This document shows positions 1 through 64,000 of a stretch of 64,000 nt of DNA, piece by piece. The stretch is taken from IMG/VR virus record IMGVR_UViG_3300037189_019086. The stretch is one strand, 5' to 3'. The notes beneath the pieces were generated by a model, which ran no database searches, had not been told where the DNA came from, and saw only the letters and a program-made list of their open reading frames with translations. Both the position numbers and the translations under genes were made by a program. This stretch comes from an uncultured virus (IMG/VR IMGVR_UViG_3300037189_019086). Taxonomy: Duplodnaviria > Heunggongvirae > Uroviricota > Caudoviricetes. The first letter of the stretch is position 1. The number at the start of each line of letters is the position of its first letter.

Positions 1-3
1 GAC

Positions 4-3000
4 ATGCACCACATCGGGGAGGCGGCGGCCGGCGGCGCGGTCATGGGCGTGCCCATCGCCGGCATGCACGCGCTGGGCGGCGCCCGGGGCCAGATCGACG
101 CAGCAGCCGGCGCCGTGGGCGACGCGACCAAGAGCGCGGCGCAGTTCGTGGGTGACAAGGCCAAGGGTGTCGCCAAGGTGACGGGCGACGCCGCCACCAA
201 GGCCGGCGATGCGGCTGGAAGCGCCGCAGACGCCGCCGGCAAGAAGGTGGCGGGCATGGAGCTGCCCGACAGCCTGGAGGCGCTGTACGACGCCGGCAAG
301 ACCCGCACCAAGGACGTGCTGGACAAGATCGCCAAGAGCGACGACGTGATCGGCGACATCACGAAGTTCGCCGGCCTGCAAGGCGAGAAGCTGAAGCAGG
401 CGCTGGCCGGCGACGATGGCGAGCGGCTTCAGGCAGTGCGCGACTACGCGAAGGAGCTGGGCGACCAGCACCCGGCGGTGCGCGACTGGATGCAGGACGC
501 GGGCAACCGCACCAAGCAGGCTGCGGTGGCCGCTGCCAAGCAGGCCGAGGACGCCTACAGGACCGTGCAGGACCGCATCAACCGCTTCGGTGATGCGGTC
601 GACGAGCGTCTGAACGAGCGCAAGTTCAAGCGCGCCGACGGCGACAAGTACGAGGGCGGCACGGTGGTGGACGCCGACGGCACCGTGCTGGACGACGGCG
701 TCGTCAACACGACCGCCCGCGCAGAGGTGCCGCCCAGCCGGCGCATCAAGCGCTCCGAGGACGAGAGCGGCATCCGCGAGGCGCTGCAAGCCAAGCTGGT
801 GCCCGAGCTGCTGAAGATCGACCCGAACCTCGCCCGAGCCGTCAAAGACAAGAAGACCGCCAGCAAGCTGCACCGCGGGCTGAGCGGCCTGATCGAAGAG
901 CTGGCCAGCGGCCGGCAGCCGTCCGAGAAAGCCATGGCCCGGCTGATCGACCTGGCCGGCCCGGCGGCTGACCGCCTGCTGGAGGTGGCGCACTCCGTCG
1001 TGAGCGACAGCGCCGACAAGGCCAAGACCGCGACGTTCTTCAAGGGGCTGAACGAGTTCACCAAGATCCGCGACAGTGCCGACACGCTGGCCCAAGCTCA
1101 GCACAAGCTGCTGCGCCCCGAGCTTCAGCGCAGCACCAGCAACCACGACTTGCGGGAAGAGGCCCGGCTGCTGATGAAGTGGCTGGATGACAAGCGACCG
1201 ACTGAAGACCACTACCAGGAACAGGACGACGGTTCGCGCAAGCTAATGCAGCCGGCTGACCCCGAAGCGGTGCGGCTGAAGTACCGCATGGAGAAGTACC
1301 TGGAGACCCGCTACGGCGAGAACTCCAAGAAGCTGCTGACAGCGCTGGAGAAGGCGCGGCCGAAGGAAGAGAACCAGATCGAGCGCGCCCGCGTCAAGTA
1401 CGACGAGGACGGCCAGCCCATCGACAGCGGCGTGGACGACGGCTTCAGCGAGAGCGGGTCGCCGGGCAGGCGCATGCAGTTCTTCGGCGGCGGGCGCAAG
1501 GGCATGGACCTGATGCCCCACCCCGAGGACGACCCGGGTAAGGGCGGCTACCCGGGCATTGCCTCGCAGAAGCTGAACAAAGTGAAGGCGCTGCACCCCG
1601 ACTCGACTCCGCGCTTCATCACCGCGACCGAGATGGGCCTGGACCACCCGTGGGTCAAGGAGAAGTACAAGACCCTGGTGAAGATGGGCGAAGAATCGGG
1701 CGTGGACGGTGAGCGGTTTGCACGCGAGCAGCTCGACCGCTACGGCGTGATCGCCACCGAGCGGGCGCTTCAGGACACACAGCTCAGCTTCGATGAGCTG
1801 GACGCCATGAAGTTGGACCGCAAGCGCTACGCGGACAGCAAGTCGCGCATCGACACCGGAGACGACGGTCCGGTGCTGGACGCGGTCAAGGTCGTCAAGT
1901 CCATGGCCGAGCGTTTCGAGGGCGAGTACAGCGCCGGGGACGACGCGAGCCGTGTGGCCCGTTTGGGCCGCATGTTCGTCGAGGGCATCGCCGCCGTGCA
2001 GGACCACCTGGGCAAGGCGTTCGACATCCCCGACAGCACGGTGCTGGGGCGGCTGGACAAGCGCGAAGTGACGTGGGGCCAGGTCAAGAAGCTGGACACG
2101 CGCACGACCAAGGACAAGGTCGACGACAGCGTGTCCAAGCAGCTCGTGGCGCTGCGCAAGCAGTTCAAGGCCACCGAGGACAAGGCCCTGCGTGCCGAGA
2201 TTGCCAAGGAAGCCGCCGAGATTGACGCGCCGCGACAGGCTGCCAAGAACCGTGAGCTGGGTCGCGAGGACAGCCGCATGCAGCAGGACGACGCCCTGGA
2301 CTTCGAGGGCGACGTGGAGCGCGGCATCAACATGGACAAGCGCTCGCTGCGCGAGCAGGTCCGCGGTGTGCAGAAGCAGATCGAAGAGGTCGGCAAGCTG
2401 CTCGACGGCGAGGCGCAGTTCGGCCTGGGCGGCGAAGAAGTCAAGCTGCGCCAGCAGCTCGCCCGGTTGAACCAGCAGCTCGACGGCCTGCGCGCCCGTC
2501 AGGAGCGGGCTACGCCGGGCGAGAGCCTGGGCAGCGGCCAGCGCGAAATTGACCCGTTCGGCCAAATCCATCAGGCTGCGGGCTACGACGCACGCAAGGA
2601 GCCGGCGCCCATCAACCGCGACCGCACCGAACAGGCGCCGTCGCTGCTGGGGCCGCGGCGCGAGAAGCCAGCCGCCGAGAAGCCAGCGCCGCCCGACGAC
2701 GGCCCGCCGCTGAGCGCCTACGACGACGCGCCTTATCGCGACGGCAGCGCTGAACAGGTCAGCCAGGACACGGTGGACCGCGTCGCCGAACAGCGTCAAG
2801 CGTGGATCGCCGACGCGCTGAAGGAGGACGTCGCCACGTTCAAGGCGCGGGCAACCAAGCTCGACGCTGAGCGGCTGGGCCGGCTGGTCGAGTCCATGGA
2901 AACGATGGACCGCCCAGCGGGCATCCCCCCGGGACGCTGGCGAACTGCGCTCGACCACGCCCGCACGCAGCTTGAGCAAGGAGACCCCACCGGCCCAAAA

Positions 3001-6000
3001 GCCGTGGCCGCCAAGAAGGCGGCCTTCCTGGAGCGGGCACGTTCTGGCGATGAGACCCTGATCAAGGAGATTGCGCAGCACACCGACGCGGTGGGCTTGC
3101 AGAACGCTGTCATCCATCTGGCGCGCAGTGGCGACGTGACTGAGCCGAACACGGCCCGCACCATCGACGCCCTGAACGCTCGCATCGGCGAGCTGGTCAA
3201 GAGCGAGCCGCAGCAGGCGTACGACATGCTGCGCACTGACCGCAGCGGCGGCAAGAAATACAGCCTGGAGCAGATGAAGCGCAAGCCCATCACCCAGGAC
3301 AAGGAAGCCCTGGACCTGATGGCCAAGATGGGCTGGCAGTTCGACGAACTCAGCCTGGAGCGCTTCAGCACGCGCTCGCGTGAGACTGCGTGGCGCGCCA
3401 TGCTGAATGAAGCGCTGACCATCAAGGACGTGCGTGATGCGTCGCGCCTCAATGACGGCACCTGGGGCGGCAAAGGCAAAGCGCTCAGCCACTTGAACGG
3501 CATCCTGGCCGACCGCTACGGCAGCGTGACCGAGGAACTCGGCCGGCGCATGAAGGACATGCCGACGGAAATGGATCTGGCCGCTGCGCACTTCGGCCCG
3601 ATGGAGGACACGCGCTCAGCCGGCGAGAAGGCCCGCGACCGGATGGCAGACCGCACGCGCACGTTGCAGATCGCTTCACGCACGGACGAGGCTCTGGAGG
3701 GCATGGCGCACAGCCGCGCAGAAGGTGAACTCTGGCAAGACCAAGCCGAAGCCGACATGGAAGGCGTGGCCTACGACGAGGCAAACGCCGAACGAGACCG
3801 CGCCCGCCACTTCGCCCGCGAGCTGAAAAAGCTGCAAGCCGAGCGCGAGCGAGCACGGAAAGAAGCGCCGGGTTGGGAGCAGCACGCTTCCAGTTACGAC
3901 GAAGGAGAAGACTACAGCTTCAGCATGGAGCAAGTCACCCCCGGCGCCACCGGCCCGGTCAACCGCAAGGAGGTCTACGACCACATCCACAAGACGCTGG
4001 GCAACTCCGTGCGCGTGGCCTGGGCAAACCTGCTGCACGCTGGCGAGTTCGAGCGCGTAAACCTGCCGCGTGGTGGCGTGGAGGACGTGATCCGGCTGAG
4101 CATCCACTCGATGAACCCGCTGTCCACGGCGTACCACGAGAGCCTGCACGCGTTCATGCAGAAGCTGAGCGACATGAAGCAGGGTCAGGTCATGGACGTG
4201 CTGCTGAAGGCCGGCGAGAGCGCGCACGTGCTCGACCAGCTCCGCACCTGGATGAAGGACCGCGGCATGGGCGACGCTGCGCTGGCGCAGCTCCGCGACC
4301 CGGAAGAGCGCGCTGCCTACATGTACCAAGCGTGGGCTGAGGGCAAGCTGAAGATCACCGGCCAGCCCAAGACCGTGCTGGGCAAGATCGCCGACTTCAT
4401 CCGCTCCGTGCTGGGCACGTGGTCCAACGACGAGCGCGCCCTGCACATCCTCGATTACTTCCACAGCGGCGAGTTCGCCAGGAACATGGGCGACCGCGAC
4501 AAGGTGCGGGCGGACCTGATGGACGTCCACCGCAACAAGGCCATCGAGACGGCGCGCAAGATGACGCAGCCGATCCTCAACCTGGGCGAGAACCTCGCGG
4601 TGGCTGGCCACCAGCGGCTGCGCGACACGGGCATCCCGGCGCTGCGCGAGCTGGCCGACGCCATGAAGCTGCACACCGTGGCCGAGGGCGACGACCCGGG
4701 CTTCCTGCCGGCGGCGCGCACCGAGCGCACGCGAGTGATGAACCGGCTGGCGGCGGACCTGAAGGGCTTCAGCCCCGAGTCGATCCAGGCGGCGCTGGAG
4801 AGCTTGCAGCGCAAGAGCAATGCGCCCATCGCGGCCATGGCCGCCGGCGCCGACCGGGGCAACGCGCACACGGCCAAGATCGTCGTGCGCAAGCTGCTGG
4901 ACAACATGTACGACTACATGACCGACGCGGGCGTGAAGGTCAACGACATGGGCGTGGGCAAGGACTACTTCCCCCGCGTCTACGACACCAGCTACATCAG
5001 CAGCCACCAGCAGGAGTTCAAGAACGTCCTGGCCCGCCACGGCGTGAAGAACACCGACAAGGTGCTGGCCAAGATCATGGTGACTGAGGGCGCCGAGTTC
5101 AACGCTGAGGTGGACAAGCCCGGCATGCAGCACCTGAAGCCGCGTGACCTCGCGCACATCCCCGAAGCCGAGCTGGCTCCGTTCATGCGCAAGAACCTGA
5201 ACGAGATCCTCAACGGCTACGTGACCCAGGCCACGCGCCGGGCGGAGTGGGCGCGGCGGTTCGGCGACAAGGGTGAGGTCATCACGAAGCTGCTGGAGCA
5301 GGCCAAGCAGGAGGGCGCCACGCCTGAAGACCTGGACAGCGCGCAGAAGTTCGTGCGTGCTGTGGACGGTACGCTGGGCGACACGATCAACCCGGAAGCC
5401 CGCCGGCTGTTCGGCAACCTGATCGTCTACCAGAACGTGCGGCTGCTGCCGCTGATGATCTTCAGCTCGCTAGTGGACCCGATGGGCATCGCGGTCCGCG
5501 GCGGTACTACGGGCGAGGCGTTCAACGCGTTCAAGCGAGGCATCAGCGAAATCCCGAAGAACTTCAAGAAGAACCCGACGGACGACGCGGCCACGAAATT
5601 CGCCGCCAGCATCGGCACCATCGACGATGCGTCGCTGGTGCACACGCTGGGCGCGCTGTACTCGCAGGGCATGGTGGGCGACACGGGCCGGAAGATCAAC
5701 GACACGCTGTTCCGCTACAACCTCGCCGAGCAGTTCAACACCAGCATGCGGGTGAGCGCCACCGAGGCGGCGATGGGCTTCCTGGCACGGCACGCTGACG
5801 GCACGGCCAGCCGCCACAGCGCACGCTGGCTCAACGAGCTGGGCCTGAACCCGGGCGACATCCAGCTCGACGCCAGCGGCCGGCCCAAGGTGTTCCAGCA
5901 CGAAGGGCTGACGCTGGAACAGAGCGCCAAGATGAAGGCGGCGATCAACCGCTGGGTGGACGGCGCGGTGCTGCGGCCCGATGCGGCCGACAAGCCGATC

Positions 6001-6489
6001 TGGATGAGCGACCCGCACTTCTCGCTGATCGCGCACCTGAAGCAGTTCACCTACAGCTTCCACGAGACCATCCTCAAGCGCGTGGCGCACGAGTACCAGA
6101 ACGGCAACTACACGCCGGCCATGGCCCTGGCCAGCTACGTGCCGATGATGATCGCGGCGGACATGGCCAAGGGGATGATCCAGGGCGGCGGCTCGCAGCC
6201 GAGCTGGAAGGACGACTGGGGCATGGGCGACTACATCGCCTCCGGCATCGAACGTGCCGGGCTGCTGGGTGTCGGCCAATTCGGTGTGGACATGCTGCGC
6301 GACGCAGCGCGTGGCGGCACGGGCGTTGGCGCCCTGGTCGGGCCGACCATCGAACAGCTTGCCGACGCTGCACGGGTGATGGGTGGACGCGAGGCGTTCG
6401 GCTCGTTCGCCCTGAAGAGCATGCCCGCGAATGCGCTCTATGCCGGCGCACTGGGCGGCGAAGGGACTGACCCCAAGTTTGTCGACTGA
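4..6489 (+). CDS. Giant internal virion/DNA-ejection protein with a zincin-like HExxH motif (probably 5'-truncated by the window edge)
   Basis: 2161-aa ORF with strong GC3 codon bias, directly upstream of the lysis genes; AYHESLH at 4129-4149 with downstream EERAAY; helical C-terminus resembling podovirus ejection proteins; frame is open at position 1. Confidence 0.7.
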   Translation: MHHIGEAAAGGAVMGVPIAGMHALGGARGQIDAAAGAVGDATKSAAQFVGDKAKGVAKVTGDAATKAGDAAGSAADAAGKKVAGMELPDSLEALYDAGKTRTKDVLDKIAKSDDVIGDITKFAGLQGEKLKQALAGDDGERLQAVRDYAKELGDQHPAVRDWMQDAGNRTKQAAVAAAKQAEDAYRTVQDRINRFGDAVDERLNERKFKRADGDKYEGGTVVDADGTVLDDGVVNTTARAEVPPSRRIKRSEDESGIREALQAKLVPELLKIDPNLARAVKDKKTASKLHRGLSGLIEELASGRQPSEKAMARLIDLAGPAADRLLEVAHSVVSDSADKAKTATFFKGLNEFTKIRDSADTLAQAQHKLLRPELQRSTSNHDLREEARLLMKWLDDKRPTEDHYQEQDDGSRKLMQPADPEAVRLKYRMEKYLETRYGENSKKLLTALEKARPKEENQIERARVKYDEDGQPIDSGVDDGFSESGSPGRRMQFFGGGRKGMDLMPHPEDDPGKGGYPGIASQKLNKVKALHPDSTPRFITATEMGLDHPWVKEKYKTLVKMGEESGVDGERFAREQLDRYGVIATERALQDTQLSFDELDAMKLDRKRYADSKSRIDTGDDGPVLDAVKVVKSMAERFEGEYSAGDDASRVARLGRMFVEGIAAVQDHLGKAFDIPDSTVLGRLDKREVTWGQVKKLDTRTTKDKVDDSVSKQLVALRKQFKATEDKALRAEIAKEAAEIDAPRQAAKNRELGREDSRMQQDDALDFEGDVERGINMDKRSLREQVRGVQKQIEEVGKLLDGEAQFGLGGEEVKLRQQLARLNQQLDGLRARQERATPGESLGSGQREIDPFGQIHQAAGYDARKEPAPINRDRTEQAPSLLGPRREKPAAEKPAPPDDGPPLSAYDDAPYRDGSAEQVSQDTVDRVAEQRQAWIADALKEDVATFKARATKLDAERLGRLVESMETMDRPAGIPPGRWRTALDHARTQLEQGDPTGPKAVAAKKAAFLERARSGDETLIKEIAQHTDAVGLQNAVIHLARSGDVTEPNTARTIDALNARIGELVKSEPQQAYDMLRTDRSGGKKYSLEQMKRKPITQDKEALDLMAKMGWQFDELSLERFSTRSRETAWRAMLNEALTIKDVRDASRLNDGTWGGKGKALSHLNGILADRYGSVTEELGRRMKDMPTEMDLAAAHFGPMEDTRSAGEKARDRMADRTRTLQIASRTDEALEGMAHSRAEGELWQDQAEADMEGVAYDEANAERDRARHFARELKKLQAERERARKEAPGWEQHASSYDEGEDYSFSMEQVTPGATGPVNRKEVYDHIHKTLGNSVRVAWANLLHAGEFERVNLPRGGVEDVIRLSIHSMNPLSTAYHESLHAFMQKLSDMKQGQVMDVLLKAGESAHVLDQLRTWMKDRGMGDAALAQLRDPEERAAYMYQAWAEGKLKITGQPKTVLGKIADFIRSVLGTWSNDERALHILDYFHSGEFARNMGDRDKVRADLMDVHRNKAIETARKMTQPILNLGENLAVAGHQRLRDTGIPALRELADAMKLHTVAEGDDPGFLPAARTERTRVMNRLAADLKGFSPESIQAALESLQRKSNAPIAAMAAGADRGNAHTAKIVVRKLLDNMYDYMTDAGVKVNDMGVGKDYFPRVYDTSYISSHQQEFKNVLARHGVKNTDKVLAKIMVTEGAEFNAEVDKPGMQHLKPRDLAHIPEAELAPFMRKNLNEILNGYVTQATRRAEWARRFGDKGEVITKLLEQAKQEGATPEDLDSAQKFVRAVDGTLGDTINPEARRLFGNLIVYQNVRLLPLMIFSSLVDPMGIAVRGGTTGEAFNAFKRGISEIPKNFKKNPTDDAATKFAASIGTIDDASLVHTLGALYSQGMVGDTGRKINDTLFRYNLAEQFNTSMRVSATEAAMGFLARHADGTASRHSARWLNELGLNPGDIQLDASGRPKVFQHEGLTLEQSAKMKAAINRWVDGAVLRPDAADKPIWMSDPHFSLIAHLKQFTYSFHETILKRVAHEYQNGNYTPAMALASYVPMMIAADMAKGMIQGGGSQPSWKDDWGMGDYIASGIERAGLLGVGQFGVDMLRDAARGGTGVGALVGPTIEQLADAARVMGGREAFGSFALKSMPANALYAGALGGEGTDPKFVD

Positions 6490-6505
6490 AGCAGCGAGGT
6501 AAAAC

Positions 6506-6964
6506 ATGACGCCGCATTTCAACTTGGCCGAGTTCACGCGCAGCGACGTGGCTACGCGCAGGGGCATCGACAACAGTCTGCCTGCCGAGCTGGTGCCGGC
6601 TGCCCGGCAGACCCTGGAGATGCTGGAGCGCATCCGGCGACGGCTGTCGGATCTGGCACAACGCGACGTGCCAATCATCGTGAGCAGTGGCTACCGCTGC
6701 CCGGCGCTGAACACCGTGATCGGGAGCAGCAGCACCAGCGACCACATCAAGGCATGCGCGGCGGACTGGTCGGCGCCATCGTTTGGCAAGCCAGTGGATG
6801 TCTGCCGGGCGCTGGCGCCAATGGTCGGCATCCTGGGCATCGGGCAGTTGATCCACGAGTTTGGCCAGTGGGTGCATACCAGCACCCTCGTACCGCAGCG
6901 TGTGTCCAACCGCATCATCACCATCAGCAAAGCCGGCGTAGTAACTGGCATCGTGGAGGTTTAA
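6506..6964 (+). CDS. Endolysin, peptidase M15A-like Zn peptidase
   Basis: HFNLAEF N-terminus, SSGYRCPALN, SDH...AAD and WVH motifs; GAGG RBS. Confidence 0.88.
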   Translation: MTPHFNLAEFTRSDVATRRGIDNSLPAELVPAARQTLEMLERIRRRLSDLAQRDVPIIVSSGYRCPALNTVIGSSSTSDHIKACAADWSAPSFGKPVDVCRALAPMVGILGIGQLIHEFGQWVHTSTLVPQRVSNRIITISKAGVVTGIVEV

Positions 6965-7354
6965 GTGGCAGACCCTATCAGCGCAGCGCTCACCATCGGC
7001 GGCCAGCTCATTGACAGGCTCTGGCCGGACCCGGAGAAAAAGGCTCAGGCCCAGATCGCGCTACTGGAGCTTGCCCAGCGCGGCGAGCTTGCTGAACTGA
7101 CCTCGCGTGCTCAGATCGTGCAGGCTGAGGCGGCGAGTGACCACTGGCTGGCCGCGAACTGGCGACCGTTGCTGATGCTGACGTTCGGCGCCTTGATCGT
7201 TGCGCGGTGGTTTGGCTGGGCTGCGCCGAACTTGTCTGAGGCCGAATACTTGAAGCTGTGGAGCATCGTGGAGTTCGGCATCGGCGGGTACGTTGTCGGC
7301 CGCAGCGCCGAGAAAATTGTGCCCGCTGTCGCCGCGGCGATTAAGTCTAGGTGA
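6965..7354 (+). CDS. Holin (3TM / GTA-holin-like family)
   Basis: IDRLWPDP, NWRPLLMLTF, hydrophobic segments and GYVVGRSAEK; abuts the endolysin stop. Confidence 0.8.
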   Translation: MADPISAALTIGGQLIDRLWPDPEKKAQAQIALLELAQRGELAELTSRAQIVQAEAASDHWLAANWRPLLMLTFGALIVARWFGWAAPNLSEAEYLKLWSIVEFGIGGYVVGRSAEKIVPAVAAAIKSR

Positions 7355-7399
7355 CGACGTCGGCCGTAGTCCCTAAGTTCGTAGGTAAAACGGCGCTCC

Positions 7400-7503
7400 G
7401 TTCTCTCTACCTCTATAGGTACTTATACTCTTATACTTATACTTCTCTATCTTCTAGAAAAATAAGAATAGATAGGTAGAGAGGGTATAAATGGAAAAGG
7501 TTT
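7400..7503. other. AT-rich origin-like element, copy 1
   Basis: Pyrimidine-rich then purine-rich tract; CTTATACTCTTATACTTATACT (7422-7443) is identical to 35777-35798. Confidence 0.55.
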
Positions 7504-7690
7504 TCGGGCTCAAAAGTCAAAGCCATAAGCGCACGCTCACGTGACGTGATGGGCACCCGGCGACCGACCTGACGCGGCCGGACCTTGAAAGCGGCGAGAA
7601 ACGTAGTTGTGACGAGCCGGCAGACTTCGGGGCTATTCGCTGCGACGAAGATTCTTCCCGGTCGCACGACGGCCCTCGGTCTGACTCCCG

Positions 7691-7921
7691 TCAGTCCTGG
7701 GCCTTCTTGAAGCCTTGCCTGAAGCCCGCGGCGAATCGACGCGCCGCCCCGTCAACCTTGCCTGCAACGACTCCGGTGGTCGATGCGACGTTGTCGATGG
7801 AGACGCCCGTGATGCGCCGCCACAGCGAGCGCAGTGCGCGAACGATCAGCCCCAGGCAGTAGACAAAGAGCAGAAAGATGACGCCCTTGAAGGCGGCGTC
7901 CATGATGGCGTAGGTGTCCAT
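7691..7921 (-). CDS. Small membrane protein
   Basis: One hydrophobic helix (GVIFLLFVYCLGLIV); last gene of the leftward arm. Confidence 0.55.
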   Translation of the reverse strand: MDTYAIMDAAFKGVIFLLFVYCLGLIVRALRSLWRRITGVSIDNVASTTGVVAGKVDGAARRFAAGFRQGFKKAQD

Positions 7922-7951
7922 GGTGCGCTCCGAAGAGCGCACAGTGTAGAA

Positions 7952-8602
7952 CTACCAGCGCCGTCCGTTCACCGTGGCGGTGAACTCACAAGCCTCGATG
8001 TCAGCCGTGATGATGACCGTGTCCCCTTCGACAAGGTCATCCGATCTGGCCAGCTTCTGAGAAAACTCATCGAGCTTGGGAAAGACGTAGTCACCGAGCG
8101 TGAACAGGTCGGTTCTGCACCGCCCGTACCGCCGGTAGGCTGCGCGCACACCGGCGCGCAGCCAGGAGACGCAGACAAGCTGAAGTGTGTTCGGGTAGTA
8201 AGGCTCACCATCGAAGTTCCGCGCATGCGCGTTGAACGCCTTGGGCACAGCCAGCCCGATGACCTTCTCGGCCCAGTCGTAGTCGCGCAGCGGACGGGAC
8301 GGCAGCGGGCGTGGATCTTCGAGCCCGTCCATCCAGTCGTTCATGGCGCCCTCCATCACCTGTGCCAAGTTCTGCTCGGCAGAGATGTAGCGGTTGCGAG
8401 CGCTGTCGATGCGGATCACCAGCATCGCGCCCAGCGCCATCAGCTCGGCCTCGGCCGCGTTGCACTGCGGCACCAGGAAGTGCTCCAGCATGTCGTGCCC
8501 AACGCGCCGGAACGGGTCTGCGCCCTTGATCCAGGTCGGCAGGAAGCCCAGTTCGCCGCTGTCCTCATGCTGAGCGAACTCGAAACGGCGGGCGATGCGC
8601 AT
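7952..8602 (-). CDS. Hypothetical protein
   Basis: ATG at 8602 just after the upstream stop; coding-like codon usage. Confidence 0.6.
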   Translation of the reverse strand: MRIARRFEFAQHEDSGELGFLPTWIKGADPFRRVGHDMLEHFLVPQCNAAEAELMALGAMLVIRIDSARNRYISAEQNLAQVMEGAMNDWMDGLEDPRPLPSRPLRDYDWAEKVIGLAVPKAFNAHARNFDGEPYYPNTLQLVCVSWLRAGVRAAYRRYGRCRTDLFTLGDYVFPKLDEFSQKLARSDDLVEGDTVIITADIEACEFTATVNGRRW

Positions 8603-8604
8603 GA

Positions 8605-8895
8605 TCAGCTCGACGCCCAGCCGAAGAACAGCCACTCGTTGTCGCTGACGCGCAGGCAGCCGGCCGGACCCCACTTGTCGTCGATGCGCGAATCGTCGCG
8701 GTCGATGAGCTTCTGCGCGTACTCCGACGGCTTCTCACCGACGGGCAACTGGATGATCGTGAACTCGGTCTTCTCGGCGATGGTGCCGGTGTAGCCGCTG
8801 TGGCCATGATCGTAGACAGCTTGTTCACGCGCAGCCTTGAAGGCGTCCGCCGCGGTCTTGCCCTTGGCGGTCTGGAAGAAGGTCTCGGCACCCAT
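8605..8895 (-). CDS. Hypothetical phage protein
   Basis: MGAETF...HGHSGYTGTIAEK...WLFFGWASS; good codon bias. Confidence 0.7.
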   Translation of the reverse strand: MGAETFFQTAKGKTAADAFKAAREQAVYDHGHSGYTGTIAEKTEFTIIQLPVGEKPSEYAQKLIDRDDSRIDDKWGPAGCLRVSDNEWLFFGWASS

Positions 8896-8974
8896 GTCGA
8901 ATCTCGAAGTCACACCGGCGCGGCACAGCCAGCGCCAAGTGCTTGGTAGTAAACAACGAACGGACTCGGCGACT

Positions 8975-9023
8975 CACCTTGACATGGTGGGGGTCGTTGG
9001 TTCGAGTCCAATCGCGCCTACCA
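8975..9023 (+). mobile_element. attP: attP core: 3' part of a tRNA-Val(GAC) gene
   Basis: CACC-TTGACAT-GGTG anticodon arm, GTTGG-TTCGAGT-CCAAT T arm, ends in CCA; the 5' acceptor strand and D arm are absent; integrase lies 1.6 kb away. Confidence 0.88.
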
Positions 9024-9028
9024 TCTAC

Positions 9029-9053
9029 GCCCGGTGAGCTGGACTCACCGGGC
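9029..9053 (+). terminator. Hairpin directly after the att/tRNA 3' end
   Basis: GCCCGGTGAG-CTGGA-CTCACCGGGC perfect 10-bp stem; no U tail. Confidence 0.5.
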
Positions 9054-9119
9054 ACCGTAGATGGATCTGAGAACAGCCTGAGAACGTCACGCGCAGGCTG
9101 TCGAAGTCACATCGAAGCG

Positions 9120-9326
9120 TCACAGCCCTCCGGCCTTCATGATCTTGTCGATCACGTGCCCAGCTTCGACGTTGACGTGGAAGAGGTAGTAGCCTTCGGG
9201 CTCCGGCTCGCAGTAGAAGCTCACCGACGCGCAGACCAGCGCTTTGGCCAGCCACGCAGCTTCGAGTTCGGTGACGCAGCGACGGGATGTCGTCGGCGTC
9301 GTGTTCGTGTTGATGACGAGCATCAC
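9120..9326 (-). CDS. Hypothetical protein
   Basis: Overlaps the upstream stop by 4 nt; AAGGAG RBS. Confidence 0.55.
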   Translation of the reverse strand: MMLVINTNTTPTTSRRCVTELEAAWLAKALVCASVSFYCEPEPEGYYLFHVNVEAGHVIDKIMKAGGL

Positions 9327-9514
9327 GCAGGCTCCTTGTCCACCACGGTCGGGTAGACCTTCCGATCACGCGGAGTTGCTGTGCGGATGCGCACCCAGCC
9401 GATGCCGACCCACTCCATCAGGTTGATGCCATCGACCACGCGGTCGTACTTCTTCTCGTTGCCCGCGGCCATGCGCAGGTTGCCGAGTTCGCGGCGAAGG
9501 ACAGTCGTGGTCAC
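9323..9514 (-). CDS. Hypothetical protein
   Basis: Packed between the ligase and the next ORF; EWVGIGW motif. Confidence 0.6.
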   Translation of the reverse strand: MTTTVLRRELGNLRMAAGNEKKYDRVVDGINLMEWVGIGWVRIRTATPRDRKVYPTVVDKEPA

Positions 9515-9515
9515 A

Positions 9516-10391
9516 TCACGCTCCCGCAGGCCGTAAGCCCAGGTACACCGGGTGGCGCGGCTTGTCTTTCACGCCGACGGGGAAGGACTTGTACTTGATG
9601 GTCGAGCCAATGCAGCCGTCCTGCTTCCAAAAGTAGTGCCGGTCTTCGGCAGTGAACCCGGTGCCGATGTTGAACTCGACGCCGGTCTTCACGTCGCGCA
9701 CGACAAGCGCGCCCATCGTGCCCTTGCCGACCAGTCCGGCCTTGGCCGTGCTGCGCTTCGTGCGGCCCAGCTCGTTGGTCTGCGCCTCGTTGCCGTTGAA
9801 CATCTCTTCTTCGATGCCGATGACCACAGCCTCGCTATCCTCGAAACGCTTGACCTTGAGCAGCTCACCGCCCTTGGTCGTAGCGCGGCCGAACTTGTAC
9901 TGGGCGTTCGGATCGGCCAGCATGACGCCCTCGTAGCCGAGGTTGACTTGCTGCGCCTCGTAGGCGTCCAGCTCGTCGCGGCTGCGCAGCAGTGTGTGGC
10001 CGATGTAGCGAATATCGGCAAACGGCTGAACTGCGGATGACACCCAGGTGATCCGTTCTGCGAACGGCCCAGGCCGGTCCCACTGGTCGAACACGTAGTA
10101 GGTGGCCCGGGGCTCGCCTTCGTGGCCCATCACGCCGGACACGGTGTTGCGGTACACGTCGTGATCAGTGGGCTCGCCGACGATCAGCTCGCCGTCCAGG
10201 CCCTCCAGCATCGCCACGCTGAGCTTGTTGAACAGGTAGCGGTTCGGCACCTCCTTGAGCGTGCGCGTCAGCAGCTTGTTGCCGACCACGCTGGCGCGGA
10301 TGCCGTCGAGCTTGGGCGAGCCGTAGATGGGGAAGCGGACGTTGTCCAGGTCAGCCGGCGATGCCAGCATGGGCTTGAAGGTCTTGCTCAC
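9516..10391 (-). CDS. lig: ATP-dependent DNA ligase
   Basis: SPKLDGIR (KxDG adenylation motif), LDGEL, YVFD, EGVML, LLKVKRFED, OB-fold GTGF. Confidence 0.93.
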   Translation of the reverse strand: MSKTFKPMLASPADLDNVRFPIYGSPKLDGIRASVVGNKLLTRTLKEVPNRYLFNKLSVAMLEGLDGELIVGEPTDHDVYRNTVSGVMGHEGEPRATYYVFDQWDRPGPFAERITWVSSAVQPFADIRYIGHTLLRSRDELDAYEAQQVNLGYEGVMLADPNAQYKFGRATTKGGELLKVKRFEDSEAVVIGIEEEMFNGNEAQTNELGRTKRSTAKAGLVGKGTMGALVVRDVKTGVEFNIGTGFTAEDRHYFWKQDGCIGSTIKYKSFPVGVKDKPRHPVYLGLRPAGA

Positions 10392-10672
10392 GGCGTGAAG
10401 TCCAGGCTGAACGAGCCGTTGTTGATGATCCCGCGCACCTTGCTTTCCAGATCGTCGTCATCCGAGCGGTCCTTCAGTTCGTCCTCGATGTGATCGACGA
10501 CGGTGGACGGGTTGTTGGCGATGACTTCGAGCACACGGTCCTCGAAGCCGTTGACCTCTTCGAGCTTCTTCTCCAGCTCGGCGATGCGGGCTTCGAGAGG
10601 TGCGCTGATCTGGATGGCGAACTGATGGACGAACGCCTCGAACATGACGAGAGCGGGTGTGGGATCACTCAT
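10388..10672 (-). CDS. Hypothetical coiled-coil protein
   Basis: MSDPTPAL start overlaps the integrase stop; acidic coiled coil. Confidence 0.6.
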   Translation of the reverse strand: MSDPTPALVMFEAFVHQFAIQISAPLEARIAELEKKLEEVNGFEDRVLEVIANNPSTVVDHIEDELKDRSDDDDLESKVRGIINNGSFSLDFTP

Positions 10673-11658
10673 GGTTTCTTTCTGCTGTTGTCTGCGAACC
10701 CAGCCAGATGGCTGGGAGCGTGGTGGGCGTAGTTCATGACCATGCGAAGGTCTGACCACGCCCCGAGCTTCTGCAACACGTCCAGCGGCGTGCCGTTCTG
10801 GACGTGCCAGGTGGCCCACGTGTGGCGCAAGCCGTGCCACGTGAAGCCGACGTAGCTGCCGTCCTCGTAGCGGCCCAGGCCGGCTCGGATACAGGCCGCC
10901 ATGAACGCCGTCTTGACCGAGACGATGGGTTGGCCCCGGTAGAGGAACACCGCGCCCTCGCGGTGCGGCAGCGGCGTCAGTAGATTGACCGCGTCTATCG
11001 ACAGCGGCACGCTGATAGCCTCAGCGCCCTTGGCGTCTTCGGCCTCGATCCAGACTAGCCGGCGGTCGAGGTCGACCCGGTCCCAGGTCAGGCCCAGCAC
11101 GTTGGCCCTGCGCAGCCCCGTAGCGAGCGCAAACGCTGCCGGGGCACGGAGGTGGCTGGGCAGCTCCAGATAGAGCTTCTGCCACTGCTCCAGGGTCAAC
11201 CAGTCACGGGGCTTGGCGGCCTTCTTGACACGCCACACGTGCAGCTTGGGCGCCTCGCGCAGCCAGCCACGGCCGACGGCCAGCGCCAGGATGGCAGCCA
11301 GCATCGTGCGGTAGCGGGTGTAGGTGCCTGGAGTGCGGCAGAACGCACGCAGTCGAGCGTCGATGGCGTCTGCCGTCAAATCCGTCAGCTTGCGGTCAGG
11401 AAAGCCGCGGCCGAACTTGGCCAAGCTCAGCAGCTCTGACTCAGATCGAAGTTCGACATCGCACCACGCGGCTACGGCCTTGCCCCAGGTCAGCCCGGCG
11501 ATCTTGGGCTGCGCCTTCCAGAGGTCGGCCTTGACTTCGTCGTGGATGCGCTGCGCCGCGACGCGATCAGTCTCTCCAGATGACCGACGTACCCGCTGGC
11601 CGGCATGAGCGATGTTGATCCACCAGAACTCACTGCCGGGGCGCTTGTAGAGTGACAT
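10669..11658 (-). CDS. int: Tyrosine integrase
   Basis: TGLRRAN (catalytic R), HGLRHTWA (HxxR), LGAW...MNYAH (catalytic Y); N-terminal arm-binding beta domain. Confidence 0.93.
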   Translation of the reverse strand: MSLYKRPGSEFWWINIAHAGQRVRRSSGETDRVAAQRIHDEVKADLWKAQPKIAGLTWGKAVAAWCDVELRSESELLSLAKFGRGFPDRKLTDLTADAIDARLRAFCRTPGTYTRYRTMLAAILALAVGRGWLREAPKLHVWRVKKAAKPRDWLTLEQWQKLYLELPSHLRAPAAFALATGLRRANVLGLTWDRVDLDRRLVWIEAEDAKGAEAISVPLSIDAVNLLTPLPHREGAVFLYRGQPIVSVKTAFMAACIRAGLGRYEDGSYVGFTWHGLRHTWATWHVQNGTPLDVLQKLGAWSDLRMVMNYAHHAPSHLAGFADNSRKKP

Positions 11659-11843
11659 GGGTCTGCCTTGTAGTGCCCACGCAAGTGAGCGATCAGGTCA
11701 ACCTCCAGGAACACCCACGCACGACCGAGCTTGGCGCCCGGTATCTGCCCGGTGCGCGCACGCTCCTGAAGTGTGTTCTTGTGGATCTTCAGCAGCGCCG
11801 CGGCCTCTTCAAGGCCGAGCGTGCTGGCAGTCGGTTTGTCCAT
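11490..11843 (-). CDS. Excisionase-like HTH protein (3' end overlaps int)
   Basis: LGLEEAAALLKIHKNTLQERARTGQIPGAKLGRAWVF is a typical Xis/HTH_17 pattern. Confidence 0.8.
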   Translation of the reverse strand: MDKPTASTLGLEEAAALLKIHKNTLQERARTGQIPGAKLGRAWVFLEVDLIAHLRGHYKADPCHSTSAPAVSSGGSTSLMPASGYVGHLERLIASRRSASTTKSRPTSGRRSPRSPG

Positions 11844-11885
11844 CAACGATGACTCATTGATTGGCGCCCTCGCGCCGGTGGCGGA

Positions 11886-12110
11886 TCACTTCGCGGCGGA
11901 CTCGTGGCCGGTCAGCTTGTTGAGAAACACGATCAGCGCGCTGCGCGTCGCGTCCACCTCGACCTCGTCGGTGCTGATCTTGATCAGCCCTTCCTTCTTC
12001 AGCCGGGTGCGGGCCTTCGAAGCGTCGCTGGCGCTGGAAGCGAACTCGTGGAACACGCGGTCGTCGGCATCAGGCGACACAAGCGTCGCGGTGGTCTGGT
12101 AGAGCTTCAT
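11886..12110 (-). CDS. Hypothetical protein
   Basis: 74-aa ORF with good codon bias. Confidence 0.6.
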   Translation of the reverse strand: MKLYQTTATLVSPDADDRVFHEFASSASDASKARTRLKKEGLIKISTDEVEVDATRSALIVFLNKLTGHESAAK

Positions 12111-12202
12111 GGGTGTCGGGGGTCCAGGTTCGGTTGATGTAGCGACCAGGAGGGAAGCCCTTCATGGCCGCGAGGGGGAGGGTGCTCAGGTTGCTGCTGG
12201 AG

Positions 12203-12568
12203 TCAAGCCGCACGACGGCGCCGTCGAATGGGCCGCCCGTCAGGTGGACTTTCAGCCGCTTGTAGGCGCGGTTGATTGGCTTCTTGCGGATGGGCATCTT
12301 CGCGCCCACCTTGCCCGTGTAGATGCAGCTCGTGTTTCGTTGTCTCTTCATGCGCTGTCCTGAAGCGACGAATCTCGTCGAGTGCGTGCTTGACGCTGTG
12401 CTCGTAGCTGGCCGGCGAAGATGGCAGCGACAAGCGTTGATGAATGCCGTTGCCGTGATCCACCGTCGCGTACAGGTGACCGGGCGGCTTGGTCTCGATG
12501 GCCGTGATGACGTAGCCGGCGAGCTTGGCTTTGCGTCTGAACTCACGGACCAACTTGGGGGTGCTCAT
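12203..12568 (-). CDS. Hypothetical protein
   Basis: Start overlaps the upstream stop; 3' boundary uncertain because of an overlapping ORF at 12070-12351. Confidence 0.5.
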   Translation of the reverse strand: MSTPKLVREFRRKAKLAGYVITAIETKPPGHLYATVDHGNGIHQRLSLPSSPASYEHSVKHALDEIRRFRTAHEETTKHELHLHGQGGREDAHPQEANQPRLQAAESPPDGRPIRRRRRAA

Positions 12569-12834
12569 GGCTTGCGTTTCCGAGTCGGCCGCAGCCGACT
12601 CATCATCGTCAGCTTCAGCGCTTGATGGTGGAGGGACGAGCCGCTACGGGCGCGATCAACGACGAACGCTGTGGCCTGCTGAGTGTTCTTGAACCGGCTG
12701 CCGAGAGAACCAGCGCCCATGATCAGTTGGTAGACATGCGTCTGGCCGTTGTCGATGACATCCACCAACTGCCAGCCTTCGGCACGGGCTTGCGCTTCCG
12801 CAGCTTCGGTCCAAGTCATTGGGTCTAGGTTCAA
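12565..12834 (-). CDS. Hypothetical protein
   Basis: 89-aa ORF in operon context. Confidence 0.55.
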   Translation of the reverse strand: MNLDPMTWTEAAEAQARAEGWQLVDVIDNGQTHVYQLIMGAGSLGSRFKNTQQATAFVVDRARSGSSLHHQALKLTMMSRLRPTRKRKP

Positions 12835-12875
12835 TCGAAAATAGAGTAACGGTCAGGCCGAACTTCGGCCGCAGG

Positions 12876-13274
12876 TCAATGCTTCTTGATCGTGATCGTG
12901 AAGGTCGGCAGCGTGATGACCACGCTGTCGCCCTCTTCCGTGATTTCGATGTTGGGCCGGCTCAGCAGCTTGTTGACGCTGGCCTGCTCAGCTTTCACCA
13001 GCGCGTCAGCGAGAGTCGGTTTGGGCGGCGGGGTCTGAGGCTTCCACACGTACATCCAGCGCGCCCGCGTGTTGTCGTCCTTCGGAGCAGGTAGGCGCAG
13101 CACCTTGCCCTTGCGCCACAAGTGTCCGAGATAGTCTGACACGCGGTTGACGCTGGTTGCGTGGGCTCTGATTGAGGCGCGCTCAAACAACGTCGCACAA
13201 TCGAGAGGCTCCTTGGCCTTCTTCAGCTCGGCCTCTAGAGCGCCGAACAGTCCGTCTTCGCCTCGTGCTGGCAT
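12876..13274 (-). CDS. Putative DNA-binding (winged-helix-like) protein
   Basis: VNRVSDYLGHLWRKGKVLR helix-wing-like pattern; strong AGGAGG RBS. Confidence 0.5.
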   Translation of the reverse strand: MPARGEDGLFGALEAELKKAKEPLDCATLFERASIRAHATSVNRVSDYLGHLWRKGKVLRLPAPKDDNTRARWMYVWKPQTPPPKPTLADALVKAEQASVNKLLSRPNIEITEEGDSVVITLPTFTITIKKH

Positions 13275-13461
13275 AGGGCACCTCCTGGGCTGAAGTGTAT
13301 TCAGCCGTCGCGCATGTCGCGAGCACCGAGGCGACGGTCGATGCGACTGACCGTCTGACCTCGGCGCACGCGGCGTGCAAGGTAGATCAGCAGCAGTGTG
13401 GTGCTGGTGATCCGGTAGATCGCTGTGATGACCCTGGCGGTAGTGAAGAGAGGTTGGAGGT

Positions 13462-13899
13462 TCATGTGAGGACGTGGTCCTTGATGCGGTCGGCGATCTG
13501 CTTGCGGGTCAACAAGCTGTCACGGAATTCACCGGCGGTGATCTTTGCTTTCCACTCCAACGGGTTCGTGAAGATCACGCCGCCGTCCTTGCAGCCGACG
13601 ACCACCCACACGTCGCGTCCGTTGAAGTACCGCCGGCGCCCCCAGTCCTGCTGAAGCGCGCTCAGCGGCGACTCCATCTTCTTGCCGCGAGGCGTCACGA
13701 GGTCGATGATCGTGCCCGGCCGCTTGGGCACCTCGATGAACTTCCACTCGATCCAAAGGTCGGCTTTGGGGCCGTCGTACCAGTGGTCGAACGTGCCGCC
13801 TCGGTACGGGTTGGCCATCTTCTCGCGGTGCAGCACCGACTCAGGCGGGAGGTGCTTGTGGACGCTGGTGTAAAACGTGGTCTCAGGCTTGCTTGCCAC
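13462..13899 (-). CDS. VRR-NUC / resolvase-like PD-(D/E)XK nuclease
   Basis: E..F, GTFD, LWIEWK, LSALQQDW motifs. Confidence 0.75.
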   Translation of the reverse strand: MASKPETTFYTSVHKHLPPESVLHREKMANPYRGGTFDHWYDGPKADLWIEWKFIEVPKRPGTIIDLVTPRGKKMESPLSALQQDWGRRRYFNGRDVWVVVGCKDGGVIFTNPLEWKAKITAGEFRDSLLTRKQIADRIKDHVLT

Positions 13900-14281
13900 G
13901 GCGTTCCAGCTCGATCAACAGATCGACCTCGTGCTTGATCTTCTCCAGGTCTTGCACTCCGTCTTTGGCCCGCCAGCGGCAGATGCGCTTGACGATGCAG
14001 CCTTCGAGAAAGCCGAGCTTGTTGGCGTGGATGAACTCGACCGGCTGGATCTTCATGTCCTTGTAGTGGCCGCCGGCCACCTGGACATCGAGCGCGCTGC
14101 TCGGCGCTGCTTCCTTCAGCGGCCAGCCGCCACGAAAGCCGTCGCAAGCAAGGTAAGTGCGGGTGTGGGAAGTGCAGCACTTGGCGCAATACGCCATCTC
14201 GTCGCGGTTGAACTCGTCGCCTGGGCGAGTGACAAACCCGTGTATCGGCGTGAAGCCGCTCGTGTCGACTTGGAGCATCAC
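13883..14281 (-). CDS. DUF3310-like (T7 gp1.7-related) protein
   Basis: QVAGGHYK...IQPVEFI...GFLEGCIVK...KDGVQDLEK. Confidence 0.8.
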   Translation of the reverse strand: MMLQVDTSGFTPIHGFVTRPGDEFNRDEMAYCAKCCTSHTRTYLACDGFRGGWPLKEAAPSSALDVQVAGGHYKDMKIQPVEFIHANKLGFLEGCIVKRICRWRAKDGVQDLEKIKHEVDLLIELERRGKQA

Positions 14282-14805
14282 GCCGCCACCTTCATCGCCG
14301 CATGGACGGCCTGCACATACTTCGCTTGGTTGATGGCGTCGCGCAGGGCGTGGTGGTCGTTGGCCGGCTTCGGCACACGGTCAGCACACGGCAGCGAGCG
14401 GTAGGTCCGCACGCAGCGGCTGTTGTAGAACTCCCACGGGGCGTCCCAGCCGAACTTGCTGTACGCGTGCTCCATCATCGGGATGTCGAACGACGCGCCG
14501 TTGCTCCACACGTACCGCTTGTTGTGCCCGAACCAGTCGCTGAGACTGGCGAGCGCCGCTTCCAGCGACTGCTTGGGCTCATGGAAGACCTGCTGTGCGT
14601 CCTTCGACTGCTTGAGCCACCACAGCAGCGTGGCTTCGCTGATGGTGCGCCCCGCGTCGAGGTTGCTGTCGATGGACACGCTGGCGTAGAACCCGGCGTC
14701 GTCGATCTTGTCGCTGTCCAGGTCGAACTTGACGGCTCCGACGGACAAGATCACCGCGTCTGCGGTAATGCCCAGCGTTTCCAGATCGATCATCACATGC
14801 TTCAT
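14278..14805 (-). CDS. DEDDh 3'-5' exonuclease
   Basis: MIDLETLG, WSNGASFD, HHALRDA motifs. Confidence 0.88.
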   Translation of the reverse strand: MKHVMIDLETLGITADAVILSVGAVKFDLDSDKIDDAGFYASVSIDSNLDAGRTISEATLLWWLKQSKDAQQVFHEPKQSLEAALASLSDWFGHNKRYVWSNGASFDIPMMEHAYSKFGWDAPWEFYNSRCVRTYRSLPCADRVPKPANDHHALRDAINQAKYVQAVHAAMKVAA

Positions 14806-14875
14806 GTACGTTGTGCAAGAGAGGGTAGAAGAGGCGCCCCGTGGGCGCTTGGTGGTGCCCACGGGACGCAGCCGA

Positions 14876-15202
14876 TCAGGCTTCGGCGGTGTCGAGCGCA
14901 GCCAGCTCGGCCTCGGCCTTGGTGCCGGCCTTGGCGGCGGCGGCCTTGGCCTTCTCGGCGCCCTTCTTGATGCCGTCCAGCACCTTGCCGGCGGCCTTCA
15001 CCGCGGCGTCGTGCGCCTTCTGGGCGTCGGCCAGCACCTTCGCAGCGGCCTTGACGGCCTTGGCGTGCTCGGCCTCGGCCGCCTTCAGCGCCTTGTCGGC
15101 GTCCTTGACGGCGCCGAGGTGACCGGCGATGTCCTTCTTCAGGGCGGCCTTGGCGGTGCGCAGCTCACCGGCGCTCATGATCTTGCTTTGGGGACGTGCC
15201 AT
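14876..15202 (-). CDS. Ala/Lys-rich histone-like or coiled-coil protein
   Basis: Very high A/K content; AAGGAG RBS. Confidence 0.65.
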   Translation of the reverse strand: MARPQSKIMSAGELRTAKAALKKDIAGHLGAVKDADKALKAAEAEHAKAVKAAAKVLADAQKAHDAAVKAAGKVLDGIKKGAEKAKAAAAKAGTKAEAELAALDTAEA

Positions 15203-15413
15203 GGAATTTCTCCTTGAGTTGGCGGGTGTAGCGCAGCTCGTTGAATCGAGCTGCTCGGGAAATCAGCCGGTTGATCACCGACCGACGGCGAAGGCTGCCT
15301 GCCTCGACAGTGAGGCAGTGCAGCACCTCTTCTTCAGTCAGCTCGGGCAGCACGTCCATGAGCGTGCGGAACGACCCGAGCGCCTGCGAGACGTGCCACT
15401 GGCGAACCGACAT
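15165..15413 (-). CDS. Hypothetical protein
   Basis: 82-aa ORF in operon context. Confidence 0.6.
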   Translation of the reverse strand: MSVRQWHVSQALGSFRTLMDVLPELTEEEVLHCLTVEAGSLRRRSVINRLISRAARFNELRYTRQLKEKFHGTSPKQDHERR

Positions 15414-15416
15414 GGG

Positions 15417-16211
15417 TCAGCGACGGGCCTGCTTCTTGGCCGGCCGGGTGGCCGGGGCCTGGTAGTTCGACACGTCGGGCTCGACCATCAGCAGGTCGCG
15501 TGCCTCGCCCTGGCGGTTGTAGGCCACCTCCAGGTTCTCGTTGGGCGTCGCGTTCGAGAACTGGAACTGCGGGAAGTCCACGGCCTCGTTCAACTCGACC
15601 GTGGTGACGACGCCGACCGGCGGGACACCAAAAGTGCGGGCCACCGACGCCACGTAGCCGTCGAAGTTCTTCAGGGCCGTGGGCGACACGTTCAGGGTCC
15701 ACATGTCGGTGTTCTCGTTGGCGTCGGGCGGCAGCACCGCCAGCCTGCGGCCGTTCTTGCACGCCTTGCCCTTGCCGTCGCTGCCGAACTGGTTCATCGG
15801 GCAGGACTGGCAGTCCTTGGCCTGCGGGTTCGGCGAGTTCGGCGACGGCACCATGTTCTTCGGGTCGGTGCCGATGGCGAAGCAGTCGGGCGGGACGATG
15901 TTGTCCTTGTCGAAGCGGCCGGCGTAGAAGCTGTGCGTGGTCACGAAGTCCACGACCACGAGGTTCAGCGCGCCTTCGACCTTGGTGCCGTCGGGCAGGC
16001 TGATCTTCTTGTCCTGGCTGACCCGGATGGTGTTGCCGGTGGCCGGGGCGATGCGGCCGGCGAGACCGGCGACCTGGGCCTTGAGGGCTTCCTGGATCGA
16101 CACGATGTTGCCGGCCGGCTTCTTGACGGCGACGGCGGTGGAGGCTGCGGTGGGCGTCTTCTTGAGCGCCGCGGTCTTGGCAGGGGCTTTGGTGGCCATG
16201 GTTGCTTTCAT
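15417..16211 (-). CDS. Putative single-stranded DNA-binding/annealing protein with Cys cluster
   Basis: PDCFA...CQSCPMNQFGS..GKGKACKN pattern typical of PolA-linked phage replication genes. Confidence 0.6.
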   Translation of the reverse strand: MKATMATKAPAKTAALKKTPTAASTAVAVKKPAGNIVSIQEALKAQVAGLAGRIAPATGNTIRVSQDKKISLPDGTKVEGALNLVVVDFVTTHSFYAGRFDKDNIVPPDCFAIGTDPKNMVPSPNSPNPQAKDCQSCPMNQFGSDGKGKACKNGRRLAVLPPDANENTDMWTLNVSPTALKNFDGYVASVARTFGVPPVGVVTTVELNEAVDFPQFQFSNATPNENLEVAYNRQGEARDLLMVEPDVSNYQAPATRPAKKQARR

Positions 16212-16621
16212 GCGCCCGAGAGGACGCGGAGGTTGAGGCGGACCTTGTCGAACGTGGTCACGCCGGGGATGGACCCTTTGGACGCCATGAGTTCCCGGAT
16301 GGCCGGGTCACTCAGGCGCCGCTGCATGAGGTGGAAGTAGCCGGTCTTCTTGACGTACGCGAAGAACTTGTCCGCGTCGACCAGATTGCCGACCGTCGTG
16401 GTGCTGACGGACACCGAGGCGCGCTTCCCAGCGCCCTTGTCGGTGCCCTCGGCCTTCAGCTTGGCCAGCAGGGCGTCTTCGATTTCGCTGTACTCGGACT
16501 CGATGTCCTTGATCTGCTTCTCCAGCTCCTGCTTACGCTGGCGCAGGGTGAACAGGTCGTCGATGGCAGGACCGATGCCCTTGATCTTGCGCAGCGGTTT
16601 GGCTGCTTCGGTCGTCGTCAC
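16208..16621 (-). CDS. Conserved replication-module hypothetical protein
   Basis: GTG start at 16621; coiled-coil N-half; C-terminal IPGV. Confidence 0.65.
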   Translation of the reverse strand: MTTTEAAKPLRKIKGIGPAIDDLFTLRQRKQELEKQIKDIESEYSEIEDALLAKLKAEGTDKGAGKRASVSVSTTTVGNLVDADKFFAYVKKTGYFHLMQRRLSDPAIRELMASKGSIPGVTTFDKVRLNLRVLSGA

Positions 16622-16689
16622 AGTGGTTGACCTACTTGGATCGAAGTTGGATCGTACTACGAAACATGCACAAAGCATTGCACTAAGTG

Positions 16690-17007
16690 CTACGTGTGCA
16701 CGCTCCACCCGTGGCCGGACTCGGTGCCGATCCCGACGGTGAACGCCGGCCCAGAGCCGTCGAGCGCCTGACCGGGACCGGAGTAGATGAGTCCGCCGTT
16801 GAACCAGAACTGCGCGCCGTGGCGCTTCATGGCGAACGCGAAGCTGTGCGGTGCATGGTCCTGGTACAGATGACAGGTGGTCGCCTGATCGCTGTAGTGG
16901 CCCAGGTAGTCCAGGCGTTCCATCAGCTTGTCGTAGCACTTGTTCGCCACAGCGAACTCGACCACACGAGCGAAGTGCTCGGGGTCTTCGATCTTGAGAG
17001 CCATCAC
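16690..17007 (-). CDS. DUF4120-like protein
   Basis: DHAPHSFAF...GGLIY...GWSVHT C-terminus. Confidence 0.65.
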   Translation of the reverse strand: MMALKIEDPEHFARVVEFAVANKCYDKLMERLDYLGHYSDQATTCHLYQDHAPHSFAFAMKRHGAQFWFNGGLIYSGPGQALDGSGPAFTVGIGTESGHGWSVHT

Positions 17008-17437
17008 ATCTCCTGAAGGGAAAGTGAAACAAGGTAAACCAGCGCCGCGTCAAGCGCCACTTCGGGGGTAGGGCCGTAGGTCCAGACAGGCTGGCGCCAG
17101 AAAGTGCCGCCAGTGCGCTTCATTTCGAGCTTCACACCCCAGCGGTCAGGGTTGCGTTCGAGGTGCCGCAGCATGACGAACTGAGGTTGCGCTCGAACCG
17201 GATGGTCAGGACATTCAGTCACTGATCAGCGCCTTGTGGAACTTGTCCACTTCGATCAGCTCGCGCTTGATCTTGAGCGCGTGTTGAAAAGCCGAAGCGA
17301 AGTTGGCGTGCAAGTCATCGACTTCAAAGCTCTGCGAATACTCGTTCTTGTCGCCATGCACCACCGTGATCCGTGAGCAGCCCATGTGAACCATGGTTGT
17401 GATGTGCAGCCACGGGCACAGCGCGCCGAACATCAAA

Positions 17438-19600
17438 TCACTTGCTGTAGCAGACATCGAAGTCACCTTCAGCGTTCAGCGGAATGTCGTGGCACCACTC
17501 CAGCGGCGTCTTCATCACCTTGAGCATGAATGCCGTCGCGGCCGGGCCGAGCTTGGCCTTGACGTGCGCGCCGACCTCGTCATGCGTGGTCAGCACGACG
17601 CGGTGCTTCTGGTCGATCATGAGCATCTGCTTGGCGACGATGATCCGCGCCAGCGCCTGCACGATGTTCTCGCACAGCAGACCGCCATAGATCTTCTTGG
17701 TCTGGTCGCCGGACTGGTACGTCCACTCGTCCCAGCCTTTGTCGTTGAGGCGCTTCTTGAGGTTCGGGTACTTCAGCGCCATGCCGTTGGGCAGCCAGAT
17801 CGTGTTGGCCTCCCAACTGATCGGGCCGTGGCTACCGGTGCGACCGAACGCCATGTCTTCAATGATGCCCTTGCAGATTTCCCAGCCCGCAGCGATGCGG
17901 TGGTTCTTGCGGCGGTACGCATTGATGATGCGTTGGCACTGGTCCAGCGTGAAGAACACTGGCGGGCCGCCGAGCGCGCCCTTGGCCAGCGTGATCTGGA
18001 GCTTGGCTGCGCCCATCTGGAAACCCAGGCCCAGAACGCAGACCTTGCCAACGAAGCGCTCGGTCTTGTCCTCGGTCGTGATTTCGCGCCCATAGACCAG
18101 ATCGCCGAACTTGCAGTAGGCGTCGCGGTCGTTGCCGCGTGCGACGCCCTTGGACTTGTCCCAGGTGTCGGACGCACGGAACGCATCCATGAGGTCGTCC
18201 TGGCCCCAGAGCCAGCCGTTGACACGGGCCTCAATCTGGCCGGAGTCAACGACGCAGATGACGTGCGCCGCCTGGGCGATGATCGACTTGCGCAGCTCCC
18301 CACCACGGGTGAGGTTCTGCATGTTCATCTTGTTGTTGCCGCCCCAGCGCCCCGTGTGCGCCCGGTAGTAGGCGTAGCCCACAGGCAGGCGCATGCCGTT
18401 GGCGCCGGCGACCAGGAAACGCTGGGCGCGTGTGACGTTGGTCGTGGACTTGACAGCGAGCCGCGTATCCACCAGGGCGCGCAGTCGGGCTTGACGCTGA
18501 GCGAGCCGCTTCACGTCGGCCTTCTTGTTCAGGTTCAGGCCGGTGGACAGCTTCTCGACATCGTCAGGCAGGTTGATGAACTCGGCGTCGTCCTTGGCGA
18601 ACGCATACGCCCACTTGCCTTCGTCGGTGCGCTCAGCGCTGGGCTTCTTCATCCAGGCTGGGCTGATCTTGATGGGCGGCTCAACGCCCTCGTGCCGCAG
18701 CAGATCAGCGAACTTCTCGCTGCTGCCCACCACCTTCTTGGTGATTAGGATCGTGCGGGCTTCGCTGCCCTCGGGCGCCGCCAGCTTCTCGGCCTTGGTC
18801 AGTTTGACATCAGCCTCGTAGAGCGGTGCGTCGATCAGCGTGGTCAGCAGCCCGCGGCGGTGCTCCAGCTCGCGAGCCAGCTCAGCCTGCACACGCGGGA
18901 TGTCCACGCCCAGCACCGGGTCGCAGAACACGCGGCACGTGAGGTGAATCAAGTCCATCTCGTCACGCGGCATCTCGTCGACCATGAGCTTGAAGACCTC
19001 GTGCATCTCGTCCACGTCAACGCCGCAATACTCGGCGCCGGTCTCATAGATGCCCTCCTTGACCAGATCGACGTAGTGCTTGCCCTTCATGGCTTCGAGC
19101 GCGCCTTTGAGCTTGCCGCCGCGCCCATAGTGGACAGAGACCTCTTCCAGGCCGGCGCCAATCTCGTTGCTGTGCAGGCCGCGGGCCATGGACAGCGAGC
19201 AGTAGTAGCGCTTGGGCACCACGCCGTAGTGGTGGCTCAGGATGAAGCCGTCGAACTGCGTGTTGTGGCACAGCAGCGTGTGGGCCTTCCAGTCAATCGT
19301 CTTGAGGAATGCCTTGATCTTCGGGCCGGGGATCACCTTGCGCTTGCCGCGGCCGACCTTGACGCCCATCATCAGCGCCTCGAAGCGGGCGTCGCGGATG
19401 TACTCGCTGGTGCTGAGCTTGGTGAGCGTGTAGTCGTTGTCGTAGAACGTCTCGAAGTCGATGGACACGAGACGTGCCCAGTCGACAGCTTCGCGCTCGA
19501 ATGCCGGCCGGCCGGTGAACGCTGGCTTCGGTTGGGTGACAGGCGTCGGCGCGAGCTTCCTCGCTGCTGGCTTGGTGGCGTATGCAGATGCCCAGCTCAC
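17438..19600 (-). CDS. polA: DNA polymerase, family A, with 3'-5' exonuclease domain
   Basis: DFET (exo I), HNTQFD (exo II), HTGRWGG, NMQNL, DSGQIEAR (motif A), RFVGKVCVLGLGF (motif B), ENIVQA, HDE (motif C). Confidence 0.93.
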   Translation of the reverse strand: MSWASAYATKPAARKLAPTPVTQPKPAFTGRPAFEREAVDWARLVSIDFETFYDNDYTLTKLSTSEYIRDARFEALMMGVKVGRGKRKVIPGPKIKAFLKTIDWKAHTLLCHNTQFDGFILSHHYGVVPKRYYCSLSMARGLHSNEIGAGLEEVSVHYGRGGKLKGALEAMKGKHYVDLVKEGIYETGAEYCGVDVDEMHEVFKLMVDEMPRDEMDLIHLTCRVFCDPVLGVDIPRVQAELARELEHRRGLLTTLIDAPLYEADVKLTKAEKLAAPEGSEARTILITKKVVGSSEKFADLLRHEGVEPPIKISPAWMKKPSAERTDEGKWAYAFAKDDAEFINLPDDVEKLSTGLNLNKKADVKRLAQRQARLRALVDTRLAVKSTTNVTRAQRFLVAGANGMRLPVGYAYYRAHTGRWGGNNKMNMQNLTRGGELRKSIIAQAAHVICVVDSGQIEARVNGWLWGQDDLMDAFRASDTWDKSKGVARGNDRDAYCKFGDLVYGREITTEDKTERFVGKVCVLGLGFQMGAAKLQITLAKGALGGPPVFFTLDQCQRIINAYRRKNHRIAAGWEICKGIIEDMAFGRTGSHGPISWEANTIWLPNGMALKYPNLKKRLNDKGWDEWTYQSGDQTKKIYGGLLCENIVQALARIIVAKQMLMIDQKHRVVLTTHDEVGAHVKAKLGPAATAFMLKVMKTPLEWCHDIPLNAEGDFDVCYSK

Positions 19601-19836
19601 GGACGAACCTCGACGACGGTAGGGGTCATGGGAACGATGACGAAGCGGCCGGTGGGCTTCATCAGCACGGCGCGGGGGTACTTGCTCGGTCGCTGCTGTT
19701 CGGCGTAGTGCTTGTCGCCAGGGGACAACCCGTAGTAAGTCGTCATGCACTGCTCATCGACGGGCTTGTTGGCGGCGAGGATCGTCACCAGCATGCCTTC
19801 GGTGATCCACCCGACACGGTAGTTGGCGAGCTTCAT
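19597..19836 (-). CDS. Hypothetical protein
   Basis: 4-nt overlaps with both neighbours. Confidence 0.55.
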   Translation of the reverse strand: MKLANYRVGWITEGMLVTILAANKPVDEQCMTTYYGLSPGDKHYAEQQRPSKYPRAVLMKPTGRFVIVPMTPTVVEVRP

Positions 19837-20078
19837 GAGTTGAGCGCCCAGGTGAAACGCCGCGTGGCAATTTCTTCGGCCTTATCCAGCGCGAACGCAG
19901 CTTGTCCGGGGGACAAGACCACGGGCGTCTTCAGGTCGCCAGACCAGCACTGCGGGGCGAGCTTCTGAAAGTCTTGGGCGGAGACACAACGGCGAAGCAG
20001 ATCAGCTTCGACCGTGACTCCTTTATTCCCGCTGGCCTGGATCAGGGCGCGCAGCGTCTCGAAGTGGTGGTCGTTCAT
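19833..20078 (-). CDS. Hypothetical protein
   Basis: 4-nt overlaps with both neighbours. Confidence 0.55.
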   Translation of the reverse strand: MNDHHFETLRALIQASGNKGVTVEADLLRRCVSAQDFQKLAPQCWSGDLKTPVVLSPGQAAFALDKAEEIATRRFTWALNS

Positions 20079-20310
20079 TGATTCAACGCCCGGCAGAATT
20101 CGTTGATGAAGTTCTCTTCCATACGACTGAGAAGCTCACGGGCACTCGACAGCGGAATGGCAACAGCACCTTCCCCGGCACGCCGTTCGGAGAACTGGTA
20201 CCAACTTGCTGCAAGAGCGACGTCCGCTAAGAACTCCGGACTGGCGATGAACATGACCCCAGCACCGTCAAGGCGTTGCCGCATCTCTTCGATGAGCTTT
20301 GGGTCGACGT

Positions 20311-21705
20311 TCACTTCCAGTTCCCAAACAGGTCCAGCAGGTTGCCCATGCGTGCATCCTTGGCCATCAGGATGTCGTGGTACACGCGCTCTTCGATGCT
20401 GTCCTTGGCGAGGCACACGATGATTTCGGTCTTGCTCTTCTGGCCAATGCGGGCCTGCCGCCGGTTGCCCTGCTTGAACCACGACAGGTCGTAGGTCGGG
20501 CCGGTCCAGATGATTGAGTTGCCGGCCGTGAGCGTCAGGCCGTGGGCCGCGCTCTTGGGGTGTGCAAACAGCACGTCGTACACGCCGCGCTGGTACGCGT
20601 TGACGACGGTGATGCGCTCGGTGTCGGACGACTCGCCGTCGATGACGGCGTAGGTCATGCCGCGCTTCTCGGCTTCAGCAATCAGCGCGTCACGCTGGTG
20701 CTGCCAGAAGAAGAACACGAGCGGATGCTTGCGCTCAGCGGCCATGTCGATGATGGCCTCGTACCGCGCACTGTCAATGAGCTGGTACTTGCCGCCCTCG
20801 GTGTAGACCGCACCGCTGCAAATCTGGAGCAGCTTGGTTGCCACCGCGGCGGCGTTGACCGCAGTGAGCGACAGGTTCTTGCCCTGGAGCAACGGTAAGA
20901 GCTGAGTCAGCTCCATCGTCTCGTAGAGCTTGCGCTGCTTGGGCGTCAGCTCGTAGTCCACCGTGTACTGATGGGTGGCCGGGATGTCCACGCAGTCCTC
21001 GAACTTGTGACGCACCACGATGTCGCTGATCAGGCCGAACACGGCTTCCTCGGCACCGGGCTTGTCGTGCCACTTGACCGCATGCGCATTGGCGCCGACT
21101 TGCTCGGGCGTGCAGACGGTGCTGCGGAAGTTGAAGAACAGCGGGCCGAGCCGCTGGCCGCCGTCGAGCAACAGCACGAGGTGCCAGATGTCGCAGATGC
21201 CGTTGCTGGTCGGTGTGGCCGTCAGCACGGACTTGCGCTTGATGTGCTTGAGGCGCGACAGCCTGAGCGCCGCCCTGGCGCGCTGGCTGGTGTGGTGCTT
21301 GAACGCCTCGGCTTCATCGACGCACAGCTCGCTGAACTTGGCGAGCTGTGCCGGCTTGAGCGTCGTCAGCCACTTCACCGCGTCGTGGTTGGTGATGTAG
21401 ACGTCGGCGTCTTCGGCGAACGCAGCAGCGCGGTTGTCGGCCGTGGCCACTGAGACCTTCATGCCCGGGGCAAACTTGGCGAAGTCGTTGGCCCAGGCCG
21501 CGCGTAGCAGCGAGCGGGGCGCCAGCACCAGCAGGCAGCCGCCACCCTTGCGGCGGCGCTCGGCCCAGGCCCAGATGCGCACCGCTGTCTTGCCGGTGCC
21601 GGGGTCCGACATGTCGAACACGATGGGTGTGGTCTTGTCGTGCGCCAGACTGAGTGTCTGGTGCTTCATCGGCTTGATCGCCGCACGAGCGCGAGACTTG
21701 ATCAT
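20311..21705 (-). CDS. SNF2-like superfamily 2 helicase
   Basis: DPGTGKT, VDEAE, LTATP, HGLTLT, QGNRRQARIGQ. Confidence 0.9.
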   Translation of the reverse strand: MIKSRARAAIKPMKHQTLSLAHDKTTPIVFDMSDPGTGKTAVRIWAWAERRRKGGGCLLVLAPRSLLRAAWANDFAKFAPGMKVSVATADNRAAAFAEDADVYITNHDAVKWLTTLKPAQLAKFSELCVDEAEAFKHHTSQRARAALRLSRLKHIKRKSVLTATPTSNGICDIWHLVLLLDGGQRLGPLFFNFRSTVCTPEQVGANAHAVKWHDKPGAEEAVFGLISDIVVRHKFEDCVDIPATHQYTVDYELTPKQRKLYETMELTQLLPLLQGKNLSLTAVNAAAVATKLLQICSGAVYTEGGKYQLIDSARYEAIIDMAAERKHPLVFFFWQHQRDALIAEAEKRGMTYAVIDGESSDTERITVVNAYQRGVYDVLFAHPKSAAHGLTLTAGNSIIWTGPTYDLSWFKQGNRRQARIGQKSKTEIIVCLAKDSIEERVYHDILMAKDARMGNLLDLFGNWK

Positions 21706-21866
21706 TGCTTGCTGTGCTTGAAGAAACGATTGGCTGCCTTGATCAGCTTGAGGCCGAGGTACGTGAGCACTGCGCCAGCGATGGCCGCCATGACCATGAA
21801 GGGGAGGGCGACGGCAGTTGCCACCATGAAGAACCCACGCCAGAACTTCTTCTCAGTGGTGCTCAT
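21702..21866 (-). CDS. Small membrane protein (54 aa, below the ORF-track cutoff)
   Basis: MSTTEKKFWRGFFMVATAVALPFMVMAAIAGAVLTYLGL; stop overlaps the helicase ATG. Confidence 0.55.
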   Translation of the reverse strand: MSTTEKKFWRGFFMVATAVALPFMVMAAIAGAVLTYLGLKLIKAANRFFKHSKQ

Positions 21867-22112
21867 GGGCTTCGTGGGCATGAATCCGGTCCTCGCATTG
21901 CTTGATGAGCTTCATGAGCCCGCCGTTGGTGTTGATGTCCGCGTGCGTGTGGAAGCTGACGAAGAAACCCAGCACGAGGACGGCAGGGTCTTGGATGGGT
22001 TCGATGCCGGCGTCTAGCAGCGCCTTCACGTATTCCGTCAGGACTTCGAGGATGTCGACGAGAGGCGGCGGATCGGCAGTAGACGAGATGGCGACGACGA
22101 ACTCATCGACGG

Positions 22113-22940
22113 TCACACGCCCACCTTGCAATCGCCGCTGCTGCCCGGCTTGGTGCCGTAGCGGCACCACTGGCACGAGAACTTGTTCGGGTTCGGCTTG
22201 AAGTCGGTGCAGTCCGTGACGGCGGAGCCGCGGATGTCGAACGAGCGCTTGAAGCGCAGGCCCTGGTCACGGGTGAACGTCTTCTGTGTCAGCTCGTCCA
22301 CGTCGAGATACCACAGCTCGGTGTGGACCAGCTCCAGCTCGGGGTAGCGCAAGAACGTGCAGAGCTGGTACATCTGGAGCTGCTCGCCGTGCTTGATTTC
22401 GTTGCCCCACTTCTTGCCGGTCTTGTAGTCGATGACGACTGCCTCGGTCGGGCTGAGGTGGACGAGCGCGTCGAGCTTCAGACGCAGCCAGACGGGCAGC
22501 CAGTAGTACATGGTCTTGCCGACCTTGACGAGGTCGCCGGGGCGGCCACGTTCCGGCAGCTTCTTGGCGCTGACGAACGGCAGGCCCAAGTGCTCGGGGC
22601 CTTCGGCGACGCGCCACTCGCCATTCCAACTGCACGGGTTCCAGCCACGGTCCATGCCCCACTCGCCTTCGAGCGAGACAGCGCCGGCCTCGTAGAGGTC
22701 GCGCAGTTTGGCGGTCTCGGCGGCGAACTTCGCAGCTTCGGCCGGCATCGGCCCGTCGCCCTTCACATACAGCTCCATCTCGTTGTGGATGCGGCTGCCG
22801 CGGTCGTTCGCGTGCTCCGTTTTGCCGGGCGGCAGAGGCCGCTCGGGCTCGGGCACGCGCCGGTCGTGCTTGAGGTGCGCGTAAAACTTGCACTTCTCGA
22901 AGTCGACGAGGCGACTGGGGGACCAGGTGATGATGGCCAT
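22113..22940 (-). CDS. Cas4/AddB-like PD-(D/E)XK exonuclease with putative Fe-S cysteines
   Basis: WSPSRL..FEKC, RGSRIH, KLDA..IDYKTG, QLQMY, CQWC...C. Confidence 0.88.
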   Translation of the reverse strand: MAIITWSPSRLVDFEKCKFYAHLKHDRRVPEPERPLPPGKTEHANDRGSRIHNEMELYVKGDGPMPAEAAKFAAETAKLRDLYEAGAVSLEGEWGMDRGWNPCSWNGEWRVAEGPEHLGLPFVSAKKLPERGRPGDLVKVGKTMYYWLPVWLRLKLDALVHLSPTEAVVIDYKTGKKWGNEIKHGEQLQMYQLCTFLRYPELELVHTELWYLDVDELTQKTFTRDQGLRFKRSFDIRGSAVTDCTDFKPNPNKFSCQWCRYGTKPGSSGDCKVGV

Positions 22941-22966
22941 GGCTGAGCTTCAAAGTTGGATCGAAC

Positions 22967-23617
22967 TTAGATAATATCGCCGTCTTCGTCGAACTTGGTC
23001 TCGCCGTCGCGGAACTGCTCGGTGAGGGATTCGTCGCTGGTGAGGTACTCGTGTTCGGCTTCGAGCTGCTTGTAGATCCAGTTAGCAAACTCGCGCATGC
23101 AGGCGGTCAGCTCTTCCTCACCGACGAGAGCACAGTCCATGTACTGCCCGTCAGGCGCGGCGACCTGAACGTCAAGGCTCATCGTGCCGGAATGGCTGTA
23201 GCGCCCCAACGTGGTGATCGTGGCAGACACCGAGCCAATCTCTTCGTCCAGCGCCCAGCCCACGTTCAACACGGTCAGCCGTCGGGCGAGGTCGTGCAGG
23301 GTCTGGTCGCTGTCGCCGATGTGCGCGACAAGCGCGTCGTATGTGTCAGCACGTGGCCGGTACGTGCCCTCGAAGCTAGCGCCATCGCCTTGACTCCAGA
23401 ACCCGCTGAAGTGGATAGCCGGGCCGTGCTTGCCTTTCCTGTCGATGCTGATGCCAAGCAGCTCGGCTATGTGGACAGCGTCTTCGTAGACGTTGCTCCA
23501 CCAGTCGTCTTGCACCCACCAGTTGCGGTAGCGCTCTAGCGCATGCTCCTTCGCCTTCGGGTCGAGGTCGTCGAAGGTAAAACACTCAGCGACCGCGGCC
23601 GGCATGGCGTCAGCCAA
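22967..23617 (-). CDS. Conserved mobile-element protein (FSGFWSQGDGA family)
   Basis: FDDL...FSGFWSQGDGASF...IYKQLEAEHEYLTSDE...FDEDG. Confidence 0.7.
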   Translation of the reverse strand: MADAMPAAVAECFTFDDLDPKAKEHALERYRNWWVQDDWWSNVYEDAVHIAELLGISIDRKGKHGPAIHFSGFWSQGDGASFEGTYRPRADTYDALVAHIGDSDQTLHDLARRLTVLNVGWALDEEIGSVSATITTLGRYSHSGTMSLDVQVAAPDGQYMDCALVGEEELTACMREFANWIYKQLEAEHEYLTSDESLTEQFRDGETKFDEDGDII

Positions 23618-24008
23618 ACGCAGCGGCGATGCGCTCCAGCGCGGCTTTGCCGTCCGGCGCCATGATCAAGTCGTCCAGCGCGCTTTGGTAGATGCGGTCG
23701 GCCTCGGCACGGATGATGTCGGCCTGCGCTTCCCAGGCGGCGTGCGCCGCTTCGGCGGCGATCATGGCCTCGGACTTCGGGAAGTCGAAAAGGTTGCCCA
23801 CTTCGGTGTAGGTGTGGGTGTCGGCGACGTACTTCGACTTCAGCTTCGCCTCGCCCGAGCGAATCATGGCGGTCTTCTGTTCGTCGGTGTACTCGGGCGC
23901 CTTGGGCTCTTCGCCGAGCAGCGCCATCATGCGCTGCACGTACTTGGCACGGTGCTGTTCCAGACGCATCGTCGCGTGTTCGACTTGGGCTTTGCTGAGT
24001 GCGGGCAT
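23610..24008 (-). CDS. Hypothetical helical protein
   Basis: 132-aa ORF with good codon bias. Confidence 0.6.
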   Translation of the reverse strand: MPALSKAQVEHATMRLEQHRAKYVQRMMALLGEEPKAPEYTDEQKTAMIRSGEAKLKSKYVADTHTYTEVGNLFDFPKSEAMIAAEAAHAAWEAQADIIRAEADRIYQSALDDLIMAPDGKAALERIAAAFG

Positions 24009-24009
24009 G

Positions 24010-25128
24010 TCAGACTTCCACTTTCACGGTCTCGCCCCACGGGGCGATCTTGTTGTTGATGGTGCACCACAGGACCGGGTAATCCGGCGGCGCGGCGGGA
24101 AACGGACCTTCGAGGTCCGTCAGGTACACAAGGCACGAGGGCGTGATGCCCTGCTCTTCGAGCCACGCGAACGGCGGCCGGAAGTCCGTGCCGCCGCCGC
24201 CATGACACTTGACCTTGAACGGGTCATCAGGCCCGAGTTCATCGACGTGGTTGACCCGTGCGTCGCACGAGATGACCCAGGTCGTCTCAGGCGTGGCTGC
24301 GTCACGTGCGGCTGCGGTCTCGGCGCTGAATGCGTTGAGCACGCGCTGGCTGATGGAGCCGGAGTCGTCGGTGACGACCACCAGGGTCTGCATGCACTGG
24401 CTGTAGCGGCCGGGCAAGTAGATGCCCATCGCCGCGAACCGCTTGTTGGGCTTCATCCAGTCGAAGCCCTCGCGCGAGCGCTCGGTGATGAAGCGGCGCA
24501 GCAGCGTGCGCCAGTCCGCCTTGTTGTCGAGCAAATGCTCGACGAAGCGGGTCAGCGAGCCGGGCAGCTTGCCAGCCTTGGCGGCGCTGTTGGCAGCCTG
24601 GACGATGGCGACGGCCCACTCGCGGGCCTTGGCGGTCTGGGCGGCTTCGGTGCCCCCGCCGGGTGGAGGCGGCAGCATGGCGTCGAAGCTGCCTTTGCCG
24701 CCGGCACCGGCGCCATCCTCGGGCAGCAGCTCGTACACCTGATCGGCGTACATGCCAGCGTACTTCCCGTCGATGAGCCAACTGTCCGGCACGGTGAAGC
24801 CGGAGTCGCGCAGCAGCCAGTTGATGACGTAGTCGCAGGCGTGATTCCAGCGCTTCGGCTGGCGCACGCCCAGGCGGGCCATGTGCTGAAACATGCAGTG
24901 GCCGACTTCGTGAGCGACGCCGGACTGGCGGACGTTGTCGGAGTTCGTCAGCACCCAGTGCGGGTGGTAGAACAGCGACTCGCCGTCGGTGGCGAGCGTC
25001 GGCGGGTCGAGGTCTTCGCGCTCGACGAGCGGCAGCCGTAGAGCCAGCATGCCCCAGAAGGGCTGGGCCTTGAGCATGCTGAGCCGCGCCTTCATCATGG
25101 CGCGCTCAGCCTTGTTGTTTGGATTCAT
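24010..25128 (-). CDS. Metallopeptidase + vWA protein (DUF2201-like)
   Basis: ATDG, AHEVGH (HExxH), WNHACD, DDSGS MIDAS, GGGGTDF, YLTD. Confidence 0.88.
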   Translation of the reverse strand: MNPNNKAERAMMKARLSMLKAQPFWGMLALRLPLVEREDLDPPTLATDGESLFYHPHWVLTNSDNVRQSGVAHEVGHCMFQHMARLGVRQPKRWNHACDYVINWLLRDSGFTVPDSWLIDGKYAGMYADQVYELLPEDGAGAGGKGSFDAMLPPPPGGGTEAAQTAKAREWAVAIVQAANSAAKAGKLPGSLTRFVEHLLDNKADWRTLLRRFITERSREGFDWMKPNKRFAAMGIYLPGRYSQCMQTLVVVTDDSGSISQRVLNAFSAETAAARDAATPETTWVISCDARVNHVDELGPDDPFKVKCHGGGGTDFRPPFAWLEEQGITPSCLVYLTDLEGPFPAAPPDYPVLWCTINNKIAPWGETVKVEV

Positions 25129-25587
25129 GTGGTCTCCGGGTAGCCGTTCAGCTCGCAGTCAACGAGGAAGACAACGAGGCGCTCGTGATACGGCAGCGCT
25201 TCAGGTGGGAGCAGAGCAGGCTGGTCGATGAGGGCGGCCATCGATTCGTGGCCAGACCCCGGGTGAGCAAACCACGCCGTCTCGAACGCAACAGTTTCAG
25301 AATGGCCGTGGTCGGCTATCTCGTTGACCATGTGATGCACTGCTGCTCTATACGGCTTCGGGCCCACGTTCAGCTCCGACTGAGTTCCCAGGCGACAAGG
25401 TGAGCGATCAGGTACTCGCGGTAGGGCAAGGCTTCATTGCCGAGCGCCCACACCATTGATTCCCGCGATGTGCCGTCGTGGAACCACCAAGCCACCCTGA
25501 ACTTCTTGGCGGCCTCGCCGACGCCAGACGAGAACTGACGGTCGTACTCCATCTGACGCACGGCTTCATCGACCAGCTCGGGGCTCA

Positions 25588-26430
25588 TCACCAGTTCATG
25601 CGCGACAGGATGTCGTCGGCCTGATCAGCCACCTTGCGACGCAGGCCCTTGTCCTTCTTGAGCCGGTCGGTGGGCACCAGCAGCGCGTCGATGTCCAGGC
25701 CGAGCTGAGCCAGCACCGGGTCGTTGTTGATGTTGAGCGCCGGCAGCAGGCTCACGAAGTCGCGGGCGTTGCCCATGAGCGACTCGTAGATCTTGCCGTC
25801 CTTGTCGTTGCAGCGCTCGGAGATGCGCTTGACGACGTCCTTGGCGCGCTCGAAGCACTCGCGCACCATGCGCTGCTGACGCTGCTCGTAGTCGGCGGCG
25901 ATCTGGCGTTTGATCTGATCGACGTGCTCGGTGCTGAGCGACACGCGGAAGTCGTCGGCCGTGGCCAGCGGCATGACGCTGATCCTGAAGTCGAACTTGT
26001 CCCGCACCACCGACGCATCGGGGTAGTCCTGCGGGTCGTACATCTTGCCCAGCTCACGGCGGGCCTGCTGCACGTAGTCCGGGTAGTTGCGCACGAAGTC
26101 GAGCACGCAAGCCTCGAAGCGATTCTCCAGCGCGTCCATCTTGGCCTTGTACGTGGGGTACAGCGACGCGGGCATGATGCGGTCGTTGTTGTCGCCCCAG
26201 CCGAGCGTCATCGTGGCGTGCAGATCGCGAGCCTCGGAGACGACGCTCACGATGCCAGCCAGCGAGTCGCGTTGGAGCAAGCTCTTGTTGAAGTTGCCGG
26301 CGCCGTGCTTGGCGTCGTTCTGCGAGACGACGGCGCTGGTCACCTTCTTGTCGCGCTTGCGCGCCTGCCACTGGCTGATGTTCAGCGAGGCCAGCAGAGC
26401 GCGCTGGTGGATGGGCTTCTCGTCGGTCAT
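25588..26430 (-). CDS. DUF3150-like protein
   Basis: LNISQW..RK.D, TLGW, YDPQDYP, LNINNDP pattern; sits between MoxR and vWA genes. Confidence 0.6.
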   Translation of the reverse strand: MTDEKPIHQRALLASLNISQWQARKRDKKVTSAVVSQNDAKHGAGNFNKSLLQRDSLAGIVSVVSEARDLHATMTLGWGDNNDRIMPASLYPTYKAKMDALENRFEACVLDFVRNYPDYVQQARRELGKMYDPQDYPDASVVRDKFDFRISVMPLATADDFRVSLSTEHVDQIKRQIAADYEQRQQRMVRECFERAKDVVKRISERCNDKDGKIYESLMGNARDFVSLLPALNINNDPVLAQLGLDIDALLVPTDRLKKDKGLRRKVADQADDILSRMNW

Positions 26431-26432
26431 GG

Positions 26433-26801
26433 TCAGTCCTTGGTGAGTTCAGCGAAGACCCGCTCAGCGATGTACGCCGCATAGATGCCGCGCATCAGCG
26501 GCGACTTCGCTGCGGACTCGATGAACTTGTCCTTGCGGTAATGTGAGAGATGGTTGAAGCGCTGAAGCTGCGGGCTGCGGAGCTTGCGCAACGCAGCGCG
26601 CATCTGGCGATGACTGTTCTGCTGGTCGCGTATCGACGTGAAACCGTAGTCGATGCCCCAGCGGAGCCCGTCGAGATAGTCGCCGTGCCGGCTGAAGACG
26701 TATGCGTCGAACTGCTTCGCCCAGGCGCGTGGGGCACTATCAATCAGCTTGCATGCATGCTCCATCTTGATCCGCATCTCGACGGCGGTCAGGTCTTTCA
26801 C
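26433..26801 (-). CDS. Hypothetical protein
   Basis: Start overlaps the ATPase stop. Confidence 0.55.
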   Translation of the reverse strand: MKDLTAVEMRIKMEHACKLIDSAPRAWAKQFDAYVFSRHGDYLDGLRWGIDYGFTSIRDQQNSHRQMRAALRKLRSPQLQRFNHLSHYRKDKFIESAAKSPLMRGIYAAYIAERVFAELTKD

Positions 26802-27805
26802 CCCAGCACCAAGTCGCGGTGCTCCATGGCGAAGTCACGGAACTCGGGGAGGAGCTTGATGCGCGAGTCGTGGTTCGATGCGTCGCGGCCAAACAGCACG
26901 GTGATTTCCGGCGTGTTCAGTCGCTTGATGTACTTGTAGGCCGCCGGGAAGGTCTTCTCGTCGACCTGCTTGTCCAGCATCGACATCACGGCGTACTTGG
27001 CGCTGAGCTTGTCGGGGACCGGGGCACGGTCCGGGCTGGAGAAGATTTCCTGCGCCGTGGGCAGGCCGACCATGTGGTCAAAGAACGCACGCAGCTCGAT
27101 GCTGACAGCCGGGCCAACCGTGCCGCTGATGAGGTCGTCCACGACGCTGATGGGCGTGCCCTTCTTGGTCGCAGCCTGGAGCAGGCGGTCGAGGTAGACC
27201 CAGGTGCGCGGTGACGGGAACGCTGGCTCCTTGGCGCGGGCATCGAACACGTGCAGCGCCAAGCCCTTCTTGAAGCGCTGGAACGCGATGATGCGCGGGT
27301 CCACGCCGACGGCACGGGCGTAGGCGATCCACTCTTCGAGGTCCGCTTCGACGGTCAAGTGGACCATGCGGTTGGCCAGCGGGCCGGCCATGCGCGTCAC
27401 GTTGGCGCGGTCCTTCTCGGTGTTGCCGGCGGCGATGATGTCCCAGCCCGGCGGCAGCTTGTAGTTGCCGACCTCGTGGGTCAGCATGAGCTGGTAACAG
27501 CTCGCCTGGACCATCTTGTCGGCGAGGTTCAGCTCGTCGAAGAAGAGGATGCCCTTGCCGGCCTTCGGCAAGAAGTCGGCGGGCAGCCAGGTCATGACCT
27601 TCTTGGCCATGTCGGGGGCGGGGAAGCCCTTGATGTCCGTCGGGTCCAGGTTGGCGAGGCGCACGTCGCGCAGCTCGACCTTGCGCTGCTTGGCGAGCGC
27701 GGCGACGCCCTCGGACTTGCCGACGCCGGCCGGGCCCCACAGCATCACCGGGAGGTGGCAGTCGAGGCAGACGTCGGTGGCTTGAATGGCTTGGCTGAGC
27801 TTCAT
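26798..27805 (-). CDS. MoxR-like AAA+ ATPase
   Basis: GPAGVGKS Walker A, LFFDELN Walker B, AAGN sensor, LANR, PSPRTW. Confidence 0.9.
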   Translation of the reverse strand: MKLSQAIQATDVCLDCHLPVMLWGPAGVGKSEGVAALAKQRKVELRDVRLANLDPTDIKGFPAPDMAKKVMTWLPADFLPKAGKGILFFDELNLADKMVQASCYQLMLTHEVGNYKLPPGWDIIAAGNTEKDRANVTRMAGPLANRMVHLTVEADLEEWIAYARAVGVDPRIIAFQRFKKGLALHVFDARAKEPAFPSPRTWVYLDRLLQAATKKGTPISVVDDLISGTVGPAVSIELRAFFDHMVGLPTAQEIFSSPDRAPVPDKLSAKYAVMSMLDKQVDEKTFPAAYKYIKRLNTPEITVLFGRDASNHDSRIKLLPEFRDFAMEHRDLVLG

Positions 27806-27825
27806 GGTGTGGTGTGGTGTGGTGT

Positions 27826-28125
27826 AAAGGAAGGGGTCGCCGACCGTACGTGCCTGTCGTGCAGGCGACCCCCGGGCTACCAGTGCGTGCTGGTTGGATG
27901 ACGACAACGACAACAATGACCCGGCGTCCTACCGCTGAACGAAGAGGTCACTGGGGTCAACGTCACACGTGGCGTTGACCGTGGAGACCCCTGCTGGAGT
28001 CGAACCAGCGTTACCGGGTTGTGGTCTGTAGTTACAGCACGCACTTCTCACGCAGACGCTGTCAGGCGATACGAGACTCAGTGACCCGTACGATGACGAC
28101 AACGACTACGTTGGCCTGAAACTTG
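27826..28125 (-). ncRNA. Circularly permuted tRNA-like structured RNA (YrlA-like or two-piece topology); outer boundaries approximate
   Basis: 28018-27982: CCCGG TAAC GCTGG-TTCGACT-CCAGC AGGGGTC T CCA; 32-nt hairpin linker; 27949-27920: GACCTCT TC GTTC-AGCGGTA-GGAC G CCGGG; all four stems pair. Confidence 0.8.
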
Positions 28126-28128
28126 GTG

Positions 28129-28887
28129 TCAGGACTCGAACGGGCGCAGCAGGAGCTGCACCAGGGCGTCGCCCAGGTTCGAGTCGCCGACGGCGGTCTG
28201 GTTGGCCCGCATGCGGGCCTGCTTGACTTCGACCAGCATCTCGTCGACGAGCTTGATGGCCTCGGCCTTCTGCACAGCGGTGGCGGCACCGCTGCGCTTG
28301 ATGAGGGTGAACTTGCCCACGGTGTTGTCGCGGGTCGACTCCTTCACCTGGGCCGGGTGCTTGTCGGTGGCCGCTGCCAGCACGACAGGCACCATGACCT
28401 TCTCGGTCTTGGTGGCGTGCTCGGGCGGCGCCACCCAGGTGCCGGTCTGCGGGTCGTGCGCCCAGGTACGGCTGGCGTCCAGCGTCGGCACGGCCAGGAA
28501 GATTTCCTTGACCTTGACGAGCCGCGCCTCCAGGCCCAGGAGCTGATCGACCGGCAGTGCGCTGGCCAGCAGCTCACCGCGGAACACCAAGTCGGCCGTC
28601 GCAGCGCGGTTGGCCTCATTCTTCTGGTGCTGGAGCGTCTCGACCTTGCCGTAGAAGCCCAGCGCGTAGTGGAGCGTATCGCGCACGTTGGTGGGCACGG
28701 CCTTGTTCTCGGCGGCCTGCGCCTCGATGGCCTCGTTCGCCGCGCTGTCTTCCAGCATCTTCAGCGACTTGGTGTGGCCCTCGAAGTAGTGGCTGTTGCA
28801 GAGCTTCTTCAGCGTCTCCTGGTGCAGGGTGTTCCAGGAGGCGTTGACCGTCTTTTCGGCGGCCAGGAGTTCGTGAATGACAGGCAT
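28129..28887 (-). CDS. Uncharacterised 252-aa helical protein flanked by structured RNAs
   Basis: AAGGA RBS; LLGLE.RL, PTLD, KTEK, ATDKHPAQV, SGA, VKQARMRAN; strong codon bias. Confidence 0.85.
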   Translation of the reverse strand: MPVIHELLAAEKTVNASWNTLHQETLKKLCNSHYFEGHTKSLKMLEDSAANEAIEAQAAENKAVPTNVRDTLHYALGFYGKVETLQHQKNEANRAATADLVFRGELLASALPVDQLLGLEARLVKVKEIFLAVPTLDASRTWAHDPQTGTWVAPPEHATKTEKVMVPVVLAAATDKHPAQVKESTRDNTVGKFTLIKRSGAATAVQKAEAIKLVDEMLVEVKQARMRANQTAVGDSNLGDALVQLLLRPFES

Positions 28888-28913
28888 GGTGGTCCTTGAT
28901 GAGTTGAAGGTGA

Positions 28914-29340
28914 ACCGAACAGTGGTGCAGGCAGACTCACGTCGTGCTGACACACTCCGCTTCCCGATGTCAGTCGAGAGCGCACAGCGCTTCCTACCTG
29001 CACCACTGTTCGGTCATTGGTCCCCGCTTCTCTCCCGGGGTGGTCACGCAGCGAGTTATGTGCTGTTCCTTGCCAGGGGACTGGCTACCCCTCGGCTCAC
29101 ACTGGCGAACTGCGTGTTGCCGTTGGTTTGAAGTTGGATCAGCCCAGCAAATCGGTGACCCAGGACGGGGTCGTGCGCCCTGACAGACGACCAAGTGTTT
29201 CGTCGTTTGCCAGAGCCCTATCTGTCCGGCTCCACCTCGTGCACAGGCAGACCCGGAGTGATCCAACACATGAAGCTCTAAGCCTCATGTCTTGGATCGA
29301 AATTGGATTCTTGGACAAGGCTTCGAGCCTCGTCCAATGG
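28914..29340 (-). ncRNA. Candidate multi-domain structured RNA / leader
   Basis: Perfect 18-bp inverted repeat 28914-28931/28997-29014 plus several nested stems; no convincing ORF. Confidence 0.5.
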
Positions 29341-29347
29341 ATGCTGT

Positions 29348-29758
29348 CTATCGGCTGCCTTGGTCAAATAGGACGTCGGGCACATCCACCTCGTCGCCCA
29401 GCTTGCTGGCGACGAAGCAACGCATGGCGGCGATGAGAGGCGTGGGGCCGTACGCCCACCGGCCTCCGGCGCCTTTCGCTGTGATGCTCGGAGTGGCTTC
29501 CCACTCACGCCCGCGCATGCACGGTACGTTGCGTTGGAGGCCAATCTCTTCGCGCTCGATGATCGGCCCTGCTTCAGCCCAGTCGGTGGACGGGGCGTAC
29601 TTGATGAGGCTGTACGCAGGCCACTTGTAGCCCTTCCCGAACAGCGAGCCAAACGTGCCGATGTTGAACCGCTCGGGGTTCTTCAGTTGCGGCTTGATTG
29701 CCTCCGCCACCGCCCAGTCCAGCGCGGCGCCGGTCAGCTCGCTCGCCTTGATCTTCAC
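29348..29758 (-). CDS. NinX-family phage protein
   Basis: LDWAVA, YAPSTDWAEAGPIIERE, GPTPLIAAMRCFVASKLG. Confidence 0.85.
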   Translation of the reverse strand: MKIKASELTGAALDWAVAEAIKPQLKNPERFNIGTFGSLFGKGYKWPAYSLIKYAPSTDWAEAGPIIEREEIGLQRNVPCMRGREWEATPSITAKGAGGRWAYGPTPLIAAMRCFVASKLGDEVDVPDVLFDQGSR

Positions 29759-30153
29759 AGCCTCTCCCACTGGGCCTCGATCACGTCAGCGATCTTGGCG
29801 AAGTCGTACTCGCCGTCGTCGTTCAGCGTGGCGAGGTGCGCCATGCCGTCCACCGGGTCGACCAATCTGCCGTCGCTGCTCATGCCGGCCCATTCCTTGA
29901 CCACGGCTGGTAAGTTGGAGTCGTACTCGCCGTACTCGCCGTACTCGTCGCCGTCCCAGAGATAACTTTCGACGCCACCGTGAGCGTGGCCCCACCTACC
30001 AGCACCTGTGTGCTTGGCGTGCAGATCGGATAGCACGCCCAGGCAGCAGAAGCTGCTCTGGCCGTCGCACTTGACGTGGAGGTAGTCTGTCGTCTGCTTG
30101 TACTCACCGCTGCGCAGAGCGGCGAGCCACAGATCCTTGACTTCGGCTTTCAT
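29755..30153 (-). CDS. Hypothetical phage protein
   Basis: WLAALRSGEYKQ...CCLGV...LND...F..IADVIE. Confidence 0.75.
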   Translation of the reverse strand: MKAEVKDLWLAALRSGEYKQTTDYLHVKCDGQSSFCCLGVLSDLHAKHTGAGRWGHAHGGVESYLWDGDEYGEYGEYDSNLPAVVKEWAGMSSDGRLVDPVDGMAHLATLNDDGEYDFAKIADVIEAQWERL

Positions 30154-30169
30154 GGTGGCTCCTGTCAGT

Positions 30170-30814
30170 TTACGAGTCGAACCCGAACACGAAGCGGATC
30201 TGGCCGTGCTCATCGGTCAGGCGCTTCACCTCGTCGAAGAAGTAGCGCAGTTCTTCGGCCAGCGACATCTCCCACTCGCAGCGCACCATCATCCAGTTCG
30301 GCGTGGCTGCCATCTCGATGGCGTTGTTGTTGACGATGATGACGTTCGCTCCCCAGGCGTTGCCGCAGTAACTCTCAGGTTCCGAGACCTTGTCCCACTT
30401 CTCGTAGACCGGACGTTCCAGCAAGCCGGTCTTGATGACCTTGGGGGCGTCCTTGAACCAGGCCAGCATCTCTTTGCCGCTCAGCCACGAGTGGCTGTGG
30501 TCGCCCATCCAGATCGTCATGGGCTCGTCGGCTTCGTGGTACTTGCGGCGGCGCGGGTCCATGTGATTCAGCGTGACGATGGGGTGGTCGTCGTTGTCGA
30601 CCAGCGTGAAGTCGGCTGGGTAGCCACGCGGGTTGGAGATGGGGTTGACGGGCTCACCCGTGCGCACGCCGGCGAAGCCCGTGCCGTTGCGTACGTCGGC
30701 CAGCACGGCGAAGAGCTGGTAGTGCCGGCCCTGTTCGTACTTGCTCTCGACGTCTTCCCAGACGTTCGTGGCGGGGTTGTGGCGCTGGAAGACGCCATGG
30801 ATGTCGGTTCCCAT
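30170..30814 (-). CDS. Hypothetical phage protein
   Basis: MGTDIH...RHYQLFAVLADVRN...HSHSWL...RFVFGFDS. Confidence 0.8.
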   Translation of the reverse strand: MGTDIHGVFQRHNPATNVWEDVESKYEQGRHYQLFAVLADVRNGTGFAGVRTGEPVNPISNPRGYPADFTLVDNDDHPIVTLNHMDPRRRKYHEADEPMTIWMGDHSHSWLSGKEMLAWFKDAPKVIKTGLLERPVYEKWDKVSEPESYCGNAWGANVIIVNNNAIEMAATPNWMMVRCEWEMSLAEELRYFFDEVKRLTDEHGQIRFVFGFDS

Positions 30815-30849
30815 GTTGGTTCCTTGTTGGGTCTAAGTTCGATGTCGGC

Positions 30850-31584
30850 TCAGGCCGTGGCGTTGCCCGTCAGGCGCAGCAGCTTGTCGCGCTGCTCGCC
30901 GCTGGCCGCGCCGAGCACCTGCTGGGCGAAGCTGCGGCGCATGTTCTCGCGCACGATCACCGCGGCCTCGGCGACGATTTCGGTGTTGCGGGCTTCGTTG
31001 GCGACGTGCGCGGCCATGTCGATCTTGGCGATCACCCACTTGTACTCGGTGTCGCAGCCCGGCTCGATCTTGGCTTCGTTGTCCATCCGGACGACGACGC
31101 CGCAGGTGTAAAACCCGCGGGTGTCGATCACCACCCAGTCATCCTTCTCCAGGGCGAGATGAGTGACGTAGGTGTACGTCTTGGTGGCGGTGCTGTCGGC
31201 GCCAACCAGCCTGACGTGCACGGTCTTGGCGTCGGAGCGGAGCAGGGCGGCGAGGTTATGGTCCATGATGCGGTTGCCTTTCTTGGCAGCGGGTTCGGGG
31301 TCGAGGGCGTACGTCAAGTAGTCGTACTTGTGCAGAGTGCAGTCGTTGGGAAGCGGGGCGATGTCGAAGTACGCGTCGAAGTACCGTCGAAGCTGTTCGG
31401 CGTCTTCGACTGTGCAGGCGTAGCCGCGGTCTCCGTAGAGAGAGAGAGAGAGCAGGCCCTGGCGGATACGTGAACGTCGGGCGCCGAGCGATGCTCTTGG
31501 TGCTACGGACGAGTACGGCCTCGTGAAGTACCCGTCTTGCTTCAAGCGGTCGCGCCACTCTGCGAGCTGTTCGAGGTGAGCCAT
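30850..31584 (-). CDS. Hypothetical protein (may start at the internal ATG near 31267)
   Basis: C-half (KTYTY...YKWVI) has strong codon bias, N-half weaker. Confidence 0.55.
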   Translation of the reverse strand: MAHLEQLAEWRDRLKQDGYFTRPYSSVAPRASLGARRSRIRQGLLSLSLYGDRGYACTVEDAEQLRRYFDAYFDIAPLPNDCTLHKYDYLTYALDPEPAAKKGNRIMDHNLAALLRSDAKTVHVRLVGADSTATKTYTYVTHLALEKDDWVVIDTRGFYTCGVVVRMDNEAKIEPGCDTEYKWVIAKIDMAAHVANEARNTEIVAEAAVIVRENMRRSFAQQVLGAASGEQRDKLLRLTGNATA

Positions 31585-32111
31585 CAGAAATCTCCTGGCG
31601 CCACCTGACAGCACAGCACGCCGTTGCGGCGCCACATCTCGACGACTTGGTTGCGGTCATCGAACACGCAGACCAGACGGGCGCGATCTTCAGGGCTCAT
31701 GGCGTTCAGCCAGCGCTCCTTGAGCACGTGGTCGATGGTGTGGTCCTTGGCCGGGCGCATGCGCAGGTTGGTGATCAGCGGCAGGATGCCTTGGTCGCCC
31801 AGCCACGCCATCGTCTCGATCTGCACCGTGGCCATCCGGCCCGACCAGACCCAGACTTCGGGGCCAGTGGTAGCGAGGTGCTTGAGCAGGCTGATCACCG
31901 GCTTGATCGGTGTATCGTCCACGCAGGCCGCGTGGAAAGCATTCCAGTTCGGTGTGAACTGGCGGCGCAGTGCAGTGCAGTGCGGGCAGCCGTCCAGCGG
32001 CTTGCGCAGCGGCTCGCACTCGTGGCACGACGGCTTCTCGACGAAGTGGCGGCGGTGGCGCAGGTCGGCGAGCGTGCCGTCCAGGTCGAAGATGAAGAGA
32101 GGTCTGGTCAC
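31584..32111 (-). CDS. HAD phosphatase, PNKP 3'-phosphatase-like
   Basis: FDLDGT, WSGR, LRMRP..D, FDDRNQVVEMWR. Confidence 0.88.
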   Translation of the reverse strand: MTRPLFIFDLDGTLADLRHRRHFVEKPSCHECEPLRKPLDGCPHCTALRRQFTPNWNAFHAACVDDTPIKPVISLLKHLATTGPEVWVWSGRMATVQIETMAWLGDQGILPLITNLRMRPAKDHTIDHVLKERWLNAMSPEDRARLVCVFDDRNQVVEMWRRNGVLCCQVAPGDF

Positions 32112-32590
32112 GATCCGACTCCGAGGTTCTTGAGCAGGCTGCCGAGCTGCTTGAGCTTGTCGCTGTCGCCCTTGATCGACGTGATGTGCTCGTCGACTTC
32201 GAGGGCGATGTCGTCGAGCGTGCCGGCCAGCAGACGGAGCTGTGTGGCCAGCATCGTCAGCTTGTCGATGGGGTTCTGGGGCAGAGCGGGGGCAGTGGGG
32301 GGTGGGGGTGCGGGCATTTCGACGATGTCTTCGTTGCTGGCGGTTTCCGCCCGGTCCTTGACTGCTGTGCGGATGTACGAGCGCGGGCTGGACTCACGCA
32401 CCAAACCCAGCCTGACCATGTTGCACAGCGAGCCCAGCACGACGTCTTGAGAGGCTGAGTAGCCGCAGCGGCGCAGCTCGCCGATGATCTGCGTCAGGCT
32501 CCAGGGTGACTGAATGGGCGTGGCTTCGAGCACCTTGCGGGCGATGCCGTTGAGCGACTGCTCGATGCGAGTGGCTTTCGCTGGAGTCAT
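32108..32590 (-). CDS. Hypothetical protein, possible winged helix plus coiled coil
   Basis: IARKVLEATPIQSPWS...LCNMVRLGLVRE. Confidence 0.6.
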   Translation of the reverse strand: MTPAKATRIEQSLNGIARKVLEATPIQSPWSLTQIIGELRRCGYSASQDVVLGSLCNMVRLGLVRESSPRSYIRTAVKDRAETASNEDIVEMPAPPPPTAPALPQNPIDKLTMLATQLRLLAGTLDDIALEVDEHITSIKGDSDKLKQLGSLLKNLGVGS

Positions 32591-32954
32591 GGCTGGTCTT
32601 TGGCGCAACCAGGGCACGGCGCGGCCTGCTGCGCAACAGGGGCGGCATACACCGCCAGCGTGAAGTTCCCAGCGGGCGTCTTGCGCATCGGCAGGTAGTT
32701 CCCCGCCTCGTCATCCACGTCCTTGATCTGCGGCAACTGCGCGGGGCTCAGGTAGCCAACCAGTTCGTACTTGCAGCCGAAATGGTGATCGGTGTGTGCG
32801 TTGCAACTGCTCATGGTTTGACCTCTGTGATTGGGTGTCTACGGCAGCGTCACCCAGGCGATGAACGCTTCGACCGCCAGCCAGAGCACCCAGACGCCGA
32901 TCAGCACCAGGATCAGGTCTGCGATGGCGACGCCGATGAGCAGGGCGAGGCGCT

Positions 32955-33287
32955 TCATGACTGCTGCTCCCTGAGCGCTGCGCGCATGGAGGCGTACGTC
33001 TTGTAGCCGCGCTGCTGAGCCAGCCGCTCCAGCGCCTGACCGTGCGTGAGCGGCTGGTCCTTGCTGAGCCTGCGGGCGTCACGCTTGAGCTGCTTGATGT
33101 CGGGGTGCTCGGTGCGGATCTGCACGGGCTGCTCCTTCAGTTGTGGGGCGTCGATGAACACGGCCAGCTCGATGCAGCCGGCCAGCTTGGCGGTGAGCAG
33201 GATGACGACGAGCCAGCCGACGCCCTGGACCAGCACGCAGAGCGTGCTGATGGCTGAGTAGAAGGCGCTGAAGGCGCGGTCGCTCAC
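32955..33287 (-). CDS. Hypothetical protein with glyoxalase-superfamily-like helical C-terminus
   Basis: LKRDARRL...THGQALERLAQQRGYKTY; start is either GTG 33287 or GTG 33125. Confidence 0.55.
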   Translation of the reverse strand: MSDRAFSAFYSAISTLCVLVQGVGWLVVILLTAKLAGCIELAVFIDAPQLKEQPVQIRTEHPDIKQLKRDARRLSKDQPLTHGQALERLAQQRGYKTYASMRAALREQQS

Positions 33288-35650
33288 GGCGTCACCTTCT
33301 TCTTGCTGGGCCGGGGCTTGCCTGCCGTCGGTGCAACCTGCGGGTTGAGCGCTTTGTCGTAGGCAGCCCAGAACTGGAGGTCGGTCCACTTGATCTTCAG
33401 TCCGTTGACCGTCTTGGCATTCACCCAGACCGGACCGATGTGGATGCGGTGGTGCTTGAGCAGGCTCGTAAACTTGTTCGGCGTCTCGGGCATGTTGCCC
33501 ACCGTGTAGTCGAAGACGATGCGCAGCTCTTCGCGGCCCACTGAGCACGCACCGCTGGTTGGGTCGGCGCGTGCGTGCCACGCCATCAGCACCGAGCGGT
33601 AGTCCTCGACGCGGTTGAAGCTGCGGGCGTCGGCCTTGTGCTTGTCGTCGGTCGGGAGCTGCTCGATCAGAAAGCCGAAGCGCCCGTCAATGATCGCGCT
33701 GGACACGGTGTCCACAGCGTTCTCGCTGATGCTGATCATCACGGCGCGGTCGGCCGAGTCCAGCACGGCCATCGCCTTGTCCCGGTTCATCGGGTAGCTC
33801 AGCAAGTAATCGTGGAACTGCTGGAGTTCCTTGGGGATCTGGGCGATTTCCTTGTCGGTGATCGCCAGCCGGGTGGCTTGGTACTTGCCCACGTTGAAGC
33901 GGCGGTCGTTCTTGTCGATGGCCACCGGATCGGGCATGTTGCTGTTGAAGATCCAGTTGCTGTAGTTGCGCGCTTCGATGGCGTTGGCGTACATCTGCCT
34001 GATCGGGACGAACTCTTCGGTGATGAAGTTCTTGAGCTTGGCCATGACGCCACGCTCGTTGTGCAGCGCCTTGGTCTGCACCTCGTCCACGAACACCAGC
34101 AGGCTGTTGCGCATGAACTGGTTGTAGGGCTCGTTGAGTTCCTCCATGCGGCGCATGGCGGTCTGGCCAGGGCCGAAGATGGGGCGGAGGATCTCGTTGG
34201 CCAGCAGGCCCTTGCCCGTACCGGGCACGCCATGCAGCACCCAGGCTGTCTTGGTGCGGTCGCGCTCGATGAGGATGAACGCGAGCCAGTTGATGAAGTG
34301 CTCGACGATGCGTGGGTCGTCGCCCAGCGCGTGCGAGATGATCTTGAGGATCGTCTTGGGCACAGCCGTCACGGGCTTGGCCACCTGACGCATGTAGTGG
34401 CTGGGTGTGAACTGGTTGACCGTGCGGTTCACCGGGTCCACACGCACGTTGTCGCGGGGGTCGAAGGTGATGTCCCACTCGGGGATGAAATCGCCGAGCG
34501 GCGCACCGACCTGCTTGGTGAAGTCGCGGAGCTGAGTGGCGTTCTTGGCGATGTGCAGATCCAGCACGTCGTTGGTCTGGTCGTAGCTGCCGCGCCAGTA
34601 GGCACCAGTGGCACGGTCGCAGAAGGCGAGGTACATCAGCCCCTTGCTGTTGACCGCCTTGTTGATGTTGTCGTGAAGGCTGGCCCAGTAGTCGGGCAAC
34701 AGCTCCTTGGTCATGTACGCCGGCTCACCCTTGAAGTTGTAGATGTAGTCCGGGTTGCTCTCGGGGTGGTAGTAGGCCCACGAGTCGCCGCCGTTGAGGT
34801 TGAAGTAGACGAAGCCGCGCTCGGACTTGGTCTCGGTGATCGTGGCACTGTCCGGCTTGACCATCACCTCCGTCGTGCCGTGCATGCGGTAGGTGATCTT
34901 GCGCTTGGGCAGCCCGGCGTTCTCGCGGAGCTGTGCGAGGCGCTTGTCCGTCAGGTCACGGTTCTTCTCGGTGGAGTTGATGGCCGTGCCGATGGTCAGC
35001 ACGTCCTTGCCGCGCTTGACGATCTGGATGCGGGGCTGCTTGGCCAGCGGGTCACGGATGCCTTTGAGCCGCGGCGGTGCGATGTAGATCAGCTTGTCGT
35101 TCTGGCATGCGCTGATGTCCAGCGGCCAGGAGATTGCGTTGTTGGTCTTGGTCAGCTTCAGGCCCATGTTCAGCATGGGCGTGTCGTGGTTGAGCTGGAT
35201 GAGCCACTGCTTGAGCAGAGGCGCTGCGTACGGCCTGTCCAGCAGCATGAAGATGTGGCAGCGCAGCAGCTTGTTCTCGATGCCGTAGCTGGCAGACCAC
35301 TGGATGATGTGCGAGACGTCGCTCAAGCCGAGGGAGGCGAGCAGCACGTCCACCGAGGGGCAGTCCAGTCCGTCGAGGTCCAGGACGATGAACTCGGTCA
35401 TGGAGCCGGTGGTGGTGCTGCCGGCACGCGACTCCTTGACCAGGGGCTTGGCGATGCTGCCCTTCAGGAGGCAGTGGCCGAGGGCTGCGTGATCGACCAG
35501 CAGCTTGTGCATCTGAGCCAGGGTCGTAACCTGCTCGTGGACCGAGCTGAACTCCCAGACGAAGGGGTAGGGCGTCTTGGTCAGGGCGCCGTTGCTGAGG
35601 CTGTACGCCTTGGTCAGCGGCACGTCAGAGTGTAAGAAGAACAGGTCCAT
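33284..35650 (-). CDS. Primase-helicase (primase-like N-terminus, DUF5906/SF3-type NTPase)
   Basis: LDLDG and CHIF in the N-terminal domain; GVPGTGKG, VFVDE, NSN, DRRFNV in the NTPase domain. Confidence 0.88.
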   Translation of the reverse strand: MDLFFLHSDVPLTKAYSLSNGALTKTPYPFVWEFSSVHEQVTTLAQMHKLLVDHAALGHCLLKGSIAKPLVKESRAGSTTTGSMTEFIVLDLDGLDCPSVDVLLASLGLSDVSHIIQWSASYGIENKLLRCHIFMLLDRPYAAPLLKQWLIQLNHDTPMLNMGLKLTKTNNAISWPLDISACQNDKLIYIAPPRLKGIRDPLAKQPRIQIVKRGKDVLTIGTAINSTEKNRDLTDKRLAQLRENAGLPKRKITYRMHGTTEVMVKPDSATITETKSERGFVYFNLNGGDSWAYYHPESNPDYIYNFKGEPAYMTKELLPDYWASLHDNINKAVNSKGLMYLAFCDRATGAYWRGSYDQTNDVLDLHIAKNATQLRDFTKQVGAPLGDFIPEWDITFDPRDNVRVDPVNRTVNQFTPSHYMRQVAKPVTAVPKTILKIISHALGDDPRIVEHFINWLAFILIERDRTKTAWVLHGVPGTGKGLLANEILRPIFGPGQTAMRRMEELNEPYNQFMRNSLLVFVDEVQTKALHNERGVMAKLKNFITEEFVPIRQMYANAIEARNYSNWIFNSNMPDPVAIDKNDRRFNVGKYQATRLAITDKEIAQIPKELQQFHDYLLSYPMNRDKAMAVLDSADRAVMISISENAVDTVSSAIIDGRFGFLIEQLPTDDKHKADARSFNRVEDYRSVLMAWHARADPTSGACSVGREELRIVFDYTVGNMPETPNKFTSLLKHHRIHIGPVWVNAKTVNGLKIKWTDLQFWAAYDKALNPQVAPTAGKPRPSKKKVTP

Positions 35651-35754
35651 GAGTCCTCCAGTCGGGGAGGTAGTGTAGATCGAAGTTAGAAAACGGTCCG
35701 CAGGCCGTCCTTCACTAGGAAGAACACAAGGGACGTGCTCAAAAATGTGGCAGC

Positions 35755-35856
35755 TTTCCCTCTACACCTCTCTACTCTTATACTCTTATACTTATACTCT
35801 CTCTACTCTAAGAAAAAAGAAGAGATATAGAAGAGAGAGTAGTATGTAAAAGGTTT
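35755..35856. other. AT-rich origin-like element, copy 2
   Basis: Shares a 22-mer and the terminal AAAAGGTTT with 7400-7503; directly upstream of the primase-helicase. Confidence 0.6.
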
Positions 35857-35985
35857 GGAACAGCGCAATTCCAAGGGCCGTTTTTAGCCGCTCAGTCACG
35901 GCGCTAGAAATCGCGTAGTCCGTTCAGTCCTGGCCCGCACGTGGAAGCCGCCCAGACCCCTGAGGGCCTGGGCGGCGTGCCTGCG

Positions 35986-37050
35986 TCAGACCGACTTGTC
36001 GGCCAGCAGCTCTTCCAGCGTGGGCAGCTTGCTGCCGCGCTCTTCGTAGGCGATCAGCGCGTCGGCATTGGCGCTGCCGAACTTGCCGAACGCGTCGATG
36101 TAGCCGTTCAGCACGGACTGGATCAGCGTGCGGTTGGCGATGCTGTCCAGGCGGTTGAACCGGATGAAGGCAGCGACTTCCTTCTCCATGGCGACGTTGA
36201 GCGTGCGCACGATGCCGCCCAGCAGCTTGTACTGCACGTGGATCGGCAGCTCGTCGAACAGCGACTCGACCTCAGCGTCGCTGGGCGCACCCCTGTAGGC
36301 GAGGTCTTTGGCCAGGTCGATGATGCGCCCGGACTGCTCCAGCAGTTGCGCACGGTCGCTGAGCTGCTGCCGCATGGCGACGCGGCGCAGCTCGTCGACA
36401 GACACCTTGCCGTCGCAGGCGATGAACCAGCGCATGACGAGGCCCTCGTCGACCGACGGCGTGCGTGACAGCCTGTAGGCGATGCTGTCGCTAATCGGCT
36501 GCGCGAGGTCACGCACGGTCTTGGCCGTGGCCTTCATCTTCTCGGCGACGTAGCCGCGCAGGTTGACCAGGCGCTCTGCGGTCTCGATGGGCGGGATGAG
36601 CGCCTCGTAGCCCTGCTCGACGAGGTTGGCACCGTTGGCACGCATCTCGTCGATCAAAGCCTTCTGCTCGTTGAACCTGTCGATGGTGGTCTGGTCGAGA
36701 CCCAGCGAGCTGAGGTACTCGACGTCCTGGTTGACCTCCTGCGACTGGCGCGTCTCCGAGCGGATGTGCGTTTGGAGGTTGGCGATGATGTAGTTGTTGA
36801 GGCTGTTCGCCGCAGACCACATCACGTAGCGCCGCGCTTGCGCCGTGGTGGCGAGCTGGTCGATGAAGTCGAGGAAGCCGTCGATCTGCACGCCGGCGCT
36901 GGGCTGCACGACGACCACGGGCAGGTCGGTCGGTGCGGAGTCGGCCGGCGGCAGGTCGTTCGGCTGGTTGGCCATGAACTGCTCGGCCTGTTGGAACGCG
37001 GCAGCCATCGTGGTCATGGTGCCGGGGGTGACGGTGTGGGTCTTGGGCAT
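35986..37050 (-). CDS. Hypothetical early protein
   Basis: GAGG RBS before ATG 37050; strong codon bias. Confidence 0.75.
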   Translation of the reverse strand: MPKTHTVTPGTMTTMAAAFQQAEQFMANQPNDLPPADSAPTDLPVVVVQPSAGVQIDGFLDFIDQLATTAQARRYVMWSAANSLNNYIIANLQTHIRSETRQSQEVNQDVEYLSSLGLDQTTIDRFNEQKALIDEMRANGANLVEQGYEALIPPIETAERLVNLRGYVAEKMKATAKTVRDLAQPISDSIAYRLSRTPSVDEGLVMRWFIACDGKVSVDELRRVAMRQQLSDRAQLLEQSGRIIDLAKDLAYRGAPSDAEVESLFDELPIHVQYKLLGGIVRTLNVAMEKEVAAFIRFNRLDSIANRTLIQSVLNGYIDAFGKFGSANADALIAYEERGSKLPTLEELLADKSV

Positions 37051-37677
37051 GGTGATTTCCTCGGGTTGAAGTTGGATCGAAGTAAGAAACAAAGAGCGAA
37101 TCGGGCCCGTGTGGTGGAGCCCATACCCCAGTGCATGCAACGCACTCCGGATGGTCGGATGGGTTGGTAACTCGGCAGCTCAGCCGGGACATCGCGCAAC
37201 GCTGTCATCGAGCGCGAGTGATGGTGAAGTGGCCTAGTAGAGAACCGAGGTCTCGTTCGAGCCAGCGTCCAAGTGACGCATGTCGACCCGTGACGTGGGC
37301 CAGCCATGAGTGCCGGGTGTCTGAGGGTACGCAGAGGCTCCGACGTAGTGCGGCATGTCTGCGTCCGGCTGTCCCTTGAACGTCGCCATGAGAGGTTCAA
37401 GTTCAGATACCCGGAATGGAGGGCGCGATGTTCCTTACGCGCACAGAGTCATCATCATTCTCCTTGTTGGTGGCGCTGGTGACGTGTTCCAGCTAGGGCA
37501 GTAGGCAACCCTCGCGTGATGCGTGCTGATGTTCACGAGCCGCACCTAACGCGGACACGCTGCTTGATACCGGCAAGCAGAGGCAAACGGCATTGAAGCC
37601 GAGACACACCGGGTGGTTGTGTGGACTCCACCAAACTACGAAGCGAGTGAGGGGTTGTTCGCCTCACCCGCTGTGGG

Positions 37678-37977
37678 CTAGTACCCGCGTGATGCGTAGT
37701 CCCAGCCCAGTCGCCGCACTTTGTCGAGGTGCAGGCGATAGTTCGCGTCATCCCGACGCTGGCTGTTCAAGCGGCGAGCCAGCTCGATGAGCTGTTCGCG
37801 GGTCTTGAACCGCCACCCGATGATGCTGTGGCTCGTGAGGTCGCGCTCGGGTGGCGCCCCCCACGGTGTGCTGAGTTCGATGAGCGATCCATCGCTCATC
37901 TCAGCCAGCACCTTGTAGTCGACGACCACAAGCTCCATGGAAACAACGGTAGGTGTCAGGTTCATCATGAACCTCAT
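37678..37977 (-). CDS. Hypothetical protein
   Basis: 99-aa ORF in the early cluster. Confidence 0.5.
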   Translation of the reverse strand: MRFMMNLTPTVVSMELVVVDYKVLAEMSDGSLIELSTPWGAPPERDLTSHSIIGWRFKTREQLIELARRLNSQRRDDANYRLHLDKVRRLGWDYASRGY

Positions 37978-38631
37978 CCTTCAGGGTTGAACACATGAAG
38001 GCAGCACGACCTGGCCTGCGGAACGCAGGCCAGAGCGATCAGTCGTCGTCATCGGGCATGTCGATGAGCGACATGCCGGCTTCCTCCTCCTTGGCTGCGA
38101 GGATGTCGAAGGGGTCGGCGCCCCACGAAGTTTCGTCGGGCAGCTCTGCATGCAGCTCGTAGGCAATTGCTGCCGACAAGCTGTCGAAGATGCTGACCTC
38201 GACCGGCATGAACGTGAGCCGTGTGGCCATGGTTTCAATGCACCTGGGTTCGGGTGAATTGGAGCTTGCGGTTGACGACCTGCAAGCTGGCGAGACCATC
38301 GACGATGGCAAAGGCTTGCTCATCATCGAGGTCGGGGAACGTGGCCCGAAGGAGTTCCGGGTCACGGTGGTGCTGGGCGTAGCGGACCACGCCCTGCACA
38401 TCCAGCGTCATGCTGAGGTAGCCCGAGTCGCGGGGCATGTGACCTCCATCGGGTTGGCGATCAGCTTGATCGCACCGTAGGACAGCAGCTCGTCGATGCG
38501 AGGCTGCGGCAGCTCGTCGATGGCCATCTCGCGGTCGGGTTGGTTCCGAACGATGAGCGTGACACGCGAGCCGCTGAGCACGGCACGCGCACCGTCGAGG
38601 AACAGGAAGTTGAGGGACATGAGGCCACGGC

Positions 38632-38913
38632 TCACAGCTTGTCTCCCACGTTGAAGACGCCCGGTTTGTACGCTCCATTTGCGACATAGCCGAACAGCCA
38701 CCGAGCGATGCTCAGTGTGATTGAACAGAACAAAGCTCCGACTGCTGCGACCATGAGGCCAGAGAAGGTTCCCCAGTGCATCACAGAGAGCAACACGAAC
38801 ACGGCGATGTCCACTACAAGTGGATTCGACAACAGCATCATCTTGGAACGCCAGCTCAAACGAGCCAGCATCACGATGATGCCGATGCCGACCACGATCC
38901 CCATCTCGATCAT
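38632..38913 (-). CDS. Small membrane protein
   Basis: MIIEMGIVVGIGII...HWGTFSGLMVAAVGAL; about three hydrophobic segments; start approximate. Confidence 0.55.
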   Translation of the reverse strand: MIEMGIVVGIGIIVMLARLSWRSKMMLLSNPLVVDIAVFVLLSVMHWGTFSGLMVAAVGALFCSITLSIARWLFGYVANGAYKPGVFNVGDKL

Positions 38914-38927
38914 GATCGGCCTCCCGA

Positions 38928-39401
38928 TCACGCAGCCGCGGGCTTGCCGAAGCTGAACCAGCCGGTGACGCGGCTCTTCACGCTGCTGAACTCGAACGCG
39001 GCGGCCAAGTCGTAGGCCAGCTTCCCGGCCTTGAACGCGGCCATGAAGCTCAGCACCACGCCGAGGAAGGCGACGAGGAACGAGATGAAGCCGAGGCCGG
39101 TGTAAGCCACGACGCCGAGCATCAGCATGTCCAGCAGGACCATGCTTCCGTACCAGACGGACGCGTAGCTGACCAAGCCGATGGTGGCGTTGATCAACGT
39201 GCGCGTCCACGAGGGGCGGTGCAGCCGAGCGAACAGCGACTCGGCCGCGTCGCGGATGCGTTGGTACGCGCTCTGCACGTCGTCTTCGGGGCCGACGACC
39301 TCGACGTCTTCGACCTCCACGTGCGTGGTGCGGGCACGCGGCGCCGCGGGCTTGACGATGGTCTTCTTGGCGGCGGGCTTGGCTTGAGCGAACTTGGACA
39401 T
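38928..39401 (-). CDS. Membrane protein
   Basis: GGAG RBS; two to three hydrophobic segments in the C-half. Confidence 0.65.
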   Translation of the reverse strand: MSKFAQAKPAAKKTIVKPAAPRARTTHVEVEDVEVVGPEDDVQSAYQRIRDAAESLFARLHRPSWTRTLINATIGLVSYASVWYGSMVLLDMLMLGVVAYTGLGFISFLVAFLGVVLSFMAAFKAGKLAYDLAAAFEFSSVKSRVTGWFSFGKPAAA

Positions 39402-39707
39402 ACACATTCTCCGTTAGGTTGACAAAGGGCCAGAAAGGCAAAAGAGCAGAACGACAAGGCCCGGGGAACCCGGGCCTTGAACCAACTCACCGTTCGTTAC
39501 GAACGATGAGCATGGCGTGGGCCAGCGCGAGGCTGGCTGACTCGTAGTTGCGCATGGAGCTGAGTTCCTCCAGCTCCATGAGGTAGTCCCGCGCCTTGCG
39601 GCGCAGATGGGCGGGCGCATCGAGCGGCTCGCGGATGACGAGCGCTGCGATGACATCCAACGTGCCGTCGCTGCGGCGGTAGTTCTCCCAGGTGAAGGCG
39701 CCGTGGT

Positions 39708-39968
39708 TCACGCGCCCACCTTGACCGAGCGGCCAGAGGTCATGGCCAGCTCGCGTGCTGCCGCACACGCTGCGCGGTAGGCGAGTTGCTCGGGCGTGGC
39801 CTCGCGCACCGGGCGCACGTAGACGGGCTTGGGCGCCGGCGCGCGGCTGAGCTGCGCCTTGAGCGCTTGCACGTCGCCCTCCAGTTCGGCGATGCGCAGA
39901 CGAGCGGCCTCCAGCTCGGTGTTGCGAGCTTGCAGGGCCTGGGCGAGTTCGATCTTGGTGGTACGCAT
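39708..39968 (-). CDS. Small coiled-coil protein
   Basis: AGGAG RBS; heptad pattern. Confidence 0.65.
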   Translation of the reverse strand: MRTTKIELAQALQARNTELEAARLRIAELEGDVQALKAQLSRAPAPKPVYVRPVREATPEQLAYRAACAAARELAMTSGRSVKVGA

Positions 39969-40046
39969 GGTGAATCTCCTGAAAGGAAGTTGAAGAACAC
40001 GAGAGCGGAACGACGAAGCCCAGCGAACGCTGGGCTTCTTGGTGGA

Positions 40047-40232
40047 TCAGTAGCGCGTGATCGAGAACGCTGCGGCGTATGCGCCGAAGGTCGGGATCGT
40101 CACGATGAGCAGCGGGGCGTTGGCCCACGTGACGGGCACACCGATCAGCGCAGGCGCTGCGAAGCACAGCAGCCAGAACGTGCCGAACGCCATGAGCGAC
40201 ACGGCGAGGGCGAAGCGGAAGAAGGAAGACAT
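40047..40232 (-). CDS. Small membrane protein, first gene of the leftward arm
   Basis: AGGAG RBS; two hydrophobic segments. Confidence 0.55.
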   Translation of the reverse strand: MSSFFRFALAVSLMAFGTFWLLCFAAPALIGVPVTWANAPLLIVTIPTFGAYAAAFSITRY

Positions 40233-40413
40233 GAGCAAGCTCCTGGTTGGGTGACGAGAACACCAACGCAGCGCGACGCCGCTCATCGAAGATGAGCGGC
40301 TGGGCGGTAGATAAGCATCCTTTTCTCCCGTAGCGGAACCCGAATCCGAAGGCACCCCTTCGTTCGGAGAGCTAGGGAGAAGAGACTCACGCGCCCTCGG
40401 CCACCAGAAAAAT

Positions 40414-40443
40414 TTGCAAAATACCTGCGATCCAAAATAGAAT
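40414..40443 (+). promoter_or_regulatory. Sigma70-like rightward promoter
   Basis: TTGCAA-18 nt-TAGAAT, 7 nt before the HNH ATG. Confidence 0.55.
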
Positions 40444-40450
40444 CCGAACC

Positions 40451-40903
40451 ATGCAAAAGCCCTGCTCCCGATGCTTCGCAGTCAAGTCGCTTGCCGACTT
40501 CGTTGTTCGCCGCGCATCAGGCGACGGACGCTCTGCCGCATGTCGTGTGTGCCTCGCCGCGGCAAAGCAAACGAGCTACTGGGCGCGACCGACAGAGCGC
40601 GAGGCCACAAAGGCGCGGACGGCTAGAGTGAAGCAACTGCGCTTTGAGCGCGAGCCCGCCTACAAGCGCGCCTTCAATCTCTGGAACTCCGCCAAACGCC
40701 GCACTCGCATTCCGCCGTGGGTGTCGATCACCGACTTCGTCCCGGTGTGCAAGAAGGCGGTCAAAGCCGGGCCGGAGTACGTGGTGGACCACGTCATCCC
40801 ACTCAAGCATCCTTTGGTGTGCGGGCTGCACGTCCCCGCCAATCTCAGAGTCGTGCTTCGGACGACCAACGGCAAGAAGGGCAACAACTTCTACGTCAAG
40901 TAA
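40451..40903 (+). CDS. HNH endonuclease
   Basis: CxxC pairs, VDHVIPL...VCGLHVPANL...N..K.N. Confidence 0.88.
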   Translation: MQKPCSRCFAVKSLADFVVRRASGDGRSAACRVCLAAAKQTSYWARPTEREATKARTARVKQLRFEREPAYKRAFNLWNSAKRRTRIPPWVSITDFVPVCKKAVKAGPEYVVDHVIPLKHPLVCGLHVPANLRVVLRTTNGKKGNNFYVK

Positions 40904-40937
40904 TCGAAAATAGAAAGCCGTTAGACTCCAACCCCAA

Positions 40938-41606
40938 ATGACCAAGCGCCTCCCGCCCAACCCCGACGGCCTCAATCGCCACGGCAATGGCAAAGGTCTG
41001 AAAGTCGTGGCCAAGCCACAGCCGAAGAAGCGCGGCCAATCCGCCGCCAAGATGCCCGTTGTCGTCGCCGACAACCGCAGCAAATACGTCGATGTGAGCG
41101 CGCTGCCGCGTCACGAAATCGCCGAGTCGGTCGATCCGAACAAGCCCCTGACCGAGAAGGCCAAGCTGTTCGTCAAGTTCTGGGCGCAGGGCGAGTCGAT
41201 CACCTCAGCTTCTGCACGCGCCGGGTACGGTGACGGCGCCACCTACGCCTACCGCCTCGTTCACTACCCCCAGGTCAAGGCCCTCTACGCGGAAGAGAAG
41301 CGCCTGTACGAAGAGTCCTGCCAGATGACCCGCAAAAAGGTCATGGACGGGCTGCTGGAGGGCATCGAGATGGCAAAACTGGCCGGCGAACCGGCCTCAG
41401 TGATCACTGGTTGGAAGACCGTGGGCCAGATGTGCGGCTACTTTGAGCCGGTGAAGCGCACGCTGGACATCAATGTCACCGGCAACGTCACGATGCAGCA
41501 GATGAGCAAGCTCAGCGACGCCGAACTGCTGCGCATGATCCAACAAGGCGTTCAACATGACCTCGAACAGCTTGCACACAGCGGGGATGACGGAGACAGC
41601 GACTGA
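40938..41606 (+). CDS. terS: Terminase small subunit
   Basis: LTEKAKLFV...SARAGY HTH-like motif, C-terminal LSDAEL; directly upstream of TerL. Confidence 0.8.
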   Translation: MTKRLPPNPDGLNRHGNGKGLKVVAKPQPKKRGQSAAKMPVVVADNRSKYVDVSALPRHEIAESVDPNKPLTEKAKLFVKFWAQGESITSASARAGYGDGATYAYRLVHYPQVKALYAEEKRLYEESCQMTRKKVMDGLLEGIEMAKLAGEPASVITGWKTVGQMCGYFEPVKRTLDINVTGNVTMQQMSKLSDAELLRMIQQGVQHDLEQLAHSGDDGDSD

Positions 41607-42039
41607 TGCCGTCCAAGAAGCTCCCTTCGACCCACTCGTCCGTCAGTTCGACGGCTACGGCCGGTCGTACGTCGACTTCCAGGCAGCCCTCTGCGGCGAA
41701 ATCGACCCGCAAGACCCCTGCAACACCGAACTCCGCCGCTACGTCGCCAACGGCAGCAGCGAAGCCTTCTGCAAAGCCTACCGGCAAGCCTTCGACGAGC
41801 GCGTCGCCGAAATCAAAGGCGCCAGCATCTCGTACAGCTTCCGCAAAGAAGGCAGGCCCCAAAGCCCCCAAGCCGTCCGCGACGCCTTCAGGGGCTGGAG
41901 GCCGAGCTTCGGCGACCGTGCGGACGCAGACCGGCACGCCAAAGCCGCCGCCGAGCAAGCCACGCGCAAGCCGGCCAAGTTCGACCTCGGAGTCGTTGCC
42001 CGAGCTGCCGGCATCCTCGACGCTAACCTCACCGTCTGA
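41587..42039 (+). CDS. Hypothetical protein overlapping the TerL N-terminus in another frame
   Basis: High GC3 and globular composition, whereas the TerL frame here is S/T/P/K low complexity. Confidence 0.55.
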   Translation: MTETATDAVQEAPFDPLVRQFDGYGRSYVDFQAALCGEIDPQDPCNTELRRYVANGSSEAFCKAYRQAFDERVAEIKGASISYSFRKEGRPQSPQAVRDAFRGWRPSFGDRADADRHAKAAAEQATRKPAKFDLGVVARAAGILDANLTV

Positions 42040-43705
42040 GCCCGACCTCAGCCGCTTCCAGGGCACCCGCGAAGAGCAGGTTGCCCAGGCGCTGGCCCAA
42101 GATCCGAGCCTCGCCCGGCCTCTGCCGCCGCTGAGCCGCCCCAAGCAGCTCGCCCAGGTCGAGATGGCCAGCCGCATCCTGGCGCGGCGCCGCTTCTTGC
42201 CGTTCGTCAAGCGGATGAACGACCGCTACGACGACGGCTGGGTCCACCGGGACATCTGCGCCCGCCTGGAGCGCTTCAGCGACGACGTGGCGGCCGGCAA
42301 GAGCCCGCGGCTGATGCTGCTGATGCCCCCGCGGCACGGCAAGAGCGAGCTGGCGTCCAAGAACTTCCCTGCGTGGCACCTGGGGCGCTTCCCGGACCAC
42401 GAGTTCATCGCCTGCTCGTACAACTTGTCCCTGGCGATGGGCTTCAGCCGCAAGGTCAAGCAGATCATCGACGACACCCTCTACAAGACGGTGTTCGACG
42501 TGAGCCTGGACAAGAACAACCAGAGCACGGAAGAGTGGGCCATCGCCGGCAGGCGCGGCGGGTACGTCGCGGCCGGCATCGGCGGGCCGATCACCGGCAA
42601 GGGCGCGCACGTCCTGGTGATCGACGACCCCGTGAAGAACGCCGAAGAGGCTGACAGCGGCGACGCCCGCGAGAAGATCTGGGAGTGGTATCTCTCGACG
42701 GCCTACACGCGGCTGGCGCCCGGCGGAGGCGTGCTGGTGATCCAGACGTGGTGGCACGACGACGATCTGGCCGGCCGGCTCCAGCAGATGATGGCGGCCG
42801 GCGAGGACGACGACGACATCGACAAGTTCGAGGTCGTGAAGTACCCGGCCATCGCCGAGTCGGACGAGTACCTGGACCCCGTCACGAACCGGATCGTCCA
42901 CAACACGCCCACGCCCGGCGCCACGCTGCTGCGCAGCAAGGGCGAGGCGCTGCACCCCAGCCGCTACCCGATCAAGGCGCTCAGCAAGATCAGGGCCCTG
43001 AACCGCAAGAGCGACGGCTCAGACGGGCGCTGGTGGAGCGCGCTGTACCAGCAGAACCCTGTCCCTGACGACGGCGTCTACTTCAACAAGGAGCAGTTCC
43101 GGCGCGGGCCGGTGCCGCACGTGAAGCGGGCCAACGTGATGATCGCCTGGGACTTTGCGATCAGCGAGAAGAAGCAGAACGACTACACGGTCGGCACTGT
43201 GGGGCTTCAGGACGAGAACGATGTGCTGCACGTGGCGGACGTGGTCCGGTTCCGCAGCCAGGACGCGTTCTTCATCGTGGAATCTATTTTGGATCTAGCG
43301 TCGAAATGGTACAGTCCGACGCTAGTTCTAGGGTTTGAAGACGGCCAGATCTACAAGGCCATCAGCGCGGTGCTGAAGAAGCGCATGCTCGAACGGAAGC
43401 TGTATCCGTCGATCCAGGTGCTGACGCCGATCACCGACAAGATGGCTCGGGCCAGGGCGATCCAGGGGCGCATGCAGCAGGGCATGGTCAGTTTCTCGGA
43501 CAGCGGCGAGTGGTACGACGTGGTCCGCGCCGAGATGCTGAGGTTCCCGGCCGGCGTGCATGACGACTGCGTCGACTCCCTGGCCTGGGTTGGACATCTG
43601 GCTATCGCTCGGACCCCGCCGCAGAAACCCAGAGCACAGGTGGTGAAGTCATGGAAAGACCGGCTGAGAGCCCTGTCGAGCAGCGGCGGGCACATGAGCG
43701 CATGA
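41606..43705 (+). CDS. terL: Terminase large subunit (start uncertain)
   Basis: MPPRHGKS, GPITGKGA, VIDDPVKN, LYQQNP, AWDFA, FPAGVHDDCVD. Confidence 0.95.
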   Translation: MPSKKLPSTHSSVSSTATAGRTSTSRQPSAAKSTRKTPATPNSAATSPTAAAKPSAKPTGKPSTSASPKSKAPASRTASAKKAGPKAPKPSATPSGAGGRASATVRTQTGTPKPPPSKPRASRPSSTSESLPELPASSTLTSPSEPDLSRFQGTREEQVAQALAQDPSLARPLPPLSRPKQLAQVEMASRILARRRFLPFVKRMNDRYDDGWVHRDICARLERFSDDVAAGKSPRLMLLMPPRHGKSELASKNFPAWHLGRFPDHEFIACSYNLSLAMGFSRKVKQIIDDTLYKTVFDVSLDKNNQSTEEWAIAGRRGGYVAAGIGGPITGKGAHVLVIDDPVKNAEEADSGDAREKIWEWYLSTAYTRLAPGGGVLVIQTWWHDDDLAGRLQQMMAAGEDDDDIDKFEVVKYPAIAESDEYLDPVTNRIVHNTPTPGATLLRSKGEALHPSRYPIKALSKIRALNRKSDGSDGRWWSALYQQNPVPDDGVYFNKEQFRRGPVPHVKRANVMIAWDFAISEKKQNDYTVGTVGLQDENDVLHVADVVRFRSQDAFFIVESILDLASKWYSPTLVLGFEDGQIYKAISAVLKKRMLERKLYPSIQVLTPITDKMARARAIQGRMQQGMVSFSDSGEWYDVVRAEMLRFPAGVHDDCVDSLAWVGHLAIARTPPQKPRAQVVKSWKDRLRALSSSGGHMSA

Positions 43706-43923
43706 CCGCGGACCAGTTCGTCTGGTGGATTCGCGGCTACCTCGCCGGCGCCGTCGGCACGTTCGACCCGGCCACCGTCCGCGACGCCGTGGACCGCGTC
43801 GGCCCAGTCCACACCCCGCCCGCACCCACTCCGCCCAGCCTGCTCGGCGCGCTCGGCCACTGCCTGAAGTGCGGCAAGTCGCTCAACGGCCTCGGCTCGC
43901 CGCACTACTGCGCCCACCCCTGA
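43702..43923 (+). CDS. Small protein with C-terminal Cys/His knuckle
   Basis: ATGA overlap with the terL stop; CLKC...HYC. Confidence 0.6.
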   Translation: MTADQFVWWIRGYLAGAVGTFDPATVRDAVDRVGPVHTPPAPTPPSLLGALGHCLKCGKSLNGLGSPHYCAHP

Positions 43924-43932
43924 AGGATCGCC

Positions 43933-44190
43933 ATGCCTCTGCCTTTCGCTGCTCAGCTCGTCCGCGCCGTCGGTGGCTTCTCGGCTGCTGCCGTGACGCC
44001 CAGCGACGGCACCGTGTTCGCACCCTCGGCCATCTACGTCGGCGGCGCCGGCGCAGTGGCGGTGATGCCCGCTGACGGCGTCGGGCCGGTCACGTTCTCA
44101 GGCGTGGCCGCAGGCACCGTGCTGCCGGTGCTGGTGACCCAGGTCTACGCCACCGGCACGACCGCCACCCTGATGGTGCGCCTGCCGTGA
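43933..44190 (+). CDS. Putative head spike-base/decoration protein (RcGTA Rcc01079-like)
   Basis: AVTPSD...IYVGGAG.VAV...GTVLPV...V.ATGTTAT. Confidence 0.65.
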   Translation: MPLPFAAQLVRAVGGFSAAAVTPSDGTVFAPSAIYVGGAGAVAVMPADGVGPVTFSGVAAGTVLPVLVTQVYATGTTATLMVRLP

Positions 44191-44260
44191 AGCCGTCACC
44201 CATCGCAGCCGCCGTGCGCCAGTTCCTGTTCGAGCTGACTTTCGCCCGGGAGAAGACGCG

Positions 44261-44626
44261 GTGAGCTACGCCTGCGCCGAGCTGGTCGCCCGCTGCTTCG
44301 CGGCGCGCACCTCCGCCCACTACCTGCACTTCCGCACCACGTCGTTCGCCGAGCACGTCGCGCTGGAAGAGTTCTACACGGCGCTGCTCGACGTGACTGA
44401 TCGGTTCGCCGAGTGCCACATGGGCGTCGAGGGCCAGTTCAAGAAGTTCCCGCACGCGCCCATCCAGCAGGACGTGAGCCCGACCGAGCTGCTGACGGAC
44501 CTGCACAAGTGGGTCGCTGACCACCGCGCCGAGTGCGCCGACGGCAGCACCGAGCTGGCGAACCTGATCGACGAGATTCTCTCGGTCATCGACCGCAGCT
44601 ACTACAAGCTGAAGTTCCTGAAGTGA
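44261..44626 (+). CDS. Dps/ferritin-like four-helix protein (DUF5856-like)
   Basis: HYLH..T.SFAEHVALEEFY...DRFAE...YKLKFLK. Confidence 0.7.
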   Translation: MSYACAELVARCFAARTSAHYLHFRTTSFAEHVALEEFYTALLDVTDRFAECHMGVEGQFKKFPHAPIQQDVSPTELLTDLHKWVADHRAECADGSTELANLIDEILSVIDRSYYKLKFLK

Positions 44627-44636
44627 AGGGCTGACC

Positions 44637-46772
44637 ATGCCGCTGAATACCGCCGACGCGATGAAGGTCTGGTACAGGTACGCCTGGTGCCGCGACAACG
44701 GCCACAACCGCTTCGTCGACAAGGCGGACCAGTGCGAGAAGTTCTTCGCTGGCGACCAGTGGTCGGCCGAGGACAGGCTGAGGCTCAAGCAGCAGCGCCG
44801 CCCGGCGCTGACGATCAACAAGATCATCAGCACGCTCGGCAACGTCATGGGCGAGCAGATCTTCCGCCGCAACGAGGTGTCGTTCCGGCCGCGCACCAAG
44901 GCGTCCACCGACACCGCTGCGGTGCTCACCAAGGTGTTCAAGCACATCAGCGACCGCAACCAGCTCGACTGGAAGCGCAGCGACATGTTCGCCGACGGCG
45001 TGATCACGAGCCGGGGCTTTCTCGATGTCCGCATGGAGTTCGACGAGAACATGCAGGGCGACGTGGTCATCGAGAACATCAACCCGAAGAACGTCATCGT
45101 CGACCCGGACGCCGAGCAGTTCGATCCGGACACGTGGAACGAGGTCTTCACGACGAAGTGGATGACCGCCGACGACATCGTCATCCTGTACGGCAAGGAG
45201 GACGGCGAGGCGCTGCGCAACCGCGAGCAGAGCTTCTTCCCGTACGGCTACGACTCCATCCAGGCCGGCCGCGACCGCTTCGGCGACCGCTTCAACCCGG
45301 CGTACCCCGGCCCGTTCGACCAGTCGAGCGTGCAGCGGAACATGCGCGTCATCGAGCGCCAGTACCGCACGCTGGACCGCCAGAAGCACTTCCTCGCGCC
45401 GCAGACCGGCGACATGCGGCCGATCCCCGAAGATTTCGACCGCAACAAGATCGCGTGGTTCGTCGAGAAATACGGCTTCCAGGTCGTGCCGCGGATGGTC
45501 CACCGCATCAAGTGGGTCGTGGTCTGCGACAACTTCGTCCTGAAGGACGAGTGGAGCCCCTACAAGCACTTCACCGTGGTGCCGTACTTCCCGTACTTCC
45601 GCTACGGCAAGACCATCGGCCTCGTCGAGAACCTGCTGGGCCCGCAAGAGCTGCTGAACAAGACCTCCAGCCAGGAGCTGCACGTCATCAACACCACCGC
45701 GAACAGCGGCTGGAAGCTGCGCTCGGGCGCGCTGACGAACATGAGCACCGAAGAGCTGGAGCAGCGCGGTGCCGAGACCGGGCTGGTCGTCGAGGTGAAC
45801 GGCGACCCGGACAAGGATCTGGTCAAGATCACCCCGAACACCATGCCCACCGGCCTGGACCGGGTGTCCTACAAGGCCGAAGAGCACATCAAGACGATCA
45901 GCGGCGTCAGCGACTCGATGCAGGGCCACGACCGCGAGGACGTGGCTGCCAAGGCGATCCAGGCCAAGCGCCAAGCCGGCACGACGAACCTCGCCAAGCC
46001 GCTGGACGCCCTGGTGCGCACGGACTTCGTCTTGGCGCGCAACGTGCTGGACCTCGTGCAGGAGTTCTACACCGAGGAGCGCATCCTGACGATCACCAAG
46101 GACCGCATCACCGGCGACACCGAGACCTTCACGATCAACGAAGTCACGCCCGAGGGCGAAATCGTCAACGACCTGACGCTGGGCGTCTACGACGTGGTGA
46201 TCGGCTCGGCGCCGCAGCGCGAGACCCTGGAGGACAGCCAGTTCGATCAGGCCGTGGCACTGCGCGAGATGGGCGTGATGATCCCTGACGAGGTGCTGAT
46301 CGACGCCAGCCGCCTGATCGACAAGAAGTCGATCATCGAGAAGATGCGCGCCGGTCAGGACTCGCCGGAGGCGCAGGCCCAGCGCGAGCTGGCGCAGCGC
46401 GCCGCGCAGGCCGAGGTCGGCAAGACCGAGGCGGAGATTGCCCAGAAGAACGCCGACGCCGGCCTGAAGCAGGCCAAAGCCGCCAAGGAGCGCGTGACCG
46501 CCCAGAAGGAGGCGATCACGCCGCCCGAGGACAACGGCATCGAGGTCAAGATGATGACCGCCCAGGCGGACATGCAGATCAACCGCGAGAAGGCCGATCA
46601 GGAGATGGAGCTGGCCGAGCGGAAGTTCGAGTTCGACCAGCAGCTCGAAGCCCGTGAGGCGGCGCAAGAAGCCCGCCTGCGGGAAGAGCAGGCAGCGACC
46701 GAGCGGATGGTCCGCGTTCAGCAGGCCAGCCAACCCCAACCCCAACCCGCAACCCAAGGAACCCCGAAATGA
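44637..46772 (+). CDS. Portal protein (P22-like)
   Basis: FFAGDQW, RPALTINKI, GLVENL..PQ..LNK, coiled-coil C-terminal barrel. Confidence 0.9.
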   Translation: MPLNTADAMKVWYRYAWCRDNGHNRFVDKADQCEKFFAGDQWSAEDRLRLKQQRRPALTINKIISTLGNVMGEQIFRRNEVSFRPRTKASTDTAAVLTKVFKHISDRNQLDWKRSDMFADGVITSRGFLDVRMEFDENMQGDVVIENINPKNVIVDPDAEQFDPDTWNEVFTTKWMTADDIVILYGKEDGEALRNREQSFFPYGYDSIQAGRDRFGDRFNPAYPGPFDQSSVQRNMRVIERQYRTLDRQKHFLAPQTGDMRPIPEDFDRNKIAWFVEKYGFQVVPRMVHRIKWVVVCDNFVLKDEWSPYKHFTVVPYFPYFRYGKTIGLVENLLGPQELLNKTSSQELHVINTTANSGWKLRSGALTNMSTEELEQRGAETGLVVEVNGDPDKDLVKITPNTMPTGLDRVSYKAEEHIKTISGVSDSMQGHDREDVAAKAIQAKRQAGTTNLAKPLDALVRTDFVLARNVLDLVQEFYTEERILTITKDRITGDTETFTINEVTPEGEIVNDLTLGVYDVVIGSAPQRETLEDSQFDQAVALREMGVMIPDEVLIDASRLIDKKSIIEKMRAGQDSPEAQAQRELAQRAAQAEVGKTEAEIAQKNADAGLKQAKAAKERVTAQKEAITPPEDNGIEVKMMTAQADMQINREKADQEMELAERKFEFDQQLEAREAAQEARLREEQAATERMVRVQQASQPQPQPATQGTPK

Positions 46773-47824
46773 AGCTGCACTGGATCTTCAACCGCTACAT
46801 GGGCCCGGCCGGTGATGACACTGGCGGCGGCGCTGCCACGCTCGACCGCGGCGACGACTTCACACCCACCGGCCCGGACGCCAAGGGCGAGCCCGAGGTC
46901 ACGATCACCGACGACGACCTCAAGAAGGTGCCCAAGGCCAAGCCGGTGAAGACCGAGGCGCCGGCGCCCGAGGACGAGAAGGACGTCGACCCGGACAACC
47001 CGGACGCCGACGAAGAGGACGACGAGGACAAGGCCGAGAAGGACGACAAGAAGACCCGCAAGGACACGCGCATCCCGCTGGCCCGGCACAAGGAGATTCT
47101 GGCCAAGGAGCGCGCCCAGCGCGAGGCCCTGGAGCGCCAGCTCGCCTCCACCAAGCAGGCCGAGTCCATCGCCACGACGAACGAGCAGATCGCCGCCGCC
47201 GAGACCGCGCTGCTGACGCTGGAGAAGGAGTACGCCAAGCTGGTCAGCGACGGTGAGCACGAGAAGGCCGCCGTGAAGATGGGCGAAATCCGCCGGACCG
47301 AGCGGGGCATCAACCAGGCCCGCCAGACCTTCGAGGTCCAGGCAGCCGAGGCACGGGCCTACGAGCGCGTGCAGTACGACAACACCGTGGAGCGCCTCGA
47401 AGCGGCGTACCCGGTGCTGAACGAAGACCACGACGACTTTGACGCCGAGCTGATGGCCGAGGTGGTCGAGCTGCGCGACGGCTTCATCGCCACCGGCAAG
47501 TACACCCGCGCCCAGGCCATCAAGAAGGCTGCCGAGACCCTGGTCGGCGTGAAGACCGCCAAGCAGGCCACCGCGGTGAACACCGAGGTGCGCGTGACCA
47601 CCGAGGACGTGGCCAAGGCCAAGGCCGCTGACCGCGCCGCTGCCCAGCGCGCCAAGAACGGCAAGGTGGCCGCTGCCCAGCCGCCCAGCACCAAGGGCGT
47701 CGGCGCGGACCACGACAAGCTCGGCGGCGTCATCACGGCCGAGGCGGTCATGAAGATGAGCCAGGACGACTTTGCCAAGCTGCCCGAGTCCGAGAAGGCC
47801 CGGTTGCGGGGAGACGACCTGTGA
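46769..47824 (+). CDS. Scaffolding protein
   Basis: Acidic N-terminus, RIP..R, coiled coil, KMSQDDFAKL...LRGD; between portal and capsid genes. Confidence 0.78.
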   Translation: MKLHWIFNRYMGPAGDDTGGGAATLDRGDDFTPTGPDAKGEPEVTITDDDLKKVPKAKPVKTEAPAPEDEKDVDPDNPDADEEDDEDKAEKDDKKTRKDTRIPLARHKEILAKERAQREALERQLASTKQAESIATTNEQIAAAETALLTLEKEYAKLVSDGEHEKAAVKMGEIRRTERGINQARQTFEVQAAEARAYERVQYDNTVERLEAAYPVLNEDHDDFDAELMAEVVELRDGFIATGKYTRAQAIKKAAETLVGVKTAKQATAVNTEVRVTTEDVAKAKAADRAAAQRAKNGKVAAAQPPSTKGVGADHDKLGGVITAEAVMKMSQDDFAKLPESEKARLRGDDL

Positions 47825-48030
47825 GCGCACTCGCACCGCACCAGGAGCGCGTCGTCGCCGAGAAGACGGAGCTGGACGCCAAGCTCGTCGCGCTGCTGGC
47901 GTTCTTCCAGGGCCCGATCTTCCCCACGCTGCCGGCGGACGAACAGATCCGCCTCCGCTGTCAGGCCCGCTTCATGGACGGCTACTCGGCCGTCCTGGGC
48001 GAGCGCATCAACGCATTCAACAAGGAGTGA
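47821..48030 (+). CDS. crAss001_48-like helical hairpin protein
   Basis: HQERVVAEKTELDAKL..L..F...Q...M..YS.VL.ERI. Confidence 0.72.
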   Translation: MSALAPHQERVVAEKTELDAKLVALLAFFQGPIFPTLPADEQIRLRCQARFMDGYSAVLGERINAFNKE

Positions 48031-48032
48031 AC

Positions 48033-48419
48033 ATGGAACGCATCCAATCCCCGCGCACCGACGACGCCGGCATCGAAGCCGAGATTGTGGCCAAGGGCCT
48101 GACCGCCCCGCGGGTCACGCCGGCCGACATCGAGGCCAACATCGCCTCCGAGTGGTTTTTCACGGCCGGCGACGCGGCCCTGGCGCACGTGTCGGGCGAG
48201 CAGCGCCCGCGGCACGCCCTCGACTTGCTGACCTTCTGCGTGCTGGTGCTGCGCAACGGCTTCACCGTCACCGGCGAGAGTGCCTGCGCCAGCCCCGAGA
48301 ACTTCGACGCCGAAGTGGGCAAGAAGATCGCCCGCGCCAACGCCGTGAACAAGATCTGGCCCCTGATGGGCTACGAGCTGCGCACCCGGCTCGGCCACGG
48401 CGCAGCCAGCCCGGACTGA
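48033..48419 (+). CDS. Phage gp49/66-family protein (candidate Acb4-like nucleotide sponge)
   Basis: APRVTPADIEA...LTFCVLVLRNGFTVTGESACASPENFDAEVG..IA..NA..KIWPLMGY; AAGGAG RBS. Confidence 0.82.
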   Translation: MERIQSPRTDDAGIEAEIVAKGLTAPRVTPADIEANIASEWFFTAGDAALAHVSGEQRPRHALDLLTFCVLVLRNGFTVTGESACASPENFDAEVGKKIARANAVNKIWPLMGYELRTRLGHGAASPD

Positions 48420-48461
48420 TCCCCAGTTGTCTCCTCTCGTGGCCTGAAAGCACGAGTTCAC

Positions 48462-48490
48462 ACGGCCCGCTCTTGCGGGCCGTCTTTTTT
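48462..48490 (+). terminator. Intrinsic terminator
   Basis: ACGGCCCGC-TCTT-GCGGGCCGT followed by CTTTTTT. Confidence 0.8.
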
Positions 48491-48626
48491 CGATTAGACT
48501 TCGATCTATTCCGGTTTCAGGTCGGGTTCACGAGAGCAACCCACACGCATCGTTGGTCGTGACGAGACACGGCAAGGCGGCCGAGTGGCCACAAGTCTTG
48601 TTCCTGATCCGTGAAGGAGGTGCCAC

Positions 48627-49754
48627 ATGGCACTCACCAACTTTGCCCTGCTCACCAACGAGCAGAAGACCGTCTGGTCGATGGACCTGTGGCGCCAAGC
48701 GCGCAACATGAGCTTCGTCAACAAGTTCCTGGGCAAGGGCCCGAACTCGCTGATCCAGCACATCACCGAGCTGAAGAAGTCCGAGAAGGGCGCCCGCGCC
48801 GTCATCACGCTGCTGGCCGACCTGACCGGCGACGGCGTGGCCGGTGACCGCACCCTGGAGGGCAACGAAGAGGCGATGCAGACCTTCGATCAGGTCATCC
48901 GCATCGACCAGCTCCGTCACGCCAACCGCCACGAAGGCAAGATGGCCGACCAGCGCTCGGTGGTCGAGTTCCGCAACAACAGCCGCGACGTGCTGGCCTA
49001 CTGGCTGGCCGACCGCATCGACCAGATGGCGTTCAGCGCCCTGGGCGGCCGCAGCTTCGGCACCCGCCCGGACGGCTCGACCCGCACCGGCTCGGACCTG
49101 CCGTTCCTGGACTTCGCCAACGACGTGACCGTGCCGTCGCCCAAGCGCATGCTGCGCTGGGACAACACCGCCAAGGCGCTGCGGGACAGCGTGTCGGGCA
49201 GCAACACCTCGGGCTCGGTGGTCGCCACCGACACCCCGTCGTGGGAACTGTTCGTGCAGCTCAAGGCGTACGCCAAGGACCGCTACATCCGCGGCGTGAA
49301 CGCCGAGGGCGGCGAGGAGACCTACCACGCCTTCCTGACCCCGCAGGCGATGGCCAAGCTGAAGCTGGACCCGACGTACTTGCAGAACCTGCGGCACTCG
49401 ACCCAGGCCAGCAAGAACGACACGCTGTTCACCGGCAGCACGGTCAAGATCGACGGCATCTACCTGCACGAGTTCCGGCACGTGCCGAACGTGTCGAGGG
49501 CCGTCAGCGGCGTGGGCAAGTACGGCTCGGGCCTGAACATCGAGGGCTCGCAGGTGCTGTTTTGCGGCGCGCAGGCGCTGGGCATGGCCGACATCGGCGC
49601 CCCCGAGTGGAACGAGAAGGGCTTCGACTACGAGAACAGCCAAGGCATCGCCATCGGCAAGATCCTCGGCTTCCTGAAGCCCAAGTTCGGCACGATCTAC
49701 GAGAACAACACCGTCGAAGACTTCGGCGTGCTGTCCGCGTTCGTCGCGCAGTAA
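48627..49754 (+). CDS. Major capsid protein (N4-gp56/DUF4043-like)
   Basis: ELKKSEKG, L.GDGV.GD.TLEGNEE, IDQLRHA, LFCGAQAL, DFGV; AAGGAGG RBS. Confidence 0.9.
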   Translation: MALTNFALLTNEQKTVWSMDLWRQARNMSFVNKFLGKGPNSLIQHITELKKSEKGARAVITLLADLTGDGVAGDRTLEGNEEAMQTFDQVIRIDQLRHANRHEGKMADQRSVVEFRNNSRDVLAYWLADRIDQMAFSALGGRSFGTRPDGSTRTGSDLPFLDFANDVTVPSPKRMLRWDNTAKALRDSVSGSNTSGSVVATDTPSWELFVQLKAYAKDRYIRGVNAEGGEETYHAFLTPQAMAKLKLDPTYLQNLRHSTQASKNDTLFTGSTVKIDGIYLHEFRHVPNVSRAVSGVGKYGSGLNIEGSQVLFCGAQALGMADIGAPEWNEKGFDYENSQGIAIGKILGFLKPKFGTIYENNTVEDFGVLSAFVAQ

Positions 49755-49784
49755 TCGGCCGACAACCGCGAAAGGAAACGCACC

Positions 49785-50282
49785 ATGCCCCGCATCATCG
49801 CTTCGCGCACCGCGCAGTACCCGCTGACCCAGGACTTCATCTTCCAGCACAACAACTGGGTGGTGGACTCCGTTGACGGCGCCAAGAAGACCCTCGGCTC
49901 GACGGTGGCGCTGTCCACCGACCCGCTGGAGCCCGGTCTGACCGGCCCGGTGGCCAACACCATCACGTTCGACTGCGCACCGATGCCGCCCGGCGCGGTG
50001 ATCACGGGCGGCGAGGTGATCGTCGAGACGGCCTACGCCGGTTCGACCGCCGCCACGCTGAGCCTGGGCATCGCGGGCACGCTGACCGCCCTGCTCAACG
50101 CGGTAGACATCAGGAGCGCGGCCCGTACCGCGCTGACCCTGACCAGCCCGCTGCTGTGCAACGCCGGCCAGAACGTGCGCGCCACCATCGCCTACACCGT
50201 GGCCAACGCCACGGCCGGCCGCGTCCGGGTGTCGATCACCTACAAGGTCGACGGCCGGGCGCACGAAGTCCAGGTCGCCTAA
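49785..50282 (+). CDS. Virion structural (decoration-like) protein
   Basis: Beta-rich T/A/G composition, follows the capsid gene. Confidence 0.65.
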   Translation: MPRIIASRTAQYPLTQDFIFQHNNWVVDSVDGAKKTLGSTVALSTDPLEPGLTGPVANTITFDCAPMPPGAVITGGEVIVETAYAGSTAATLSLGIAGTLTALLNAVDIRSAARTALTLTSPLLCNAGQNVRATIAYTVANATAGRVRVSITYKVDGRAHEVQVA

Positions 50283-50298
50283 GCAGGCGAGCTGAACA

Positions 50299-50320
50299 AG
50301 ACGGGGCTTCGGCCCCGTCT
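50299..50320 (+). terminator. Terminator-like hairpin
   Basis: AGACGGGGC-TTCG-GCCCCGTCT; weak U tail. Confidence 0.6.
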
Positions 50321-50349
50321 CTCCATCTACCCACACCAAGGACACCCAC

Positions 50350-50754
50350 ATGCAGCCCGTCGCCGCCCAACCGATGAAGTTCGTCATGCACCGCAAGCGC
50401 ACCGTCGCCTCGACGTGCGGCCTGTCGGTCGAGTTCGAGAAGGGCGTGCCGACGCTGGTGCCCCCGGCCATGTTCGCCGAGGTGATCGCTGTGGGCGGGG
50501 TGCCCGAGAACGAAATCCCCGACGACGAGCTGCCGCTGGGCAAGCCCACGCCGGCCCAGCTCGCCGAACGGGAGCAGCAGATGTTCGCCGCCTTCGACGC
50601 CATCGTGAAGCGCGCCTCCCGCGAGGACTTCACGGCCGGCGGCGTGCCGCACAACACCGTGCTGTCGCGTGAGCTGGGCTGGTCGGTCCAGGCCAAGGAG
50701 CGCGACGCTGCCTGGGTCAAGTACACCGCCGGCGCCGCGGCCCGGGGCGACTGA
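50350..50754 (+). CDS. Hypothetical morphogenesis protein
   Basis: AAGGA RBS; REDFTAGGVP motif. Confidence 0.7.
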   Translation: MQPVAAQPMKFVMHRKRTVASTCGLSVEFEKGVPTLVPPAMFAEVIAVGGVPENEIPDDELPLGKPTPAQLAEREQQMFAAFDAIVKRASREDFTAGGVPHNTVLSRELGWSVQAKERDAAWVKYTAGAAARGD

Positions 50755-51407
50755 TGACCCCGAGCGAACTGCTCGCCGTCTTTCGGGACGAGATGTCCGA
50801 CACGAAGGTGCCGTACCTCTGGTCGGACGACTCCGTGATCGGCTTCCTCGACGACGCGCAGAAGCAGTTCACCCGCCTCACCGACGGCATCCCGGACTCG
50901 ACGACCACGGCGGTCGTCGATCTGATCATCGCCCCCACCTACACCGACGTTCTGTCGCTGCACCCCTCGATCCTGAAGATCAGGTCCGCGTACAGGGTCG
51001 GTGAGGGCACCTCGGTCGAGGTCGTGAACCTCGAAGACATGGAGCCGCGGGGCATGCGCTTCGACGGTCGTGTCGGCCGCGTGCGCGCCATCGTCACCGG
51101 GATGGACCCCGACAAGGTGCGCCTGTGGCCGTTCCCGAACCAGAACGACACGGTGCGCCTGTCGGTGTTCCGCAGGCCGCTGACCACGATCACCGACAAC
51201 GAGGCGCTGGAGATTCCGTCGGATCACCACCTCGGGCTGCTGAAGTGGATGAAGCACAGGGCCTACAGCGTCCATGACGCCGAGACCTACGACAAGACCA
51301 AGGCCGAGGACTTCGAGCAGGAGTTCTACGCCTACTGCACCCGCGCCAAGGTCGAGCAGGCCCGTGCGCGACACAAACCTCGCTCCGTCGCCTACGGCGG
51401 ACTCTGA
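50754..51407 (+). CDS. Putative head-tail adaptor
   Basis: FRDEMSD...YLWSD, LWPFP, EIPSDHH..L..W...AY. Confidence 0.7.
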   Translation: MTPSELLAVFRDEMSDTKVPYLWSDDSVIGFLDDAQKQFTRLTDGIPDSTTTAVVDLIIAPTYTDVLSLHPSILKIRSAYRVGEGTSVEVVNLEDMEPRGMRFDGRVGRVRAIVTGMDPDKVRLWPFPNQNDTVRLSVFRRPLTTITDNEALEIPSDHHLGLLKWMKHRAYSVHDAETYDKTKAEDFEQEFYAYCTRAKVEQARARHKPRSVAYGGL

Positions 51408-51419
51408 TCGGAGCCGCAC

Positions 51420-53252
51420 GTGGCTGACAACACCACGACCAACGCCGGGACCGGCGGCGACACCATCGCCACCGACGAGCTGACCACCATCAACGGCGCC
51501 GCCTCCAGCGGCGTCAAGGTGCAGCGCGTCAAGATCGGGTTTGGCGTTGACGGCGACTTCAAAGACGTCAGCAACGCCGACCGGCTCCCGGTCACGGGCA
51601 CGTTCTGGCAGGCCACGCAGCCGGTGAGCTTCACCTGGGTGGGGCTGACCGACGCGCAGCTCCGTGCGACCCCCGTCGCCGTCAGCGGCACGTTCTGGCA
51701 GGCCACGCAGCCGGTCAGCGGCACGTTCTGGCAGGCCACGCAGCCGGTCAGCATCGCCTCGTGGGGCGGCCTCACCGACGCACAGCTCCGCGCATCGGCG
51801 GTGCCCGTGTCGGGCACCTTCTGGCAGGCCACGCAGCCGGTCAGCTTCACCTGGGCCGGCCTCACCGACGCGCAGCTCCGCGCCACCGCCGTGCCGGTCA
51901 GCGGCCCGCTGACCGACGCACAACTGCGCGCTGCCAACGTCAACACCAAGGTGGCGGCGTACAACTACCCGATCAGCACCGGCAACAGCAGCACGACGCA
52001 GCTTGCCGCCGGCGCGTCGTTCACTGGCGCAATCGAGACGGCGCAGGACCAGCCCAGCCTGTCGATCCTGCTGACCAGCGACCAGCCGACGACCGTGCGC
52101 GTCCGGCAGTTCATCGACGCGGGCGGCACGTTCGCAGCGCCGGACATCTTCTTCTACGTTGATGCAGGGGTGGGCTTCGCCCGTTCGCTGACGATCAACG
52201 GCAACTACGTGCAGGTCATCGCGCAGAACACGGGCGCATCGACCACCACGACGTTCAACCTCAACTGCGCGTATGGGTCTCTGGGTGACGCGGACTCCGC
52301 CGGCACGCAACCTGTGACCGAGCTGCCGCTGGTGCTGACCGGCGCCGCCGCGCAGACGGCCACGGTCAACAACATCCTGACCCCCGCGGCCGGCACGGCA
52401 GGCTTGAGCGTGGCCGGCTACCGCAGCGCCTCGGTGCAGGTCGTGTCCACCGGCACGGGGGGCACGTTCATCTTCGAGCAGAGCAACACGGGCGGGGCGG
52501 CAGCCAACGAATGGCGCCCGCTGCCGGTGTTCAACGCCGAGCTGGTGAATGGCACCCCGATCACGGCGGCGATCACCGCTACGGCCTCGCAGATCATCTA
52601 CACCTTCGCAGTCCGCGCCGTGTTCTTGCGCCTGCGGATCGCAACGACCATCACGGGCGGCAGCATCCGGGCTTTCTCGCGGATCTCAACCGAGCCGTGG
52701 ACGGCTGCGGCGCAACTCGTTGCAAGCAACACGGCCGGGAACATGCAGGTCACTGCGGACACCGAGTTCGCTGCCGCTGCCGCACTGGCTGACGCCGCAG
52801 CGAACCCGACCACGGCAAGTGGCGGAGCCCTTCAAAGCGGGTTCAACGGCACCACCTGGGACCGCGCCCGCAACAACCACAACGTTGCGGTCGAGGCGAG
52901 CAGTGCCAAGGTCGCCAGCGGCAACGGCTCGACGCAGACCAACTTCAACGCCAGCGGGCTGTTTGTGTGGGTCAACGTCACCGCAGTGTCCGGCACCACG
53001 CCGACCTTGACGGTGCGCGTGCAGTGGTCGCCCGACGGCGGCACCACTTGGCTGGATCTGGACACCACGAACGCGCAGACGGCCAGCATCACTGGCGTGA
53101 CCGCCGCGGTGCTGCGCATCTACCCGGGCATCGCCACTGCCGCCAACGCAGCGCTAAACGCGCCCCTGCCGCGCACGTGGCGCTTGGCTTGGACCGTCGG
53201 CGGCACGACGCCCAGCTTCACGTTCGCGGCCCAGGCCAGCTACATCCTGTAA
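51420..53252 (+). CDS. Fibre-like virion protein with internal peptide repeats
   Basis: T/A/G-rich; repeats GTFWQATQPVS x4 and LTDAQLRA x4. Confidence 0.7.
   Translation: MADNTTTNAGTGGDTIATDELTTINGAASSGVKVQRVKIGFGVDGDFKDVSNADRLPVTGTFWQATQPVSFTWVGLTDAQLRATPVAVSGTFWQATQPVSGTFWQATQPVSIASWGGLTDAQLRASAVPVSGTFWQATQPVSFTWAGLTDAQLRATAVPVSGPLTDAQLRAANVNTKVAAYNYPISTGNSSTTQLAAGASFTGAIETAQDQPSLSILLTSDQPTTVRVRQFIDAGGTFAAPDIFFYVDAGVGFARSLTINGNYVQVIAQNTGASTTTTFNLNCAYGSLGDADSAGTQPVTELPLVLTGAAAQTATVNNILTPAAGTAGLSVAGYRSASVQVVSTGTGGTFIFEQSNTGGAAANEWRPLPVFNAELVNGTPITAAITATASQIIYTFAVRAVFLRLRIATTITGGSIRAFSRISTEPWTAAAQLVASNTAGNMQVTADTEFAAAAALADAAANPTTASGGALQSGFNGTTWDRARNNHNVAVEASSAKVASGNGSTQTNFNASGLFVWVNVTAVSGTTPTLTVRVQWSPDGGTTWLDLDTTNAQTASITGVTAAVLRIYPGIATAANAALNAPLPRTWRLAWTVGGTTPSFTFAAQASYIL
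51597..51932 (+). repeat. In-frame coding repeats
   Basis: GGCAC(G/C)TTCTGGCAGGCCACGCAGCCGGT at 51597, 51687, 51720 and 51813. Confidence 0.9.
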
Positions 53253-53439
53253 GGCTGCGCGATGCTGCTCCTACTCAACCTGCGCGCCCCCGAGGTCTCG
53301 GGCCCAGCCCAGCCTACCGTCTCACGTGCGCTGTTCGTGGCGCCCGAGACCGCGACGGTGCGCGTGCGGGCCGAGGACACGCGCATGTTCGTGCCGCCCG
53401 ACGTCACCCGCATGACGGTCAGCTCGGAGGGTCGGTGAC

Positions 53440-53724
53440 ATGGCGATCCTCGGGCGATTCACCAAGCAGCCTGCCGAAGTCATCGACTACCCGGTCGACT
53501 TCACCGGCTGGTTCGCCGGCCGCTCGGGCGTGTCGATTGCGTCGTACACGGTCACGGCCGAAGCGGGCATCACGGTCTCTTCCCACCGCAGGGACGGCTT
53601 CGTGGTCACTGCGGTGATGGCCGGCGGCACAGCCGGCGCGACCTACAAGGTCACCGTACGGGTCACCACAAGCTCGAATCTGGTCAAGGAAGCCGAGTTC
53701 ACCATCAAGGTCAAAGAGACCTGA
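53440..53724 (+). CDS. Small Ig-like fibre/tail adaptor protein
   Basis: KQPAEVIDYPVDF..W...GGTAGATYKVT. Confidence 0.7.
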   Translation: MAILGRFTKQPAEVIDYPVDFTGWFAGRSGVSIASYTVTAEAGITVSSHRRDGFVVTAVMAGGTAGATYKVTVRVTTSSNLVKEAEFTIKVKET

Positions 53725-53743
53725 GCCACAGAGGGCAAACGCC

Positions 53744-54454
53744 ATGGAATACCCCGACTTCCTCGTCTGGTGCTTGAACGCAGGGATGACCCGTGCGCAA
53801 GCCGCCAACCTGTACGCATCCACCTTCAGCGGGCCGAGCACTTTCACCTGGGCGAACAAGCCGCCGGCCAGCGCTGTGCCAACGGGCACCGAAATCCTGG
53901 TCAGCGACGTCGGCAACGTCGGCGCGACCAGGTGGCTCAGCGACGGCGCGCTCTGGCGCCTCGCGGGCCAGCAAGACCTCGTGGTCGACTTCACGGCGTC
54001 GCCGCCCAGCGCCACCAACACGAGCGAGCAGGTGCTGAAGACGCTACCCGCCCTCCCTGCGGGCGTGTTGATGTCGCTGCGGTACTTCTCGTTGAAGGTA
54101 CTGACCTCGAAGTCAGGCACCGCAGAGACGTTGTCGGCGCGTTTCCGCATCGGCCTGACCGGCCTGACCGGGGACGCCTCGATGGGCACCAATACGGCAC
54201 TGACCGGCACCAGCCGCAACGGCACGTGCGAGTGGATGTTCTTCGCTTCGAGCACCACCCAACTTCGCGGTGTCGGCCGCGACCCCGGCTTCGGCGCCCC
54301 CGGCTTCAACTCGGGCACGGCAACGTCGGTCTACCCGACGAACAACTCCGTCTCCGACATGAGTACAAACGCGCTGATCATGAGCATCACCGTGCAGATG
54401 AGCGCCGGGGTCGAAACGGGCACGGTGGCGCACGCAATCCTGACTGGTTTCTGA
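53744..54454 (+). CDS. Short fibre-like virion protein
   Basis: LVSDVG..G...W.SDG..WR motif; T/S/G-rich. Confidence 0.6.
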   Translation: MEYPDFLVWCLNAGMTRAQAANLYASTFSGPSTFTWANKPPASAVPTGTEILVSDVGNVGATRWLSDGALWRLAGQQDLVVDFTASPPSATNTSEQVLKTLPALPAGVLMSLRYFSLKVLTSKSGTAETLSARFRIGLTGLTGDASMGTNTALTGTSRNGTCEWMFFASSTTQLRGVGRDPGFGAPGFNSGTATSVYPTNNSVSDMSTNALIMSITVQMSAGVETGTVAHAILTGF

Positions 54455-54460
54455 CCCGCC

Positions 54461-54877
54461 ATGAAGAAGTTGATCGCCGCAATCATCGCGCTGCTGGCCG
54501 GCGCCGCCATCGCCGAGCCCAAGAACCCGCTGGATCAGCCGATCCGCAACTGGCTGTTCATCCTGGTCATGGCGCTGCTGGGCGGCGCCGTGAGCTGGTA
54601 CTTGAAAGTCAAGCGGGGCGAGCTGGCCGCTACGAACATCTTCGCCCTGGTGGGCGAGTTCATGGTGTCCGCGTTGGCCGGCCTGCTGGCGTTCCTGATC
54701 TGCGACTACCTGGAGATGCCGCTGGGCATCACGGGGGCGGCGGCGGGACTGGCCGGCCACGCCGGCGCCAAGGCCCTCACCATCGGCGAGGTGTGGCTCC
54801 AGCGCTTCGCCGAGCAGAAGATGGGCGTGCCGCCGACCCGACCTGCCCCGCTCGACGACAAGAAGGACGGCCAGTGA
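54461..54877 (+). CDS. LydA-like holin
   Basis: LLGGAVSW...GEFMVSALAGLLAF...AAGLAGHAGAKAL; several transmembrane segments. Confidence 0.72.
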   Translation: MKKLIAAIIALLAGAAIAEPKNPLDQPIRNWLFILVMALLGGAVSWYLKVKRGELAATNIFALVGEFMVSALAGLLAFLICDYLEMPLGITGAAAGLAGHAGAKALTIGEVWLQRFAEQKMGVPPTRPAPLDDKKDGQ

Positions 54878-56988
54878 ACTACCCGGAGCTGCTCGTCTGG
54901 GGCCTCGCCGCCGGGTTCACCCGCGAGCAGATCGACGGGCTGTGGTCCGCCGCGTCCGGCCCGCTGGGCAGGGTCGTGAACGGCTTGTGGACCGGGAACC
55001 TCGCCGACGGCCCCCGCGCCAAGTTCAGCCTGCGCGGCACGCCTTACGCGGACCTCTGGCGCAACAGCGACAACGTGCTCGTCCAGTACGTCCGCACGGG
55101 CGTCAGCAGCATCCACGACTACCAGGGCTACCTGCACCTCATCCGGGCCAACGAACTCGGCTACGAGGGCCTGCGCCGGGTCGAGAACCTGTGCCCCGAC
55201 GCACGGAACATGACGACCGGCTGGACGCTCGATGCCACCGGCCAAGTCACCGACCGCACGTACATCGGCGGCTCGGCCACGGCCAACAGAGGCGTCCTCG
55301 TGACCCGGCCGTCGGCCTCGACGACCATGATCACGATGAACTCGTTGACCTACGAGCAGGATCTGCATGTGATCAGCGGCAAGTTCTGGGCGGCGTCGGG
55401 CTCGGTCACTCTGCGCATCCAGGCCATCCGCAGCGGCGACAACTTGGTCGTCGCCACCAGGGACATCACGATCAGCTCGACGCCGGCCCGCCGGGCGCTG
55501 GCTTTCACGCCGGCTGACGGCACGATCCACCGGATCGTCTTCGGGCTGGTGGCCGGCACCAGCTTCGGCATGGACGAGATCCTGGTCGAGCGCAAGGTCG
55601 ATCAGGTGCCGCACCCGAGCGAGTTCGTGACCCGCGGCGAAGCCGGCGCCGCATGGCCGTTCCAGGGCGCTGGCGTGGACGGCGTCCGCTACTTCGACGT
55701 GCTGCCGTACAGCTTCTTGGAAGCCGACGGCAACGTGTTCGACTTCCTCGACCGGGCGCCGATCCCGGAAGCGACCTTCCTCGGGGTCCGCCGCCCGCCG
55801 CCCGCCACGCAGCGGCTGCTCCAGACGGCGGACCTGACTGCCATCGCCAGCCCGACAGTCAGCACCGCGACGCCCTGGCAAAAGACCAACCTGGGGGCGG
55901 TGGCTCGGGTACAGAACGTGGCCAACCCGGTCGGCCGCAACCACTGCTACTTCCTGCCGGAGACCGCCACCACGGGTGCGTTCGAGCTGTTCCAAGACTG
56001 GAGCGGGACGCTGCCTGCCAGCACCAGCGCGCCGATCCCGAACGCTTGGTACGTGCGCCGCGGGCCCGGCCGCAAGTGGGTGCGGATCAGCACGCGGCTC
56101 GCGGACGGCACCACGACCCGCAGCGCGTGGTTCGATCTGGAGCGCGGTGTCTGGGGCGTGGTGGACGCAGGCATCGACGTGGCCGACCTGTACGCCTACA
56201 GCACGGGCATCAACGACTGGTGGCGCATCGGGCATGCAGAGCCGGTCGGCGCCGGCGCCACTGCGCCCCGGTTCACCCTCGGCGTCGCATCTGACGACGG
56301 CGTGACCAGTTACGCGGGCGTGGCTGGCAACGGCCTGTACGTGGCCGCGCCGATGGCCACCGAGGCGGACCACGTGACGGCCTACGTGGGCCACACGACC
56401 ACTGCGGTCAGCGTGCGGGGAGACGGCCACGTCGAGGTGCCGATCACCAGCAACGTGCCGGCGAACGACTTCACCTTCCACCTCGACTTCACGTTGATGG
56501 GGGCGCGGTCCGACAGCAGGACCAAGACCGGGTTCCACTACATCGCCTACAGTTACTTCGACAACAACAACCGCTGGGGCACGTGCATCCGGCCGGGCGT
56601 TGCCGGCGGCAACGCAGGCGACCGCGACGCGGCTGGATGGGCGCAGGACTACTACCCGAACACCGTCGGCTTCGACGGCGTCCAGGTCCGCACCGGGCTC
56701 GTGACCCAGCGTGGGCAGACGGTCAAGCAGTTCTTCGGGCAAGCGAGCGTCGCACGCAACGAAGCCGGGGGCGGCAGCTTCATGACGCTGGGAGGAATCA
56801 AGGCGTACTTCACTGGCGGTGTCGGCGCCGGCATCCCGACGACCGTGCCCATCGCCAACAAGGCGAGCACCATCCGCCTCGGCAGCAACGTGAGCGCCGG
56901 CAAGGTGGACATCTGCATCAAGAATGTGGTGATCTGGGACCGGGCATTGACCGATGCGGAGATGGCCAACGCCGGCAGCTACCGCTAG
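54874..56988 (+). CDS. Fibre/spike protein with LamG-like C-terminus
   Basis: GTG at 54874 overlaps the holin stop with an AAGGA RBS; GWWR-like DWWRI; IKNVVIWDRALTDAEM terminus. Confidence 0.7.
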   Translation: MNYPELLVWGLAAGFTREQIDGLWSAASGPLGRVVNGLWTGNLADGPRAKFSLRGTPYADLWRNSDNVLVQYVRTGVSSIHDYQGYLHLIRANELGYEGLRRVENLCPDARNMTTGWTLDATGQVTDRTYIGGSATANRGVLVTRPSASTTMITMNSLTYEQDLHVISGKFWAASGSVTLRIQAIRSGDNLVVATRDITISSTPARRALAFTPADGTIHRIVFGLVAGTSFGMDEILVERKVDQVPHPSEFVTRGEAGAAWPFQGAGVDGVRYFDVLPYSFLEADGNVFDFLDRAPIPEATFLGVRRPPPATQRLLQTADLTAIASPTVSTATPWQKTNLGAVARVQNVANPVGRNHCYFLPETATTGAFELFQDWSGTLPASTSAPIPNAWYVRRGPGRKWVRISTRLADGTTTRSAWFDLERGVWGVVDAGIDVADLYAYSTGINDWWRIGHAEPVGAGATAPRFTLGVASDDGVTSYAGVAGNGLYVAAPMATEADHVTAYVGHTTTAVSVRGDGHVEVPITSNVPANDFTFHLDFTLMGARSDSRTKTGFHYIAYSYFDNNNRWGTCIRPGVAGGNAGDRDAAGWAQDYYPNTVGFDGVQVRTGLVTQRGQTVKQFFGQASVARNEAGGGSFMTLGGIKAYFTGGVGAGIPTTVPIANKASTIRLGSNVSAGKVDICIKNVVIWDRALTDAEMANAGSYR

Positions 56989-57059
56989 ATTTCGCGGCCG
57001 TTGAGTTAGTGGTGGGTGCAGGCCGCAACCGAGTCCTTGCTTGGAACCAACCCGCCACC

Positions 57060-57108
57060 GCGCCCGCAGTCGAGCTACTCCTACCGGCTGCGGGCGCACC
57101 TCTTTTTT
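57060..57108 (+). terminator. Intrinsic terminator candidate
   Basis: GCGCCCGCAGTCG...CGGCTGCGGGCGC followed by ACCTCTTTTTT. Confidence 0.6.
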
Positions 57109-57135
57109 GGATCGACGTACGACTAGAATCCGAAC

Positions 57136-58398
57136 GTGACCACAGGCCGCGAACTCGAAGTCAACCTCAGCGTCATGCTGGGGCTGAACAACCGTCGCCC
57201 GGACTTCCGTCTGCGCACGAAGAGCGGCGCATTCGTGCGCTCGGCGCCGAACGTCATCGTCAGCGAGTCGGGCAGCCTGAAGCGGCGCGGCGGCTACACC
57301 GAGCAGTTCCCCGGCGACGACTGCCGCTCGTTCTGGGTCGGGCGCAACGATGTGGGGTTCTACGCCGACGGCCCGACGCTGTACCGCGTGCGCACGGGCG
57401 GCGGCGGGCTGACACGTGATGCCGTCACAGCAGACCTCGTGCGCGGCCGGTCGCTGACCTACGCCGAGGTCGGCACGGACGTGGTCTTCAGCGACGGCAT
57501 CACGAACCGCTGTGTCGGCCTGGACGGCATCCGCGTGTTCGGCGTGCCGGAGCTGGCCGCCCAGCCACTCGTCGCGGCCGGCACCGGCGGCGCGCTGACC
57601 GCCGGGGTCTACCAGATCGCCTTCGCCTACGGCAACGACCAGTTCGAGCTGTCCGGCTGCACGCCGGCCCAACTGGTCAGCGTGTCCAGCGGCGGCACGA
57701 TCACTGTCAGCGGCCTGCCCGCGTCCTGGCCGTCTGGCGCGACGGTGCTGGTCATCTACGTGAGCCAGTCCGGCGGCTCGACGATGTACGCCGAGGTGCA
57801 GCAGCTCGCCCCGGCCACGACCGCCACGATCACGCAGCTCAGCGGCTCGGGCATGCAGGCCACGACGTACCTGCGCCGCGCACTGCCGGCCGCGTCGATC
57901 CTGCGCTACCACGCCTCGCGGCTGTACGCCGCCGCAGGCACTGTGCTCTGGTACAGCGACGTGTACTCGCCCGCGCTCTGCACGCCGGCCAAGAACTACG
58001 TCCGGTTCCCCACCCCGATCACCGTCATGGAGCCGTGCGACGGCGGCATGTACGTGGTGGCGGATGCGACCTACTGGCTGGCCGGCGACATCGCCGCCGC
58101 CGAACTGAAGACGGTCGCGCCCTACACCGCGGTGTTCGGGTCCGGCACGTACCTGCCGCACAAACAAGACTGCGTGTGGATGACGCCCAAGGGCATCGCC
58201 AAGGGCTCATCGACCGGCGAGGTGGAGCTGCTGCAAGACGAGAACGTGGCGGTTGGCCGTGCCGCGTCGGCGGCAACTCTGGTTCAGGAGCAAGACGGAC
58301 AGCGGCTCGTGGCATCGAGCCTCTTCGGCGCCGAGGGCGCATCCGCTGCTGCACGCAGCTACATGGACGCGGAAGTGATCCGCAGGGGAACGACATGA
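57136..58398 (+). CDS. Virion structural protein (tail/nozzle-like)
   Basis: GLNNR...NV....G.LKRR.GY N-terminus; beta-rich. Confidence 0.7.
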   Translation: MTTGRELEVNLSVMLGLNNRRPDFRLRTKSGAFVRSAPNVIVSESGSLKRRGGYTEQFPGDDCRSFWVGRNDVGFYADGPTLYRVRTGGGGLTRDAVTADLVRGRSLTYAEVGTDVVFSDGITNRCVGLDGIRVFGVPELAAQPLVAAGTGGALTAGVYQIAFAYGNDQFELSGCTPAQLVSVSSGGTITVSGLPASWPSGATVLVIYVSQSGGSTMYAEVQQLAPATTATITQLSGSGMQATTYLRRALPAASILRYHASRLYAAAGTVLWYSDVYSPALCTPAKNYVRFPTPITVMEPCDGGMYVVADATYWLAGDIAAAELKTVAPYTAVFGSGTYLPHKQDCVWMTPKGIAKGSSTGEVELLQDENVAVGRAASAATLVQEQDGQRLVASSLFGAEGASAAARSYMDAEVIRRGTT

Positions 58399-58892
58399 AC
58401 ACCAAGCTGCATGGCGGCTTCAAGTACCTCATCGAGGTGCTGAAGGATGGAGTCGTTGTCGACTCCGAAGAGGTCTACAACCTGATGCCGACCGAGGGCG
58501 TGAACCACATGCTCGGCGTGACGCTCGTCGGGGCCAGCCAAGTCACGACTTGGTACGCCGGCCTCTACGAGGGCAACTACACGCCCGTGATCGGCGACAC
58601 CGCAGCGCTGCTGCCGAGCTTGGCCGTCGAATGCACGACGTACGTGGGCACCACGCGCAAGACGTGGACCCCCGGCAGCGTGGCGGCTGGCGTGGTGGAC
58701 AACAGCGCGGCGCGAGCCGAGTTCGAGTTCAACGCCACCAAGACGGTGTACGGCGGCTTCCTGTCGTCAGCACCGGCCAAGGGCGCCACGACCGGCGTCC
58801 TCATCTCCGTGGTGCGGTTCAGCTCGCCCCGCGTCCTCGACTCCGGCAGCATCCTTCGGGTGACCGCCGGCATGACCCTCACCTCCACCTGA
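58395..58892 (+). CDS. Virion structural protein
   Basis: ATGA overlap; NLMPTEG.NHML, TVYGGFL. Confidence 0.7.
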   Translation: MNTKLHGGFKYLIEVLKDGVVVDSEEVYNLMPTEGVNHMLGVTLVGASQVTTWYAGLYEGNYTPVIGDTAALLPSLAVECTTYVGTTRKTWTPGSVAAGVVDNSAARAEFEFNATKTVYGGFLSSAPAKGATTGVLISVVRFSSPRVLDSGSILRVTAGMTLTST

Positions 58893-58902
58893 AGGAAACA
58901 TC

Positions 58903-59343
58903 ATGCCCATCAAGCTCTCCACTGGCATGCGCAACAAGATGGCCGACACCGGCTCGGTGAAGTCGATCCTGGCCGGCGGCCTGATCCGCATCTACAGCGG
59001 CTCGCCGCCGGTCGATGCCGACGCGGCGGTGACCGGCCTGCTGCTCTGCACCATCTCGCTGGCCAGCGCCGGCACCGGCATCAACTTCGACACCGCGGCC
59101 GCAGCCGGCGTGCTGTCGAAAGCGCCGGGCGAGACCTGGAGCGGCAACAACGCCGCGACCGGCACGGCCACGTACTTCCGGCACGTGGCGGCCGGCGACG
59201 ACGGCACTTCGTCGACCACCCAGGCACGCATCCAGGGCACCGTCGCGACGGTGGGTGCGGACCTGAACCTCAGCTCGACCACGCTGACCTCGGGCGCCCC
59301 GCAGACCATCGACTACTACTCGTTCACGATCCCCGCCGCTTGA
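58903..59343 (+). CDS. Virion structural protein
   Basis: STGMRN, IYSG..P..AD, GTATYFR, RIQG. Confidence 0.72.
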   Translation: MPIKLSTGMRNKMADTGSVKSILAGGLIRIYSGSPPVDADAAVTGLLLCTISLASAGTGINFDTAAAAGVLSKAPGETWSGNNAATGTATYFRHVAAGDDGTSSTTQARIQGTVATVGADLNLSSTTLTSGAPQTIDYYSFTIPAA

Positions 59344-59354
59344 CCTGACGCGCC

Positions 59355-60854
59355 ATGACGACCGCCGTCATCCTCGAAAGTTTCCGCGGCAGCGGTGCGT
59401 TGGCGGGCACCGGGCCGGGCACGCTCACGGGCGTCGGGTCAGCAGGGTGGACGGCCAGTGAGTCCGGCGTGTTCACGCGGACGACCTCCGGCACCACGGT
59501 GACCATGAGTGGAACGGTCCGCTCCGCCACGCTGGACACGGACGGCGTATCGCCCGTCCACACCAGCGCTGGCGGCGGCGTGACGGTGGTCGAAGGCAGC
59601 ATGCTGCCCGGCGGCCTGATGGACATCTCGTTCGACTTCGAGTCGGATTACGCCGGCATCACCGTGCAGGCCAGCGGGTCGGGCCGGGCCGTCGTGGGTG
59701 CGTTCCAGACGCCGCACAACTTCACGGCGACGGCCCCCGGCTCCGGCCTGGTTGTGGTGCGCATCGAAGTCACCACGGCGGCCATGCGGTTCTACGTGAA
59801 CGACTCGCTGGTCTACACCCGCGGCTCGGGCGTCATGTCGGGCACGCCCATCACTTCGCTGCGCGTCGGATACCCCGGCTACCTGGGCAGCGACGGCTAC
59901 ACCCCCGGCGCATCGCCGGTCGCGCTCAACTACTTGCACCTCCAGACCGAGGTGTCGAGCGGCGCGCTGGGCAGCGGCGTGCCGACCCAGCCGGCGCCTA
60001 CCTCTGACTCGGACCTGAAAGTGCTGTTCTCCGACAACTTCGGGACGGCCATCAACCTGAATGGATCGCACGGCGAGACCGGCCCGCTCGCCAGCGCGAC
60101 CTGGGTATGCGAGGAGAACACTAGCGCGACCTTCTGGCCGGCGCCCGAAGCCTTCCCGCACTGGATGCGCGGGGGCTCAAACGGACTGACGGCCACCGGC
60201 GTGAGTCGGGTAGACGAAGAAGCCTTACTCTTAGCGCACTGCATCCCGACTTCAAACGCCGCGAGATTCACAGACTTGCCGGCCGTACTCGAAGTCCTGA
60301 TCCCACCAGGATTTACTGCATTCAGCGTGGGCTTTGCGTTTGCGACGTCTTCAGGAATTCCGTTTGCGCAAGCCAGTGCGGCAATAGAGGCCGACGGGAG
60401 CGTGCAGACGTTCTGGACACCCGGCGGGCCGACGTACGACGGCCCGAGGCCGAACTACGGCCTTGCCTTCGACCCATCGAGCATCTCGGTTGGAGGGTTG
60501 CCGCTTCGGCTTGAGCTGTGGCCTACCGAGCTGCGCCTCTACGTGGCCAACTCCCTGATCGGGGCATCGACTGGCGTCTCTACCGATTACCTAGCGCGGA
60601 CGGCCGACGGCAAGGTCGAGTTGATCGGGTGGTCGCTCAACGTCATACCGCGAATCCTCGGTACGTTGTTCACCAACCCGCGCCCAGTCGTAAAGCGCCT
60701 CAAGGTCAGCGGCGCCCAAAGCTCGTCCGGCGCGCTGCCTACTGAGTCTGACCTTGCGGCCGCGCTGAACCCCCCCGGCCCCGGCAACGAGCCGAAGCTG
60801 CTGGGCACCTCCGTGTTCTGGACCGGCTTCAAGACGACCTATGAAGTTCCCTAA
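59355..60854 (+). CDS. Putative tail-associated beta-rich protein
   Basis: 499 aa, G/T/S-rich, ends FWTGFKTTYEV. Confidence 0.6.
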   Translation: MTTAVILESFRGSGALAGTGPGTLTGVGSAGWTASESGVFTRTTSGTTVTMSGTVRSATLDTDGVSPVHTSAGGGVTVVEGSMLPGGLMDISFDFESDYAGITVQASGSGRAVVGAFQTPHNFTATAPGSGLVVVRIEVTTAAMRFYVNDSLVYTRGSGVMSGTPITSLRVGYPGYLGSDGYTPGASPVALNYLHLQTEVSSGALGSGVPTQPAPTSDSDLKVLFSDNFGTAINLNGSHGETGPLASATWVCEENTSATFWPAPEAFPHWMRGGSNGLTATGVSRVDEEALLLAHCIPTSNAARFTDLPAVLEVLIPPGFTAFSVGFAFATSSGIPFAQASAAIEADGSVQTFWTPGGPTYDGPRPNYGLAFDPSSISVGGLPLRLELWPTELRLYVANSLIGASTGVSTDYLARTADGKVELIGWSLNVIPRILGTLFTNPRPVVKRLKVSGAQSSSGALPTESDLAAALNPPGPGNEPKLLGTSVFWTGFKTTYEVP

Positions 60855-62547
60855 GCTCCGCAGCACGCTCACCGCCGCAACGCCGGCCGGTGAAGCGAAG
60901 CTGCGGGCGCTTGACGGCACCGAGGCGCCGTACCTGCGAGCACGCGGCGTCGGCTACACCGCCAGGAAGCGCGGGCTCTTCAGCGAGGTCATCACCGACG
61001 AGGAAGAGCCCGCCGCCGACAAGGGCGACATCATGGTGCTCCAGGGCACGTATTCCTCCGGGTTCAACGACCGCATCGTCAAGTCGGTGAGGCTCTCGAA
61101 GGCGGGCCGTAGGGGGAAGAACTACCCCACGCCGCCGGGCGGCGACGAGGCGTGGCGGGCCCCGCAACTGCTCTTCATGGGGAAGGGCTACGTGGCCGTG
61201 AACGTCGGCGCCGGGCTGGCTCTGCCGGCATCCTCCATCGCGTCAGTCGTCCGGCGCGGCCGGCGCGGCCGGCGCGGCTTCGAGTGGGTCGAGGGGGAAG
61301 TCGCCCTCAGCGCCTTTGCGACCGGCTGGGACGACGACAGGCAGTCCTACCGCTGGGGGTTCTCCAGCAAGATGCCGGCGGTCTACCAATACTGGCTGTC
61401 CTACGAATCACCGCCGGCCCCAGGCGCCGTGCTGCCCAGCACGGGCTCCGCAGGAAACACGACGACCGCGCAGAGCCCGGCCCTCTTTCCCTGCATGCCG
61501 CGAGTTCACCTGTACGACACGGTGAGCGGCTTCGTCCTCACGACGACGCCGGAGAACTCCGGCGACCTGCGCGGACACCTTGGGGGCAAGCTGTTTGTCA
61601 CCGGGCCGGGGCAGCTCACGGGGCTCGTCGCGGTCCACGACCGGACAATCCAGACTTCCGCCGGCACGATGGGCGGCTTCGACGAGAACGACGTGTACGT
61701 CCCGGGTGCGCCCGCTGTCTTCAGCACGACCGCGAACCGAGTCGCCCCGTACTTCCTCCACTCGACCGACCACGGCGACACCTGGAGCCAGATCGGCACC
61801 GGGTTCTTGTCGTCGTACATCCCCCAGACGACGACCCCCGCGACCGTGGACATCTTCACGACCGCCGTGCTGTCGACCGAGCCGCTCTACACCGCTGAGC
61901 CGCTGGCCCGCCTTGCCGCGTTCTCGTTCTTCGTCTACCTCGGCAACGGCAAGTCTCTGTTCCTCGCCAACAACCTCATCGTCACCCCGCCGAGCACGCT
62001 CGGCACGATGTGCTTCCTCTTCGAGGGTGGGGGCTTCACCCGACTCACTTGGGGCTACGACACCACGTCCGCCCTCCTGGTGGCGTTCTCCGACGGAAGG
62101 CTGTCCGACGGCCCCCAGTTCGTGACCGACTACGACAGCTTCCAGCGAGCACCGGCCAACTACTGCTTCGGCCCCGGATGCTGCGCGCTGCCGGTCTGGT
62201 ACGAAACGGGGCACAAGCTGCGCATCACCCGCAACTACGGCTCATCTTGGTCGGAGGTCGATCTGCCACCTAACCTTCAGGGGGTGAGGTACTTCACGAC
62301 GACGGCGCCATACCTGAACGAAGACGAGCCCGGCACAATCCTGATCGCCAAGACCGTTACGGCGGGGGCAGTCAAACAGCTCCACTGCTTCAAGACAGAC
62401 GGCAACTTCTCCACGTTCACTGACCTGGGGCCGATCACGGAGTCTGTCAGCACCGCCACCATCACGCCTTGGCTCGAAGCGCTCACCTGGGCGCCTCGGT
62501 CCCGGCCGCTGTACCCGCAGCTCCCCGACGAGTTCAACAAGCCATGA
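60841..62547 (+). CDS. Putative tail protein with Asp-box (BNR)-like motifs
   Basis: STDHGDTW and TRNYGSSW. Confidence 0.6.
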   Translation: MKFPKLRSTLTAATPAGEAKLRALDGTEAPYLRARGVGYTARKRGLFSEVITDEEEPAADKGDIMVLQGTYSSGFNDRIVKSVRLSKAGRRGKNYPTPPGGDEAWRAPQLLFMGKGYVAVNVGAGLALPASSIASVVRRGRRGRRGFEWVEGEVALSAFATGWDDDRQSYRWGFSSKMPAVYQYWLSYESPPAPGAVLPSTGSAGNTTTAQSPALFPCMPRVHLYDTVSGFVLTTTPENSGDLRGHLGGKLFVTGPGQLTGLVAVHDRTIQTSAGTMGGFDENDVYVPGAPAVFSTTANRVAPYFLHSTDHGDTWSQIGTGFLSSYIPQTTTPATVDIFTTAVLSTEPLYTAEPLARLAAFSFFVYLGNGKSLFLANNLIVTPPSTLGTMCFLFEGGGFTRLTWGYDTTSALLVAFSDGRLSDGPQFVTDYDSFQRAPANYCFGPGCCALPVWYETGHKLRITRNYGSSWSEVDLPPNLQGVRYFTTTAPYLNEDEPGTILIAKTVTAGAVKQLHCFKTDGNFSTFTDLGPITESVSTATITPWLEALTWAPRSRPLYPQLPDEFNKP

Positions 62548-64000
62548 CAACCCAACAGCTCGACGAAGACGGCGTCCGCCTCTACCGCCGGACCGGGATG
62601 GAGACGACCGTCCCCGGCAAGCCGCGTGTGTTCCCCGGCGTGGCCTACGGGGTGGTGCGCCTCTGCGGCTGGTATCCGAAGCCTCTGCTGCGCGCCGCGC
62701 CCGGCAGCGTGGTGAACGGGAAGTACGAGTACCGCGACCTCGACTACACCCAACTCCAGGCGACCGGCCCGACCACGGCCCGCGACGCCTACTTCACCAC
62801 GAGCATCGTCCCCCCGGGCGACGACCTCGGCTTCGTATGCGCCGACTTCAAGGTTCCGCGTGAGGTGCTGGCCGCGGTGGGGCAAGACGCCACGACCAGG
62901 ACTTCGTACTCGCCCGGCTGGGACGCCGGCGCAATGTCCAAGACCGCGTTCTACTTGAACGGACGCGTGCGCTTCCGCGTGAAGCCCGACGGCAAGATGC
63001 GCGTCGGCATCCAGCAGGGGGCTGACGCGACCGACCACCGCGAAGCGTTCTGGGGGTTCAACTTCGGGGCGTTCGGCGGCAGCTTCGGCACCGTGATCGG
63101 CGGCATCGACCCGAACGGCGGCGCAGGGAGCCTCGAAACCCTCAGCGGGGTCAGCGCGGGCTTCTCGACCCCGTTCTCGGAGACCACGCTGTTTGAGGTT
63201 GAGCTGCTGAATGACGTGGTGAAGTTCAAGCGGGGCGGGACAGTGCTCGCGTCCTTCAGCTACGCCTCGGCGCCTCTGTGGGGTAGGGGCTCACAGGTGT
63301 GGTCGCTCGGTGCGGCCATCTTCGACCCGGGCGCCTGGGTCGATGGCCTGGAGGTCACGCAGTACGACGGCGCCAACCTCGTAGGCCCCGCCGCAGCGCT
63401 GAAGGCAGGGCAGGGCAGCGTGAAGATCGGCGGCGCGGTCATCACGCCGCGCCCCGTCGTGACCGGGCGTATCGCCCGCCGCGCCAACGCGACGACGCCG
63501 GCCGCACGGGTGCGCGCCAGCAACTACGTGATCGGGGAAGCTGCGTTCAACCTTCCGCGAGCGGAGGTCAGCGCGGGCTACTTCACAGGCACGACATTCC
63601 CGTTCGGCCGCGTGCGTATGCCGCGGCCCCGCACCGAAGGGCGTTCGTTGGTCGGCACTGTGGGCCGAGCGAACCTGGGGGCTGGCGCAGCGAAGCTCAA
63701 CGCCTCGGTGGGCAACCGCGGGGCGGCTGCGCTGGTGGCGCCGTCGATGGTGGTGTTCGGCGCGGATGAAGGCATCGCCACCGAGGTGCGCAACGGCATC
63801 ACTGTGACGGCCTACTCGAACCGCATCTTTACCCACGGCGGAAACAAGACGACGCTCGCAGGCGTCGGCGAGCTGGTGGTGCTGATGAACACCGCCGGCT
63901 CGATGGCCACCACCATCGCCGCGGCGATGATCGCCAAGGCAAGCCTGAACTCGTCTGGCGCGGCCAGCACGAGTGTCGTGCTGTCGTCGATCATCGCCGA
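62544..64000 (+). CDS. Tail-associated protein, 3'-truncated (absent from the ORF track)
   Basis: ATGA overlap at 62544; MTTQQLDEDGVRLYRRTG...; frame appears open to the window end with high GC3. Confidence 0.65.
   Translation, partial: MTTQQLDEDGVRLYRRTGMETTVPGKPRVFPGVAYGVVRLCGWYPKPLLRAAPGSVVNGKYEYRDLDYTQLQATGPTTARDAYFTTSIVPPGDDLGFVCADFKVPREVLAAVGQDATTRTSYSPGWDAGAMSKTAFYLNGRVRFRVKPDGKMRVGIQQGADATDHREAFWGFNFGAFGGSFGTVIGGIDPNGGAGSLETLSGVSAGFSTPFSETTLFEVELLNDVVKFKRGGTVLASFSYASAPLWGRGSQVWSLGAAIFDPGAWVDGLEVTQYDGANLVGPAAALKAGQGSVKIGGAVITPRPVVTGRIARRANATTPAARVRASNYVIGEAAFNLPRAEVSAGYFTGTTFPFGRVRMPRPRTEGRSLVGTVGRANLGAGAAKLNASVGNRGAAALVAPSMVVFGADEGIATEVRNGITVTAYSNRIFTHGGNKTTLAGVGELVVLMNTAGSMATTIAAAMIAKASLNSSGAASTSVVLSSIIA

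Follow-up and report, generated by a model that had tools for sequence, protein, structure and literature searches.

TRAP, Hfq and Cas7 are oligomeric proteins that read a regularly spaced base in single-stranded RNA, with one unit of the RNA per subunit; TRAP recognises triplets spaced at five bases in a leader RNA, and Cas7 advances in six-base steps. In the two-piece permuted tmRNA, the gene order is T arm, acceptor 3′ strand with CCA, intervening piece and acceptor 5′ strand. A permuted tRNA-like structure is also found in the Y RNA YrlA (RF02553), in which, according to the available portion of its description, a T arm, a closed acceptor stem and a D arm follow one another without an anticodon loop, and in which a cut by RNase P and a CCA end are considered possible (PMC4201824). 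The YrlA anticodon stem is extended into a stalk, the base of which binds the protein encoded next door, as stated in the accessible parts of both reports (PMC4201824; 10.1101/312249). The role of such an anticodon-less tRNA mimic is left open in that portion of the text (PMC4201824).

The window analyzed here, the whole stretch of 64,000 nt, is phage DNA that carries terminase, portal and capsid families. We describe a region of its minus strand that forms the arms of a non-coding RNA of approximately 300 nt, located directly behind the gene of a DUF7873 protein. This RNA has repeated six-base units in its arms and a predicted permuted tRNA-like head, and it recurs behind DUF7873 genes in other phages.

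Layout of the element in the window

The element occupies the gap between the DUF7873 stop codon and the AAA ATPase gene, and its parts are listed in Table 1. The two 11-mers that the initial annotation had paired are exact reverse complements of each other, and the 15-mer is present once in each flank, with no third copy in the window; U is also the middle base of every triplet quoted there. In dinucleotide shuffles of the 324-nt intergenic region, a perfect 11-bp inverted repeat arose in 25 of 1000 cases and a 15-nt direct repeat in none of 1000. The 11-bp helix (P2) was recovered in both the minimum-energy and the centroid folds (z of -2.8 and -3.3). It had been thought to clamp both flanks; the helix is present, but it encloses the 3′ tract only, and the 5′ tract lies outside P2, in the loop of a separate 6-bp helix (P1). 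Among nine close loci read by eye, P1 retains a GGC/GCC core and varies in its outer pairs. The evidence for P1 comes from this close clade, because its automatic detection across all loci was noisy.

Table 1. Positions of the DUF7873 gene and of the parts of the RNA behind it, in coordinates of the window
Feature	Position	Strand	Basis or remark
DUF7873 gene, 252 aa, candidate protein partner	28129-28887	-	Pfam PF25283, E 2.5e-61; model pLDDT 89
Helix P1, 5′ strand	28114-28119	-	Complementary to 28067-28062
Helix P1, 3′ strand	28062-28067	-	Pairs with 28114-28119
Tract A: four hexamers, each carrying C-G-U at positions 3-5; first 15-mer copy (28106-28092)	28089-28112	-	
Small hairpin in the P1 loop, with an extra hexamer at its end (28075-28070)	28070-28090	-	Folds
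Two more hexamers past P1	28049-28060	-	Folds
Helix P2, 5′ arm (11-bp helix)	28035-28045	-	Complementarity, covariation
A/C-rich 16 nt on the 5′ side of the large internal loop found in place of an anticodon loop	28019-28034	-	Sequence
3′ strand of the anticodon stem (28018-28014), then a variable loop of 4 nt with C48 as its last base	28010-28018	-	
T arm with canonical T loop	27993-28009	-	
Acceptor stem 3′ strand, discriminator U, encoded CCA	27982-27992	-	
Intervening 32-nt hairpin linking both acceptor strands	27950-27981	-	1-228 nt in relatives
Acceptor 5′ strand, D arm (27940-27926), anticodon stem 5′ strand (27924-27920)	27920-27949	-	
Tract C: three hexamers and a partial one; second 15-mer copy (27911-27897)	27897-27917	-	Internal loop, 3′ side
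Helix P2, 3′ arm	27882-27892	-	Complementarity, covariation
Very small hairpin past P2, then a 3′ hairpin rich in G+C that carries a pyrimidine tail	27826-27881	-	Fold

The hairpins at 27826-27881 probably constitute the 3′ end of the RNA; similar ones, with a related internal motif, were found in loci L002 and L209. A promoter scan returned no sigma-70 site, and no terminator was called on the minus strand.

Right behind the RNA, on the same strand, lies a cluster of genes encoding an AAA ATPase (26798-27805), a DUF3150 protein (25588-26430) and a DUF2201 protein (metallopeptidase and VWA-like, 24010-25128), which is not a general neighbour of the DUF7873 family. Directly before the AAA ATPase start are four tandem C/A-rich pentamers (27825-27806, minus strand) and no obvious Shine-Dalgarno sequence. 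On the other side, upstream of the DUF7873 gene, a structured-looking non-coding stretch (29116-29017, minus strand) is well conserved in L002 and not in L086, L034 or L036. It had no Rfam match; its appearance may be ribozyme-like, and an HDV-like ribozyme was considered. A 21-bp inverted repeat at 28914-29014, with arms that are 95% complementary and separated by 59 nt, lies immediately upstream of the start of DUF7873 and is probably a recent insertion, because it is absent from L002. An 18-bp hairpin at 29260-29298 is found in L002 too, with compensating changes. A gene for a PNKP-type HAD phosphatase (31584-32111, minus strand) is located 2.7 kb upstream of the cassette. The 3′ hairpin and a piece of the DUF7873 coding sequence are complementary over 17 nt, but this pairing was rejected: the portion in the hairpin is self-complementary, and the L002 hairpin would need a codon that differs from that of its protein.

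Linkage of the RNA to the DUF7873 gene

We compared 163 DUF7873 loci, one of which (L204) is identical to this phage. Loci with a complete gene end and 400 nt of downstream sequence were considered evaluable (142 loci), and a permuted-tRNA module was detected downstream in 127 of them, compared with 7 of 120 upstream control stretches scanned with the same detector. For at least some of the 15 loci without a detected module, the RNA went undetected within 1 kb; by eye, four of the 15 show a variant T-loop module and several show none. By eye, too, no clear hexamer tract or permuted head was found behind DUF7873 in L095-L097, L146-L148 and L161, or directly behind it in Gordonia phage Keelan (L166:4741-5120). 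The linkage was also analyzed in reverse. A pattern derived from the arms matched 29 viral stretches, six of which have a T arm, and DUF7873 is encoded at all six; the other 23 matches lack both the T arm and DUF7873, and we regarded them as chance.

Removal of near-duplicates left 99 loci, and among these no other neighbour gene recurs in more than eight; the most recurrent cluster (8 of 99) may encode a polynucleotide kinase. The DUF7873 family is mostly viral and comprises 2,628 clusters at 50% identity, and the 75 annotated phage records that carry it have hosts among the Proteobacteria, Actinobacteria and Cyanobacteria. In L018 the gene is interrupted by an internal stop, and in L025 it appears to be frameshifted, and the RNA is kept in both; these two loci were omitted from the protein alignment on account of internal stops. 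In the homologous loci, both the tracts and the helix were found to be conserved, as parts of a scaffold shaped like a tRNA. The DUF7873-linked element is real and conserved. Searches for DUF7873, DUF6847, DIP1984 and related phrases retrieved no description of this RNA, so that it is undescribed in the literature searched, which leaves supplements and subscription papers as places that could contain it.

The tRNA-like head

Reading the minus strand by hand, the head begins with the 3′ strand of the anticodon stem, the variable loop, the T arm and the acceptor 3′ strand with U and CCA, and continues with the 32-nt hairpin, the acceptor 5′ strand, the D arm and the 5′ strand of the anticodon stem. 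As judged from sequence, the head is a circularly permuted tRNA that lacks the anticodon loop and retains the elbow, a 7-bp acceptor stem and an encoded CCA. Arms of 16 nt and 27 nt, which close in P2, take the place of the anticodon loop. A decoding tRNA, canonical or permuted, was considered and rejected, given these arms in lieu of a seven-base anticodon loop and the absence of any gene called by ARAGORN. Rfam gave nothing at gathering score in the window, and only chance-level matches at a relaxed E-value. The anticodon stem forms all five pairs in 56 of 98 loci, compared with 6.0 in swapped controls.

Two heads are found in 38 of the 99 non-redundant loci and one in the remaining 61. Where there are two, the first head is distinguished by a longer D arm and, in 29 of 38 loci, by a discriminator A, while the last or single heads have A73 in 12 of 99 and an encoded CCA in 58 of 99. 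The linker between the acceptor strands is 5 nt or shorter in 18 of 99 loci. With CCA in only 58 loci and such short linkers in 18, a free CCA end is therefore not general. This phage has a head of the last type only, with C3-G70 and U73, and the small hairpin in its P1 loop lies where the two-headed relatives carry their first module.

In Klebsiella phage vB_KpM_FBKp24, a suppressor tRNA is annotated, probably wrongly, within the DUF7873-linked RNA (L165:6018-6097). In many two-module loci (for example L017-L019, L054, L060 and L064), the stalk below the last head carries a recurring internal-loop motif that is missing from the clade of this phage.

Covariation of the P2 stalk

In an alignment of this RNA with seven close relatives, both partners vary in six of the seven P2 pairs tested. 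Covariation scored 0.68, compared with 0.23 in shuffles (none of 500 reached the observed value) and 0.07-0.17 when the helix was slid, although these controls are lenient because the sequences are related and the structure was taken from the window. Across the family, the two arms of one RNA out-pair 95% of swapped partners in only 35 of 98 loci, where about 5 are expected, and this RNA ranks first; the fixed windows of this test overlook some helices that are plain by eye. From comparative sequence evidence, the P2 stalk is conserved and covarying.

These data bear on the reading of the element as a signal in cis, in which the tRNA-like head would serve processing or stability (a cut by RNase P, a CCA end) and DUF7873, bound to the hexamers, would regulate its own mRNA or the genes that follow. 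The element always lies just 3′ of the DUF7873 gene and on the same strand, as expected for such a signal, and a 7-bp acceptor stem made the M. smegmatis YrlA a substrate of RNase P, as reported in the available portion of PMC4201824. The genes downstream are not conserved, however, and tandem heads in 38 of 99 loci together with a covarying stalk exceed what a cleavage signal needs. In many loci the linkers of 1-5 nt would probably make poor substrates as well. We consider a signal in cis unlikely.

Period of the tracts and nature of their constraint

The initial annotation had described tracts with a period of 3 nt. This period is seen locally, but it is a special case of a 6-nt period. Among the 99 loci, the autocorrelation of U was 1.27 at lag 6 (z 13), 1.19 at lag 12 and 1.12 at lag 18, compared with 1.01 at lag 3 (z 1), and runs of at least three hexamers were present in 91 of 99 loci versus 58 after shuffling. 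The profile of the unit is A (63%), two positions of any base, a position that is mostly not A, U, and a last position of any base. When the first four hexamers of the nine close loci were tallied, 34 of 36 had U at position 5, 34 of 36 had G at position 4, and only 20 of 36 had U at position 2. The triplet look is thus a clade-specific form of the hexamer. These results indicated that the tracts are built of hexamers in which a single U is fixed, with a period of 6 and not of 3. By eye, this RNA has about ten such units, nine of them with C-G-U at positions 3-5.

The exact duplication of the 15-mer is peculiar to this phage and did not hold as a shared trait: a repeat of 15 nt was found in 1 of 99 loci, and one of at least 12 nt in 4 of 99. 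More generally, the tracts of one RNA share a word of at least 8 nt in 23 of 99 loci, versus 5.8 when tracts are compared across loci. The type of hexamer tracks the protein tree, which shared descent or base composition also accounts for.

The tracts had been suggested to be displayed on the scaffold as a template, and the information that they might hold could be read out in two ways, by tmRNA-style translation into alternating beta-strand peptides or by copying with a reverse transcriptase. Read in the hexamer frame, the tracts do alternate between polar and hydrophobic residues, this frame has a greater open length than the others (median of 20 versus 7 codons), and CCA is often encoded. 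Synonymous codons are not interchangeable, however: the ratio of AGR to CGN for Arg was 107:28 in the tracts and 152:891 in the genes of the same loci, and that of AGY to TCN for Ser was 57:23 and 301:816, respectively. The tracts are constrained as nucleotides, with a bias for A at position 1, and not as codons. In addition, stops occur in 21 of 725 hexamers, about as expected from base frequencies, the shortness of the other frames would be due to U-N-A forming stops, the frame relative to the gene stop is evenly distributed (29, 25 and 23 of 77), and a start codon precedes the tract in only 20 of 77 loci. A reverse transcriptase was found in 1 of 50 records, in none of the 20 near-complete ones and in none of the window ORFs scanned. 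A template role, with no fixed frame and a bias at the nucleotide level, is therefore weakened, and we regard any readout of the tracts as information as highly improbable.

The proposal that the tracts are single-stranded was not supported by the predictions for protein-free RNA, in which the pairing probability across 90 loci was 0.577 within the tracts and 0.577 outside, and the tracts were less paired than the rest in 42 of 90. In this RNA, tract A is predicted with high probability to pair with the hexamers past P1, in competition with P1, so that binding of a protein would need to open tract A. The tracts could pair with RNA instead of binding protein. They might pair with each other, forming RNA oligomers or a switch or pseudoknot that opposes P1, or they might act as a guide that pairs with a target and has every sixth base flipped out. 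A pairing similar to that of tract A is possible in several close relatives, and hexamer positions 2 and 4 are mildly correlated, both of which would suit such an interaction. Yet both arms of L046 and L061 are pyrimidine-rich and cannot pair, and the bases between the U's are biased and repetitive, which would make a poor guide. No target for the tracts was found in the window, where the best other sites, with the fixed U's left free, had 4-5 mismatches of 20. A role of the tracts in RNA pairing is, in our judgement, quite unlikely, and the guide that had been envisaged for them found no counterpart in the window.

The DUF7873 protein and its possible relatives

The predicted structure of the DUF7873 protein consists of long helices and a long beta-hairpin. 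Across 22 aligned proteins, positions 160, 163, 176 and 182 on this hairpin are K or R in every row, in a protein with a net charge of -2. Foldseek gave no match to the model at E 0.001 in the PDB or among viral models, no PDB match was found by sequence, and the protein was assigned to no PHROG family. Likewise, profile, Foldseek, wide fold and PDB sequence searches gave no match of DUF7873 to TRAP, Hfq or Cas7 among the families listed. The best fold match was the DIP1984 protein 3kdq (Z 9.7, rmsd 8.3, 149 residues aligned), with a Z that lies within the chance range for helical proteins, and atlas rows link DUF7873 to DUF6847-like clusters (TM 0.44/0.61). The profiles of DUF7873 and DIP1984/DUF6847 (Pfam PF20935) show no similarity (probability 0.7%).

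We then compared 13 cyanobacterial and 3 plasmid DUF6847 loci. Like DUF7873, the DIP1984/DUF6847 gene precedes its own conserved RNA-like stretch in most of them. This stretch, of approximately 200 nt, lies just behind the stop codon in L167-L171 and L173-L183 and contains an apparently covarying short helix; it is common to cyanobacteria and to Acinetobacter and Enterococcus plasmids, is clearly degenerate in L181, and had no Rfam match in the five loci tested. It contains a few hexamer-like words; unlike the DUF7873-linked RNA, it shows no tRNA head by eye, and a regular six-base run was not demonstrated. No DUF6847 gene was found in viral contigs. A broader scenario would unite DUF7873 and DIP1984/DUF6847 in a single superfamily, each member of which would polymerise along short periodic tracts in the non-coding RNA at the 3′ side of its own gene, to which phages would have added anticodon-less tRNA heads, yielding a multivalent tRNA-decoy particle that neutralises tRNA-attacking host defences; we see this as a long shot.

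A possible particle that displays a tRNA-like head

Our best reading, to which we give about an even chance, is that copies of DUF7873 dock on the hexamers and that the RNA stalk displays the permuted tRNA head, in line with the suggestion that the tracts are binding sites for an oligomeric protein. The RNA would derive from the transcript that also carries the DUF7873 gene. By comparison of loci, the tRNA head is held by P2 and the anticodon stem, and about ten fixed-U hexamers lie in the loops beside P1 and P2; each copy of DUF7873 would bind one hexamer, presumably via its basic beta-hairpin. The bound protein would keep the tracts open, so that a particle displaying the head might form. 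If this particle exists, it would be a Ro60-independent counterpart of the Y-RNA particles and would offer a direct way to ask what anticodon-less tRNA mimics do.

Anticodon nucleases cut tRNA in the anticodon loop. The head might mimic a tRNA that is neither charged nor cleavable and thereby sequester a host protein acting on tRNA, the most plausible target being an anti-phage tRNA nuclease or a toxin that modifies tRNA ends. We put forward this decoy role because the head keeps the elbow and often CCA without the loop that those nucleases cut, but only tentatively, and hold it to be doubtful. Recruitment of a host enzyme or of the ribosome by the head is nearly as plausible. As for a direct link to defence, DUF7873 had no PADLOC hit. 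Whatever the role of the head, the RNA offers a simple code of one fixed U per six bases, and the large DUF7873 family comes with an unannotated structured RNA, which misleads annotation.

Comparison with known systems

The triplet repeats of TRAP targets had been named as a comparison for the tracts; unlike in TRAP targets, the unit here is a hexamer, and it is located in a structured RNA at the 3′ side of the gene. With the two-piece tmRNA, the DUF7873-linked RNA shares the order of the T arm, the acceptor strands and the intervening piece. Unlike tmRNA, it has a full D stem and an anticodon stem, it does not have G3-U70 as a rule (G3-C70 and C3-G70 dominate), and A73 is present in only 12 of 99 last or single modules; no tag frame with a conserved resume point and stop is found, and ARAGORN and Rfam were negative.

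The RNA could also be a divergent YrlA-type Y RNA that binds the host Ro60 (Rsr), with DUF7873 merely an effector or a neighbour. Its permuted topology is that given for YrlA in the accessible parts of PMC4201824 and 10.1101/312249, and the YrlA model gave sub-threshold matches in 30 of 50 records. Such sub-cut-off matches were obtained in 6 of 14 control genomes as well, and none of the 50 records exceeded the RF02553 cut-off (best 49.6 versus 69 bits), with no match in the record of this phage. A Y RNA of this type is encoded no more than about 4 kb from a Ro60/TROVE gene, but TROVE genes are present in 2 of 50 records and in none of the 20 near-complete ones, and no TROVE/Ro60 match was found in the 73 window ORFs scanned. 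The Ro-binding motif GNCGAAN0-1G, expected near the 5′ end, is absent from the RNA strand of the element, as scanned in the identical record L204. The absence of Ro60 from all 20 near-complete records weakens this reading, as that of reverse transcriptase weakens a template, and we deem a genuine Y RNA very unlikely.

Nevertheless, YrlA and the DUF7873-linked RNA have in common the succession of T arm, closed acceptor stem and D arm without an anticodon loop, the extension of the anticodon stem into a stalk, and the possibility of an RNase P cut and a CCA end, as far as the available portions of the YrlA reports describe them (PMC4201824; 10.1101/312249). They differ in that the candidate partner is DUF7873 and not a TROVE protein, and in the hexamer repeats of the arms, the frequent presence of two heads and the 7-bp acceptor stem, commonly with an encoded CCA, of the phage RNA. 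By analogy, the DUF7873-linked RNA may serve as a tether in the manner of a Y RNA, without belonging to the Y RNAs.
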